This document shows, piece after piece, positions 1 to 64,000 of a stretch of 64,000 nt of DNA. Position numbers and translations under genes: made by a program. The stretch is from Blepharisma stoltei ATCC 30299 (lineage: Eukaryota; Protista; Ciliophora). The stretch spans positions 100,444 through 164,443 of the forward strand of contig CBFDEM010000019.1 in assembly GCA_965603825.1 (NCBI GenBank), in the 5' to 3' direction. The notes under the pieces were generated by a model that had not been told where the DNA came from, did no database searches, and saw nothing but the letters and a program-made list of their open reading frames with translations. How positions within the stretch are numbered: position 1 is the first letter of the stretch; the number at the start of each line of letters is the position of its first letter.

Positions 1-2
1 TA

Positions 3-281
3 AAAGTGGTCCCACTTTTTAGGATTCTTGATGGCGCTTCTAAAAATGCAATTGATTTTGTATCAAGTTTACTGCAGTATTCGCCTAGTGCAAGACCTAA
101 AGCATTAGAGGCATTGCTACACCCTTGATTTGATGAATTGAGAAACCAAAATTGTAGGCTGCCGAGTGGGAATCCCCTGCCTGATATTTTTAACTGGACA
201 AATGAAGAAAGAAATTCTGTGAGCCCTGATGTTATTGAGAGATTGACTCCAAGCTGGTATCGTATTGACCCTAGTAACTAA
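3..281 (+). CDS. GSK3/shaggy-like kinase, C-terminal part (5' truncated by window)
   Basis: Frame 3 reads ...AIDFVSSLLQYSPSARPKALEALLHP(TGA=W)FDELRNQNCRLPSGNPLPDIFNW...ERLTPSWYR..*. This matches the GSK3 tail (LLQYSP..R..ALEA..HPFFDELR..N.RLP.G..LP.LFNF). TAA at 279-281. Confidence 0.85.
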
Positions 282-1184
282 TAATTACAAAAATAATTTT
301 CATATATTAATTATTTTTATATACAAATTTTATAAAATATGATAAAAATGATTATTATTTTAAGTCCTAAGCTAAAAATATCAATTAATTATTAGAATAA
401 AATCATATGCTAAAATTTCTATAAGGATATAATATATGGTGAATTTTTTATATTTTTAAAGCACAAATTAAAGAAATAATATTTATAATCTTTAAAAGCC
501 CTTAGCAATACTGCAGCAGGAATTTCACTGTATTACCCAAACATTTCCTATATTTTTCAAGTTAGAATCCAATTTATCAAATATTCTACTCTTTTCCATA
601 TTTTTACTAAAAATTCCAAACCCTAGATTAAGTATAATAATATTTTGACAATTTGATTTTGGCATTTCCATTCTGTAAATCCAAGGAGCAATCTCTGAGA
701 CAAATGCTATTGAAAAAGTAGCAAATAGCCTATCAATCTTCAATATAGCTATTAATTTTCTATTAAATACAGTATGAGGGACTTAATTCTTCACCAGCAA
801 TTCTTAATTAATGGATTTCTGTTTGCTATATATTGAAAACCAAGTCTTCAATAGGAAAACACATATTGGGTAAAAGCAGAAGTAATCTATAAAAATTGAA
901 TTTCATAAATCAATTATCGTTTTTAACCTAATTCAATTATTATAATAAATGTCAAAATGTCAAAATTATTGCAAATAAAAATGATTGAGCTATTATGTTT
1001 CATTAATTCAATATTTAGACTCGTATAATAAAAAACTGCCAATTAATCTTTGAACAATCAAATAATTTAAAATACATTTTATATTTTATAGAAGACAATG
1101 CTTAAGTGAGATTATTTTAATTAACGGAGAATATTAATTAATTTAAAAAGGCAATTTAAATTATTGAACTATTATAATTTACTA

Positions 1185-2306
1185 TTAGCCTTTACGTGAA
1201 ACTGGTTCATCATATTCAACCCTCGAGTCGTCTGTAGAATTAGGGATGTCTTCGTTATAGTAATAATCAGCAAAAAGTGACTGAGTAATTTCATCTTTCA
1301 GTAGCGTTTTGCAACGAATAAACGATTCATTATTCACATCTCTATTGTACGAAATTTCTAAATTCTTTCTAAAATTCGCTGAGGTGGCTTTCGGAATATA
1401 TGGAGCTTTTAATGCCCCATTTTCGAGTTTTACTCAGTCAATATCGGAAAACCATGGATGCTTTTTTACTTCATTTGCCCCATGATATCCAAGCCTATTT
1501 CTTGGATTCTTCTGTATAAGCTGTATATAAATTACCTTGTTTACTAAATCAAGAATGTCGCTTGATCAACCTTTTGGAAGATCACTTTCTTTTAGTTTGA
1601 TTTCTTCTTTCATTTTCAATGAAATTTCTCTTCGATTAGCACCTTCATAAGGCCTTTCCCCGGTTATCAATTCATAAAGAATGATTCCGAGGGAATAATA
1701 ATCGGTCGCAATCGTTTGTTGTTCATAAGAAATCATTTCTGGGGATATATAGCCAATTGTGCCTTCAATATGGTTGGCATTTTGATCCAAAATATTAATA
1801 GCTGTTCCAAAGTCTGATAAATGGAGATATCCATTACTGTCGAATAATAAGTTTTCAGGCTTTAAATCTCTATGGATAATATTCATCCCATGAATATATT
1901 CTAAGCTTCTTATTATGCAACAAATTCAAAATTTTACTACTTTTTCCGAAATAGCTTTTTTTTGAGCCAAATAAAATCTCAGATCTCCACCAAGCATTAA
2001 ATCTAATACTAAATATAAAAACTGGCTATCAGAAAATGCATAATGCATGCTCACAATAGTTGGGCTATGAAGTGTGCTTAAAATTTTTTCCTCATTCAGC
2101 ACATCATCTATGCTCCTCTTAGCCAAAATTTTTGCCTTTGACATGACTTTTACCGCAAATTCTGTATTTGATTTCGTGTGAAGAGCTTTTCAGACTTTTC
2201 CAAACGCTCCTTTGCCAATTACATAATTCAATTGAAATTGGCTTCTAGAGACTGTTAAAGGTCCGTCATTTGGCTCTTCATGAGGGCTTCTACAACAATT
2301 TCCCAT
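1185..2306 (-). CDS. AGC-group Ser/Thr kinase, N-acylated (MGNCC), paralog 1
   Basis: With TGA=W, the ORF fragments 1926-2144 and 1566-1886 join: GKGAFGKVW, AVKVMSK, HRDLKPEN, DFG, GTIGYISPE, RLGY..HPWF..I.W. 15-nt intron at 1521-1535 (GTAATTTATATACAG). TAA at 1185-1187. Confidence 0.9.
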
Positions 2307-2593
2307 TTTAGACAAAATTATTATGAATCACACCGCTGGCCATTTTAAACGTTTATGACAATTTTGCCATTAAAAATGCTATCCTTAAGAAATCCGAAAA
2401 TAATAATTTTATTTTTTTTTTGCAAACTTTCAAAGGATAATTATAAAAATAAAAGTTTTATATTAAATCCATGCCTGAAATTTAGCGCAATAATTTTTTA
2501 TTTGCTCTATAATAATGACATTTTTATGGAGAATTTGATTTATAAAATAGCATTTCTTATGGCCTTTCTAACTATTATATCGTTTTATTTTTA

Positions 2594-3166
2594 TTATATA
2601 GATTTTTGAGTTATATTCAAATAGTTCAGCAGCTCAAACTCTTCAAATCTGTCCCTAAAGCACTTATCTAAATTATTAAGTAAAGGGAATAGTTCAATAT
2701 AAAGATGCCAATAATAATTTTCTTCATAGCTCAAGAACTCACAATTTGTATTATAATAGTCTAATTCTTGGTCGCCCTCAGCAATGCTGCAATATGAATT
2801 CCCATCAGTCGCACATACACATTTTCTATGCTTTTCATTCATAAGCTCACAATTAATGTCCCAATGGCATCGAATAGGATGCTCTTGTACATGCTTTGAC
2901 CAAATATTTCGAACCCCACAGTTAACAGACTCTGAATACGTTGGCACTTTTTGTTTTTCGCATAATAATTTTCCTTCCATTTGCCACACTCTTTGGATTT
3001 TTAATTGCAAAATTGAGCAGCTAGTTTCTTCTGGACAATCTTGAGAATTTACTAATATAAGATCATTTGTCCACAAAGCACAAATCCCTGTTGGCAATTC
3101 TACGCATTTTCATACAGGGCATGCAAAAAGCAACAAAAACAAATTAAAAAGTATTATACTTTTCAT
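2594..3166 (-). CDS. Secreted cysteine-rich protein (heterotrich Cys-rich family)
   Basis: ATG at 3166 gives the signal-peptide-like MKSIILFNLFLLLFACPV(W)KC. Many Cys; CVCATDGNSYCSIAEGD resembles the motif in the 19409-20485 gene. Confidence 0.8.
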
Positions 3167-3175
3167 ATTTTACCA

Positions 3176-4273
3176 TTAAATCTTATTGGAATTTATATCA
3201 ACTCTTGAAACATCAGTAGACGCTGGAATTTCACAGTTGTAATAATAGTCAGCAAATAATGATTGCGTGACTTCATCCTTTAATAAAATTTTACTCTTTG
3301 CGAGAGCTTCCATATCGATATCATTATTAAATGACAATTCAACTTGCTGGCTGAAGTTTGCTCTAGTAATTTTTGGAATATAAGGAGCTTTTAAAGAAAA
3401 ATTTGCAAGCTTTTTTCAATCAAAATTGGAAAACCATGAATGGTTTTTTGCTTCAAAAGACCCATTATAGCCTAGTCTATTTTCAGGGTCCTTTTCAAGC
3501 AGTTTATTGACAAAATCAATAACATGACTAGATCAACCGGCTGGGACTTGACTTTCTTTAAGACTTATACCTTCATTTATTTTCTCCTCGATTTCTTTTA
3601 AGTTAGTCCCTTCATAAGGCCTAGCACCCACAATAATTTCATATAAAGTGATTCCAAGGGCATAATAGTCAACCGCTTTAGTTTGGACATCTTGGAAAAT
3701 TGTCTCTGGAGCTATATACCCTAAGGTGCCTTCTATATATTTTGAATTTTTGTTGCCCAAAATAATGGCTGTACCAAAATCAGATAAATGCAAATACCCC
3801 TTTTCGTCAAATAATAAATTTTCAGGCTTCAAATCTCTGTGGATGATATTTGCTTCATGAATAGACTCAAGGCACCTTATGGTGTTGGCTATTCAAAATT
3901 TCACTATTTTTTCGTCAAAACGCAATTTTTTAGATAAATGATACCTGAGGTCTCCGCCTGGCATTAAATCTAAAACTAAAAAAAGGTTCTGGCTATCAGA
4001 AAACGCATAATGACAATTCGTGAGCGTTGAACTTTTTGCAAATTTCAGGATTTTTTGCTCGTTTAAAACTGTACTTATACACTTTTTGGCAAGAATTTTT
4101 GCCTTAGACATGACCTTTATAGCGTATTCTGTATTGGAAGCTTTATGGAGAGCTTTCCAGACCTTCCCGTAAGCTCCTCTACCAATTATATAATTTAACT
4201 GAAACATGTCTCTGGTGACGGTAGAGTTTACTTCGGTTGATTCTTCATTTGAATTTCGGCAGCAATTTCCCAT
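3176..4273 (-). CDS. AGC-group Ser/Thr kinase, N-acylated (MGNCC), paralog 2
   Basis: Fragments 3893-4273 and 3533-3832 join via TGA=W. Full kinase motif set; clearly homologous to 1185-2306; no intron needed (1098 nt); TAA at 3176-3178. Confidence 0.9.
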
Positions 4274-4644
4274 TTAAATTTTATGATATTATAGAGAATT
4301 TATTTTCAGCACAATTCAAGAATCAACAGAATATAATATCCATAAACAAAAATGGGATTATATTAAGAAATAAGTCAGTCAAAATCATTTTAAATTAATT
4401 ACTATGAAATTTTTTAACGATTATTTAATTATTTTTTGGCAGAAAATAATAGAAATATAATTTTTATTTTTGAAAATAAAAGTTAAAAAATTTGATATTT
4501 TATGGAAATTAAATTGTAAAAATATGCAAAAAATGCTTAATTTATTGAAAATTTTATTATATTTTTTATAAACTCAGTTATGAAAACTTCGTATCTTTTT
4601 TCATATTGTGAAGATCCGTATCCTGCTTGCTTTATAATAGTCAA

Positions 4645-5553
4645 ATGCACAGAAAAATTGTTTCAAATGCCACCAGTGAAGCCGCTCTCTATAAATCGCC
4701 TCGCAAATCCCGACGAGTTTCAGTTGGCTCCATATCATCTCCTCAATCTTCAAACTCCCAGTCCTCAAAAAAAATCACCCCAGGCGACCACGTCCAAGTC
4801 CTCAATACTTATTCTCAATCTCCTAGAATTTTTATAAAAGCTTCCAATAACACCCCAATAACCCTTCACATTCAAAAGCCGGGCATAATTACCACAACAA
4901 AAACCTATGTATTTGAAGCCGCATCCCAATTAAAAGAAATTTCGAATAACATGAAATTCCCCTGTGAACAAGAACTTCCTATTGTATCAGTATTTCCTTT
5001 TGACGATAAGCCAAATGAGTCTGCAGAGTCTTCCTCTGTCAGCTCGATTTCTCTAAATCGCACTTCTGCACCTCTAGCTCCATTATCCCCTATAATTTGC
5101 CGAATCTGCCTTGATTCTTCTAAACAAGAAGATTTAATTGCCCCTTGCAAATGCAATGGGACACAAAAATACGTCCATCAAGAATGCTTGAAATTGTGAC
5201 TGCTTCATAGTGACAAAGATGAAATGGAGCTATCCTCTTGTGAACTATGTAAATGTCCGCTAAAAATGAATTTTCATTATTTAACGACGTGCAGCCCATG
5301 TGGGAAAGAACAAAGCTGTGTCCCGTGGCTTGCGCTATTTGTGGCATTATTTTTTATGATTTTTGTAAGTGGGATGTTTTATTTATTTTCATGCAAAATT
5401 ATACAAGATAAGACTTTAGTTATGACGCTGGGTGTTATTTTTTCGGTTTTTGCGGTTTTATGTCTTTTATTAAGCTTTGGAAGTGCTTTGGAGTCGTGCT
5501 TTGAAAGAAGGGTTGTGGAGTGGGATATAGAAAATCAAGATTTTAATAATTAA
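4645..5553 (+). CDS. RING-CH (MARCH-type) membrane E3 ubiquitin ligase
   Basis: CRICLD...LIAPCKCNGTQKYVHQECLKL(TGA=W)L...CELCK is the C4HC3 RINGv signature. It is followed by two hydrophobic TM segments. Confidence 0.9.
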
Positions 5554-5559
5554 ATAAAT

Positions 5560-8500
5560 ATGACAGAACTTGTGTTTAGAATTGACTATAACGACCAAGA
5601 AGCTTGCTTAGAAGCAGCCAAACAAATAACCAAATATATGATGAGCTACAAAGAAGTGCTAAATAGATACACAGAAGGATGTAACTATGACACTGCAAGT
5701 TCTTCAGAGAAAAGGCTGCTATTAGAGCAATTCAGCAGTTTCTGCTTGCTAATTATCCAATCTTGTGTAAGCGAAATTGAATTATTAGAAGACGAATTGG
5801 ATAGTTCAAAGTTGTATAACGACGACTGCCAAAAATTAATTAAAGAGTTAGAAGACGCCAGGCAACAAATTGAAAATTTGAAATCATTGAAGATGCAGGA
5901 CAAAACTCCTAAGAATTCTGATATAGAATTGCATCAGAATTCAAGAGAAAAATTAAAGTTATCTACGATTAGCTCGAAAGAAGCTGAGGTAGGAATAACT
6001 ATGAGGTCGAATCAATTCAATGATCCTATAGAAACGGCTATTGTATACCAATGAAGTTCTACAAGGATTCAAGCTGCATGAAGAGGATATGTGATGAGGA
6101 AACAGTATTATGAACTTTTAAACGAATATATTGATCAGAGTAGAGCCATTCCTACTCAAGTCTCTGACGAAGATATTATGAAAATAGCCTCAAATTCTAT
6201 TAAAACTAAAAATCTTACATTTGAGCAGTGCTTTCGGGCAATTGACAAAGACGACAAAAAAGTCATCTCATGTGATGATTTTATTTCTTTTTTGGAAAAT
6301 CTGAGGCTATGCTTAACAAAAGCTGAAATTTCGAGGCTGGTTTTGATTTTTGATGAAGAATGCAAAGGGAAACTAGAAATTCAAGACTTTTATGATATTT
6401 TGGCCGCTTATAAGGTTGAGACTGAAAATCACCGAGTGATGAGCAAGCCTGTAGAAGTCGATGCTTTAGCCAATTTTATGAAATTCATAGAAAATAGAAA
6501 ACTAAGCCCAGAAGAAATATTTGAAATTATTGATACCAACAAAAAAAACCTAATTCTCAACGAAGATTTAAAAAGTTTCCTTATAAATATTGAATCAAAC
6601 CTTAAGCAAAGAGAAATTGCTTCTATAGTAAGGATACTTGATCCTCATATGACTGGAGAAATTACAAAAGACACCTTCATGAAAATCATGAATAAAGGAA
6701 ACCAAGCTGTAAAAATTGAAAATTTAATTAAAACAAGAAAACCCAGGACTCGTTACAATTCAGACGGAAAAAAAGAAAAAATTAGCAAGCCTAAGAAAGA
6801 TAAAGATATTAGAAGACTTATTAAAAAAATAGAAGAAAATGGTAAAAGTGTATCAGAGTTCGTAAAAATTTTACAAAAAGAGAATAAAGGGAGAGTTGCT
6901 ATACAAGTTTTTTCGAAAGCACTAGGCTCTGTATTTCCTTCTATAAAAAAAGAAGAAATTATCAAGCTATTAAGCTTCTTTGATTTAGATAAAGATAGTA
7001 TGATTAGTATCAAGGATATTGAAAACTTCTTTATAAACCATGCGTCAAGCCACAAATCGACCAAAAAGTTATTTAAAAAATTAGCCAAAAAAATACAGGA
7101 GTCAAATACCCCAACCCTTGAATTTTTTGCAAATGAAAAAATAAATGATTTTATGGACGAAAAACAGTTTATAGAAGATATATCAAGAATTTTTAAACTT
7201 TCTCATGAAAAATCCGAACTTTTGTATAATTTTTTGAAAGTTGAAGACCTGGATGGTGTTCCCATTAAAAGTTTAGCTGCTTATATTGACTCTTATAGAT
7301 CTGACTTGCAGCTAAATGAATCAGAAATAGAAAAAGCTGCAAAAGAGCTTCTAGAGACTTCTAGAATTATGCCAGGAAATGCAGCTGAAGAACTAACAAA
7401 AATATTCAGCACATTAAAACTTAGCCCATTAGATGTCTTCAAACTAGCTGACAGGCAGAATAATGAAAAAATTGGCATAGGAAGTTTCACCAAAACAATT
7501 CTAAAACTTTTCCCTAAAATCAACGAAAATTTATTAAATAGAGCAGTAAAACTTTTCAAAGGGCCAGTGATAACCCATGACGAGATGATATCTAGATTTG
7601 ATATCGAAATTGAGCCTGAAGAGCCATCAATTGACTTTTCCAACTTATCTGAAGATCAAATCAGAATGTTTAAAAAATTAACCAGCGCTTTTCTTGAGAC
7701 AAGCTTTACTCCGCAGACTTTTTTTATTAATGCTGATACCGATCATGATGGTAGAATCAGTACAGCAGATCTCATTGGAGCTATGAAAAAATTATTTTCC
7801 CCAAAAATCCTGTCAAATGCTGATATAAGGGCTATTAGTGAAGCTTTCAAAATTCATGTAAATGAGACTATATATATTGATGAGTTTTTGAAGCTTATGA
7901 ATGAAGTCAAAACGGAAGAAGAAAAAATAGAGTTTCAGCCATTAAGCAAAATTGAAGAATCCTCTATTAAAATTGAACAAAAAATCCCCACGGAATCTGA
8001 AAAAGACTCGGCGAAAAGTAAATCAGAAAGCCTCAGCAGAGGATCAAGGCCAGCTTCGCATAGCATGAAATTCTTTCAAAGCACGTCACGAAGAAGCTCA
8101 AGAATATCGTCGATTGGAAGCGAAAAAATTATTAAACCACTAAAGCTTAGTGAAATCCAAAATGAAGCTCCTGCGAAAAAGTCTGAAAGTTCTTCATCTT
8201 CAAGAAAACCCTCAAAAATTGATGCAATAGAAAACGTATTTTATCAAAACAGGAAGCCAAAAAAAGAAAAAACACCAGATAGCACTCCAAAAATGCCAGC
8301 TGAGATTTTGATCCAAAACAACGATCCAAAAGCACATAATGATGTTTCTTTTAGGTCTTCTGGGAACACATCAGATGCAGCATCACAAAAAAGGCAAAAA
8401 ATTCGTCCAAGAATTTACTATTCTCAGGATTCTAGCCATCCCTCATCCCCTAATTCTGAATTATCCTCCCCTTTACGATCTACAGAATCACTCCAACAAG

Positions 8501-11019
8501 AGCCTATCATGAAAGTGGCTAACTATTTAAATGGAGAGAATGATAAAAAAAGACCTTTAATGGCTGAAGAATTTTATGAGTCACTGGATGGGATGCATTG
8601 GCATGTTATTACAAAAGCCCAATTAAAGATGTGCTTAGACAAGCTACCTTTGTCGCTATCTGAAGACGAAAAAAATATTATTTTAAAGATAGCTGACTCA
8701 AAAAATGAAAATAGAATTTATAGTGAGGAATTTGTAAAATACTTGAGATCATTAAAAAGCAAAGTTCTTGAAAGACAAACAAGCCGAAAAATATCTAGAA
8801 GAACAAGGCCACCTGAAGTAAAAGACTTGAACCGCAATTTAAATGATTTTCCTGAAGACTCATTAGACAGCGCTATATTTAAGCTAAAAGACTACATAAA
8901 AACCCACCAAATTTATATCACCTCAATTGAAGCCACTTTTCAAAGACTAGACGAAGATGGCATTGGAGCCCTCAAGGAGCCAGATTTTATCCTCGCAATT
9001 GACAGACTGAGAATTGGGATCACAGAAGCCCAAATGAACAAATTAATTGAGTTCGCAGATCCCAACCAAAGCGGGATAATAAATTACGTCAATTTCATCA
9101 AGATGATTTCCAGCTATGAGTTCAGAAGCCTCCAAACAGTATTAAAACCTATTGAAAAAATCAAAGAAATAAAAGAAACTGAAGAAGAAGAAAAATATGT
9201 ACAATCCTCAGCGTCTTCAAGGAGTATGAAAAAGCAGCTTGTAAACCCTATTGAAGAAATACAGAATTATGTGCTTTCTGATGTAGATTTTTTTACAAAA
9301 ACGAATGATGAGTGAAGAACGATTTTGAATAGTGAAATTGCAGCACTGAAAAGATGTGCAGAATTGATAGAGTCGTCAAGGAAAAAAAAATTCATTGACC
9401 CTGATTTTGGTCCTGAGCAAATTCAAGATGGGGCATTTTGTTTATATTGGACAGGAAGCCCACCGAATAGTAATTATCCTCCAGCTGATGAGCTGACGTG
9501 AATTTCTCCTTCAAAATTCTTGAAATCAGCAGTCTTCATTAATGGAGGAAGCAATAAAAACACAGTCATACAAGGCTCACTTAGGAATTCCTGGTTTCTT
9601 GGAGGCTTAAGCATTGTTGGCCAGCAAGAAGAATTCATCTGTGGCTTCTTAAAAAAGCTTGAAAAACCTGACCAAATAAACGTAAATACAGTCCTAGGGA
9701 TTTCTAAAGGCACCTATCCTCCTATCTTTCATGCATTTGCCAAAAAAGGACTCTACGTAATCCGTGTAGAAATCGACAGGTCTTCAAAATGGGTGATTAT
9801 TGATGACAGAATCCCAATGTACGCTAAAGATACCAAAGATCCACAATATATATTTGGCCATAGCTCAGATCCCAATGAGCTATGGATAAGCTTAATAGAA
9901 AAAGCATATGCAAAACTATATGGCTGTTATGAAGCTTTAAATGGTGGACTGCTAGAAGACTCGTTGCACTTATTAACCAAAATGAATGTAGAAAAAATAA
10001 AAATATCAGCACGTGAGCTCTCACAAGATAAAATTAAACTAGATCAGTTTTGGACGTTACTTAAAAAATGCAAAGATGAAAAACTGCTTGTTGGCTGCAC
10101 TATTGATTCAGAAATAAATGATGTTGTTATTGATGGAGAAATTACTGGATTAATTGGCCAATATGCCTATGCAATTGTTGATATTTTGTTTGTAAAAAAC
10201 CCTCGGGCAAAAAATTCAAAAAAAAGACATAGATTGTTAAGGCTAAGGAATTTTTGGAATGAAAAGGAATGGCAAGGAAAATGGAGCCGAAAAAGCGAAG
10301 AACTGCAAGAATTTTTTGGGATTATTAAGCCTGAGCTGGATAAAAATAATGAAGAAGCGTTTGATATTAACAGATATGATGGCACATTTTTAATGAGCTT
10401 TAAAGATTGGAGATCGATATTTAGCCATGTGTATATATGCTCAAATTTCAAGAAGCAATGGGGAGTCCAATTTCAAGGGGATTGGACATCAGAAACCTCT
10501 GGTGGGGTTCCTATGGATAAAGAAAACTCAGTACTTTGGTCACGGAATCCTCAATTTATATTAGAATTAAAATCCAGATGTGAAATAACAGTACTTCTAA
10601 GTCAAGAAGACTGCCGATACATGAAAAATTCAGTGTTTCCATTCGACGGGACAATGAAAACTATATGTTTCTCTATCATGAAACTGAGCCCAGAAGAAGA
10701 ACATGCTAATTTGTTTGATAAAACAAAAATTGTTTATTTATCAGTTTTAAAACAGCACAGAGAGGTCAGCTGCAAAATCGACATCCTACCCGGAAAATTC
10801 GCTATTATTCCAGCCACACTCAACTCAGGAGAGACTGGGAAATTTTGGCTATCAATATATTCAAAGTGCGAAAGAGAAAAAGTGAAGGTTTACAGCTCCT
10901 CAGACCCTGAAAACGTCGGAGTAGAGATAGAAAACGAAGAAGAAGTCCCAAAGGAGAGCATCAGCCCTTCAATTATCAATGATCTACGCGAGCTAGTAGT
11001 ATATCTCAATTCAATATAA
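5560..11019 (+). CDS. Giant IQ-motif + multi-EF-hand + calpain-like (inactive CysPc + domain III) protein, about 1819 aa
   Basis: One frame once four TGAs are read as W. IQAAWRGYVMRKQY (IQ motif); EF loops DKDDKKVIS, DEECKGKLE, DLDKDSMIS, DTDHDGRIST, DEDGIGAL, DPNQSGIIN; calpain motifs FIDPDFGP, WVIIDDRIP, ELWISLIEKAYAKLYGCYEALNGG, RLRN.W..EWQGKWS, GDW...GG, NPQF, IIPAT. Confidence 0.9.
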
Positions 11020-11034
11020 TATGATAATATTAAT

Positions 11035-12372
11035 TTATCTACCATATTTCCCTTGCATGATCATGCTGCCATAGTCAGCCAAGTTTTTCTCATTTTGGCT
11101 TAACGATCTTATCCTTTCGTCATTTCTCTCTCGATAGTCTGGCTTATAAGCTAGGCTTGTATCAGGACTTGGGCCTTGATTAGGGGTTGCTTCGTTAGTT
11201 TTAACATAGGAGCTTGCTAGCTCTGGGGCAAGTCTGGACTGGGAGTTAAATGCTGATGCATACATAGCTGGGGACTGCTGAAGTATCGGAGACAAGAACT
11301 CTGGGACGTATTTTGACGTATCTTTTAATAGTCCAGTAATCGGGTTAAATATATAAGGCTTTGGGCTTTTTTTGGTATATCTAGGAAATGAAGTAGAATA
11401 CATTGACTCTGCTTCATAAATTGCTTTTTGGACGTTATCACTTGGAATATTTGTCTGAGAATATGCGGGGGATAAGGATGAGCTCAAATTACGATTTGAA
11501 TATAAATCGTTTTTCTGGCTTATTTGGTGTTTCAGCATTTCCTGAATTTCTAAATTTTCCTTATACTCTTTCGCTTTTCTCTCTTTTTCCAGCCTTTCAA
11601 AGTACTCCACTTCTCTGAGTTTCCTTAAATTTTCAAGTCTATTTTCTATTTCTTTTTGCCGCGCCATGGCTTCTAATTGTCGCTTCTGGTCCCTCGCACT
11701 CATTTGGAAGCTGATTTCTGAGCTGGATCTTTTGTTTTCTGTATATTGGGGCTGATAAGGCTCATTCGGAATTTCTTTTGGGATATTTTCATTAGCTAAT
11801 GGAGTTGTTTCTGCTGGATTTTGATATAATTTCAGCTGATTTTCTTTTTGTTTTAGCTGCTCTTTTAATAACTCGATTTCTTGGTTATATAAAGCGTCAA
11901 GCTCATTATAATCCTGGCCGTTCTCTGGCTGTTTTTGTACCTCTTGAGGGACATTTTCATATTCCTGGCTGTTTATTTGCTGGAATTTTGGCTCGTCATA
12001 ATAGGCTCTGTTTTCTGCTGGGTTTTCTCAAGGATTATTCCCTACTTTTCTTTGATATGATTGCAGCAGTTTTTCTTGGTATGTCTGCGACTGGTTTTGG
12101 TTACTGGAAACGTTTTTCTGAGGGGACTGAGTAATAATTTCTGGCTGCTTAAAATAGCTTGCAGCTGGATAGTCATAATTCCCACTATCTTTTCTAACCT
12201 GCACATCTGTGACCATCCCTTTTCGGTTATAGGCAACATGATGGCTTTGCATATTCTTATGGACGTCAAATCTTTTCCTGCCAAACTTTGGCTCTAAGTA
12301 GTCCTAATTGATATTTACGTCTACGAGGAACGATTTGCTAGTTGCAGTATTATAAACCCCGCTGCCTTCCAT
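11035..12372 (-). CDS. Hypothetical Q/E-rich coiled-coil protein (about 440 aa)
   Basis: ATG at 12372. The 15-nt intron 12304-12318 (GTAAATATCAATTAG) removes an in-frame TAG, and TGA=W at 12028-12030 joins ORFs 12028-12252 and 11035-11703. Confidence 0.75.
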
Positions 12373-12527
12373 ACTTTGCCACTTAATATTCCATTAAAAT
12401 CAGAAGTCTTTAACTGCCTCTATTGAAACAATATCATTTTTAAATAATTTTGCCTTTGAATATTAATTTCCAAAGAAAAATAGGCCAAAACATTGCAATA
12501 AATATCTGATGAAGTTTTCAGATATAA

Positions 12528-13766
12528 ATGTCTGACGCTCAAAGGCCCAGAAAGCTTAACCCAAACTACAAACAAGAAAGCAACTGGCGACACAAAAAGC
12601 ATACAAATAACGCTTTTCATAAATATACACGAGAAGCCATTCTTAATGCTTATTACGAGTGTCCATTTCCAGCTGTGCCACTAACAGAAGCTGTCCTCCC
12701 TCTTTATTCATCACCACCGCTTCATCCTTTTATCGAAATGCATCCGAATTATCGTGAAGAGCTCGGAGATGAGATAAACAGCAGAAAGCCAGCGCCTAGA
12801 GAAAAGCAGGTCGAACAAGTGCCTGAATGGTATACTGAATCAGGGACAAAAGATGTCCCTTCACCTGATAAATCACCAACAGAACAAAATACAGCTGAGG
12901 CGAAGCCTGAAAAACCAGAAAATGGTGCAATTGACATTAATGATGTCCAAGATGAGTTCGGGAAAATCGACCTTGTGGTTGAGGAAAAATTGAAAACTCA
13001 GGTTGAAGAAGATGAAGCTTTCCCTGAATGGGATGAAGTGGATGACCCTGAAGCCAAAGATATAGAGGAGCCTTTTGAAAAGCCGAGCAAAAGCAATAAA
13101 GAAACCCAGCCACAAAGTAAACAGGAAGAGGCTTTACTGCAATCACAAATAAACCAACAAGCTTCACAGCCTTCTCAAAGTATACAGCCACAGCAGGCAT
13201 CTAAACTAATACCGTTTTATGACGCCAGTCTATTAACTTATCAGTGCTCAATAAAAAACCCTTTCGCTGTAACACTTGCTGAATGCGCTATGCTAGGAAG
13301 TGACAACTTAGCCTACTTCATGCCATTTTCCAAGCCTTTTGAAAAGTTTTGGTTCTACAAAGATTTAGCTAAAAAGGTACAAGGGCCGTTCTGCACAATT
13401 GAGATGTTCAATTGGTCAGTTCGAGGGTGTTTTCCGCCTGATTTAGAAATTGCTAAAGAAAACACAGAAAATTTTGTGCCAATGAATAACTTTTTCCTGC
13501 AACTTGCAAGCACGCCTCAACCAAAGAGTAATGAGCAGGCTAAAGAAGCAGAAATTAAGGTAAAAGAAAGCGAGCCTAAAGCAGCAGAAAAATCACAGCA
13601 GCCTGAGACAAAGTTTGGGAACACTTATAATGAGATGTTCCCAGCTTTTGAGCCTTCAAAGCATGAAGTTTCGAATAACAAAAGTAAGAGAAACGAAGAC
13701 AATGCATGGGAAGAAGTCAAAAAGAACAAGCCTAGTACAAAATCGACAAGAGGTAAAGCTAAATAA
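12528..13766 (+). CDS. GYF-domain protein (GIGYF/Smy2-like)
   Basis: WFYKDLAKKVQGPFCTIEMFNWSVRGCFPPDLEI is a GYF domain. N-terminal KYTREAILNAY resembles the Y-x4-L-phi eIF4E/4EHP-binding motif; the PEW motifs also occur in GIGYFs. Confidence 0.8.
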   Translation: MSDAQRPRKLNPNYKQESNWRHKKHTNNAFHKYTREAILNAYYECPFPAVPLTEAVLPLYSSPPLHPFIEMHPNYREELGDEINSRKPAPREKQVEQVPEWYTESGTKDVPSPDKSPTEQNTAEAKPEKPENGAIDINDVQDEFGKIDLVVEEKLKTQVEEDEAFPEWDEVDDPEAKDIEEPFEKPSKSNKETQPQSKQEEALLQSQINQQASQPSQSIQPQQASKLIPFYDASLLTYQCSIKNPFAVTLAECAMLGSDNLAYFMPFSKPFEKFWFYKDLAKKVQGPFCTIEMFNWSVRGCFPPDLEIAKENTENFVPMNNFFLQLASTPQPKSNEQAKEAEIKVKESEPKAAEKSQQPETKFGNTYNEMFPAFEPSKHEVSNNKSKRNEDNAWEEVKKNKPSTKSTRGKAK

Positions 13767-14115
13767 CTGCTTTTAAATATTTAAGAAAATTTTTTAAAAA
13801 TCTAAATATTCCCATTTTTCTCACTATTTATTTTCTGACAAAATTTTTTCCAGTTCCAATCTATTTTTCTACTGATTCTTTTAGCTCCTCTCTTCTGGTT
13901 TTTTACCCGCGACTTTGAGACTGTTTCCATTTAAATCTTTTTTTGGGCCACCTCCAAAAAATGTTAGCCCATCATTTTGGGTATCCATTTATAGCTCCAA
14001 CGTCTCTTAAATTCCTAATTTAAAAATTTACCGTAATTGCCAATTTTTTCTTATGACCCCAATACCCCATTCTTCCACAAACACTTTAGACCTTTTAACT
14101 AAACTACATTATAAA

Positions 14116-15054
14116 ATGATTTCAATGAGTTGTATTGAGTGCAAAGCGGTAGGAAGTATCATCGTTAATTCAAAAGAAGGAAATATAGTGTGTCAGTTAT
14201 GTGGGCGAGTTCAGGAGGACCGTATTATTGACGATACCCTAGAAACAAGAAATTTCTCGAAGGACGCCACATCAAGGGGTGGTGACGATACGAAAAGAGT
14301 GGGAGGCGCCAACATAGACTTGTTGTCAGATCGCGGCATATATACTGTAATTTCTGGAGGCCCAGATTCTGCTCTTTCCCGTTGGAGCCAACGTTCTTCA
14401 CAATCTGGACAAGACAAACAACTTGTGAGAGGCTTTGCAGCGATAGGTGAGCTGTGCAACAATTTACACTTAAATGACGTATGTGCAGAAGAAGCTAAGT
14501 TGATTTTTAAAAGAATCAGTGAAGAGAGAGGGCTTAAAGGGAGATCTTATCTAGCTATGGTCTCCGCTTGTGTCTTTATCGCCAGCAGGAAAAATAATCC
14601 AAGGTCAATCAGAGAAATCTCGAAAATCACGAATGTTGACCAAAAAGAAATTTTACGATGCTACTCCATGACAAAAAAACTCATCCCCACTGGAATGGGC
14701 GCAAATCGGTCTGCTGCTGACTACGCCCAGAGATTTGCGAATGAACTGAATTTTGCACCTTTACAGGTAAAAGCTGCGAAAACAATAGCTGAAAGGTCAA
14801 TTGAGCTGGAAATTCTCACTGGGAAGAGCCCACTTAGCATTGCAAGCGCTGCGGTGTGGATAGTGGGACAAATCCTGAACTGTGAGAAGACGCTAGCAGA
14901 GATCAGTGAAGCCTCAACTATGAAAGACATCACGATCAAAAATTGTGTCAAAGCAATGTGTGTCAGACTGATTGAGCTTATCAGAGGCTTTGAAGCTAAT
15001 GTTGACCAAAAGAAAATGGCTATGCTGACGAAGCATCAAGATTTCGAAAAATAA
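14116..15054 (+). CDS. TFIIB: Transcription initiation factor IIB
   Basis: Zn ribbon CIEC...GNIVCQLCG, then RIID...RVG B-reader/linker, then two cyclin repeats (LKGRS...SACVFIASR..PRS.REI; GKSPLSIASAAVW). The likely start is ATG 14116 rather than 14053. Confidence 0.92.
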   Translation: MISMSCIECKAVGSIIVNSKEGNIVCQLCGRVQEDRIIDDTLETRNFSKDATSRGGDDTKRVGGANIDLLSDRGIYTVISGGPDSALSRWSQRSSQSGQDKQLVRGFAAIGELCNNLHLNDVCAEEAKLIFKRISEERGLKGRSYLAMVSACVFIASRKNNPRSIREISKITNVDQKEILRCYSMTKKLIPTGMGANRSAADYAQRFANELNFAPLQVKAAKTIAERSIELEILTGKSPLSIASAAVWIVGQILNCEKTLAEISEASTMKDITIKNCVKAMCVRLIELIRGFEANVDQKKMAMLTKHQDFEK

Positions 15055-15454
15055 TCTCAGAATATATTTATTTAAATTTGTATTGGTAACTTATAAGTTT
15101 TTTTAAATTTTGCTAAGGAAAACCTAGGTTTTCTTGACACAAAATCCACAGAAAGATAGATTTTCGTAGAAATTGGAGAAATTAGTTGGTAAAGAAAAAT
15201 GGAAAGCAATCTTTTGTGCGTAAAAATATCAGAAACATTAAAATGGAGGACGAATATGCTATTTTGATGCGTTAATAGATCCACACAGAATTAAAATTCA
15301 TATATTAAAAAAAGCAACAACGGATTATTAGAATTAAAAATTAATTTTTAAAATAGCTAAATTCAAAAGTCCAGCTATCCAAATTTTCTCCACATTTTAA
15401 ATACATCCATCTTACCAGACTTATATAAAATCGCTCTTTCTTAAAATAAGAAAC

Positions 15455-15991
15455 ATGGGAAGTTTATTCTCTAAAAAGGGTTTTTCTAACAAAAGAGTAA
15501 CTATTATGCAGGCTCAACAGATAATTGAAGCTATCATAAACGATGACCCTTCTTTTGTATATATTCAAAGTGATTTAGATTTACGATTGGAAGCTGTATT
15601 TTTCATTTAGTATGACTGAACGCCTTTACACTTAGCAACATGACTTGGTAAACAAAACGCGATTCAGAAGCTATTGGAGCTTAGCCCAAATTTAAACATC
15701 ACAGACTGTCACGGAGAAACAGTGCTTCACTTGGCAGCATACACGAAATCAATTGAAACCTTCGAATGCTTAAAAAGTGTAGGCGCAGATACAACAATTG
15801 AAAATCATGCAGGTAAAAAGCATATAGGAGAAACCCCTTTTGATTTAGGAGATATGGCTAAGCAGAGCGTAGTTGCCTCTGAAGAAAAAACTCGAAAGAG
15901 CCACCATCATCTAAAACCTGTCAAAACAAAAAAATACTTTGCAGACTCTGACAGCGCATCTACTCAATCACAGAAAGTAGTTCCTGATTAA
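15455..15991 (+). CDS. Small N-myristoylated ankyrin-repeat protein
   Basis: Start MGSLFSKK. Introns 15596-15610 and 15813-15827. Spliced repeats YD(W)TPLHLAT(W)LG, HGETVLHLAA, NHAGETPFDL. Confidence 0.85.
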
Positions 15992-16206
15992 TTGGATTGC
16001 TTATTATAATAAACAAATAATCATTCTCTATAGCTGATTTTCTTTTTAACTGGATCAAAGAAAATTAACTGAAAAAACTTATATAAAATCCTGGTCAAGA
16101 TTATGAAGGGTAAAAATTGTGCAAAATCCTATTTATAGAGAAGAAATAAAATCCCTTGATTAACTAAATATGATTTTCATCAAATTCCTTTAAATTACAT
16201 AATTTA

Positions 16207-17400
16207 CTATTGATATATTTCTTGCTCCCCTCTGTTTTGATTCCTTCTGCCAGTTTTCTCAGCCTCAGCGTTTATCCCCACAACACTAGGTGCAGCAACC
16301 ACATGAGTTTCCAAGATTTTCCTTTCGCTATTCTCAATAGCTTCTTTTTGTTTTTTCTCAATATATTTTTTCAAGTCCTCTGTGTTGCTATTAACTTCTT
16401 CTTCATTGCTTTCATTTTCCTCTCTTGCAAAGGTTTCTACCTTCCTCCAGAGTCCTTTGTTAAAAAATGGAATTATAATATCAGGCATCTCAATTTCTTT
16501 TCCTTCTTCCATTTCTTGTATAACTTGAGCTTTAGCTCTATTAAGCTCTTCTATTTCTTCTACTATTACCCGAGCCCTGTTCCTTAATTCAATGATTTCT
16601 CTTTCGATATTTTCAGTTTCTTTATCAATGCTACTTGTAGGATTTCCATTAATATAAATATCAAAATTTTCATATTTAGGCAATTTTTTCTTTTTCATAG
16701 CAGGACATGTATCTTTTCCTGGGAAATTTGTGTGAAAAAAGAAGCTGATGTCACAAGACCCAGTGTCAAGCTCGTTTCCTTCTAAGCAGTATCCTCCATT
16801 CATGCACCAGCCACACTGCAAATCTCCTAAACAAGTTTCACAAGTATCATACTGCTTACAGCCAGTCCCAGAGCATCCATTATAGTCATAATAAGCGCAC
16901 TCACCGTTAAAAGGGCCATCTCCATCTCCGCCGACACAGATTTGTTCAGTCAAACACCAAACACAAAGAGGGTTATAAGCACATGCTTTACATGTGCGGA
17001 AACCTGAGCAGTCAGTTGCCAAATTGTTGGATTTTCTTAGTAAAGCATGGATTTGCATGTTGATTTCTGACAATTCGTCTTGTTTTTCTTGGATATCTGA
17101 AAGAATTAAAGACTCTAGGGCATAGGCAGTTGAAGATATTGAGGAGTCGATTTTCATGCCGAGAATTTGTAGGGAGGAGTTTATTTGGGACGCAAAAGAA
17201 GACAGAGAGGAGTCTGTTTGCTCAACTCCGACTGCGAGAGCACCTGAACTTGTAGAAACGCTTTCGACGTTTTCAGGGCCGACCTTGATTTTTTCTGGCT
17301 TTTCTTTGGAGAGAAAGGAATAAGCAAAAGAAGGGCTGCTTTCTTCGAGCTTTTGGCTTAAAATGTGAAATAAAAATAAAGCAAAAACAAATTGTCTCAT
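16207..17400 (-). CDS. Secreted PSI (plexin-repeat) domain protein with coiled coils
   Basis: Signal peptide; two PSI-like repeats (C..FRTCKAC..NPLCVWC...C and CKQYDTCETCLGDLQCGWC...C); flanked by E/K-rich coiled-coil regions. Confidence 0.75.
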   Translation of the reverse strand: MRQFVFALFLFHILSQKLEESSPSFAYSFLSKEKPEKIKVGPENVESVSTSSGALAVGVEQTDSSLSSFASQINSSLQILGMKIDSSISSTAYALESLILSDIQEKQDELSEINMQIHALLRKSNNLATDCSGFRTCKACAYNPLCVWCLTEQICVGGDGDGPFNGECAYYDYNGCSGTGCKQYDTCETCLGDLQCGWCMNGGYCLEGNELDTGSCDISFFFHTNFPGKDTCPAMKKKKLPKYENFDIYINGNPTSSIDKETENIEREIIELRNRARVIVEEIEELNRAKAQVIQEMEEGKEIEMPDIIIPFFNKGLWRKVETFAREENESNEEEVNSNTEDLKKYIEKKQKEAIENSERKILETHVVAAPSVVGINAEAEKTGRRNQNRGEQEIYQ

Positions 17401-17558
17401 TTCTCTTTAATTTAAATTTAAAAAGAGTTCTAACAGATTCTCTAGATTTACCATAACTCGTATATAATCGCTGATATCCGCCAAAAGAGCCACATTCTTA
17501 TATAACAATTTGCTATCTGCTATTAAATCTGCGAATCTAGAGGTTAGTTAAATATATC

Positions 17559-18998
17559 TTAATCCAGTTCTTTTCCTGTTTGAAATATTGTCAAAATTTC
17601 TTCCAAAGATTTCCCTTTAGTCTCAGGGAGTAACTTATACACCCAAAATCAGCTTATGACCCCAAACCCTGCCAGTATGATTCATATCCCAACTCTTCCT
17701 GCATCGAAAGAAATTGCTGACGCAAAAGTCATAGACACAACAAAGTTAGAGACCCAGTTCGCTGTTGTTGACGCACTTGTCGCTGCACTCCTTAAATTCA
17801 GAGGATAAATTTCCGAATTCACGATCCACGGACAAGTCCCCATGCCTACAGAAAAAAATAAAATATAGACCAACAAAGAAAAAACTGCGAGATACTGTAT
17901 AAATTCAACCACACTGAAAAAGGTGATAAAAACAAAGCTTGCGCCAAGTGACAATAAGAAAGTTACCATAAATGGAATTGTGTATAAAAGGGTCGATCTT
18001 CGGCCAAGCCTGTCTACATACCATACAGATATGAACGTTCCGACCATATTAGCAAATGCAATTGGGATACTTGCAATGATCGCTTCTCTTCCAGAAGAGT
18101 CAAAGCCTGCGACTTGCATGATCTGGGGACCATAATACATTGCTGTATTAATTCCACATAGCTGCTGCAAACATTGGAGTCCTATTCCGACCATTGCAGA
18201 CCTTTTGCAGTTTTTATAAAGCAGCTTAAACTGGTGCTTATATGAATGGTTTCCTTCCTCTTTAATTGACTGCATGATCCCTTTTACTTCTTCTTCAATA
18301 TATTCATATTTTCTATATAATAAACTGTACCTTATATGTAATAATGCTTTTAGCCCTTGTTCCAGCTTGCCGACTTTGTAAAGAAATCTTGGACTTTCTG
18401 GCAGAAAAAACATGCCAATAACTTGAATTATGGCTGGAATTGCACCGATGCCGAGCATTCATCGCCAGTGGTCTTCTAAGGAGAGACAGACACAGTATGC
18501 TATTAATTGGCCTGAAGTTGTAAACAATACGTTTATACTAACAATGGTTCCTCTCAGTTCCCGAGGAGCTGACTCTGCTAGATATATAGGGACCACCATG
18601 GCTGCAGAACCAACACCTAAGCCGACTATGAAGCGTCCTAGCATAAGCACCCATATATTAGGAGCGCTGGCCATCAGAATGGATCCTGTTACAAATGCAC
18701 AGTCTGCAGCAATTATGGTAGGTTTACGCCCTTTTATGTCAGATAAAGGCCCAGCTGCTAAGGCACCGAACATTGCGCCAATAACTGCTAGGCTGACAAC
18801 TGTTTCTAGGACGACAGGAGTTTTATAACCCAAGTCATCATAAATATAAAGATTAGCTCCTCCAATAATTCCGGTGTCATATCCAAACAAAAAACCTCCA
18901 ATAGCTGCAGTAATTGTCAGAATAATTAAAAATGTCGTGTTTTTCGGCGGATTTTCTCGCAAAAGTTCATTGTCTCCAGATCCGTCAGAAGAGTTCAT
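17559..18998 (-). CDS. MFS sugar porter, H+/myo-inositol cotransporter-like
   Basis: GGFLFGYDTG, D..GRK, ESAP..LRG, WR(TGA=W)MLG, PESPR, QQLCGINTAMYYG, DRLGRR, PWIVNSEIYP..R, PETKGKSLEEI. Possible 18-nt intron at 18313-18330. Confidence 0.93.
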
Positions 18999-19408
18999 TT
19001 TTATATTATTCTGAAATTTATTAATTAATTTGAGTTTATGGCTAGGCTAGATTCTTTTTAGCCTTATTAAAATTGCTTTAATATTGTTTTTGAATCAAGA
19101 AGTATAAAACTTATAAATAAGCTCTTTATTGTAAATTCTGCAATAGTGACTCTGATTAAGACTCCAAATAATTATTCAAAATTGTACTGACAAATGAAAT
19201 AAATCAAAAAGTGTATGATATTGGTTGATGAATCAAAGTTCAGAAAGGATGCATGCTATAGCGACAAATACTCAATTCTAATTGCATTAGGAATTTCTGC
19301 ATGATAAAATAAGTAGATAAATGATGTTGTCAGAAATTAATTTAAATTGGAAGAAAAATGGTAATTAAACTTTTAAATAGCCAAGTTCTTTAATTATCCA
19401 AAAAAAGT

Positions 19409-20485
19409 TTAAATGAAATATAAAGCTATTAGGCTTATAATTCTCAGTAAAGAGCTTGATGTCTCGTCTTGGTCTACAATTTTCTGCCAAAGTCCCCAAA
19501 AATTGGTGTTCATCACTTCCTTTACACAGTCTGTGTTTGCTTGAATTTTTGGGTATATTGAAACGTATAAATACTGGTAAGCCAATTCAACATAATCTGC
19601 AAAATAATTTTGCATGCATGGGCCGATATCTCTTCTTTCTGTGTTGCACAAATTAACTTCTTGGCTTGAAAGCCAAATCTGTTTTAAGGTTAAATATCGA
19701 GAATATGGCTGGTCTCCAGGGAAAAGCTCACAATAAGCGCTTGCATCTGCATTGTAGCCACAGCTGCAGTTAGAATAGTAATATCCTCCTACAAACCGAT
19801 CTGTCAGTGACATACAGTCTACATAGCTATTGCAAGTAATTGGAATAGAATTGACTGACACGACCTTATCCCCACAATAAGAAATCCCATTATTCTGAAT
19901 GCACAGCTCAGCAATACACAAAGGATTAATCCCGCTTACTGGACAATCCGCAATAATAGTCCCTGGCAGCAAGCTATAAGCATTCAAGCATCTTGCCTTG
20001 CTAGGATCTTGCCCACTTGTATAATTGCAAAGTGCTGAGTTCACACACATAAAATCATTTGTGCAGCCAGTTTTCCCTGCAAGTATCTGCTGCTGGCATT
20101 GTTTATTAGCCCCACAATACAATTGAGGGTTGCAGTCACTATTATCAGTGCATGCTTCTCCAACTGTTTTCCCTACACAGATATTCCCATTACATGTGCT
20201 GCCTGGCAAACAATTATCATTATTCGTGCATTTTTCGCCTGGCCAAGCTTGCTTTGTGGGCTTGACAGCAGCTTCACATTGGATAGGAGAATTTTCATTA
20301 TAGCTCACTGGGCAATACACAGTTGCATTGGGACAGGGCTGAATTCAATATGCCTCATCTGTGTGATTGAAGTAAAAGCAGGTATCTTTATTGACGTTCA
20401 TGTTGGTTGTGACACATTTATAAGGAGAGCAAGCATTCTGAGCTGTTGAAAAAATGATATATAAAGCAAATGCTAAAATTTTCAT
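19409..20485 (-). CDS. Cysteine-rich surface protein with signal peptide and GPI-signal-like C-terminus
   Basis: ATG 20485 gives MKILAFALYIIFSTAQNAC; one TGA=W; repeated G..C...C...C units; hydrophobic end SSSLLRIISLIALYFI. Confidence 0.85.
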
Positions 20486-20493
20486 TTTTAACA

Positions 20494-22626
20494 TTATTTA
20501 ATTTTCTTAGGCTTAAGCCTTACTGGGGAAGCCCTTCCTTGCTTGACTTCTTCAATTTCTTGCCGAGCCTTGATTATTTCTTCTTCTAGCTTGTCCTCTT
20601 TTCCAAGCTTTGAGTTCAGGCTTTTTACAATTTCCATTCCTAAGTGTCTTTGATATTCTTCTAGCAGCTGCTGCCGTTTGGATGGGTCAATTTTGGAGGA
20701 GTCCTTGTTGATTGCTTTTTTCAGATATTCCCTAAAAGTTTTTTCTATAAAATCGCCAAACTCAGCTGATTTATAAGAAGAATCGTAAGTTTCGAGCTTT
20801 GTAAAAGACTTGGAAAGTTCTGGGGATTCTTCAGATGTAAGGCTAGGAGACCTTGTGTAGTTTGGCTTAGGGTCACTGTGGATAGATTTTTTGACTGGAG
20901 TTTCTCTTTTGGGGGTTGTGTTTCTGCTTGTGATTGGGGTTGAATTTTTTGTGTCTTCCAGCTTGGAAACTTTTTTTATCACTTTTTTCTCTACTCGCAG
21001 AGGGGCTCTTTTGCTAGGAGACTGCTTGAGGATTTCTTTGGTCGTTTTCATGGTCTCATCAAGCTTTTTTTTAGCCATTGCAACAGGATCTTGCTCCCTT
21101 GTAAAGATTTTAGGAGTCTCTTGTCTTAGCACTGATACACTGGATTTTCGAGACAGCTCTTGGATGTCTACAACAGGGCTATATCCTCCATGGAAAACGT
21201 TGTCTTGAGAAATCGTCCTTTTGTGTTCACATCCAAAGGACTTGTCACTGACTGTCACATAGTTTACGTCAATTTTAGCTTCATGGCTAATTTTAGGGAC
21301 TTCTCTTATAGGAGAAGTTGATTTATGGACAGATCCTGACGCAGTTTTTACAATTTTTTTAGGTTGAATTTCCTTTACTGAAGGTTTTTCAAAGGTCGCT
21401 TCACATAGTTCTACAGTAGTGATCAAAAACTCATATAAAGCAAGTGCTGTACATGTTAAATCGCACTTTCTGACCTGGTCAACATTGATTTTATCAAGAA
21501 TTTCTCTAGCTTTTTTTATGTTAACTGCATAAAAATTACCTTGTGAAAATGCGTGGTTTTTTATGTACTCAAATGTTTTCCTTGTAGTTTGGACGACATG
21601 CCCAGGGTTTGCAGTCAATTTTACAACATTTTCTTTTACTCTTGAACTTAAAATTTTTCCTGAGGATAAAGTTTCAATATTTTTGTCAACTCCAGCGAAA
21701 ATTATCATGAAAGCATACGACAAAGCTTCAATTGTTTCGTCGTGAGCTACTAGTCGTCGCCAAAGCTATGTAAAAGTTACATTTACCATCCTAGGGGTGA
21801 TTTTCCCCATTTTTTCTGTCAAATCTGATATCAGCCGATCTTCACTTTTTAGGTTTTTCAGTGAAATTCTGGTAGCAAATCGTTGATTGTCAATAAATTG
21901 GTTATTTTGTATAATGCAGGCAGCTTCAGAGATTTTGTTTACGATAATCGTATAATGTTCTCTGTTTGGCCTTTCAATAATGTCATGCAGAATTTCGCTC
22001 ATTAAGCTATAAAACTCAATGGACATATCAGGAATTAGCTGATAGCAGTCATTAAGGACGTCAATCATAGAATAAGCCTTCATTGAGATCTCATTCGTGA
22101 TTTTTTTACTATTTGCAATTGATGTACACACATCAGATAAATATTTTTCTAAAATAATCAGACTAAAAGGAACAGTATTTTCCTTCATTTTTGGCTTTTT
22201 TATGTTTTTCGCCTCAAAAGTTGTCCAAGCGTCACTTTCACTTATGTGATGGCTAGGGAACTCATTTCTAAGAGCAGGAGTTATTGACCTAGTTTTTACA
22301 GCTGTTGTGGGGGTTGTTGCTCTTTTGTCTGGTCTTGGCTCTAGAGAAATCGGTTGAGGTGGCTGCCGTGGATTATAGTCGTGTATTTCATATGGAGTGT
22401 CTAACATCGACCTTATCGACAATAAGCTCTCTTGTGACGATGACGATTTCAATGTCTGCCCAGCCATCATATCTGGCTCTGTGCTCTGTATAAACCCTTT
22501 TGTAAGACTAGGGCTTTTTCTGCTGCAGGCCCTTTCCAGCAGCTTTTTCCTCGCAGCAGCTCTATCAGACTGTGCAGTCACTTCAGCATTTTTTATCACG
22601 TTAAGATTCGCAAGATTAATTTCCAT
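20494..22626 (-). CDS. Hypothetical protein (about 705 aa, S/T/P/K-rich, C-terminal coiled coil)
   Basis: ORFs 21766-22626 and 20494-21723 are joined by the 15-nt intron 21766-21780 (GTAACTTTTACATAG). Confidence 0.75.
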
Positions 22627-22700
22627 TTATAAGCTTCTTTTTTTAGAAGACACCCATATTACGATTTACAGAGAACAATTATCTGTTAATGGCTGTTCAG

Positions 22701-23627
22701 TTAGTTAAATGTCTTGTTTCTGTGATCTTCGCTACATAACTCATACTTTTGTTGCTGGTTAACCTCAGCGTCGTTCAATAGGTCGTCTACAAATTTCTCC
22801 TTGATCTGTTCTTCACTGTGTTGTTGCTCTACTGCGCTGGCCTCTTGAGTATAAGCCTGGTTCTGTCAATACGGGTCATAAGCTGGAGCCTGCTCGTAGT
22901 AGCCCATGTTATAGTAAGGGTACATCATATACGGCTGCCCCTGGTACCCTTGGGTAGAGTACATTTGGTTTTGGTACTGGTTCGTGTAAGGCTGGCTGGA
23001 GTACTGCGGGTTATAATAAGGCTGGTTGGTATAGCCTTGGTAGTTACCATATCTTTCTTCCTGCTGGTTGTGCTTTGGCATGGCCTTTTTGCATTCCACC
23101 CACTTGCCACTGATATAGTTGTTTTCGTTATTTTCGATGACTTTGTCAACGCTGTCTTCACTTACGAATGTGATGAAGCCGAACCCTCGGGGTCTGCCTG
23201 TTTCTCTGTCAAACATGACGACGCTGTCCTCAATTTGTCCGAACTGCTCGAAGAAATTAATGAACATCTCCTGCGTCACATCTGGAGGCAGCCCACCCAC
23301 AAAGATCTTTTTGGTCCGATATGGAGCAGGATTTTCAGTGATCGCAGCCGCGCCTTGTTCTCGTGGGACAGCGAGCTTGCAGTCGACTTTTTTGCCGTCA
23401 ATTAATTGTTCTTCTGCCAAGATGCTGTCAGCAGACTCGTTTTCTTTCATCGTGACAAATCCAAAACACCGTGATCGCCCAGACGCGCGATCCATCATCA
23501 AAATGCAGTCCTGGACTGTCCCGTACTTCTTGAAATGGCTCTGCAAGGTGTCTTTTGTCGTGTGTGGAGCGAGGCCGCCTACAAAAAGCTTCCGACTATT
23601 TGGAGATTACCTTCCTATGTCCTGCAT
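22701..23627 (-). CDS. Two-RRM RNA-binding protein (Musashi/DAZAP1/hnRNP A-like) with Y/Q/N-rich tail
   Basis: RKLFVGGL...SRCFGFVT and KKIFVGGL...PRGFGFITF (RNP2/RNP1). Intron 23596-23610 and probable intron 22732-22746; TGA=W at 22866-22868. Confidence 0.9.
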
Positions 23628-23660
23628 ATTTATCAAGTTATAGTTTATTTTTTCTTAGTA

Positions 23661-26441
23661 TTAGGAGTTAAGCCTTTCGGAGATCCAGGCATTTATTCTT
23701 TCTTTTAAATCAGTGTCTTCAACAAGCTCTTCGACTGTGAGTGGTGCTCTGCTGAAGGGGTCGATCTGGTCACTTAACAGATGTCTGACAATAGTAGGCC
23801 GATCCACACGATTTCCACTTGGCAAAATAACTGGGTTTCGCATAAGCTCACAAGAAATAGGGTCTAAAAACTCGTCTGGTATTTCTCCTAACTTGTCTTC
23901 TACTGACTGCTGCACTTGACTAGTTGATTTCACCCTCTGTATAAACTGCTCGAAAGTCTGAATCAATTCATAAGCAAGAATTGGCCTCTTATTGCAGATT
24001 CTAAGTGCTTTATTCATAATATCCCCACTATAAGATCTCTCATCTTTAATAATACACTGGTAAAATTTCTCATGCTTCCCTATATGTAGGTAAATTTTTA
24101 TGATATTCCCTAGCATCTCTTCTGGCAGAAAATTATAGTGCTTTGGGTTTTCCACTTTTAATTCCAAGCATTTCGGCCCACACAGCAAAGCTAAAAAGTA
24201 ATTAAGCATCGCTGCAGTTCTGTCTCCGAACTCGTCACTCACAAATAGTGACGAATTCCAGTCCGCGACTTGTTCAAGCAGCCCTATTGACTCATTAGCT
24301 TGCTGCATCACATACTTGCAGTATCCCTCCTCCTTTGAGTTTTCCTCTTCTTCTTGTGGGGTAACGCCTTCTGTGTTTCTTTTATCATTAAACTTCTTAC
24401 AATGAATTAGCTTTTTTAGCCCTTCGTCATAGCACCAAGTTGTATCATTTATAAGCATATTAATAAATCTTGCGAAAAAAGGTTCCCCTTCTTGAGCTTT
24501 GGTCTGGTTTTGATAGTACTCGAATTTCCACAAAAACGCGAATATTTTGGCTGTATAGTGCCTGTACATGAACTTGTCGTAAAATTGGGAGTGAGAACCG
24601 CTGAACTCGATATCAACGTAAAAAATGATCAGGGAAGGCAGCAGGTATTTTTTGGCGACTTCATTAAGGTTAATTAAGGTATGCAGGTCCCCAAAAATGC
24701 CTTCTTCTAAGATCATACTTAAAGCTTGGACTAGTTTGGCTCGCAAATAAGGGTTAGAAAAGTGGGAAGGACTTGACAAAACTACTGTAGCAAATGTCAA
24801 TAAGTTCAGAATTTCTTGAGAGCCCAGAGATCTCAGGCCTTCTGGCTGCAGCTCAAGTATGATTATTAATAATTCTGATATGTTTTCTACAATATGCTCA
24901 GGCAAAATCCCAAGAAGAGGGTTTGGAGGCGGCAGAGGCAGCGTTCCTTGAAATCCTGCCCACTTTACTACTAAATTCATAGTCAAATTGCAGAGCTGCA
25001 GCAGCATTGAGTTCCTTCCTGAGTCTAAAAGAATCACATCATAGCATAGCTTTATTTTGATAAAATACTTGAATTCCTCTTCTGCGGCTGGATTTTTCTT
25101 TCCTTTTAGCTGGTTTAATATTCTGTTTAAGTCCATGTAATTCTGACGGATTTGGTTCCAGCCATAATGGAACATCTGGGCACAAAGAAAGTAAAACTCT
25201 GTAATGGTCCCGAAGCTTTTGTCTTCTCTTGGCAATTTCTCTAGAGATGTGCATATAGGCGTTTCATTGATTTTGCTCATCTTTTTGTCATGCAGCATAT
25301 AAAGTGGGTCAATTTTTTGAGCTTTAGGATCGTTCGGGTCGAAAAAAGGCTTACATAATTGCAAAAGGACGTCTAAAACATTTATACAAAAACCTTCACT
25401 TGAGCTAGTCCTCATAGTAGGTCTTTCTAGTCTGCTTCCTAGTTTTGCTTTCTCAGCATTAAACACTACAGCTCCAGCAAGCCAATTTAAGGTCTTTTTC
25501 ATGTCATTTTTCATCAGCTGCTTAATGATATCGACCAAGACCATTGCATACTGTTTTTCATCTCCATGCAATTTTTGTAAAATTCTCTCATACTCACCTC
25601 GTGACCTCAATTTTTCGAACTGTCTGTTAATTCCATCCCTTACTGGGTCATTAGGGGGCGGCAGACCTGGAATCTTGTTAAAAGACTGCAAAGAAGGAAA
25701 ATACCCAGGGGAGAAATAAGGACTGAGCGGTGACTGTGTTTCCAGCTGCAAGCCATTCCAGTTCCAATCAATCAGCTCTGAATGCAAAAATAAAGCAGAA
25801 ACTGGCTTCATAAAAATCAATTGTTTAAATACTTGAGTATAGCGGACTGGGTCATCCAAAAGGCTTTTGTTCTGGACTTCTCTCCAAAGCTGAACTAAAA
25901 CAGCCTGAAACAAAGCTTGCATGAACTCTAAGTTTTGCTCTTCCCAATAGGCTACCATCTTCAATAGAAACTCTTCTGATATTTTTTCTAGACCCTGCAA
26001 CATCCTCTGAGAGCTTAATTGTATACCTTCTGACTGAAGAGGAGGGAATTGGTCAGGGAACATTTCAGGCTCTGATAGAGATAACGAGGAATAAGAAACC
26101 AGGATTTCAAGTAAGTAATTGAGGATTTTTCTCTGGCTTTGTGTAGTTACACTCCATTCTTTTCCGAGCTCTTCTTTGGTGAGGTAATAAGAGTCTGAAC
26201 AATAGATTAAAATTGGCGTTTGGGGGACAGAGAGCCGCTCCATTAAGATTTCGTCTAAAATTGTCAGGTTTTCAGAGAGAGATGGAAGATTGGATTGAGG
26301 GATTGATCGGGAAACCCCAGGGAGGAAGACGCTGTCAGAAGTGAAGCTTGATCCGGTTTTCCTCATGAGATTGTCAGATAGAGAGACTTTTAGAACCTTC
26401 TCGAGAAGAATCAGTTCGTATGCCAATGTATCTTTCTGCAT
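23661..26441 (-). CDS. UFD2: Ubiquitin conjugation factor E4 (Ufd2/UBE4), U-box
   Basis: NPYLRAKL, QFYDKF..R, FINMLINDTT, LCGPKCLELKV.NP..Y.F.P, DERSY, and a C-terminal U-box IPDEFLDPI...LM.NPVILPSG..DR.TI.RHLLSD..DPF.R.PL. Confidence 0.95.
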   Translation of the reverse strand: MQKDTLAYELILLEKVLKVSLSDNLMRKTGSSFTSDSVFLPGVSRSIPQSNLPSLSENLTILDEILMERLSVPQTPILIYCSDSYYLTKEELGKEWSVTTQSQRKILNYLLEILVSYSSLSLSEPEMFPDQFPPLQSEGIQLSSQRMLQGLEKISEEFLLKMVAYWEEQNLEFMQALFQAVLVQLWREVQNKSLLDDPVRYTQVFKQLIFMKPVSALFLHSELIDWNWNGLQLETQSPLSPYFSPGYFPSLQSFNKIPGLPPPNDPVRDGINRQFEKLRSRGEYERILQKLHGDEKQYAMVLVDIIKQLMKNDMKKTLNWLAGAVVFNAEKAKLGSRLERPTMRTSSSEGFCINVLDVLLQLCKPFFDPNDPKAQKIDPLYMLHDKKMSKINETPICTSLEKLPREDKSFGTITEFYFLCAQMFHYGWNQIRQNYMDLNRILNQLKGKKNPAAEEEFKYFIKIKLCYDVILLDSGRNSMLLQLCNLTMNLVVKWAGFQGTLPLPPPNPLLGILPEHIVENISELLIIILELQPEGLRSLGSQEILNLLTFATVVLSSPSHFSNPYLRAKLVQALSMILEEGIFGDLHTLINLNEVAKKYLLPSLIIFYVDIEFSGSHSQFYDKFMYRHYTAKIFAFLWKFEYYQNQTKAQEGEPFFARFINMLINDTTWCYDEGLKKLIHCKKFNDKRNTEGVTPQEEEENSKEEGYCKYVMQQANESIGLLEQVADWNSSLFVSDEFGDRTAAMLNYFLALLCGPKCLELKVENPKHYNFLPEEMLGNIIKIYLHIGKHEKFYQCIIKDERSYSGDIMNKALRICNKRPILAYELIQTFEQFIQRVKSTSQVQQSVEDKLGEIPDEFLDPISCELMRNPVILPSGNRVDRPTIVRHLLSDQIDPFSRAPLTVEELVEDTDLKERINAWISERLNS

Positions 26442-26513
26442 AATTATTATGGAAATATTACTATTTTATTATTCCTCATTTCCACATATAAAATTGATTA
26501 TCATCAAGATAAA

Positions 26514-27236
26514 TTAATTTTTTGCCTTCTTCACAGGCTTTCCTTCCTGGTTTTGCTGCAAATATCCATTGATCACCCTACATAATCCTTACACTCTCAG
26601 CTTTTCATAAGTCGGCCTGTCCAGCTCGTCCACCTTTATTTGGAGTCTTTCATTGCCCAGCTCTTCCATCGCAGATTTACAGTTGGTTTCTACAATTTTC
26701 ACAATTTCCGCAAGAATTTCATGCGAAACTTTCCTAACATTTTCTGCAAGCTCGACTTTGGACTCAAAACTTGCATTTTCCTGCACAGGCTGTGGCGGCG
26801 CCACAGGGGGTGGCACTTCTTCTTCCCTTGGTCTTTTTACAGGTCTCTCGATCCTGATATCGTTCTTTTCGCAGTATTTTTTCATTAAGTCTTCTAAAAT
26901 TTCAGCTTGCTGATATATAGGCTACATAGACAATACAGATCCAGCTTGGTTATATAGTTTGCAGTTATCCCAAATCAGAAGCACGTCAGCCAGTGCTTCT
27001 TGGAAAGATTTATATTTATCAGTCTTCAAGTTTCGTTTTATAGTAGAAAAATCCATAGGACGCTTGATTATGATAGGGTAATCGTCGAGGCCTAAACCTT
27101 TAAAGTCGACCGGCTTCAAAAAGTCGTAACACTCAGGCCGCTTTTCTAGGTGCCGTATGAGGTCCATGATTTTTTTGGTTTCTTCTCTTGTCAAAGCTGG
27201 CTTCAAAGGCATTTCTCTTTTAAGTTGAGGGTCCAT
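26514..27236 (-). CDS. Bromodomain + ET/NET domain protein (BET/GTE-like)
   Basis: FLKPVD...DYP.IIKRPMDFSTIK...DV.LIWDNC.LYN bromodomain; ET-like K.EL.ENV..V....L.EIV.IV...I.VDELD..T..KL. Introns 26922-26936 and 26578-26592. Confidence 0.9.
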
Positions 27237-27283
27237 ACTGCAAATTAAATTTATAAGTTATTAATCACACCCAGATTTAAAAG

Positions 27284-29689
27284 CTAGGATTTATTTTTTA
27301 ACTGTTCTCTTAGGTTTTTTGCCCACTTTCTTACATATCGCCATTTGATGGTCCTGGTGACCATCTGGGGGTTATTGTCCATATAGGCGATCTTTAACAG
27401 TCCTTTTTCAAACTCGTCTTTAAACTGGCCTCCGTAGAACTCAGCGTTATAGTCAGGCAGGATGCTTGGCACGACTCTCCTTCTGTGGAGCCATTTTATC
27501 CATCTTGTAACTGGGGAGACCTCAGTAGAACCTTCTTTCATGTATTGGTAAGGCTGGTGAAGCCATTTGTAAGGGTAGCCCATTATACCATGTGCAAATG
27601 CTAGGAAAGGGCCCATGAAAAGGACGCGGGGGGACAAAATTAATTTCCATCTGCCGCGAGGGCCGTAGTGAGCAGGCATGTTGTTTAATTTTCCGTCCAT
27701 CATCCTGTACCTTGAAAACCTACGTGGATCTTCTCTTTTGCCCAAGTTAAATGAGTACAAGTCCTCATCCCAATCTCTCTGGGTTTTTATAGTTTCAAAT
27801 CTCTGGTGTTCTTCTCTATTACCTTTTATGCGCAGACCAACCCAACGGAAGCCGTTAAAAACTCTCCACATCCTATAATCAATTTTATCCACAATGCTCA
27901 TTTTTTTCCAAATCTCAGCTGTGTACCTTTTAAAGAAATGGTGATAAACATGGCTGGATACTTGCATATACTCATTGTGCTTTTCGTCATAAAGGAGCCC
28001 AGCTTTAAGCATGGCTCGCATGATGGACATGTTTTTTATTTCTTCGCCTACTGCTTCAGGAGTTCTAATTTCTCCAATTGCTCATATAAAATTTTCCATT
28101 GTATTAAAGATCTAAATATTGCTTACAGTATGGTCAATTGTATTTTTTTCTACAAGATGGGCTACTTCGTCCCTTAGGTAGAGGCTGTTTACCTTATGTA
28201 AGAATTTATTATACTCTTCGTCCCACTCTTTGCCTTTGCATTTCAGGTGCACAAGGAAGTTCGGCTCTTTTTCTTTGGAGTTTATAATTCCTTCTGTAAA
28301 GATCCTAAGATGGTGGATGTTCCCTCCGATTTCTTTTGCTATTATTTCTGAGTGTCTTTCATTGAAAATGTGCTGAAGCCAGTTTTGAATGTCACTATTG
28401 GTTTCGACGCTATGTAAAAGCTACCCTTTTCATTCAATAGACGTAAAAGAAGTCTCGAAAATTGAGAGGTCGTCGTATATCAGGGTGTTAAAGTAGACGT
28501 TATCGTTGGATTCGATGATCACTGGGATGTGGTCTCTCCAGGCTTCTTCATTATAAAGCCGCACTGCAAGGTGCTCAAAAAAGTTTTTGGCTCGATTTTC
28601 GCAGGTTTCAAGGTGTGTTAATGACTGCAGGTTTTCTATATAAGAGTTACCTAAAACGATAAGGGCGTGGGGATATTCAATATTTTCCTCGGTAGAGCTC
28701 ATTTGATGGTATCCTCCAATCAGGTTCATAACGTCAAGCAGAAAGTCATGCATTTTTAGCCCAGTTCTGTATAAAGAAGCTTCATATGCAGGAGGTGCCT
28801 CATCGTGCTCTTCTTGGATTAGCAGGCTTCTGAATATGCTGAATGCGCTTTTTACTTCTCTTGCATGCTGGCTTTCTAGCTCTTTGTACTGAGGTGCTAA
28901 TGCTTTGCAGAGCTCATTTCATGAGTCAAATATCGGAGTTTCCTTGTATTTCTACATGAAAAATACCCTATTCCCCCATTTTCCTAGTATATTTCTGACA
29001 GCTTCTCTTCTTTCTTCGTCAATCCACAGCAGTCCTTCACCTTTGACAGCATGCTGCAGGATTTCAAAAAGCTTCAACTCATGATACAGCTTATCATGGT
29101 TAAAGAAAAACACGTCAAAAACACTTTCTGGGGTCAAAACCTGTTGATTTTTGAACATTTCTACACTTCTCGCTGATAAATAGTCAATAAAAGTATTTTC
29201 ATAATTGTCAAGAAAAGTATCAAAACTCAAAGAATGGCAGGATTTCAGGTCCATATATACTAAAAAGGGGTTGATTTTGTTAGGAGTGGCCTTTCGGAAT
29301 TTCTCAAGGTTGTGTTTCAGTAGCCAAGACTTTCCTGCAGACTCAGGGCCTGTTATGATCATCAGATTGTTTATATTTCGATTCGAGCTGTCTTCTGCTC
29401 TGAATGAAAACATGAATTTTGTGATTTCGCGGTTATACCGTGGGTTAGAGTAAAAAGGCCAATAAAATGCGTCTTTTCCGACCGCCTTTTCATGGCCTGA
29501 AAACCTGATCCAGCCAGACCAAAACAGAGCTTCCATTATTCTGTGACCATCGGCCAATTTTGCTCACGACATCCTAACCCGCATTTCTTTAGGACCTAAA
29601 GACTGAAAATAAGGATGCTTATAAAACTCCCTTCTGAATTTTTTTAGCTGCCTGCCTGCACTCTGGAAAACCTCTTTCAAAAGCCTCAT
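27284..29689 (-). CDS. P-loop NTPase (AAA+/STAND-like), probably mitochondrial, about 786 aa
   Basis: Three supplied ORFs join via TGA=W and introns 28952-28966, 28410-28424 and 28112-28126. Walker A LMIITGPESAGKS; basic amphipathic N-terminus MRLLKEVFQSAGRQLKKFRR. Confidence 0.75.
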
Positions 29690-29733
29690 GATTTTTTAAT
29701 AAATGAAAAGCTAATGCTTATATTTTTCCAATA

Positions 29734-31875
29734 ATGGAATTTAAGTCCGAGTGACTATTAGAAGACCCAATCGAGCTTTTAAGCGAAATCTCTACTGGAT
29801 TGCATAGCACTGATGAAATAGAAAGGTTTTCAACAAAGGAAAACCTGACTGAGGTCGAAAAAGCGCTATTGTTTCTTGAAAATGGCCAAATGAATCAGAA
29901 ATTATGGGTCGTTAGAGCGATACATTTGTACATTGATGACGACAGGTTTCTTGATGTGGTTGGACAACTAGTGGTATTTCTTATGTAGATGAGACTCCCA
30001 TACTGGAATGAGTCTGGTCAAGAAGAAGCTGGGAAAGCATTTATCCAGGTCCTTGAAAAGTACCAGCTCCCACAAGACTACGAAGAACACCTGCTGACCT
30101 TGATCTTTGAAATAATTGACACAGAGACGCTTTCTCTACAAGATATCTGAGTTCAGGTGTTTTGCGAGCTGACCAAACAATTGTCGAAAAACCTGATTTC
30201 TGGGAAATGGCTCAGAGAAATCTTCAATCTTGCCAATTTCAGCAAGCCAGACCACATAAGGTCGATCGCTGGAGAAATGCTGGGGTTTGTCGCAGAAAGG
30301 CTTGAGCACCCTCAAAATGAAGACCTCGTCAGGAAAATTTACTCAATGTCACAAGACCCGATTAATCTAGTAAGAAAGCGGATGTGCGGCGCCATTAAGG
30401 CAATTTCAAAAGCAATCCCATCTGATAAGTTTGAGACTGAGCTTATCCCTCATTTATTAGAATTATTCAGAGACGAAGTCCCAGAGGTGCTTGACGAAGC
30501 CTTAAAGATTTTTTGTGAGCTAATCGATATGGTCTCTTCAAATAGCGCACTAATGAAAATCAATGAAATTCTCAACACCGCCCTGCTTAACTGTGAAAGT
30601 GATAAACTAAAAGAAGTTTATTTAAAATACTATGGAAAAATCATCACAAGCCTACGGTTTCATTTTGACGAAACCACAAGATTAGCCTGCATTGACTGAT
30701 TTGTAGGGTTTTCTGAAACAAAAAGTGAGACAGTGAAAATGGAGGCGGCTTTTAATTTCCCAGCAGTTGTTTTGGTAGCTAGTGGGTTTAATGATAAATT
30801 ATTCAGCTTTTTCAAAATGCTTGCAAAAGAAGAAAATTTTGACATAAAAAAAACCATTGCGAAACAGCTGGCAGACAACGTCAGGTTCTGCACAAGCAGG
30901 ATTGGAGAGTTTTTGGAGATCGTGAGAGGGTACTTAAAAGATGCTTCTACTCAGTATATGGTGATCCCTCAATTATTGAATATTGCACTACATACTTGCT
31001 GCTGCCAAGAATTTCTTGAAGTTTTAAAGCGAAAAATGATGGAGACTCAAAATTGGAGGAATTTGGTCATGATTTTGACAGAAATCAAGGATTTTGTGAC
31101 TCATGCTGACTATTTAGACTATAATTCATTTGTGCCTCTTTTGATTAACTATATGCACAGTGCTCCTTATATAGTCAAGCAAAAATCAGCTGAGCTATTA
31201 GCAGCAATCCTTCACTATAACTACCGAGCTCAGAAGAAAACTGAAATTATTGAGCTCATCATCAATGAATTTTCTTTATCATCAAAATTCTGCGACAGGT
31301 CTCTCTTTATCGACTTTTGTGTCTACATAAAAGACCTATGCTCCCGAAACTTCTTCTGCAAACACTTTTTAGACCAGCTGTTCCAATTAGGAAAAGACCA
31401 TATAAACAACGTAAAATGCAATTTTGCTGCGCACTACACAGAGCTAAGATACTGCATCCATAAAGATGATGCTGAATCTGCAGCAAAATTCAGAAACATC
31501 TTAAACTTTTATATAGAAGACTCTGATAAACTTCTGTCAGAACTCGCTGTCAAAGCTGATGACGCATTGAACAGCAAAAGCTGAGAAGAAGCTTATGGGG
31601 ATGAAGGAGAAACGATCGACCATTTAAGGCAGAAATTTGAAACTGAGCAGGTAGAAAAGGAACAAAAAGAAATCGGCAACTTCAAAAAAGCTATGATGGA
31701 AGAAATCACTGTGAGGAATCGCCAGAATTCACAAGGGTCAAGGAATTTCAGACACTCCACAAGAAGTGGGGCAAAAACACCTGTAAAAAGATACAGTTTA
31801 TCAGACGCTGACAGGTATGAAAGCATGGCGAAAAACGTGCAGAGGAGCTTTATTGCGACAAAAAAACATAAATAA
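29734..31875 (+). CDS. PPP4R4: Protein phosphatase 4 regulatory subunit 4-like HEAT-repeat protein
   Basis: N-terminal EIERF...ENLTEVEKAL.FL..GQ..Q resembles PPP4R4; PP2A-A-type HEAT motifs (QDP..LVRK, AAFNFPAVV, NWR, D.I.NVK). Intron 29974-29988; several TGA=W. Confidence 0.75.
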
Positions 31876-31890
31876 TGTAATTTTTCTTAA

Positions 31891-33921
31891 TTAATGCTGG
31901 AAGACGTTAACGACCATTCCAGATCTAGGCTTGGGCTCGAACCAGGTGGACTTGGGAGGCATGATCTGTCCAGCGTCTGCAATTGCCATAACCTCTTCAA
32001 TCATAACAGGGTACAATGCAATTGCAGCCACACAGTCTTTTTTGGTTCCTGTTTCTTCATGCACTTCTTGAGCTTCTATAGTACTGCCATCAGCCAGTGT
32101 CCATGTCTTCTTGATGATTTCCATCTTTTTGTCACCTTCACAGCCTTTGTGGACTTGACAAGTCAGTTTTAGAGCGTTTTCAGGCCATTCATCATTGATT
32201 ATGATGCTTTCGATCCTTTCGTGGCTTACTTCGACAGCTTCTGTCTGGGCGTTTTCAATGAAATGCTCAGACAAGGTGACATTTGCGATGGTTTTGGTTT
32301 TTGTGTGAGGGGCACAGCCGACACCAATAGTTTTGAAGCGGGGGTTTAGGATAGCTTTTCTATGAGGGCGGCTGCTGAGACCATCATCAGCAAGAAGCAT
32401 GCAGACAACTTCAAAGCCGTCAACAGAGCCATAATCAATAGCTTCAAAAATCGACTCAGACCAATGCCCAAACCTCGCAATCCTGTCAGCAAAACTCATT
32501 TGGTTGCCTTCATTGCGGCCAATTAGTCCTTGTGAGCCACTCTCATTGCAAAAGAACTGGCTTGCTTTGCTCAGGCCATCTGATCACTCCAAAGCATGCA
32601 TATGCTCAGTGCTTTTCAGTTCCAAAATGGCTTCTTTTGCAGCCTCAGTTCCTTCATTTGTAAACAGTGGCTCAGCACCATATCTGCATTTCACTTTATT
32701 TGCTTTATACAAATTCAAAGTGTTTTCCATCCTCTCTGCAAACTTCTGAGGGCTGGTGCGGGCATTATTGATTTCATTGAAAATTTGCTGTCTCATTTCC
32801 TGGTATGTAGGAAGCTTGGTATAGTCGCATCTTCTTTCAAGCTCGTCAAGTCCTCGAATTCCGCCTACAAAATCAATTCTTTCGCTTGTAGTAAGGTCTT
32901 CTATTCCCAAGATTGGGGCAAGGCACAGCTGGGTAAGCAGAAATGAGTCTAAATTGCTGACAGGGTCAGTCCCTATGATTTTTTCTGGCTTGATTCTAAG
33001 CCCTATCCATTTGCCGTTTAGATATAAAGAATAATGGTGTTTGGCAGGAGGTGCTCTTTCAGAGATATCATAAACATCGAAATTTTCCCTTAAAGCAGTT
33101 AAAAATTGCTCAGGTGTTAACCCATTTAAATCCCTGAGGACTCGGTTATAGTCAAAGATCTTCAATTGATTGTGAGGATAATGCAGAGCCATAAAATAAT
33201 TAAAATCTTCATTTCCTGTGATCTCTTGTCCTGCAGCCTTCGCTCTTTCCTGTCTCAGCTTTCCTACATTAAAAGCAGAAGCACTCCTGTGATGTCCATC
33301 CGCTATATATGTGAACGGGATATTTTCAAAGCAGTTCACAAGGACAGCAGACTCTTCACTTGTGCATTTCCAAAGTGTATGTCTAATCCCATCATCTGTA
33401 GTCACATCTGCAAATGCATTTCTCGCTATCACGCTCGACACAACGCTATCAATTTCTTCACTGGCAGGGTAAGTTAAAAAGACTGGACCTACATTTGCCC
33501 CTTGGATATCAGTTAATTTGGTCCTGTCTTCTTCTTTTTTCTTTCTGGTTAATTCATGACGCTTTATGCGGCCATTTTCATAGTCATCGACAGAGGCTCC
33601 AGCTAAAATCCCATACTGGATTCTTCCGTTCATGGTTTGGGCGTAGATGTAGATAAGTTCTTCTGGCTCTTGGATTAGCCAATGGTTTGCAATGAAGGCT
33701 TGCAAATTTTTGTGGCCGGTTTGGTAGACGATGTCAGAGTAGACATCAACATCTTCTGGAAGGTCAATTTCTGGTTTATTGCAATGGAGAAATGAGGCTT
33801 CATTTCCGTGTGCCATGATGCGGGCTTCGTCAGAGTCCAAGACATCGTATGGAGGAGCTATTAGTCTGTGAGCGATTGAAGGATCTACGACGTAGCCTTT
33901 AAATGGTCTAATCTTCACCAT
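31891..33921 (-). CDS. DUF1015 (ParB-like fold) protein with an in-frame inserted CAP/SCP domain, 676 aa
   Basis: DUF1015 motifs: PPYDV, IKRHELTR.KKEEDR, YIADGHHRSASA, YNRV, RIDFVGGIRGL.ELE.R and the terminal IADAG.IMPPKSTWFEPK.RSG. Region 32038-32823 encodes CAP-like EINNAR..P, L.(W)S.GLS.A, RI.RFG.W, DDG..SR.HRK.ILNP.F..IGVG. Confidence 0.88.
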
Positions 33922-34219
33922 AATATTGTGTAGGATTAACTTAATGAGAAATGTGGCTTATTTATGAAGATAAATGATTTGGATATGAGAGGCTTGCAGG
34001 ATGTTTTAAGCTTTATATGCTTTAATTTTAAAATTATTTTGATATTATATGATTAAAAATTGTTTATTATCTAGCTCAGGATTAGAAAATCAATGCATGG
34101 TTTCCATGAGGTAATTTTGCATAGGTAGTTTATAAAATGAGCACAACTTAAACAGAAAATCAGACTCTTAGGAGCATATTATTAAAAATTACTAATATAT
34201 AGATAAGATAAGTACATTT

Positions 34220-36322
34220 TTACCTTAGAATCTTCTTAGATTGCAGACTCTTGCTCAATGGAGTGATGACCTTCTCTTTATTTATTGGTATAGTTGGAAT
34301 TACTGTCCTTTTTGCAAGCTTTTCAGTAGTTTTTGGGATCTTCAGTCTTACTGGTGAAGGTGTGTTAAGATTATCATAGTTTTCCTTTAGCACCTGCGAT
34401 CCTTGTGTTCTATCCGTCTTTAAATCACTTTTATCTGTATCCTGGTACACAAAATCATTTTCCTCATTCAAGATTTCTCCTTCTTCCTCAAGCTGTTTTC
34501 TAGATCTTCTTGGGGATTCACTATACAGCGAGAACGTATTTGACCTCTTATGCACAAATGTATTTGGTGAAAATATCCTATCTCTAGGAGAAATTAAAGC
34601 GCCAAGCAGCTTATGCGAATCTTCATCTTCACCTCTCCTTTCCTGAGTAATAAACAGTCTTAAAAACTGGTCAATCATCATATACCCTCCTCCTACTCTG
34701 CAAACCAAGGACCCATTTTTAATAGAAACGCTTACTTTCTTATTCCCTCCGAACCCATAAACCCCTTCAGCAACTTTATTGAACTGGTTTTCTACGCCAT
34801 AGTTTTTTAAATACTCAATAAATCTTTCATCAGCATTTTCAGACAGAAGTTTAGACTTAGACAAGGAAGAATCTCTAGGTGTGGTATCCCGTGACTTACT
34901 TTCTTTGAGCTTGATCTGCTGGAATTGTTCATAGTTTTTCTTTTTAGTCGTGGCTAATCTATCAGTCAAAATTTTTATTTGTTCTGCTTGCTGGCCAATA
35001 TCGTCATAGCTTTGCCGCAATTTGTTGGAAAAAGTTGTGAGCTGGATTTTGAGCTCTTTATTTTCTTTTTCTTTTTCTTCAAGCTTAAAAGAAGTCTCTT
35101 TTAGCTGGAGGGATTCAACTTTGCTGGCTTGCAGCTTGACAGAATACTCATTTTCTCTTTCTTCTAGGGTATTTTCAGTTTCTGCAATTTTCTTGTGGGA
35201 GTCTCTTAAGTCACTGTTTAGCCTGGAAATTTCATTTTCTAGGTACTTGGTGGAGGATGAGAGTTTTTCAGTGAAATTTTTGAGCTGCTCTTCATTTTGA
35301 GAAGAAGCTTGTTCAAGCTTCTCTTGGAGAAGTTTACGTTGGAACTCAGACTCCTCAAATAGTTCTAGGACTTGATGGAGCCGTTCTTGTAGCTTGTTTG
35401 CAGAGTCCTTGCAGCTCGAAATTTCAAGTTTTTCTTTGAGCTCTTCTTTTTCATGTTCAGCGTTTTTCAGCCTCATGCTCAGTTCAGAAATTTTTTGTGT
35501 CATTTCTCCAATCTCTTTTTCTTTATTTTCTAGCTCATTGAGCATGCTTTTTTCTTTTTTCCCAATAGTGTCAACATATACTTCGAACTCTTGTGCCAGC
35601 TTATTTACCTGCTTTTCTAAATGCTCTCTTTGGTATTTTTCTTCTTTATATAAAGTTTCAAAGGACCTTGCCTGCTTTTCGATATCATTTTTCACTTCTA
35701 AAAGTTGGTTATATTGTGATTTTAAGCTTTCTACCTGGAAGGTTATGTTATCATTAGTCAGCTCTACACTGTCTTTGATTTTATCTGCGAATTCTTCTTG
35801 AAGCTTGGTTTCTAACTCTAATATCTTTGCACGCAATGATTTATTATTTTCCATTAAAAATTTGTTGGTAGGCTCTTGGGACTGCCTGCAGGAAAAGCGG
35901 GAAAAATCGTGATCAAGGAAAGAGCTTTGGTCACATTCAGTGACGTCTGGGACTGGAGTTAAAAAGGTAAACTGATTCATTGAAATTAACAGCCTTGGGG
36001 TTTGAGTTTGGGTAGGAATCATTGTGATATAGTCCTCGCTTATACTGTCATATAAGGGGAGTCAGAGAGTTCCTTCTTGAGGAAGAACTGAAATGCCCAT
36101 TGAAACGCTGCCTTCTGCTTTTTCATGGCCCACACCTTTGATTATAAAGCGGATTATTCCAAAGGATGGGATTTCAATTGTACTGTTTTCACAGTTTTCA
36201 ACATGCAAGGGAGTCACGACTTCGTGCAATCTGTCATCAATTGTAATGTAGCAGCCTAAGTTTTCAATTAGTTCAGAAAATCCTTCTGTTTTGATTAGAC
36301 TAATCTCAAGAGATTTTTTCAT
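34220..36322 (-). CDS. Coiled-coil protein with GAR (GAS2) microtubule-binding domain
   Basis: TGA=W at 36062-36064 joins the N-terminal beta-rich segment. Long heptad region; KVAEGVYGFGG.KK...KNGSLVCRVGGGYM.I..FL is the GAR signature. Confidence 0.85.
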
Positions 36323-36812
36323 TTAAATTTTTAACGACTTTTCAAGTTACTCTAATATGCAACATCATTAAATTTTTAGATCAAAATTCTCTAAATTAGC
36401 GAATTTGAATCTAAGTTTCTGATTAGCAATTTAAATAATTTATTATTCAAATTTATAAGAATATGCATGATTATTTCCGTATTTGAAAAGTGCTTGCTGT
36501 CATCTTATATATCATTGGGCATTCATAAGGCCAGATATAAAGCAAATTACGGAATTCTGCCTGAAAAGGAATAATAAATCAGTAACGAAACTTATCAAAA
36601 TTACCAATTAAATTATTTTTATTGATGCTTCAAAATATTTTTTATTCCTCTTAGGTCTCTATACTTTATGAATGCTAAATCTAACTTTTGAGTTATTTTA
36701 GCCTCTATTTATAGAATCTACACAAAATTATCCATTCAATCTATTATATGCAGTCTCACTAGCATTCACACAGACTCCTTCCTAAATTGCATATTGTATA
36801 GCTTATCTTATA

Positions 36813-39026
36813 ATGGAACTTAGCTCAAAAAGAGAAATTGCAGATGAGCAGACATCCTCTTTGGCGGTTCCAGACTCATCAGCCGTAGAAGTAAATCACG
36901 AGAAAAACGATTCTGATCTCTTCTCAACAATTTTCGCTAACATTTCTGATCCAGAATCAATGCTTCAGAAATGCTTCGACGAAAAAGACCAAATTATGGA
37001 AGAAAGCTTCAAAAAAGTCCCAAAGCTCCACCCAATATGGGCAAAAATTGTTTCTGCAGCCAAATCTGTGGACAAAGAAAAAGAATTGTGGGACACTTTT
37101 TCAGAAAACGAGCTGCCCAATGACGAGTCATTAAAACTCAAAAACATTCTTTTTAGTTTTGGGCTCTTTAGCGAATTTCTCCAAATAGGCAATGTCAGCT
37201 GGGCCTTGACAGAGAAATTCCTGAATGTTTGGCAAGAGAATCTTCAGGATAAGGAATTGAGGGCTCATGCGAAGGCTTCTCAATTGCTGGCAGTATTTTT
37301 GTCGACATTGAAAACAACTGAGATTAACACAACTGGGTATTTTAGACAAATTTTTTCTGTAGTCCCTAAAGTAAAGTCAGCAGAGCTATTGCAGACGATC
37401 ACAAAAACTTTGATCAAAAAGGCTGATAATAAAAGATGTGAGTGGGCAATTTCTAGATTAGGGAGGATTGGCAAAGAAAAATCAGGATATTTTGTAGTCA
37501 ACCAACTTTATAATTTTGCTAAAAAGAGCGATATCAGTCAAGAGCTGGTGCAAGACTCGCTTAAGCAATTGTTCGAGATAGGCATTTCACAAGACCAAAA
37601 TTTGGCTGAATTCGCAAGGAAGATGATTTTAGTTGCACTAGGGCAGTTAGATAAAGAAAATTCAATTTTTGTTTACAAGCTGATTAAAGAGCTGAAAAAC
37701 GAAAATTATCCAATTTTAGCTGGATTTATATCGAAGATTGATAAAATTAAAATTTCTGACTCAGAAGATGAGCGCTTAGGAAAAAGAAAGGCGAAGTCTT
37801 CAAGCCTAATTACACAATCCCAATTAGAAACACTAAAGCAGCTTGGTTTAGTTCTCGGTATTGAAAGTTTCTATCTTAATAACTTTTCCATTTGTGACCA
37901 GCTCACCGAACTAATAGCAGCCTTAATAAGCAATAAACCCAGCAAACAAAAAGAAGAAAATCCTTTAGACATGCTTTTCAATATGCTCTACAAAGAATAC
38001 ACAAAATCCGTTTCATACACAAGAGGGTTAATTAAAAAGACTTTCCAAGAATTTGTTGGTGAAATTTCAATGAATTTTGTTGACAAGCTCTGCTCACAAA
38101 TACAAAGCAGGATGAATATTTCTGAAGAGATCTTGAAAAAGCCTTCAAAAGAAGAAAAAGTTGTTGAAAACTTATCTGAACTCAAGCCTGAAAATAGCGA
38201 TAACTCACAAAAACAAATATGGATTAATACCCTTAGGAGCGATCTATCTCTGAGGGTATGCGATTTGATAGAAATCATTATCAAAAATACAGAAAACCAC
38301 TCAATTTTACTAAAACTATACAAAACCCTCATAAAATGCTTCAAAGCAGCATTTAAAAGGAAAAAGAGAACTGGACTAGCAGAACGATACCACTATTTAA
38401 TGGACGAAATTTCCAAAATTGAGCTGAATATTGATAAAAGTGAGACCAGCGATTTAGGAGGGATTTTTGCTGCAGCAGTAAAATGTGTTATGAGAGAAAA
38501 AAATCTAAACAAATTTTTAGCCAAAACGCTTTTCAATTTGGTAAAAATTATAGACAAAGCCAACCATGAAGAAGCAACCCAAGTTGTAAACGACACAATC
38601 AGCAATTATATGACTGCGAAAAATCCTAAATTGAGCTTAGATGTTCTGAGCGGAATTGTTTTAGCATTAAGCTTCGATAAGTATATTTTGAATCTATTGC
38701 ACAATTATGTCAAAACTGGAAAAGACCAGAAAAAGCGGCTTGAGACTCTTGAAATTTTAAAGAAAATTATCAAGTTATGGCCATATAATGACAAAGATGC
38801 AAAAAAACTCTTCAGAGCTATAAAACAAATTTTAGATGAAAAAATAAAAAACAAGGAAAAGAATAAATTATTGAAAAATATTTTGGCAGCTCTATTTATT
38901 TACTCTAAAAAGACGACAGAAATGGAAGAATTTGGCAAGAGGTTTGAAAGAATAAAGCCAAAGTTATCAAACATCCCTTCACTATCTGGAATAATCTCAC
39001 AAATATCAAAGTCTAGTAAAATATAA
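36813..39026 (+). CDS. Pol5/MYBBP1A-like (DNA polymerase phi family) ARM-fold nucleolar protein
   Basis: 737-aa K/E-rich helical ORF. PKLHPIW, D.L..ML....SY.R.LIKK.F..F...I and LRV.DLIEI resemble conserved Pol5/MYBBP1A blocks (recognised by eye). Confidence 0.5.
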   Translation: MELSSKREIADEQTSSLAVPDSSAVEVNHEKNDSDLFSTIFANISDPESMLQKCFDEKDQIMEESFKKVPKLHPIWAKIVSAAKSVDKEKELWDTFSENELPNDESLKLKNILFSFGLFSEFLQIGNVSWALTEKFLNVWQENLQDKELRAHAKASQLLAVFLSTLKTTEINTTGYFRQIFSVVPKVKSAELLQTITKTLIKKADNKRCEWAISRLGRIGKEKSGYFVVNQLYNFAKKSDISQELVQDSLKQLFEIGISQDQNLAEFARKMILVALGQLDKENSIFVYKLIKELKNENYPILAGFISKIDKIKISDSEDERLGKRKAKSSSLITQSQLETLKQLGLVLGIESFYLNNFSICDQLTELIAALISNKPSKQKEENPLDMLFNMLYKEYTKSVSYTRGLIKKTFQEFVGEISMNFVDKLCSQIQSRMNISEEILKKPSKEEKVVENLSELKPENSDNSQKQIWINTLRSDLSLRVCDLIEIIIKNTENHSILLKLYKTLIKCFKAAFKRKKRTGLAERYHYLMDEISKIELNIDKSETSDLGGIFAAAVKCVMREKNLNKFLAKTLFNLVKIIDKANHEEATQVVNDTISNYMTAKNPKLSLDVLSGIVLALSFDKYILNLLHNYVKTGKDQKKRLETLEILKKIIKLWPYNDKDAKKLFRAIKQILDEKIKNKEKNKLLKNILAALFIYSKKTTEMEEFGKRFERIKPKLSNIPSLSGIISQISKSSKI

Positions 39027-39667
39027 ATTTTATTCTTCAGTCGTTAATAGTTTTCTTAAGATAATTGATGTCTATTTCCTATATAAATAAATTCAATGAT
39101 TTAGATCTGCATTAAAAACAATTATTTACTATTATTTTAAGTAAGTATTTAGTCGACCTCTTTTAAAATCAGCATTAAGTAAGCCAGCGTCAAAATTGCG
39201 AAAGAAGAGGGATTCATACTGTAAATAGAAAATAGCATGCCATAAACCATTTGCAAATAAATTATAAAACTTGGACTAAGAAAAAAATCACAGCAATCAA
39301 TGCTTGAAATTTACTGACAATGTTATAAAGAAATCTTATTATAAAATCTGATTATATTCTGCTAAATAATCTGCCACAATCCAATTTTTGTGTAGAATGC
39401 TGCGATTTAAATACAATAAACAAGTAAAACGATCTTATTCTAGATTTCTGATGTAAAAATTAAATAAAATTTGATAGAACTTATTAGATTTAAAATTTGA
39501 CAATTTCATTATAGATTGATAGGACTTGATGCTGTTGCTTATCTATTAAGAAGAGGAGCCTTAACTCTAATTTATAGAGCTTTTATGTGATAATAATTAA
39601 GTAAAATACAGTTTACCATTTAAGGCATATTCACAATACTGATTGTTTTAGCAAAGTATAAAAATTA

Positions 39668-40819
39668 ATGGAACCCAGAAAGACTAGACTCGACGTACCA
39701 ACGAACAATAGCAGCGGATCGTTCCCAGAAGACTTCATAGGCAGGAGCTGGGATGGGACCAACAACACAACCAGGAGCAGCTCCCGATCAGATCTCATCC
39801 ATGCATCAGTATCTCAATGCCTAAGCGGAATTCTTGACGAAGAGCCTTCATTATCTTACAGTGAAGAGTTCGACCCAAATAACCCCGATTTTGAATTTTC
39901 CATCACAAACGTTCCTTTCCTCTGCAGATCCAAATCAGGCAGCAAGAGAGCACAACAATTTATAGCACGAAGTCGACCAGAAGAAATCGAGCACATCGTA
40001 GAGGTCGTTTCCCCACATCTCGGCGAACTGATGTCAGACCTCTACGGAAACTATATGTGCCAGACTCTCTTTCAGAGCTGCTCCGCAAGGCAACGCCTAA
40101 CCCTTCTGAATGGAATGAAGGACGACCTAATTTCAGTCTCCAAGAACCCTCGAGGGACCCATTCCTTGCAGACTGTAATCCGTCTTGCCAGTCTGCCTGA
40201 AGAAGAAGCAGTCTACCAGCGAGCTTTCCAAGGCCATATTGTTCGTCTCTCCATGGAAACCAACGCTTCTCATGTAATTCAAAGTCTATTATCCACCCTC
40301 AAAAACCGTCATTTTATCATCCGCGAAATCGTAGGCCACATCAGAGAGCTTGCACTAGACAAGCTGGGCTTATGTGTAATCAAAAAATGCGTCAACGATC
40401 CCCAAGTTTTCAATGAGCTGCTTGGCCAGGCCATTGTTCTGATGCAAGATCCATACGGAAACTACGCACTTCAGCATATGATTGATACTTGGCAAGAAGA
40501 GTGCTCTTTTCAAATCATTAATTGCATTAAAGGAAAAGTCGTGCAGCTTTGTATTCAGAAGTACTCGTCAAATGTAATGGAAAAGTGCTTGAAAGAGGAA
40601 AGAATGAGGAGGGAGATCATCAATGAACTCATAGCTGGCGGAAAAATTCAAGTCTTGCTAGGGTGTCCATATGGCTGCTACGTGCTGAGGACTGCTGCGC
40701 TTGAAGCTGAGCCTGAGCTCAGAGAGGGCTTAAGGAGAGCAATTACTGCAGTGATTCCTCAGATCCACCAGAAGAAGCTCAAGCCGCGATGGGATGAAAT
40801 TTTATCTTATCTTAGTTAA
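39668..40819 (+). CDS. Pumilio/PUF RNA-binding protein (8 repeats)
   Basis: D.YGNY..Q, RGTHSLQ, NASHVIQ, QDPYGNYALQ, QKYSSNVMEKCL, PYGCYVLR repeat cores. Confidence 0.93.
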   Translation: MEPRKTRLDVPTNNSSGSFPEDFIGRSWDGTNNTTRSSSRSDLIHASVSQCLSGILDEEPSLSYSEEFDPNNPDFEFSITNVPFLCRSKSGSKRAQQFIARSRPEEIEHIVEVVSPHLGELMSDLYGNYMCQTLFQSCSARQRLTLLNGMKDDLISVSKNPRGTHSLQTVIRLASLPEEEAVYQRAFQGHIVRLSMETNASHVIQSLLSTLKNRHFIIREIVGHIRELALDKLGLCVIKKCVNDPQVFNELLGQAIVLMQDPYGNYALQHMIDTWQEECSFQIINCIKGKVVQLCIQKYSSNVMEKCLKEERMRREIINELIAGGKIQVLLGCPYGCYVLRTAALEAEPELREGLRRAITAVIPQIHQKKLKPRWDEILSYLS

Positions 40820-40844
40820 GTATACTAATTCAAGTCCCTGATAT

Positions 40845-41909
40845 TTAGAACATTCTGTTAATTATTTCATTAAAACCTTCTGTTTCCATATCGTAGGACA
40901 AGGACATGGCTTCCATAAAGGAACACTCTGAGCCGTTTCTGTGTAAAAGTAAGGTGGCTACCTCAAAGTAGTCAGGATGTACCATGTCGCCTATAAATAA
41001 TCCGATAGTTTTGACCTTACTTCCGTAGTAGTAAAGCTGGATTTCTATTTGCCGCTGTAAACTAGGGGCGTAATCGAGGAGCTCTATCATTTGGTCTGGA
41101 TCAGAATTTCTTGGCAAATAGAGTATCACATTTTTTGTAATTTTCTCGCAAATTTTCATGATTTCTTTAATGTCTGGGGTGACTGACTTAAAAAGGTCAT
41201 AGCTTGGATTTGTTAAATACTCAGGACCTCCCCATGGAGGTGACATAAAAATAACGTCAACGTACCCAAAATTTTCAGCGACTTCCAAGAAATCGCCTTG
41301 TGTATACTGGATCATATCACTTACTCCATATACCTCAGCATTATTCCTTAATAGCTCAATCTTTTTGGGATCTAGCTCAATTGCAATCACTTTGTTAGTT
41401 TTAGCAAAATGCACAACGTTACCTCCAGCTCCCGAAAAGCCATCCATAATGATTTCAGCATCCTCACATGTTTTCGCTATATGTTTTGCTATTGGCTCAT
41501 GAGTCGCACTGTATCAACTTTCTTCATCCAGCTTGATCCCTTCGTCAAACTTAGAAAAAATGCTGTATCTTTGGCTTCAATACTTCATAGGCACCTCATC
41601 TGGCTTTGACTTCTTATTTGGATATGGCTTCGGACTGTCTGGGAGTACAAAAATCTTGTCCATGATCACAATTGTTGTGTTTTTCCCAGTGCCTATCAGC
41701 TGCGTGCCTTGTTTCAGCTTAATAAAACAAGGCAGATCTTTAATCGTCTGTTGTTCAGATTGAGCGTGTTTGACATCAGATGTGCTAAAATCAGCAGCCA
41801 AATCTAAATTTATGTTAAGCAGAATTTCTTCATATGTTTGGCTCCCAGAATTTTTCCTAGCTTTTTTAGACGGGTGTTTTGTGTAAGACTGTGTCCGGAT
41901 CCTTCTCAT
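40845..41909 (-). CDS. TGS1: Trimethylguanosine synthase
   Basis: KY(W)SQRYSIFSKFDEGIKLDEES(W)YSATHEPIA.HIA, DGFSGAGGN, AIELDP.KI..LRNNAEVYGV, GDF, FMSPPWGGPEY, YLPRN. Both TGAs fall at conserved Trp positions. Confidence 0.95.
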
Positions 41910-41950
41910 AACAATTGATATTTACAAATAAATCTATTCTAATATAAACA

Positions 41951-42979
41951 ATGGCTGAGACAAAAGAGATCCATATTCCTATCGATACCAACCCAGTCAC
42001 TTTGACAAGATCCATTATGATGGATCAGAGACGCAACCCAGACGCCAAAGGTGACCTGACGCAGATTCTTAACTCCATCATGCTTGCTTGCAAATTCGTC
42101 AGCAATGTAGTCAGAAAAGCTGGAATCTCCTCTCTCTATGGACTTGCTGGAAGTCAAAACGTCCAAGGCGAAGCCCAGAAGCCAATTGATATCATTGCGA
42201 ACGACATTTTCATCAACTCTTTGAAATTCTCCAATAAAATCGCAGCACTGGTCAGTGAAGAAGAAGATAAAATCTACATTATGGGTGGCGCTGAGTCAGG
42301 AAAGTACATCATTGCTTTCGATCCTTTGGACGGGTCTTCCAATATTGATGTCAACGTCTCAATTGGGTCTATTTTTGCCATCTGGAAAAGACCAGATGCA
42401 AGCGCCCCAGTCTCTGCAAGAGACTTCTTGAGAAATGGGACTGAAATTGAATGTGCTGGGTACTGCATTTATGGAAGCTCCACTCAGCTTGTCCTCGCAA
42501 CGAAGAACGGAAAGGTTGACTGTTTTACTTTGGATAACTCAATTGGAGACTTCATTTTGACCCATCCAAATATGAAGATCCCAGAGAGAGGGCACATCTA
42601 CTCAGTTAATGAAGGAAATTCCTTGTTTTGGGACCCAGCCATCACTCATTTTGTAGACTCAGTCAAGCATCCAGAAGACGGCAACCCTTACTCTTTAAGA
42701 TATGTCGGGTCAATGGTATCAGATGTTCACAGAACTCTGCTGTACGGAGGCATTTTTATGTACCCTGCAGATAGTAAGTCTCCTCATGGTAAACTCAGAC
42801 TCCTTTACGAAGTCCTCCCAATGAGCTTTATCACTGAGCTCGCAGGCGGAAGAGCCACTGATGGCAAGAGAAGACTGTTAGACACTGTCCCTGAGCACAT
42901 CCACCAAAGGTCACCTTGCTACATTGGTAGTCCTTATGAGATTTCTCAGCTTGAAGCAGCTTATGCCAGCTTAACTTAA
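41951..42979 (+). CDS. FBP1: Fructose-1,6-bisphosphatase class I
   Basis: SEEE, FDPLDGSSNIDVNVSIGSIF, YSVNEGN, RYVGSMVSDVHRTLLYGGIFMYP, GKLRLLYE. Confidence 0.98.
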   Translation: MAETKEIHIPIDTNPVTLTRSIMMDQRRNPDAKGDLTQILNSIMLACKFVSNVVRKAGISSLYGLAGSQNVQGEAQKPIDIIANDIFINSLKFSNKIAALVSEEEDKIYIMGGAESGKYIIAFDPLDGSSNIDVNVSIGSIFAIWKRPDASAPVSARDFLRNGTEIECAGYCIYGSSTQLVLATKNGKVDCFTLDNSIGDFILTHPNMKIPERGHIYSVNEGNSLFWDPAITHFVDSVKHPEDGNPYSLRYVGSMVSDVHRTLLYGGIFMYPADSKSPHGKLRLLYEVLPMSFITELAGGRATDGKRRLLDTVPEHIHQRSPCYIGSPYEISQLEAAYASLT

Positions 42980-43026
42980 TTCCTAATGGATTTAAATGGT
43001 TGAATAATTGGATCGAAAAATTAATT

Positions 43027-44319
43027 ATGGGCGACACGCGCACTCCTCTCTTAGAAAAGAATCTTGTTGTGTCAGAGCTCGACGAACTGAACCGACTCTT
43101 CAATAAATGAAGGTTTTTTAGGATGCTCTCTGCTTTATGCGGAGGAAGTGCAATCATTCCAGCTGCAACGGATTACGAACTACACTTTTCAGAACAAAGA
43201 ACTGCAGAAAACTGCCTAACTGATGACTCCTCAACTTATGCAGCTAGGGATATTGTAATGGCCTTGAGCTTGCTTGGGATTGCATTTCTTATTCCTTACA
43301 GGTATTATTTTCTTAAGTGAAAAAGGCACATTCCCAGGACATTTAGGGAACTGCCTTCTCTGAATAAACTGACTATTATGCAAGTTTTTGAAATGAGGAA
43401 AAAAGCAAGCATGGGCGAGTGGCTGGGCGATGACATGATACCAGCAATAGTGCTTTACTGCATTTTCCCTTACCCTTGGCTCTCTGCAACTTATACTGTC
43501 CCTCAACAAATTTCTTACCAAGAAGTCGAGGTCTGCTACTTCTTCGCTGAGCTGTTCTATGCTATCATGTACTTTAGGATCGTTTTCTTGATTTTGTCTC
43601 TCTTCAACTACGGCAAATTCCAAAACCAAGCAGCTATGAGGTACTGTGCCAAGTTCAACGTGAAGCCTTCCCCAACTTTTTCAATGAAATGCTACATCAA
43701 CCAGAGGCCTCTGACTATGCTTGCCTTATTTTTCATTGTGCCTGGAGTCGTTATTTTTGGACTGATCACAAGGATTTTTGAAAGGCCTATGATGCTGCCA
43801 AACATGGACTTTGACTATGCAGGAAACGCTATGTGGGGCATTATTATCACAATGACGACAGTAGGATACGGAGACACAGTTCCTACAACTATATCTGGCA
43901 GAGTCGTGGTCGTTTTGAGTGCATTTTGGGGAGGCATCATTCTCTCTTTAACCTCAGTGGCGATGGGGAGCTTTTTGTTGCTTAAAAGCAATGAAAAAAA
44001 AGCTTTGGACGGGATCTTGCTCAGCAAAGTCGCATCCAAAGCAATCAGCACTGCTATGAAATACTATAACTCCAAAGAGGTAGGCCTCTTAAAACGGCAC
44101 GACCAATGGAAAGAAATTAAAACAGCTTTAAGAGACTTCAACGACTATAAAGAAGAAAACGCCATGACCAACACGATTGATTATAAAGTGTCTGGCCTGT
44201 CCCACAGAATAAACACCGTTGAAGCCCAGGTAGAAGACATAACCCAAATCTTGCAAACGGTTCACGACAAACTAGACAACTTGATGATCAAAGGACAAGA
44301 CAAATCAGATAATAATTAA
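43027..44319 (+). CDS. Potassium channel (SK/small-conductance-like)
   Basis: Several TM segments; RIFERP; pore W..IITMTTVGYGD.VP.T..GR; C-terminal coiled coil; two TGA=W. Confidence 0.9.
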
Positions 44320-44345
44320 GGTAAAATTATCAAATATTTATTAAA

Positions 44346-44933
44346 ATAGACACTTTCAAAGAACTAGTCTTACTCGGCGCCAAAAGGACCAGAGTGATTG
44401 AGCTTTCTGATGACTGGGAGCCAACAGATTTCGAATTAATTAAAGTGCTCAAAGCGAAAATAATGAGATCTATTAATAAAAAAAGATCCTCCGAAGTAAT
44501 CGAAAAATTCGGTCTCACAAAAGGGGTCTACGATCTTTTTGCACAGTACCAAAACTTAGCGAGAGTCAAAGACGAGACCAAAATGATGATGACTATCCCT
44601 AAAATCCCTTATCTTACACAAGCAAAACTGCAGCACTTCATCGACGAGAGGAAGCCTTATAAGGATATAGCAAAGCACATTCCTATTTCTCAGGTCGAAG
44701 AACTTCTAGACGAGTATGTGCCGACCGCTGTCATGCGAACGGCACTAGGCCCAGCAGCTGAAGACGTGATCTGAAGGATTTATGCTTACAAACTTATTGT
44801 GATCCCTGAGTTCTTAGAAGTCACTTCAAAAGAGCTGCTAAACTTGATGAATATTACTAGGCAGCAGAGAAACGCGATGGTGAAGTCTTATGTTGATATG
44901 ATTCAAACGCTAATTATGTACTGGTTAGGTTAA
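44346..44933 (+). CDS. Hypothetical protein; start uncertain (first ATG at 44463, coding-like sequence from about 44346)
   Basis: Open frame 44325-44933 with TGA=W at 44772-44774 and TAA at 44931-44933. Composition is protein-like throughout. Confidence 0.6.
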
Positions 44934-44948
44934 GAATAAAATACTTGT

Positions 44949-46070
44949 TTAGAGATCTCTTATTATTTCGTATAAATAAATGTGGCTTGAGTCTTTGAAC
45001 TTCTTTAGAGGGTGGTCTGTGTCTGTTGTGTAAGGGAAGGGAAGTTCGAGTCTGTTAGCAATTTTCATTTGGTGAGATTGGCAGAGCTCTTCGATTCTAT
45101 TTTCTTTTTGGAGTCCGATCTTGCTTGCGAAATTGCTGTAAAAGAGCAGCAGCTTTCCTTTGGCATTTAGCTTTTTTGTTTGCATAAAGGCTGCTTTGAG
45201 CAAGCTCTCATCAGGGTCGTACACTCCACTGTCCAACGCAGTTTTCTTAGAAACTGGAATCCAAGGTGGGTTGCACACAATGACGTCGCACATGGGCAAA
45301 TCCACCTTGTTCGCATCATCATGCACTGCATTCACGTCTAGCTCAAGCTTCTGAGCATTTAAATTTGTGCACTTCGCTGCTTGGAATAACGAATCTACCC
45401 CAAATACCTGCATTCCTTTCTTCGCAAGCATAAAGCCTAACACCCCAGTGCCGCATCCCAAATCGATTGCAGTTCCTTGCAGCTCTACCCCATCCAGGTA
45501 CTTTTTAAAGAGTCCTAGAAACTCCTGATTTGTAGGGCTTCATACTCCATAAAGTGGGTGAATAGTCTCTTCTAATGCTTCAATGACCAGTCCTTTAGAG
45601 TTCCATTCATTTGTCGACAAGATCCCTTCCCACAAGTTCATTGGCATAAAGACACTGTGTGGCTCATCTATAAAGGTTCGAATGGCTGAAGGCATTATCG
45701 ACACATCAGGAGGATACTTTAGCTTGATCTGGTAGTTTTCAGAGATGATGAACCCAAATCTCCCAAAAAAATGATTCCTGTCTTGCTTGAAGCGGCGGTA
45801 TAAATGAAAAATCTCTTTTGGGGACTTGTCTCCATAATTTGGGTGGATCTTTTTCCACTTATACTTGAGGTTTTTGTAAATAGCGACCACTTTGCTGTGT
45901 TGTGCTTCTGGGACGATAAACTCGATTGATTTTTCTCTTCTCATTCGCCGAAAAAGGTCGTTCGCTCTAATTGTGTCAACGACTTGGAAGAATTGGGCAT
46001 CTTCCAGTCCGCTGCTGCTGAAAAGTGGGGTCAATAGCTTCACAGGGCCGAAAGGAGATTTCACTAGCAT
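44949..46070 (-). CDS. Class I SAM-dependent methyltransferase (HemK/MTS-like, NPPW)
   Basis: IHPLYGV(W)SP, AIDLGCGTGVL (motif I), VIVCNPPWIP (motif IV), VYDPD. Confidence 0.88.
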
Positions 46071-46090
46071 AATTTATTTTATCATTAAAT

Positions 46091-48205
46091 TTACTTTTCT
46101 AGCCAATTCTCGTATATTTGCTGAGCCCCTTCGTCGTCTTTTAGCAGCTTTCTGATTTCATAGAGATTTCTCGCACTCAGATTGCTGTATTTTTCTGTTT
46201 TCTTGGTGAGGGATAAGCCGTAGCTTAAGTTCCTGGAATATGACATGAGGACTTTTTCATAGTAATGTGTGGCTCTTGTGAGAAAATTGATGTGTTGGAA
46301 AGCTCTGCCGATGTTATAGTTAGCCTCTGCATAGTCAGTTTTTTTCCTTATTCTTGAGTAGTTTTTTAAGTATTGCATGGCTTTTTCATAGTAATCTTCT
46401 TTCTTTTGTAGGTTTCTTGAGGATAAGGAAAACAAGTAGCACAAGCCAAGGTTTAGATTAACTAATGAGTCCTCAGGATCTTGAGCATACAGATAACTAT
46501 ACTGCTTTATGGCATGTGAAAAATATCCTGTCTGCAAATAATTGTTGCCTAATAGCATATGAACTGCATAATGATCCGGGAACTTTGCATTTAATTTGCT
46601 TAGCCACGTTCTCAACTGTGTTGAACTTGACTTTTTAAGCAAGCATGAAAGAACAGCCCAGTTATTCCCTCTATCTTCTTTTTCGCATATGAATTTATAT
46701 GCACTAATAGCTTGCTCATAATCTTGATCTTTTATGCATATTTTCGCTAAAGTTTTTTTCATCCTCAACCTTCTATCTTTTCTATACATCTCTAGCTTCA
46801 GCAGCCTATTTATGAGTTCTTTTAATTCCTTATAGAAACTTTCTTCACTTTCAAGGTCTGAAATTATTTTTTCAATGAGTCTCACAAAGACTTCTTCCCC
46901 TATCTCACTTATGATCCCAGTTTTATTAGAAATCTCAAGTTTGAGCTGGATATCAATCATCTGATGCATAAACTGAAGAGTGGCTGGGATTTGAATTTGG
47001 ATAAACGCCTCTTCTATTTTCAGCTTTGCCTTAGCAATAAAAGAGTCCAAAAAGCCGCTCGTCAGCTCTGAAGTGTCGATATATGGGATATCAGTGGTCT
47101 GCAGGATTTCCATTGACCTCTCTATTTCACCTTTGGTTTTGTAAATTTTTGATAGGCAGACTCTTGCTTCTATATGTAAGCCTACTTCATTGCTGGACAG
47201 CACCAAATTCAATGCATCCTCAGCAGACGAATAATCTTCAATCTACATATTTTTTACCTCCTTATAAAGCTTCCCACAGGCAAGCCAGAGAATTGGCTTG
47301 TCATAGCTGTCTACTTGTCTAAGCTGCTCTAGAAACTGCAAGCTCTTTTCAGGAAATCCTAAATCTTGATAAAGACAGCCGATTAAATAATAAAGGTCTG
47401 GGAAGTGCTTCACAGACTGCTCTAATAGTTTTTCAAAGCAGAAATCAGCTTCTTGAACCCTCCCAACCCTCGCCAAGCAGTAGCCAAGCTTTGTCTGTAT
47501 ATCAATCGGGAACTCTTGGTCTGAAAATTTATCAAGATAGTCTATACAAAACTGGTAGTTGGAAATTTGAATATGCAAATCACAAAGCAAATTAACTAAG
47601 TTCGGGTCATATTTCTCTTCAAGGATTTCTTGCAAGCTGCTAATTGCTTTGGAAGGCTGAGCCAAAATGTTGTAGACTTCTACAAGTGCTTTTGCAACTG
47701 TAGGATCGCATGGATCAGAAACTTGGAGGATCTTGAAATAGGTTTTCCCTGCTTTTCGATAGTCTCCGATTTTTTCATAGCAGACAGCTCTAAATATGGC
47801 TTACTTTTCTTTCATAAGCTCGATGTCAGGACCTTTTTTGTTCTGAAGAGCCCTTGAAAAGCAATAGACAGCTTCTTTAAAGTGGCCAAAATCTTTGTGC
47901 ATGTGGGCGACTTTACTCCAGAGTTCACTGTCGTGCTGAGTCATTTGGGCAGCCAGCATGAAAAAGTTGACAGCTTTGTCGTGCTCTCGTCTTTCTTCGT
48001 GAATTAGGCCTAAGACGTGGTATGGGTCTGGAAGACATGGGGCTTTGGTAATGACGTCTTTTAAGATTGCGTAAGCCTCGTCAAATTGGTGAAAGACGAA
48101 GTATTGGTTTGCTTGGCCTAGGAGCTGCTCGATTTCTGGGGTCATTTTGTTGCTTCCTTGGATTGTGGGGCCGATTCTAATGTCCTCGTCACTTGATGAG
48201 CTCAT
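46091..48205 (-). CDS. GTF3C3: TFIIIC TPR subunit (Tfc4/GTF3C3-like)
   Basis: LLGQAN..F....FDEA...L.DVI.KAP...DPYHVLGLIHEE...A.NF.M.AA at the N-terminus; EANYNIGRAFQH.....A.HYYEKVL...A.NL..I at the C-terminus. Introns 47790-47804 and 47243-47257. Confidence 0.82.
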
Positions 48206-49942
48206 TTAATTATTTAATTTTAAATGCCATTATGATAAATATTAAAATGAAGGCTATTTTATATGTTGGACTTTGGGTAAATTATAATTTTCACATAGAT
48301 AAAGCTTTTTATTTCTACCTAAATTATTGTATATTGCAATTAGGACAGAAAATTTTAAATAAGACATATTTCTGAGTCAATCAAATAAAACACTTTAAGC
48401 AAAAGTATAAAAAAGAATTGAGCACAAATCATTTGCTTTTATATTCCTTCATTTATGCTAAAATGGCAATCTAATTAGGAAAATAAAGTCCAAAGTTGAA
48501 ATACTTATTTAAAATATAGTATTTATTTTTTTTTTAAAAATGCATAATAAATTTATCAATTTTAGTTTAAACGAGCCAAATTCCTTAAGACCAATTAGAA
48601 TCTTATACCTAATTTTAGACATCGCATTCACACCATGCTATTTAAGCTTTTGGTAATTCAGAATGCTTACTTATCTGCATTATCTGTAAACCTTATCAAC
48701 ATAGCCCTTAATTTTCTGTCTCATGCGCTTTCAAAACAAATTTAGTAAACTATGCATCTTCTGGAGGAAAATTATTTTGAATAAGGAGGCATAATTTAAT
48801 GAGGCTGCACCTTATTCATAAAGATCAATCTCATCATGCATTTACATTTTCTATTAAAAAATTTAAAGAAAAACGATGCCAGTGAATTCTTGGAAATAGT
48901 CAAAACTATAAAATTCATCACGCATTGCATAATTTTACTTCCTCTTCTGTTCAATTAATAATCTTTTGCTGAAGCACAGAGAAAAAGTTTAGATGTATTG
49001 AATATCCTTTTAAAATTCTTAGAGACATTAGCAACCCTATCTAAAACTTTTTTTTGGATTTTTGACAATATTAAATAAACATAAAACAAAAAATTGTACA
49101 GAATCATTTCCTTTTTAATTGAGAATCGTTAACGAATAAGGATTTTCAAAAATTTTAAGTTGTTTTTAATTGCAATTATAATATTTATAAAAGGAGAAAG
49201 AAAAAATTTGGATGATGCGATATTATGGCTACATATTCTTTGTTGTTTTGCTTACTAGCAGAAAGTAAAGATTATAAAAGAGAATACAAAAGGCTTAAGT
49301 CTTATTTATTTTATTCTTGTAAAATCACCATTCAAAGCAAAGGTAATTCATAAATAAAAGAAACAGAATTATCAGAAAAATTAATCAGAATTAATTAAAT
49401 GGTTGATTCAGAAATATTAATCTTTACAATATTGATCATATTGAAGCTTATAAGATGCCATGTCGTTCATAAAAAAAAACCAATAATTTATATAAAATAT
49501 TAAATTCATGAATAGTGTTATTGGGAAAGAGCTCTACATCAAGCATCCTGCATGCTGGTGCTTTTAAAGTCTAATAATTGCAAAAAATAACCGCTTCATT
49601 TTGGAATATTTGAGTTGAATTTCATTTATGCTTTATAATTAATTTCATTTTACGAATTATTAGTTTTTTATCAATTTATGCATTCACAAATGGAAAGGTC
49701 TAATATATTTCTGTTAAACGTCAGCTTTCTGTGACGTTGAATTTTATAAAAATGTTTTATTATTCATAAAAAAATATTTATAGTTTACGACTCTAAGCCT
49801 TATTATAAGATATATTCGAAACTTCTTTGAAACCTTGTCGAGTAAAAAATAATTAATTGTATTCATTTTATAATAATTTTGATATAAGTAAAAAACAGAC
49901 AGTTCAGGAGTCAGAATTTTTATTAACTAATTCTTAATATCA

Positions 49943-50641
49943 ATGGACGGAAATTATCACCCAGGAAACAGCCATTCTGGCTTTGACGAATCTGCTCATT
50001 CTGTTTCTCTCCCGTTGCATCCCAGCCTTCTTGAAAATGAAAGATCTTTCGACCAACTTTTGGATTCCTGGTTCGGTCGGCAAGAAAATTTGTTGAGAAT
50101 TATGCTGGAGCAGGGAAGGAAACTTGAAGAGGAATTTGAATTTACGCTCACAAGATTACAAAGTATAACAAATGATTCAGCCCAGCAAGAAGCCAAACTT
50201 GAAAGGGATGCAATTCAAGCCCTTAAAGAAGTTTGTTTTAAGATCCCAAATACCAATTGCGTAATAAAATTAGCTTCACCAATTGGTCAGGTCTTATACA
50301 AAAATAAACCCTTCTCATTGAAAGTAACAATTTGCGGAATAGAGAACCTTAACAGTCTGAACTTCAGCTTGAGGATAAAAGCCTTTACATATGAAGTGCC
50401 TCCAAAAGAGATTATAAAATCAAGCAAGAATGAACAAATTTTAAGAAATTCGAGAATTCAGGATGTTGGCACTGCAAAAAAAATTAAATTTAAAAGAGTG
50501 TCTTTTACAGGCATCACAAGTAAATTCCCATTAAGGAAGGTTATTTTTATGATTTACTCAGAAGAAAGAAATGATCTTCTGCCGTTAATAATACCCGGAA
50601 TTCAAGTAAAAGCAAGGTTCCCTAGTAAGTATTTATCATAA
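49943..50641 (+). CDS. Hypothetical protein with coiled coil and beta-rich C-terminal domain
   Basis: Clean 232-aa ATG-TAA ORF within AT-rich flanks. Confidence 0.75.
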   Translation: MDGNYHPGNSHSGFDESAHSVSLPLHPSLLENERSFDQLLDSWFGRQENLLRIMLEQGRKLEEEFEFTLTRLQSITNDSAQQEAKLERDAIQALKEVCFKIPNTNCVIKLASPIGQVLYKNKPFSLKVTICGIENLNSLNFSLRIKAFTYEVPPKEIIKSSKNEQILRNSRIQDVGTAKKIKFKRVSFTGITSKFPLRKVIFMIYSEERNDLLPLIIPGIQVKARFPSKYLS

Positions 50642-51031
50642 TTCCATTTTCAAACCACAGTCTATTTTAACAGATATATATCATGGTCAAATTATTTTAA
50701 TGGTATTCTGCTAAGTAAGTCCATATTTAAGAGCATATCTTTTGGCAAAATCTTGTTTTCCTCAGATTTTATGATTACTGATTTTGCTGAAAAATGCTAA
50801 AATTAAAAATCTTTTATTGTTTTTGCTGATTTCCAATAAGAACTAAAATTCTCAAAATTTAAAATTAGCCAAGAAAATATATATTGCATCATCTTTATTA
50901 TTGAAAATCAATTTTATGAAATAGAATGAATGATATTACTAGATATTAGTTTTTTTAGACCAGAAATATGTTAAATCTGAGATATATCCATTTATAATAA
51001 AAATTATATCAATATTTAATATTAAAAATCT

Positions 51032-53008
51032 TTACCTGCATATTAGACACTTCATTGATTTTACTTGCGACATAATCGTCTTCTTGTCACTTTCTTCTAC
51101 TTGCTGTTCGTTCAGCGTGCTCTTAAAGATATCCGCATAGCAGTTGAATTCTGCTTCAGCTAGTCCTAATCGGTGGTGAGCCATCCTTACCCTCCTTCTG
51201 AATTCAGGACTTACTTCTCCATTAAAAATAATGAACATCCCATTTACAATCATTTTGAAATTCTCCAACTTCATACTGATGAAATACTTGTGTAAAATTT
51301 CGTTTGATAAAATCTTGTTGTAAAGCGAAAGAATGAACTGATTCCAAAAATCATTCCCACCATATTTTTGTACTAAACTTTGCTGAGTGTGCAGAGAATT
51401 TACCTTTAGCTCGTCTAAACTATTAATGGCATCATTTAAATGGCTTTGGGTGAGGGTGCAGATTTTTTCATTTCAGTTTTTATTTTTGTGGACTTTAACA
51501 TGCTCGACGTGGTCATGGTTTTTGAATGGGCATTGAAACTTAGAAATTAAAGGATTTGAGAAGCTAGCAGCAGGCGGTTTGTGCTCTCCCAGCTTGGTTG
51601 CCTGCCGTTTTATGATGTGATCTATATTTTCACTTGCTTTAGTATACTTTTCAAACACATCTTTTTCATTAATTTCATTTGAGAGTATCAACCTATGTCT
51701 TGGCATTGAAATTACTGAAGTTTCCACGTCTTCATCACTTTCATTCAGTTTCGTTTTCATTTTGGGCATCGAATTCTTTTTAGAGAGTATTGGCGTACTC
51801 TCCTTAAGTGCTTTTATGGCACTGTTTGATTGGCTTCTCCTTCTCCTATGCTTATCATTTGGGGTGTTAATATAGCTCAAATTTATTTGGCAGTTTAAAC
51901 TATACTCTCTGCATTTAATCAGTACCCAATTTTTGCTTTTATCTAGAATAAAATCAAATGTCATCTCTTTTAGTTCATGCCCACGAAAAACAGCTGTATT
52001 GAAAAAATTGACAGTTTGGGAGACCATAGACTCAATTTCCATAATTTTCTGATTTTTTTCCTCATCGTCTATTTTTGCATCAGAAGATGTAAGTTTCCTC
52101 ACTGGGGTATTGAGGGTTCCATCTGATGTCAAGGATTGATCAAAGCTTGTCTCTTCTTTTTCTTTGTAGCTTGGGCTTCTTCGGACAATTTGAGATCTTG
52201 AACGAGGCTTGTTGCTCCTTTCTATCTGAGGCAAAAGTGGCTTTGTGACTGATTTAAGCCGAGCTTTGCTCAAAGTTTTTGATTTTTGAAGCATTGCTTT
52301 TGTGTATTTCAGCTCAGATATATCTGTTATTGTTTGTAGTCGCTTTTTGAATGGTTTGGAAGGGCTTGCTATCGGTTCTTCTGTAATTTGGTCAATAATT
52401 TGGCTTGATTTTGTAATAGGTATATATTCCAACTTTGTATCTGAATTTCACTTAACCCTCATTTTTGCCGTCCTTCTAATATAAAGTTGCAGAATTGCAG
52501 GGTCTTTGGTCAAGTTTCACATGTTTTCGGCGCTTTCTTTAGAATAAAGCGGAATTGCCTTTTTATTAATCTTTTTGAAACAATAAAGAGGCGTTTTGGC
52601 ACCTGAGTTGTCGGCTTTGATTTTGAAAAACTCGCTTTGCTGGCAGGGCCTAGAGATCACATTTCCATTTTTAAGAGTATGGACTAAAAAAGTCATTGAG
52701 GTTTCGCCAGTTCTTAGAAGGGTAGTTGGGATGTTGACCTTAATGCTTGCTACATCCGCATGCTTTACAAATAACTCATAAAGATTTAGCTTCCTCTGCT
52801 GAGAAATCTTAGGCAAGATGCTGTTTAGCTTTTGAGGTCTGAGATTTTGGATAAAATCTGATTGGTTGTATACACCTTTAAAGAGGCCTTTTTGGCTGGA
52901 TGCTTTGATTAGTGAAATAACGTCTTCTCGGAAATGCAGAATTTCATCATGCTCAATTGCTTTTTGATGAAAGTGATTTAAATTTTCTAGTGTAGCTGAT
53001 ATATCCAT
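51032..53008 (-). CDS. Multidomain protein: degenerate ATP-grasp-like N-terminus + C-terminal group I truncated globin, 658 aa
   Basis: Three supplied ORFs join in frame via three TGA=W. The C-terminus SLVQKYGG...LYNKILSNEILHKYF...RMAHHRLGLAEAEFN....F.STL.E..V resembles a 2/2 hemoglobin. Confidence 0.78.
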
Positions 53009-53627
53009 CTTGTAAGTAAAGAAGAATTCATTACTTTTCTCTGTGCATTAAAATAGTCGAGGTGAAAAATTAGGCCATTTAGCTTGCATGATTCGCTTTA
53101 ACATTTGATATTAGCATAATTTAAGGCAATTAAAATAAAATAATTTTGTATTAAAACAGAATGAGAAAAATTATCGAATTTATAAATGATGGGAAAATTT
53201 AGAAAATTCTTTAATTAAATATACATAAATAAAAAAGCATTTACGTTAAAAAAACTGATGATTATGGAATTAAATAGACTATCTATGAGATTCCGCTTCT
53301 AGAATATCATTTATAAATCGCTCTATTAAAAAGTTTCATTATTTAATTTTTAAGATAATCAATAATTAGCAATTCACAACATCAAATAAAAAGTTATTAT
53401 TCCTTTAATTTAGCCATTTTACCTAAATAAAAATTTCTTTTTTATTAATCTAGATTCTTATTAATTTTACGATAAATACAAAAATGTTTCTTATCCTTTT
53501 AAATTAAATCTTAATAAGTGAGAAGGCTTTTGCAAATACCTTTTAATTTCTTTAATAATTATAGCTGGTTTTTTTCAGCTGGATAACGTCTTGAATTAAT
53601 TTTATTATTTTCATAAATTATAAACAA

Positions 53628-56600
53628 ATGTCTTCTTTCAAAGCCAGAGATCAATTATTCGAAGAAAATATCACCTCGGAAGAAAAGCAGCATCAGAATT
53701 TTCTTCCGAAAGTGTACAGTTTTGTGATTGATTCGATGATAAATATAATAAATCAAAAATATAGCACTGAAAGCACATGAAGAACTCAATTGGCAACTGA
53801 AATATCAATAAGTATCATTATGACGATTCAAACCATTTCAATTTTCTGAAATTCCCAGATGAGTATGAGCAATTGAGATAATTACTCCTGATTTTGGAAT
53901 TATTTATGAATTCTGTCCTTCGATAATTATTGTGTCGAGTTCGGCATTTTTTCTAGCTGCTTTACAGTCCTCTCAGTAATTATACATTTTCCAATTAAAG
54001 CTGCAATTTTATTCGGTATTTTGAGACATTCGAAAAAGAAAACTCCCTGGCTCATAGGATGGCTTGCAAGAAAAGTTTTGACTCTTTTAGCGACTATTGC
54101 TTTTATTCCAAGCCTCACCATTTTCTTTGTGGTATTTAAATATTCAACTTTTCATGCTACAGATGTTAAGGAGTACTATAACTCGCACATAAGTGATTTC
54201 GATTATGGGCCTATCGGAGCAATAATTAGCATCTTTTCGATCCTTGCCTTGATTTTATCTGCACTATCAGAAGTACTGTTTACGGCTGATATACGCCACC
54301 AGAATTTCAACAAAAATTTAAAAGCCAGGTCAAACTCTGTAATTGATTTGCTTTTTGTGATTTTTTGCTCTATTGAGTGTGGCTTGTATGTTTTGGTGGG
54401 AGAAAATAATTATCCTTATTACATAGTAACGGTACTTTTTATGAGCTCTATAATATTAATAAAGTTGTTCAAATTTTTACCTTACTACAACTTATTGGAA
54501 AATTTAATAGTTTGTGGCAAACTCTCAGCAATTTCAACTATCGCTTTCATATTTTTATTTGGATACTCCCTCGACGACGCAGGGGTTCTCACAATTATGG
54601 TTTTCTTTGTCCCTGCCCTTATAATCGCTTTTGCAATTCACTTTATGCGTGTGAAATATCTCACCCTAGCAAAAAGAACCATTAGTTTTTCTGACCAATT
54701 CTCCTTTGAGCATTCAATCAGGCATAACTTAATAAACAAAAATCTTGAAAATAAATCATCAATAACTGATGTATTTTCGAAATGCTATGATAGTAAAAGC
54801 TTTAAAAAAAATGAGCTCTTTGTGTTCTGGGAGGTGAATTTTTGCCTTGATGTAATTGAAGACGAAAGATTGGGGAGAGTAAAACTGACCAAAATTAGGT
54901 TTTTAAAGCCAAGCTTAGAAGGGAACATACAAAAGGCCAGGATGTTCAAAAGACTAGCAGAAGAGCATTCTGCATATCTTCCTGAAGTGGAATATTTGGA
55001 ATATCTTCTCCTTCTTAATGAAGCTAAAGAAAAAGATGAAGAAATTTGTTATAGCCTGCTAGATTTGTGGGATGAAATTGTGAGGAAAAATGCAAATGAA
55101 GAGAAGCTTATGAGAATCACAAGAAAGGTGTCAGACTTGGCCCAGAACATCAGAGAAGTATATGGATCTCTGATAACAAAAAACAAATACTCAGAAGTTT
55201 ATGAATTATATGGATCCTTTTTGGATAATATTTTAGGCGAATCTGAAGAAGGCAGCTCAATATTGAAGAGAAAAAAAAGGTTTGGCGCCCTTGACTCTAT
55301 GCTTGGCTATCGTCGAAAACTAGGAGACTATGACGAAAATTCAGGGATTATGCTGATATCTGCTAATTCTGACTCATTTGGTTCAATTGCCTACATCAAC
55401 GAAAAAGGTGGACAGATATTAAAAGTTTCGCAGGCTGAAATCATTGGCACTAACTTAGCGAATTTCATTCCCAAGCCTTACTCTACTACCAACAACCAGC
55501 AGATGAAAAAATACTTGTCCACATGCAACGACACGTTTGTTAAGCATCCATCCTTCTTGTTTCTCCTGGATCATGATGGTTATCTATTCGAATGCAGTAT
55601 CCTTATTAAGTTGACAGCATTCCAAAATGATGCCTATTTTATTACTTCATTTTCTCCTTGCAGCTACAAACGAAGCATTATTCTCCTCTCTGATTCTGGA
55701 GAAATCCATGCATTTTCTCAGCTCATCCCTCACTTCTTTGGAGTCCGCAGTGAGCAGCTGCAAAACAGAGATATTTCTCAATTCATCCCTGGGCTTCAGA
55801 TATCAAGCATGTTTCTGTATGATCCTTGAATTATTGAGCTAAATGATAAGGAGTTTGCACTTATACACATCACAAAGAAAATAAGGAAAGTCATCCTCCA
55901 TGCTCTTTTAGTGGTGAATGACCCAAAAGAAATTGAAATCTGGAGCAATGGACAGGCAGCTGAGCAAACTGACCATTTAAATAAAATCTTAAAGACTGAT
56001 ACATCTTTGTCTATAATTGACCAGACACCAAGCGGGAACTATGAAAGAATCCATATTCAGTTTGCCAAAGAAATATTGAGCTCAATCAGTCATGACGAGA
56101 GACTTGGAAGCATTGCAATGTCTGGGAACGAAAATGTAGGGCTTCTAGAGGAAGAAGAAAAATCTGTTTCACAAAATCAAAGCAATGTCTCACAATCCAT
56201 TGCTTCAACCAATAGTATTTCATAGTTAGAACTCGCTTTTGCTTATATTCAAAAGACTGAACGGGCAATCAAAGTATTTCAGCTTGTTCTATTTTTTACT
56301 GTATTTTCTATACAGATTTTTTCCATGATTGCTACGAATGCTGGAATTTTAGTTTACATTGTGGACGATGTGTCACATACTAATGAACTTGAGACGTTTT
56401 CAAATCTTGGGGAGGCTTTATTCTATATCGGCGACATAGCGGGAATTATTAAATCTATTAACCTCGAACTTACTTATGGAGTTTATAATTTAACAAGTGA
56501 TCTTGAATACTTGGAAAAAGTCACTCAAGATCTTTTAAGCTTGCAAAACACTCTTTTGGACGATCTTCCTAAATGAAGATATTGTGATAGCTCAGATATT

Positions 56601-57836
56601 GTAATTAATGATATTATACCAGTTTGGGAATTTGATGGAAAGCCACATCTGAGCTACCGTAACCTCTACGACACATTTACATTATTTATCGAAAATGTAA
56701 TATTTATTTAGAATCAAGATATAATAAAGCACGCACAGACGAAATCCTCAATTAATAGCGAAATGCAATGATTAGTTATCAATAGCTTAACTTTTTCCTA
56801 TGACCATATAAAGTCTGCTCTAAGCGGATTAGTAAATTGTGAAAGTGTGAGGATAAAGGAAAACGGAGCCGTTATAAATGCTTTGCTTATATTAGGGATT
56901 CTAGTCTTGGGTGTTTGCTTTCTAGTTCTTCTATACTTTATTATCGTTTTAAAAATCATTTATGAAAAATTTTGGGAATTTATTAGAAAGGCAGCGATAT
57001 CTGCTTACTTTACCCTTAAGCAAGCGTCCTTGGACAGGCTCTCAGGAGTTCATGGGACTGATTTGTCTTTTGATAACAACAGCAATATAAAATCCATGCA
57101 GAATCAAGACTCCCACATCAAGTCAAAAACTGTTTTAAAGTTCAGCTGAAGGCTCTTTTTTTTTGCCTCAATATCACTAGCATACTATCTGCTGATCTAT
57201 TTATATTTATATGAAAATTGCCAAAAATACATGATAAATCGACCAAAATTACTTCAAAATTTCAACTCTCGAAGGGCTTTGCTTTCCCGAATTTCCTTTT
57301 ACGCCAGAGAGAGAACGAGACCATCACTTAATCAGCTATATCCAAGCACGTATGCATTTCCGAATTCCAATATTGGTCTTCAGACCTCGATTAAGGAATA
57401 TCAAGAAGAATATTCCAGAGTGAAAAAAGAAGGTTTGAAAGAACTGATGAGTGAGACCTTGAAAATACGTCTTTATGAAGAAATTAGTGGTTCTGATGAT
57501 ATTTCTAGGTTTGGTGTTGGAAGTGCAGCACAGAGTATAATTTTTGATTCTTCCTATTTATCAGGTCCCACTGAGATATATGCCTTTATAAGAAACATTA
57601 GCTCATTACAACAGACGATGTCAGATGCATTTACTCTTATTAATTCAAGTTCTAAAGATGTTGTTGCAAATCAGCTAGATCTGATCATTTATATTACTAT
57701 TGCCTTCTCTATTGGGCTAGCTCTTCTATATCTATTATACTACTTGCCCTTCTTAAGCTTTGAGAAAAAGAAATTAAAGCAAGCACGAATTTTGCCTCCT
57801 ATGATACCTAAATCATTGGTTTCTGACAAAAGATAA
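53628..57836 (+). CDS. Large multi-TM PAS-domain protein (TmcB/TmcC 'tiny macrocysts'-like)
   Basis: N-terminal TM bundle (LPYYN), LYGSFL.NIL TPR-like block, PAS GSIAYINE....IL......IIGTNLANFIPKPY...., further TMs. Introns 56215-56229, 56301-56315, 56697-56711; many TGA=W. Confidence 0.85.
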
Positions 57837-58172
57837 CTCAAAAAGCTATAAATAAATTGCAAATATATAATTAAGTCGTAATAGCGCATAAGCATTCTTT
57901 ACGCTAATAGCAGCTTCTTGCATTTTCACAAAATTCATAAATGTTGGAGAAAACTTGGAAATAACACCAAAAGAAGCACCAGGCTTCAATTTTTTAAATT
58001 ATAGGTTTCAAAAGTTTATCTATAAGTCTTTTTAAGCAGCTTTAAATATAAACAATACTCTTCGGCATTCAATCATGTGAAAAAATTCTGGAAATGCCAA
58101 AAGCACCACAAGACTTATTAAAACAACACACAACGTAAAATTTAATAATTCATATAATTTCATATAGAAGCA

Positions 58173-58566
58173 TTACAATCTTGGGAAAGGCTGCATTTTC
58201 TCGAGATAGCTGTCTGCCAAGCCTTGGTTCTTCAAAAACTCGCCTGTTGCAAAAACAGAACAATTTTCGGAATCTTCTTCGACAACTGATTGAAACTTCG
58301 TAAAAGGATGTAAAGCTCTTACAATCACTAGCACACCTTTGGGCTGGATCGCTTTTTCAATCATCTTGGCAATTTTTTCAGCTAGGACCACTTGGTTCAA
58401 TAAATTGCAGGGGATGAACTCTGTAATCTTGCTCAGCTTGTTTAGAGTCATCATTTTTTGATTCGGCGTATATCTAAAATAGAGCTTACGCTATGGAGCA
58501 TTCTGCGATAAAAGGAAGGCGATGACACTTGCATTTCGAGCAAATACTCAGATTCAAATTAACCAT
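58173..58566 (-). pseudogene. Degenerate/truncated GTP cyclohydrolase I (T-fold) homolog
   Basis: After removing the 16-nt intron 58474-58489: SKCKCHRLPFIAECSIAYTPNQKMMTLNKLSKITE...Q..LAEKIA.MIEKAIQPKGVLVIVRALH...GEF. This is collinear with the GCH1 core. Catalytic residues are altered and there is an in-frame TAA six codons upstream of ATG 58566. Confidence 0.7.
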
Positions 58567-60505
58567 ATTTATAACACAATCTTAATCAGCGCCATACTTT
58601 TGGAAACGAATTTCTGATGTGATTACTCACAATAAATAAAAGTTTAAAAAAAGCCTCTTTAAAGCAGGAAATTTTAACGATCTTACAATTGACCAAATTT
58701 AAAATTTTTTTACTCTAAAATCGGTTTTGGAGTTATAAATTTTGAGATACTATCAGAATGAGTTTAAAGGTGTCACATTAATTAACAGATTTGATTAAAT
58801 AAAAATTGATTATTTTGATTTATATTTCAGATTTTTTATTTATTTCTCTCCTCTATAATTTGTAAATTTTATACTAGATCAAAGGAATTTCATAGGCATT
58901 TATATCTGATGGCCTTCCAATTGCTGAAAGGAGAAATTATTAGGATTGAAATAAAAATTAGCTAATTGATGCCAAAATGCCATCATAAAGTATTAAATTG
59001 TTAGTCATTTTGAAAAGCGTTGTGGCTTTGTATTAAAATCTATGAGGCAAATTTTGTTCACTAACAACTTTGCATACATGCGAGTGCAATAAGTGTTTGA
59101 AAATATAATAACCTAAAATTTAATTTGATATATAGTTAAAAGACCAGTATATCTGTCAAAGGCATGCTATTTTCATTGTAAATGGCTAAACCTTCTATTT
59201 AAAAATATCAAATGAAATGAACTTACTGTTTCATTTAGTTGATTTAACTTCATCAAGTAAATTATTTTTAGACTCTATATTCATTTTAAAAATTTTTGAT
59301 ATTAATTATGATTTGTAATCAAAATCCCTTCAGTTATGCTATATCTAATAATTTAATTAACTAAAATATACTTATTGCACATAATTAATGCACTTAGAGT
59401 GCAATTGATTAAAAGATATACAGATCATAGTAACCAATATAGGAGTCGAGACTGCAAGATTTTATATAATCAAAGCATAATAAAAGCTTCTTAATAAAAA
59501 TCAGCTGATAAGATATAATTTTCCTTATTGTGATTTATTTACAGTGTTCAAGTCCAATTAGTATCTTCAAAGAAAGCCAATTAAAATAAAATGAAAAATA
59601 CTTGATGTATCCTATCACATAGCATTGCGTTTTTTAATGCAAAATATAATATTTTAGCTCGTAATAATGCTATAAGCTCATATAATAATAGATGAAACTA
59701 TTTCTAAATTATGGATTTTAGGATTAAATGCTTCTTACATCAATTTTCAATTGCCCTTAATTGCATAATCCACTTGATTGTCTTATATTATTATTAAAAG
59801 GATTTAGCTTCTACTCTAATTTAGAATATACTCGCTTTTTTACTCTTTTAATATATTAAACATTTTAATTTATATTTTATTAGATAAAATTACAATATCT
59901 ATATATGTTTACTGACTGAAAGCTATACTTCTTTTATTAGGAATTTTAAACTTGAAGCTATGACCTTGCGATAGGCTAGCCCATTTCTTTGCTTGAATCT
60001 ATGTCACTATCCTTGCAACATTGGAATTTCATTTTTATCGCCAACTCACGAGCACGCTTCTCTATTGTACCCTGAGCGCTACCTTGCCATGCTGTCTCAT
60101 CACAATCATCCATTGCTTCAATTGTTTTCAAGCTTTGGAATTTTGTAAAAGGCTTTGTTTTAATCCTCTTGCATTCGGTAGATTCCAACTTGAAGAAGGG
60201 AAATTTTTAAAATTTTAAATGGAAATTCAAACTTTCACAGAATACTAATAGAGGAATTTTGAAAAATAGCTCCTTTACTCTTTTCTTATCTTATAATTCG
60301 CACTCACCTTATTATTAACATTTTATATCTCCTCAGCTTGAAATAAGTTAGCCTGAAAAATTCTGCAAAGCATAAAAAATATAACAACCTCTATTTGCAC
60401 TTCAATAAGACAGTGATATAAAAAATTACAATCTAAAATTACTCACCAATATTAAATAAGTATATAATGTAATAAAGCCTTATAAATCAATCATTATAAT
60501 AGATA

Positions 60506-61384
60506 ATGGTTGACAAGCAATACATCGAGCCGGGCGAAACATTTGTGGCGCATCAGAATGATCCCAGTGGGCATATTCCAAAGCTTAAACAGACTTTTCA
60601 AGATTATATCGATACTTCTAGTCCAAAAGGGTTACTTTATTTAATAGATTCCTCCCATAACTTATTAATTTACAACGCTGACAGTAATACCAAGGAAAAA
60701 CAAATTTTGGAGACTCCAGAACCACTAGACTACGGAACATGTATGGCTCAGCTTCCAAATGGTAAGTTATTCTTTTACGGCAGATACCAAGGCTCGGGGA
60801 TTACTTTGCTTATTGATGAAAATTGATTAGTTCACAAATTGCCATCTGGAAAGCCTTGTAGATGATCTTCAGCTATCTTTTTCAACAATAGTATCTATTG
60901 TTTTGGAGGAAAGGATCAAAATGATCATCGTTTACCCCTATCTCGTAGATTTGATTTGGATGAAAATTGATGGATTGAACTAACTCAAATGCCACAAGCT
61001 TGTTTTAATTGCGACAGTGTAATTTTTAATAGAAATATTTTGATTTCTGGAGTTTCTATTAAAAATCTTTTGCTGTATTCAATTGATACTGACTCTTTCT
61101 CTACAATTCCTTATGATTTTGCAAAAAATAAAAGAAAGATCCTGATAAATGCAGAAAAGAAATTGTACTTGATTGAGAGTCGGAATCGGTCGATCTATGA
61201 AAGCGATATTGAAAGCTACACCAATTGGAGAAAAATTGGAGACTCGCCAATTGATATTCATCCTTTTCAAGTGTATTGAACGCATAATAAAGGAGAAATA
61301 TGTATTGGGTGCATAAACTATGCATCATCTGAATACTACTTCAAATTTGATCTTGATAAAAAAACGTTGGTTAAATTAGAATAA
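60506..61384 (+). CDS. Kelch-like beta-propeller protein
   Basis: With four TGA=W: QLPNGKLFFYG, IYCFGG...RFDL.EN(W)WIEL..MP, ILISG; TAA at 61382-61384. Confidence 0.85.
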
Positions 61385-61458
61385 GCTCCCTTTAAAATAA
61401 ATTTTTTAAGATTGATTAATACTTCAAACATCCAAAATTTATAGACTTGATGATTCTA

Positions 61459-64000
61459 AGGGTGTTAGGGTGTTAGGGTGTTAGGGTGTTAGGGTGTTAG
61501 GGTGTGGTGTTAGGGTGTTAGGGTGTTAGGGTGTTAGGGTGTTAGGGTGTTAGGGTGTTAGGGTGTTAGGGTGTTAGGGTGTTAGGGTGTTAGGGTGTTA
61601 GGGTGTTAGGGTGTTAGGGTGTTAGGGTGTGTTAGGGTGTTAGGGTGTTAGTTAGGGTGTTAGGGTGTTAGGGTGTTAGGGTGTTAGGGTTAGGGTGTTA
61701 GGGTGTTAGGGTGTTAGGGTGTTAGGGTGTTAGGGTGTTAGGGTGTTAGGGTGTAGGGTGTTAGGGTGTTAGGGTGTTAGGGTGTTAGGGTGTTAGGGTG
61801 TTAGGGTGTTAGGGTGTTAGGGTGTTAGGGTGTGTTAGGGTAGGTTAGGGTGTTAGGGTGTTAGGGTGTTAGGGTGTTAGGGTGTTAGGGTGTTAGGGTG
61901 TTAGGGTGTTAGGGTGTTAGGGTGTTAGGGTGTTAGGGTGTTAGGGTGTTAGGGTGTTAGGGTGTTAGGGTGTTAGGGTGTTAGGGTGTTAGGGTGTTAG
62001 GGTGTTAGGGTGTTAGGGTGTTAGGGTGTTAGGGTGTTAGGGTGTTAGGGTGTTAGGGTGTTAGGGTGTTAGGGTGTTAGGGTGTTAGGGTGTTAGGGTG
62101 TTAGGGTGTTAGGTTAGGGTGTTAGGGTGTTAGGGTGTTAGGGTGTTAGGGTTAGGGTGTTAGGGTGTTAGGGTAGGGTGTTAGGGTGTTAGGGTGTTAG
62201 GGTGTTAGGGTGTTAGGGTGTTAGGGTGTTAGGGTGTTAGGGTGTTAGGGTGTTAGGGTGTTAGGGTGTTAGGGTGTTAGGGTAGGTGTAGGGTGTTAGG
62301 GTGTTAGGGTGTTAGGGTGTTAGGGTGTTAGGGTGTTAGGGTGTTAGGGTGTTAGGGTGTAGGTTAGGGTGTTAGGGTGTTAGGGTGTTAGGGTGTTAGG
62401 GTGTTAGGGTGTTAGGGTGTTAGGGTGTTAGGGTGTTAGGGTGTTAGGGTGTTAGGGTGTTAGGGTGTTAGGGTGTTAGGGTGTTAGGGTGTTAGGGTGT
62501 TAGGGTGTTAGGGTGTTAGGGTGTTAGGGTGTTAGGGTGTTAGGGTGGGTGTTAGGGTGTTAGGGTGTTAGGGTGTTTAGGGTGTTAGGGTGTTAGGGTG
62601 TTAGGGTGTTAGGGTGTGTTAGGGTGTTAGGGTGTTAGGGTGTTAGGGTGTTAGGGTGTTAGGGTGTTAGGGTGTTAGGGTGTTAGGGTGTTAGGGTGTT
62701 AGGGGTGTTAGGGTGTTAGGGTGTTAGGGTGTTAGGGTGTTAGGGTGTTTAGGGTGTTAGGGTGTTAGGGTGTTAGGGTGTTAGGGTGTTAGGGTGTTAG
62801 GGTGTTAGGGTGTTAGGGTGTTAGGGTGTTAGGGTGTTAGGGTGTTAGGGTGTTAGGGTGTTAGGGTGTTAGGGTGTTAGGGGTGTTAGGGTGTTAGGGT
62901 GTTAGGGTGTTAGGGGTGTTAGGGTGTTAGGGTGTTAGGGTGTTAGGGTGTTAGGGTGTTAGGGTGTTAGGGTGTTAGGGTGTTAGGGTGTTTGGGTGTT
63001 AGGGTGTTAGGGTGTTAGGGTGTTAGGGTGTTAGGGGTGTTAGGGTGTTAGGGTGTTAGGGTGTTAGGGTGTTAGGGTGTTAGGGTGTTAGGGTGTTAGG
63101 GTGTTAGGGTGTTAGGGTGTTAGGGTGTTAGGGTGTTAGGGTGTTAGGGTGTTAGGGTGTTAGGGTGTTAGGGTGTTAGGGTGTTAGGGTGTTAGGGTGT
63201 TAGGGTGTTAGGGTGTTAGGGTGTTAGGGTGTTAGGGTGTTAGGGTGTTAGGGTGTTAGGGTGTTAGGGTGTTAGGGTGTTAGGGTGTTAGGGTGTTAGG
63301 GTGTTAGGGTGTTAGGGTGTTAGGGTGTTAGGGTGTTAGGGTGTTAGGGTGTAGGGTGTTAGGGTGTGTTAGGGTGTTAGGGTGTTAGGGTGTTAGGGTG
63401 TTAGGGTGTTAGGGTGTTAGGGGTAGGGTGTTAGGGTGTTAGGGTGTTAGGGTGTGTAGGGTGTTAGGGTGTTAGGGTGTTAGGGTGTTAGGGTGTTAGG
63501 GTGTTAGGGTGTTAGGGTGTTAGGGTGTTAGGGTGTTAGGGTGTTAGGGTGGTGTTAGGGTGTTAGGGTGTTAGGGTGTTAGGTGTTAGGGTGTTAGGGT
63601 GTTAGGGTGTTAGGGTGTTAGGGTGTTAGGGTGTTAGGGTGGTGTTAGGGTGTTAGGGTGTTAGGGTGTTAGGGTGTTAGGGTGTTAGGGTGTTAGGGTG
63701 TTAGGGTGTTAGGGTGTTAGGGTGTTAGGTGTTAGGGTGTTAGGGTGTTAGGGTGTTAGGGTGTTAGGGTGTTAGGGTGTTAGGGTGTTAGGGTGTTAGG
63801 GTGTTAGGGTGTTAGGGTGTTAGGGTGTTAGGGTGTTAGGGTGTTAGGGTGTTAGGGTGTTAGGGTGTTAGGGTGTTAGGGTGTTAGGGTGTTAGGGTGT
63901 TAGGGTGTTAGGGTGTTAGGGTGTTAGGGTGTTAGGGTGTTAGGGTGTTAGGGTGTTTAGGGTGTTAGGGTGTTAGGGTGTTAGGGTGTTAGGGTGTGTT
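61459..64000 (+). repeat. Macronuclear telomere, (AGGGTGTT)n / (CCCTAACA)n
   Basis: Tandem 8-mer running to the end of the window, G-rich strand 5'->3' toward the end, with sporadic variant units. Confidence 0.99.

Follow-up and report, generated by a model that had tools for sequence, protein, structure and literature searches.

A DUF1015/SerBK enzyme of the ciliate Blepharisma stoltei split in frame by a CAP-domain insert

Introduction

Natural domain insertions illustrate that an autonomously folding domain placed in a surface loop of an enzyme can leave the fold of its host intact. The host enzyme described here belongs to the DUF1015 family, a Clostridium member of which complements E. 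coli serB (GapMind 2026, bioRxiv 10.1101/2024.10.14.618325, PMC13759103). DUF1015 proteins have been proposed to act as serine kinases in both the synthesis and the use of serine and were named SerBK, their chemistry being still a proposal; bacterial members include C. difficile CDIF630erm_01132, C. botulinum CBO1128, and B. thetaiotaomicron BT1151 (PMC13759103). That study is silent on eukaryotes, and we found no description of a eukaryotic SerBK in the searchable literature.

The inserted module belongs to the CAP superfamily, whose domains bind sterols, fatty acids, and cations; one member, SmVAL4, binds sterol without the histidine tetrad (PMC4921858). In the macronuclear genome of B. stoltei, UGA encodes tryptophan and introns are 15 to 16 nt long (PMC9942806). 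Our literature searches returned no paper joining Blepharisma with DUF1015 or CAP proteins and none describing their fusion. Here, we analyze such a fusion in a stretch of 64,000 nucleotides of B. stoltei ATCC 30299 (contig CBFDEM010000019.1, positions 100,444 to 164,443), hereafter the window.

Results

The gene and its transcript

The gene lies on the minus strand of the window, from 33921 to 31891, and encodes a DUF1015/SerBK enzyme split by a CAP insert, in 676 codons followed by TAA. We refer to it as the window copy, or C19, to distinguish it from its paralogs.

31891..33921, minus strand: whole coding sequence, DUF1015/SerBK with CAP insert (= P0121), 676 aa and TAA
32584..32586, minus strand: TGA read as Trp446, TGG in the B. 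japonicum transcript; code per PMC9942806
31874..31890, minus strand: 17-nt 3' UTR, the same as the last bases of the B. japonicum transcript ahead of its poly(A) run

The original prediction, made from the sequence of the window, had described a 676-aa frame with one TGA read as tryptophan, and this was borne out. The single in-frame TGA is codon 446, which is TGG in B. japonicum, while codon 81 is TGA in B. japonicum and TGG in B. stoltei; because TGG and TGA are swapped between the two species at both codons, TGA is taken to encode tryptophan. The identical 676-aa protein is already in NCBI/UniRef (P0121), and thus the ORF is annotated. The analysis also supported an intronless DUF1015 enzyme and, in line with the predicted cytosolic protein lacking a signal peptide, found neither a signal nor a transit peptide. 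A convergent HEAT-repeat-like gene on the plus strand ends at 31875 (window 31874-31893), so that the 17-nt 3' UTR slightly overlaps its stop.

A transcript of B. japonicum (MMETSP1395; P0001, L020), which is 96% identical, crosses both junctions of the insert; its last part is an identical 17-nt 3' UTR and, after that, a stretch of A residues that the B. stoltei genome lacks. The chimera is transcribed and polyadenylated in B. japonicum with its insert retained. Since both junctions are found in a polyadenylated transcript, the insert is not spliced out.

The two species were compared at a dS of 0.25-0.41. Between them, the N-terminal core had a dN/dS of 0.046 and the insert one of 0.090 (95% 0.045-0.161); the C-terminal block, whose amino acids do not differ at all, had 0. 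For the linker and tail of the insert (aa 557-626), the linker of which is modelled at low confidence, the value was 0.05. At 0.09, the dN/dS of the insert indicates purifying selection.

The B. stoltei genome holds a second DUF1015-CAP fusion of 677 aa (C34:133664-135697; L002:1501-3534). It carries its insert at the same site, with a 4-residue lead and a K-K-D-C exit as in the window copy, to which it is about 76% identical over the core and 46% over the insert. Neither gene has an in-frame ATG upstream of its start. A more distant copy of 423 aa (C37; L003:1474-2745) is uninserted and has an Arg-rich N-terminal extension, which possibly resembles a mitochondrial presequence. Because the only uninserted copy is the one with the presequence-like extension, both presumed cytosolic copies (C19 and C34) carry the insert. 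N-terminal extensions were also seen in the environmental relatives P0004, P0008, P0012, and P0013. We regard it as practically certain that the chimera is a genuine gene and not an artefact.

The host enzyme

Within the host, PF06245 matched aa 4-326 with an E value of 1e-97 and a score of 327 bits, against a gathering cut-off of 25.8 (Pfam).

32827..33921, minus strand: N-terminal portion of the host, aa 1-365: ParB/SerK-like core, then a second domain as far as C365; PF06245 at aa 4-326
33553..33558, minus strand: H122-E123, conserved family motif; across 146 homologs, H122 never varies and E123 is present in at least 90%
33286..33306, minus strand: IADGHHR motif, aa 206-212, nucleotide-binding motif of the ParB fold
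32851..32865, minus strand: GGIRG motif, aa 353-357, followed by helix 357-365, which ends at the insertion site
31894..32043, minus strand: C-terminal host block, aa 627-676, with the PPKSTWFEPK motif; pLDDT 78-92

A split PF06245 flanking PF00188 had been expected. PF00188 was indeed found in the insert, but PF06245 covered only the N-terminal 326 aa; the C-terminal block falls outside the match and was recognized through alignment to full-length homologs. The N-terminal part is 68% identical to the Stentor ortholog. When near-invariant columns were defined as those conserved in at least 90% of 146 DUF1015 homologs, 52 of 52 were kept in C19, C34, and B. japonicum, and the family motifs PYD, H122-E123, DGHHR, YNR, GGxxG, and PPKSTWFEPK were retained. 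The conservation of H122-E123 makes it the probable counterpart of the region around the catalytic Glu30 of SerK, E30 mutants of which appear in PDB titles.

The AlphaFold2 model of the full protein had a mean pLDDT of 86. When it was laid over the model of an uninserted 414-aa DUF1015 protein, 411 of 414 residues superimposed at 1.5 A rmsd, in a span running from residue 1 to 675, and the overlays from two predictors gave TM scores of 0.95-0.98 (0.98 for the Atlas model). The low-confidence stretches lie within the insert and its exit linker, with pLDDT <50 at 623-627. Thus, the two enzyme halves are predicted to reassemble into an intact DUF1015 fold around the insert, with the C-terminal block packing back on the core as had been anticipated. 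The predicted core also matched the SerK and SbnI structures (Z 11.4-13 over 213-226 residues, in ranges reaching residue 676), while searches of PDB sequences with the protein and with a 146-sequence profile yielded chance matches only (E 0.19 and 0.93).

The insert and its junctions

In uninserted eukaryotic orthologs, the loop that follows the GGIRG helix has the sequence C-x-x-D-C. Because they have 2 residues where the window protein has 263, between C365 and D629, the net insert is 261 aa (D366-T626). The originally predicted distance of 262 codons to the point at which the host resumes was counted correctly (Y367-K628).

32044..32826, minus strand: net insert, 261 codons, D366-T626, from the junction table and alignment to standalone CAP genes
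32254..32811, minus strand: CAP/SCP alpha-beta-alpha domain, aa 371-556, by PF00188 and fold search
32056..32175, minus strand: three-stranded beta-meander tail, aa 583-622, belonging to the donor CAP gene
32823..32826, minus strand: GACT at the left junction, a chance occurrence absent from the C34 paralog
32034..32037, minus strand: GACT at the right junction, the host Asp629 codon plus T

The insert consists of a 4-residue lead and a counterpart to an entire standalone CAP ORF: L370 aligns with the donor M1, and the insert ends at about the end of the C4-type standalone ORF, the donor stop and 3' UTR being missing. The predicted CAP/SCP fold was found by two approaches. PF00188 scored 22.1 and 29.4 bits against a gathering score of 21.1, with the window insert (22 bits) just above the cut-off, and a fold search with aa 367-553 retrieved CAP structures, led by 4ifa (Z 15.8, rmsd 3.0 over 128 residues) and followed by 4d53 (Z 13.4) and GAPR-1 and Pry1 (Z 10-11.5). 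A CAP fold match at Z 11 was also obtained to the Tetrahymena N-DRC models 8tid_P / 8th8_P. A ciliary role by way of this CAP-like chain was considered and found no support, the source paper making no mention of a CAP domain.

Folded alone, the tail of the insert gave no specific fold match (best Z 4.9). Since standalone CAP genes match the insert over its full length, the tail is part of the donor gene. Hence, the predicted tail exists, but it is not an element separate from the CAP gene. Multi-CAP proteins are also encoded in the genome: a 634-aa protein on C11 (L011:1057-2961) has two CAP domains and a tail weakly like the beta-meander of the insert (E 0.002, pairwise), and an ORF of more than 1300 aa at C56:157200-160900 (L012, L015) has at least five tandem CAP domains and a centrin-like EF-hand region at its end.

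GACT had been pointed out at both junctions. The 4-mer is present at each, but it occurs 12 times in the 2028-nt coding sequence and is missing from C34, and thus its presence reflects chance (an Asp codon plus T) rather than a junction signature. It was rejected as a target-site duplication because the left junction of C34 has no GACT and the restored loop has the wrong length, DNA removal between the two copies leaving a loop 1-2 aa shorter than in orthologs. A transposon-type insertion or internal eliminated sequence (IES) was likewise rejected, since excision at GACT fails to restore the host loop and the right junction has no TA. The K-K ahead of the host Asp was considered as a relic of a poly(A) tail and proved uninformative, being present in the uninserted ortholog P0015 as well. 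In P0375, an unrelated DUF1015 homolog, the same loop holds a low-complexity Ala/Gly/Thr-rich insertion of about 40 aa, and hence the loop is permissive; no folded domain was found in it among the other DUF1015 homologs examined.

Divergence of the insert

Among the standalone relatives, 68 CAP columns are conserved. Twenty of these, clustered at aa 454-477 and including H457 and H469, are gone from the window insert; seven are gone from the C34 insert, which keeps both His.

32515..32553, minus strand: CAP segment eroded from H457F to H469R; C34 and most standalone genes keep both His

When the Pry1 tetrad is matched by motif resemblance, the window insert lacks H457 and H469 and retains E493 and H520. 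Its branch is 1.68 long, as compared to 0.65 for the C34 insert and to 0.15 and 0.19 for the cores. A burst of change followed by constraint suggests remodelling toward a new non-catalytic role. The standalone CAP paralog at C14:574901 (L009:1459-2250) shows an independent loss of many conserved columns, the His at position 457 among them.

Evolutionary history

In the host tree, the inserted cores of C19 and C34 are sisters (100/95), and the pair is in turn sister (100/97) to a clade formed by 414-aa proteins of Stentor coeruleus and environmental relatives, all of which lack the insert. The inserts themselves fall among the standalone CAP genes of Blepharisma (91/89), supporting the prediction that a native CAP gene lies inside the surface loop. 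Donor-type standalone genes of 258-267 aa are found on contigs C4, C14 (two), C6, and C20, and their identity is 46-47% to the window insert and 60-63% to the C34 insert. The two inserts form one group in the best tree, with weak support (58/52), and have 8 private residues in common, the most of any pair (next best 7). Because the Stentor orthologs lack the insert, a single insertion in the Blepharisma line with duplication afterwards is the best fit, and we consider it very probable that the insertion took place once after the split from Stentor and that duplication into C19 and C34 came later.

The host DUF1015 clade (SH 99, FastTree only) includes the foraminiferan Elphidium, the metamonad Barthelona, Stentor, and other ciliate-like sequences. 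Given this placement in a eukaryotic clade, the host is not a recent bacterial gift. The horizontal acquisition proposed for the enzyme can stand at most as an ancient event, but not as a recent transfer.

Homolog searches found no DUF1015-CAP fusion outside Blepharisma, their sensitivity being limited in that one search missed even C34; the architecture was thus not seen to be widespread. The Stentor loci and the three Blepharisma loci have no neighbors in common except for a kinesin paralog of 35% identity on the opposite side, and no CAP gene adjoins DUF1015 in any of the loci compared. As the loci share no synteny, there is no sign of a local rearrangement of neighboring genes. A whole ORF with a short lead would fit insertion either through an mRNA copy with a short UTR or through DNA-level repair, but neither the donor stop nor its 3' UTR is present.

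The serine pathway

SerC and SerA-like genes of B. stoltei map as follows.

C53:248996-252352, C57:232402, C36:949564: two tandem SerC genes and two SerA-like genes

Two SerC genes exceeded the cut-off and stand in tandem, while the two SerA-like proteins scored below the curated cut-off (278 of 454 bits). No canonical HAD SerB passed the cut-off in the genome, the best matches to the SerB profile being P-type ATPases; there are 23 histidine-phosphatase matches. SerC and SerA-like proteins without a canonical SerB may represent the pattern of SerBK bacteria, with non-canonical phosphoserine phosphatases as a possible alternative. Going by what is known of the family, the core is likely to be still an active SerBK.

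Discussion

Our data lead us to lean, if only slightly, toward the single capture of a native CAP gene by an active SerBK, with the CAP module as a non-catalytic appendage. A complete native cytosolic CAP gene, from its start-codon region to its last sense codons and without its stop, would have entered a cytosolic DUF1015/SerBK gene in frame, at the short loop after helix 357-365. This would have happened after the Stentor line had split off and ahead of the duplication into C19 and C34. By analogy with its family, the core would act as a nucleotide-dependent serine/phosphoserine phosphotransferase of the ParB/SerK fold, working with SerA and SerC in place of SerB. The CAP module may fold on its own outside catalysis and serve as an appendage for interaction, oligomerization, or localization, which is the weakest step of the proposal. 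In the window copy, it appears to have been remodelled in a burst, with the loss of both His of the presumed cation site, and then to have been fixed under strong constraint.

It seems to us an even bet that selection maintains the insert for a non-catalytic role that is not ligand sensing. For its role, we favor an appendage for interaction or localization, then a passenger constrained by its fold, and last a ligand sensor. As a passenger tolerated through constructive neutral evolution, the CAP module would have no role of its own; its removal would need a precise in-frame deletion, and it would have to fold with its ends close together for the split enzyme to assemble. In favor of a passenger, P0375 shows that the loop tolerates junk, 20 of the 68 conserved CAP columns are gone from the window copy, the branches of both inserts are longer than those of the nearest standalone genes, and Stentor does without the insert. 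However, dN/dS is 0.09 across the insert and 0.05 at aa 557-626, near that of the enzyme core, and both paralogs have retained the insert at full length despite saturated synonymous sites between them, which leaves this reading rather unlikely. A switch, along the lines of the original suggestion that lipid binding might be coupled to the enzyme, would have the CAP module respond to a bound lipid, sterol, or divalent cation and act on the enzyme by way of the two linkers, which adjoin the conserved GGIRG and PPKSTWF motifs. It would suit the ligands of CAP domains (PMC4921858), an insertion site 8 residues past G357, and an exit strand that leads to the PPKSTWF motif. The C34 insert has both His, and the sterol binding of SmVAL4 without the tetrad (PMC4921858) makes their loss compatible with lipid binding. 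On the other hand, the closest folds are bacterial SCP domains, the exit linker, with pLDDT <50 at 623-627, suggests loose tethering, and H457 and H469 are gone from the window copy; we therefore find such a switch improbable. We give only a little more weight to the broader idea that whole-gene capture produced a SerBK controlled by ligand or by site, with a His-intact sensor in C34 and a remodelled anchor in C19; equally doubtful is a link, made by the CAP module, between the one serine/phosphoserine interconversion of the cytosol and either a lipid or cation signal or some structure of the cell.

Two CAP donors could have entered the same loop of two paralogs independently, by recurrent targeting, as the inserts are only 46% identical, that of C34 is closer by identity to the standalone C4 gene (63%), and insert monophyly is weak (58/52). 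Yet the site is identical to the residue, the lead is 4 residues long in both, and the exit is the same; moreover, the hosts are sisters, the best tree joins the inserts, and 8 private residues unite them (next best 7), so that recurrent insertion is very improbable. An assembly chimera, a retained IES, or an intron could appeal only to the 4-nt repeat at the junctions. This explanation is effectively refuted by the independent B. japonicum transcript with both junctions and poly(A), by the second paralog and the purifying selection on the insert, and by a right junction without TA, genome introns of 15-16 nt, and the wrong loop length that excision at GACT would leave.

The single capture of a CAP gene by SerBK offers a datable natural experiment, since the donor family, an uninserted Stentor ortholog, and two diverged inserted paralogs are all extant. 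In-frame capture of an entire ORF is thereby shown to be possible even where introns measure only 15-16 nt, and the case marks a permissive loop in an enzyme family without a solved structure. SerBK, named in 2026 from bacteria alone, now reaches into a broad clade of eukaryotes and may replace SerB in heterotrich ciliates. If the improbable reading of a controlled SerBK were true, a SerA-SerC-SerBK pathway without SerB would, moreover, be described in a eukaryote for the first time.

The insertion of a domain into an enzyme loop is of a known kind and both families are known; the DUF1015-CAP fusion is new and found in one genus. It differs from domain insertions in general in that its donor can be traced to an entire gene, paralogs of which still exist in this genome, and in that exon shuffling offers no easy route in a nearly intronless genome. 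With the standalone cytosolic CAP proteins of heterotrichs (~255 aa; C4, C14, C6, and C20; Stentor SteCoe_11710), the insert can be aligned over its whole length, beta-meander tail included; in contrast to it, these are free genes that have their own start and stop and mostly keep both His. The insert has the alpha-beta-alpha sandwich of the CAP superfamily (4ifa, 4d53, GAPR-1, and Pry1; Z 10-16) but differs from the superfamily in that it is cytosolic, without a signal peptide, has partly lost its His, and is embedded in an enzyme. The host resembles DUF1015/SerBK by its score of 327 bits, ~50% identity to bacterial members, 52/52 columns, and the 411/414 overlay, and it differs from bacterial SerBK in being eukaryotic, lying outside an operon, and having a CAP module of 261 aa in its midst. 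With SerK (T. kodakarensis TK0378, 5x0b; PMC5120207) and SbnI (5uje, 6nr6), it has in common the ParB-like fold and the DGHHR motif; however, these proteins are ~240 aa long, carry no insert, and are 12-15% identical, with no match at the sequence level. The window protein would thus work like SerK and SbnI, of whose family it is not a member.
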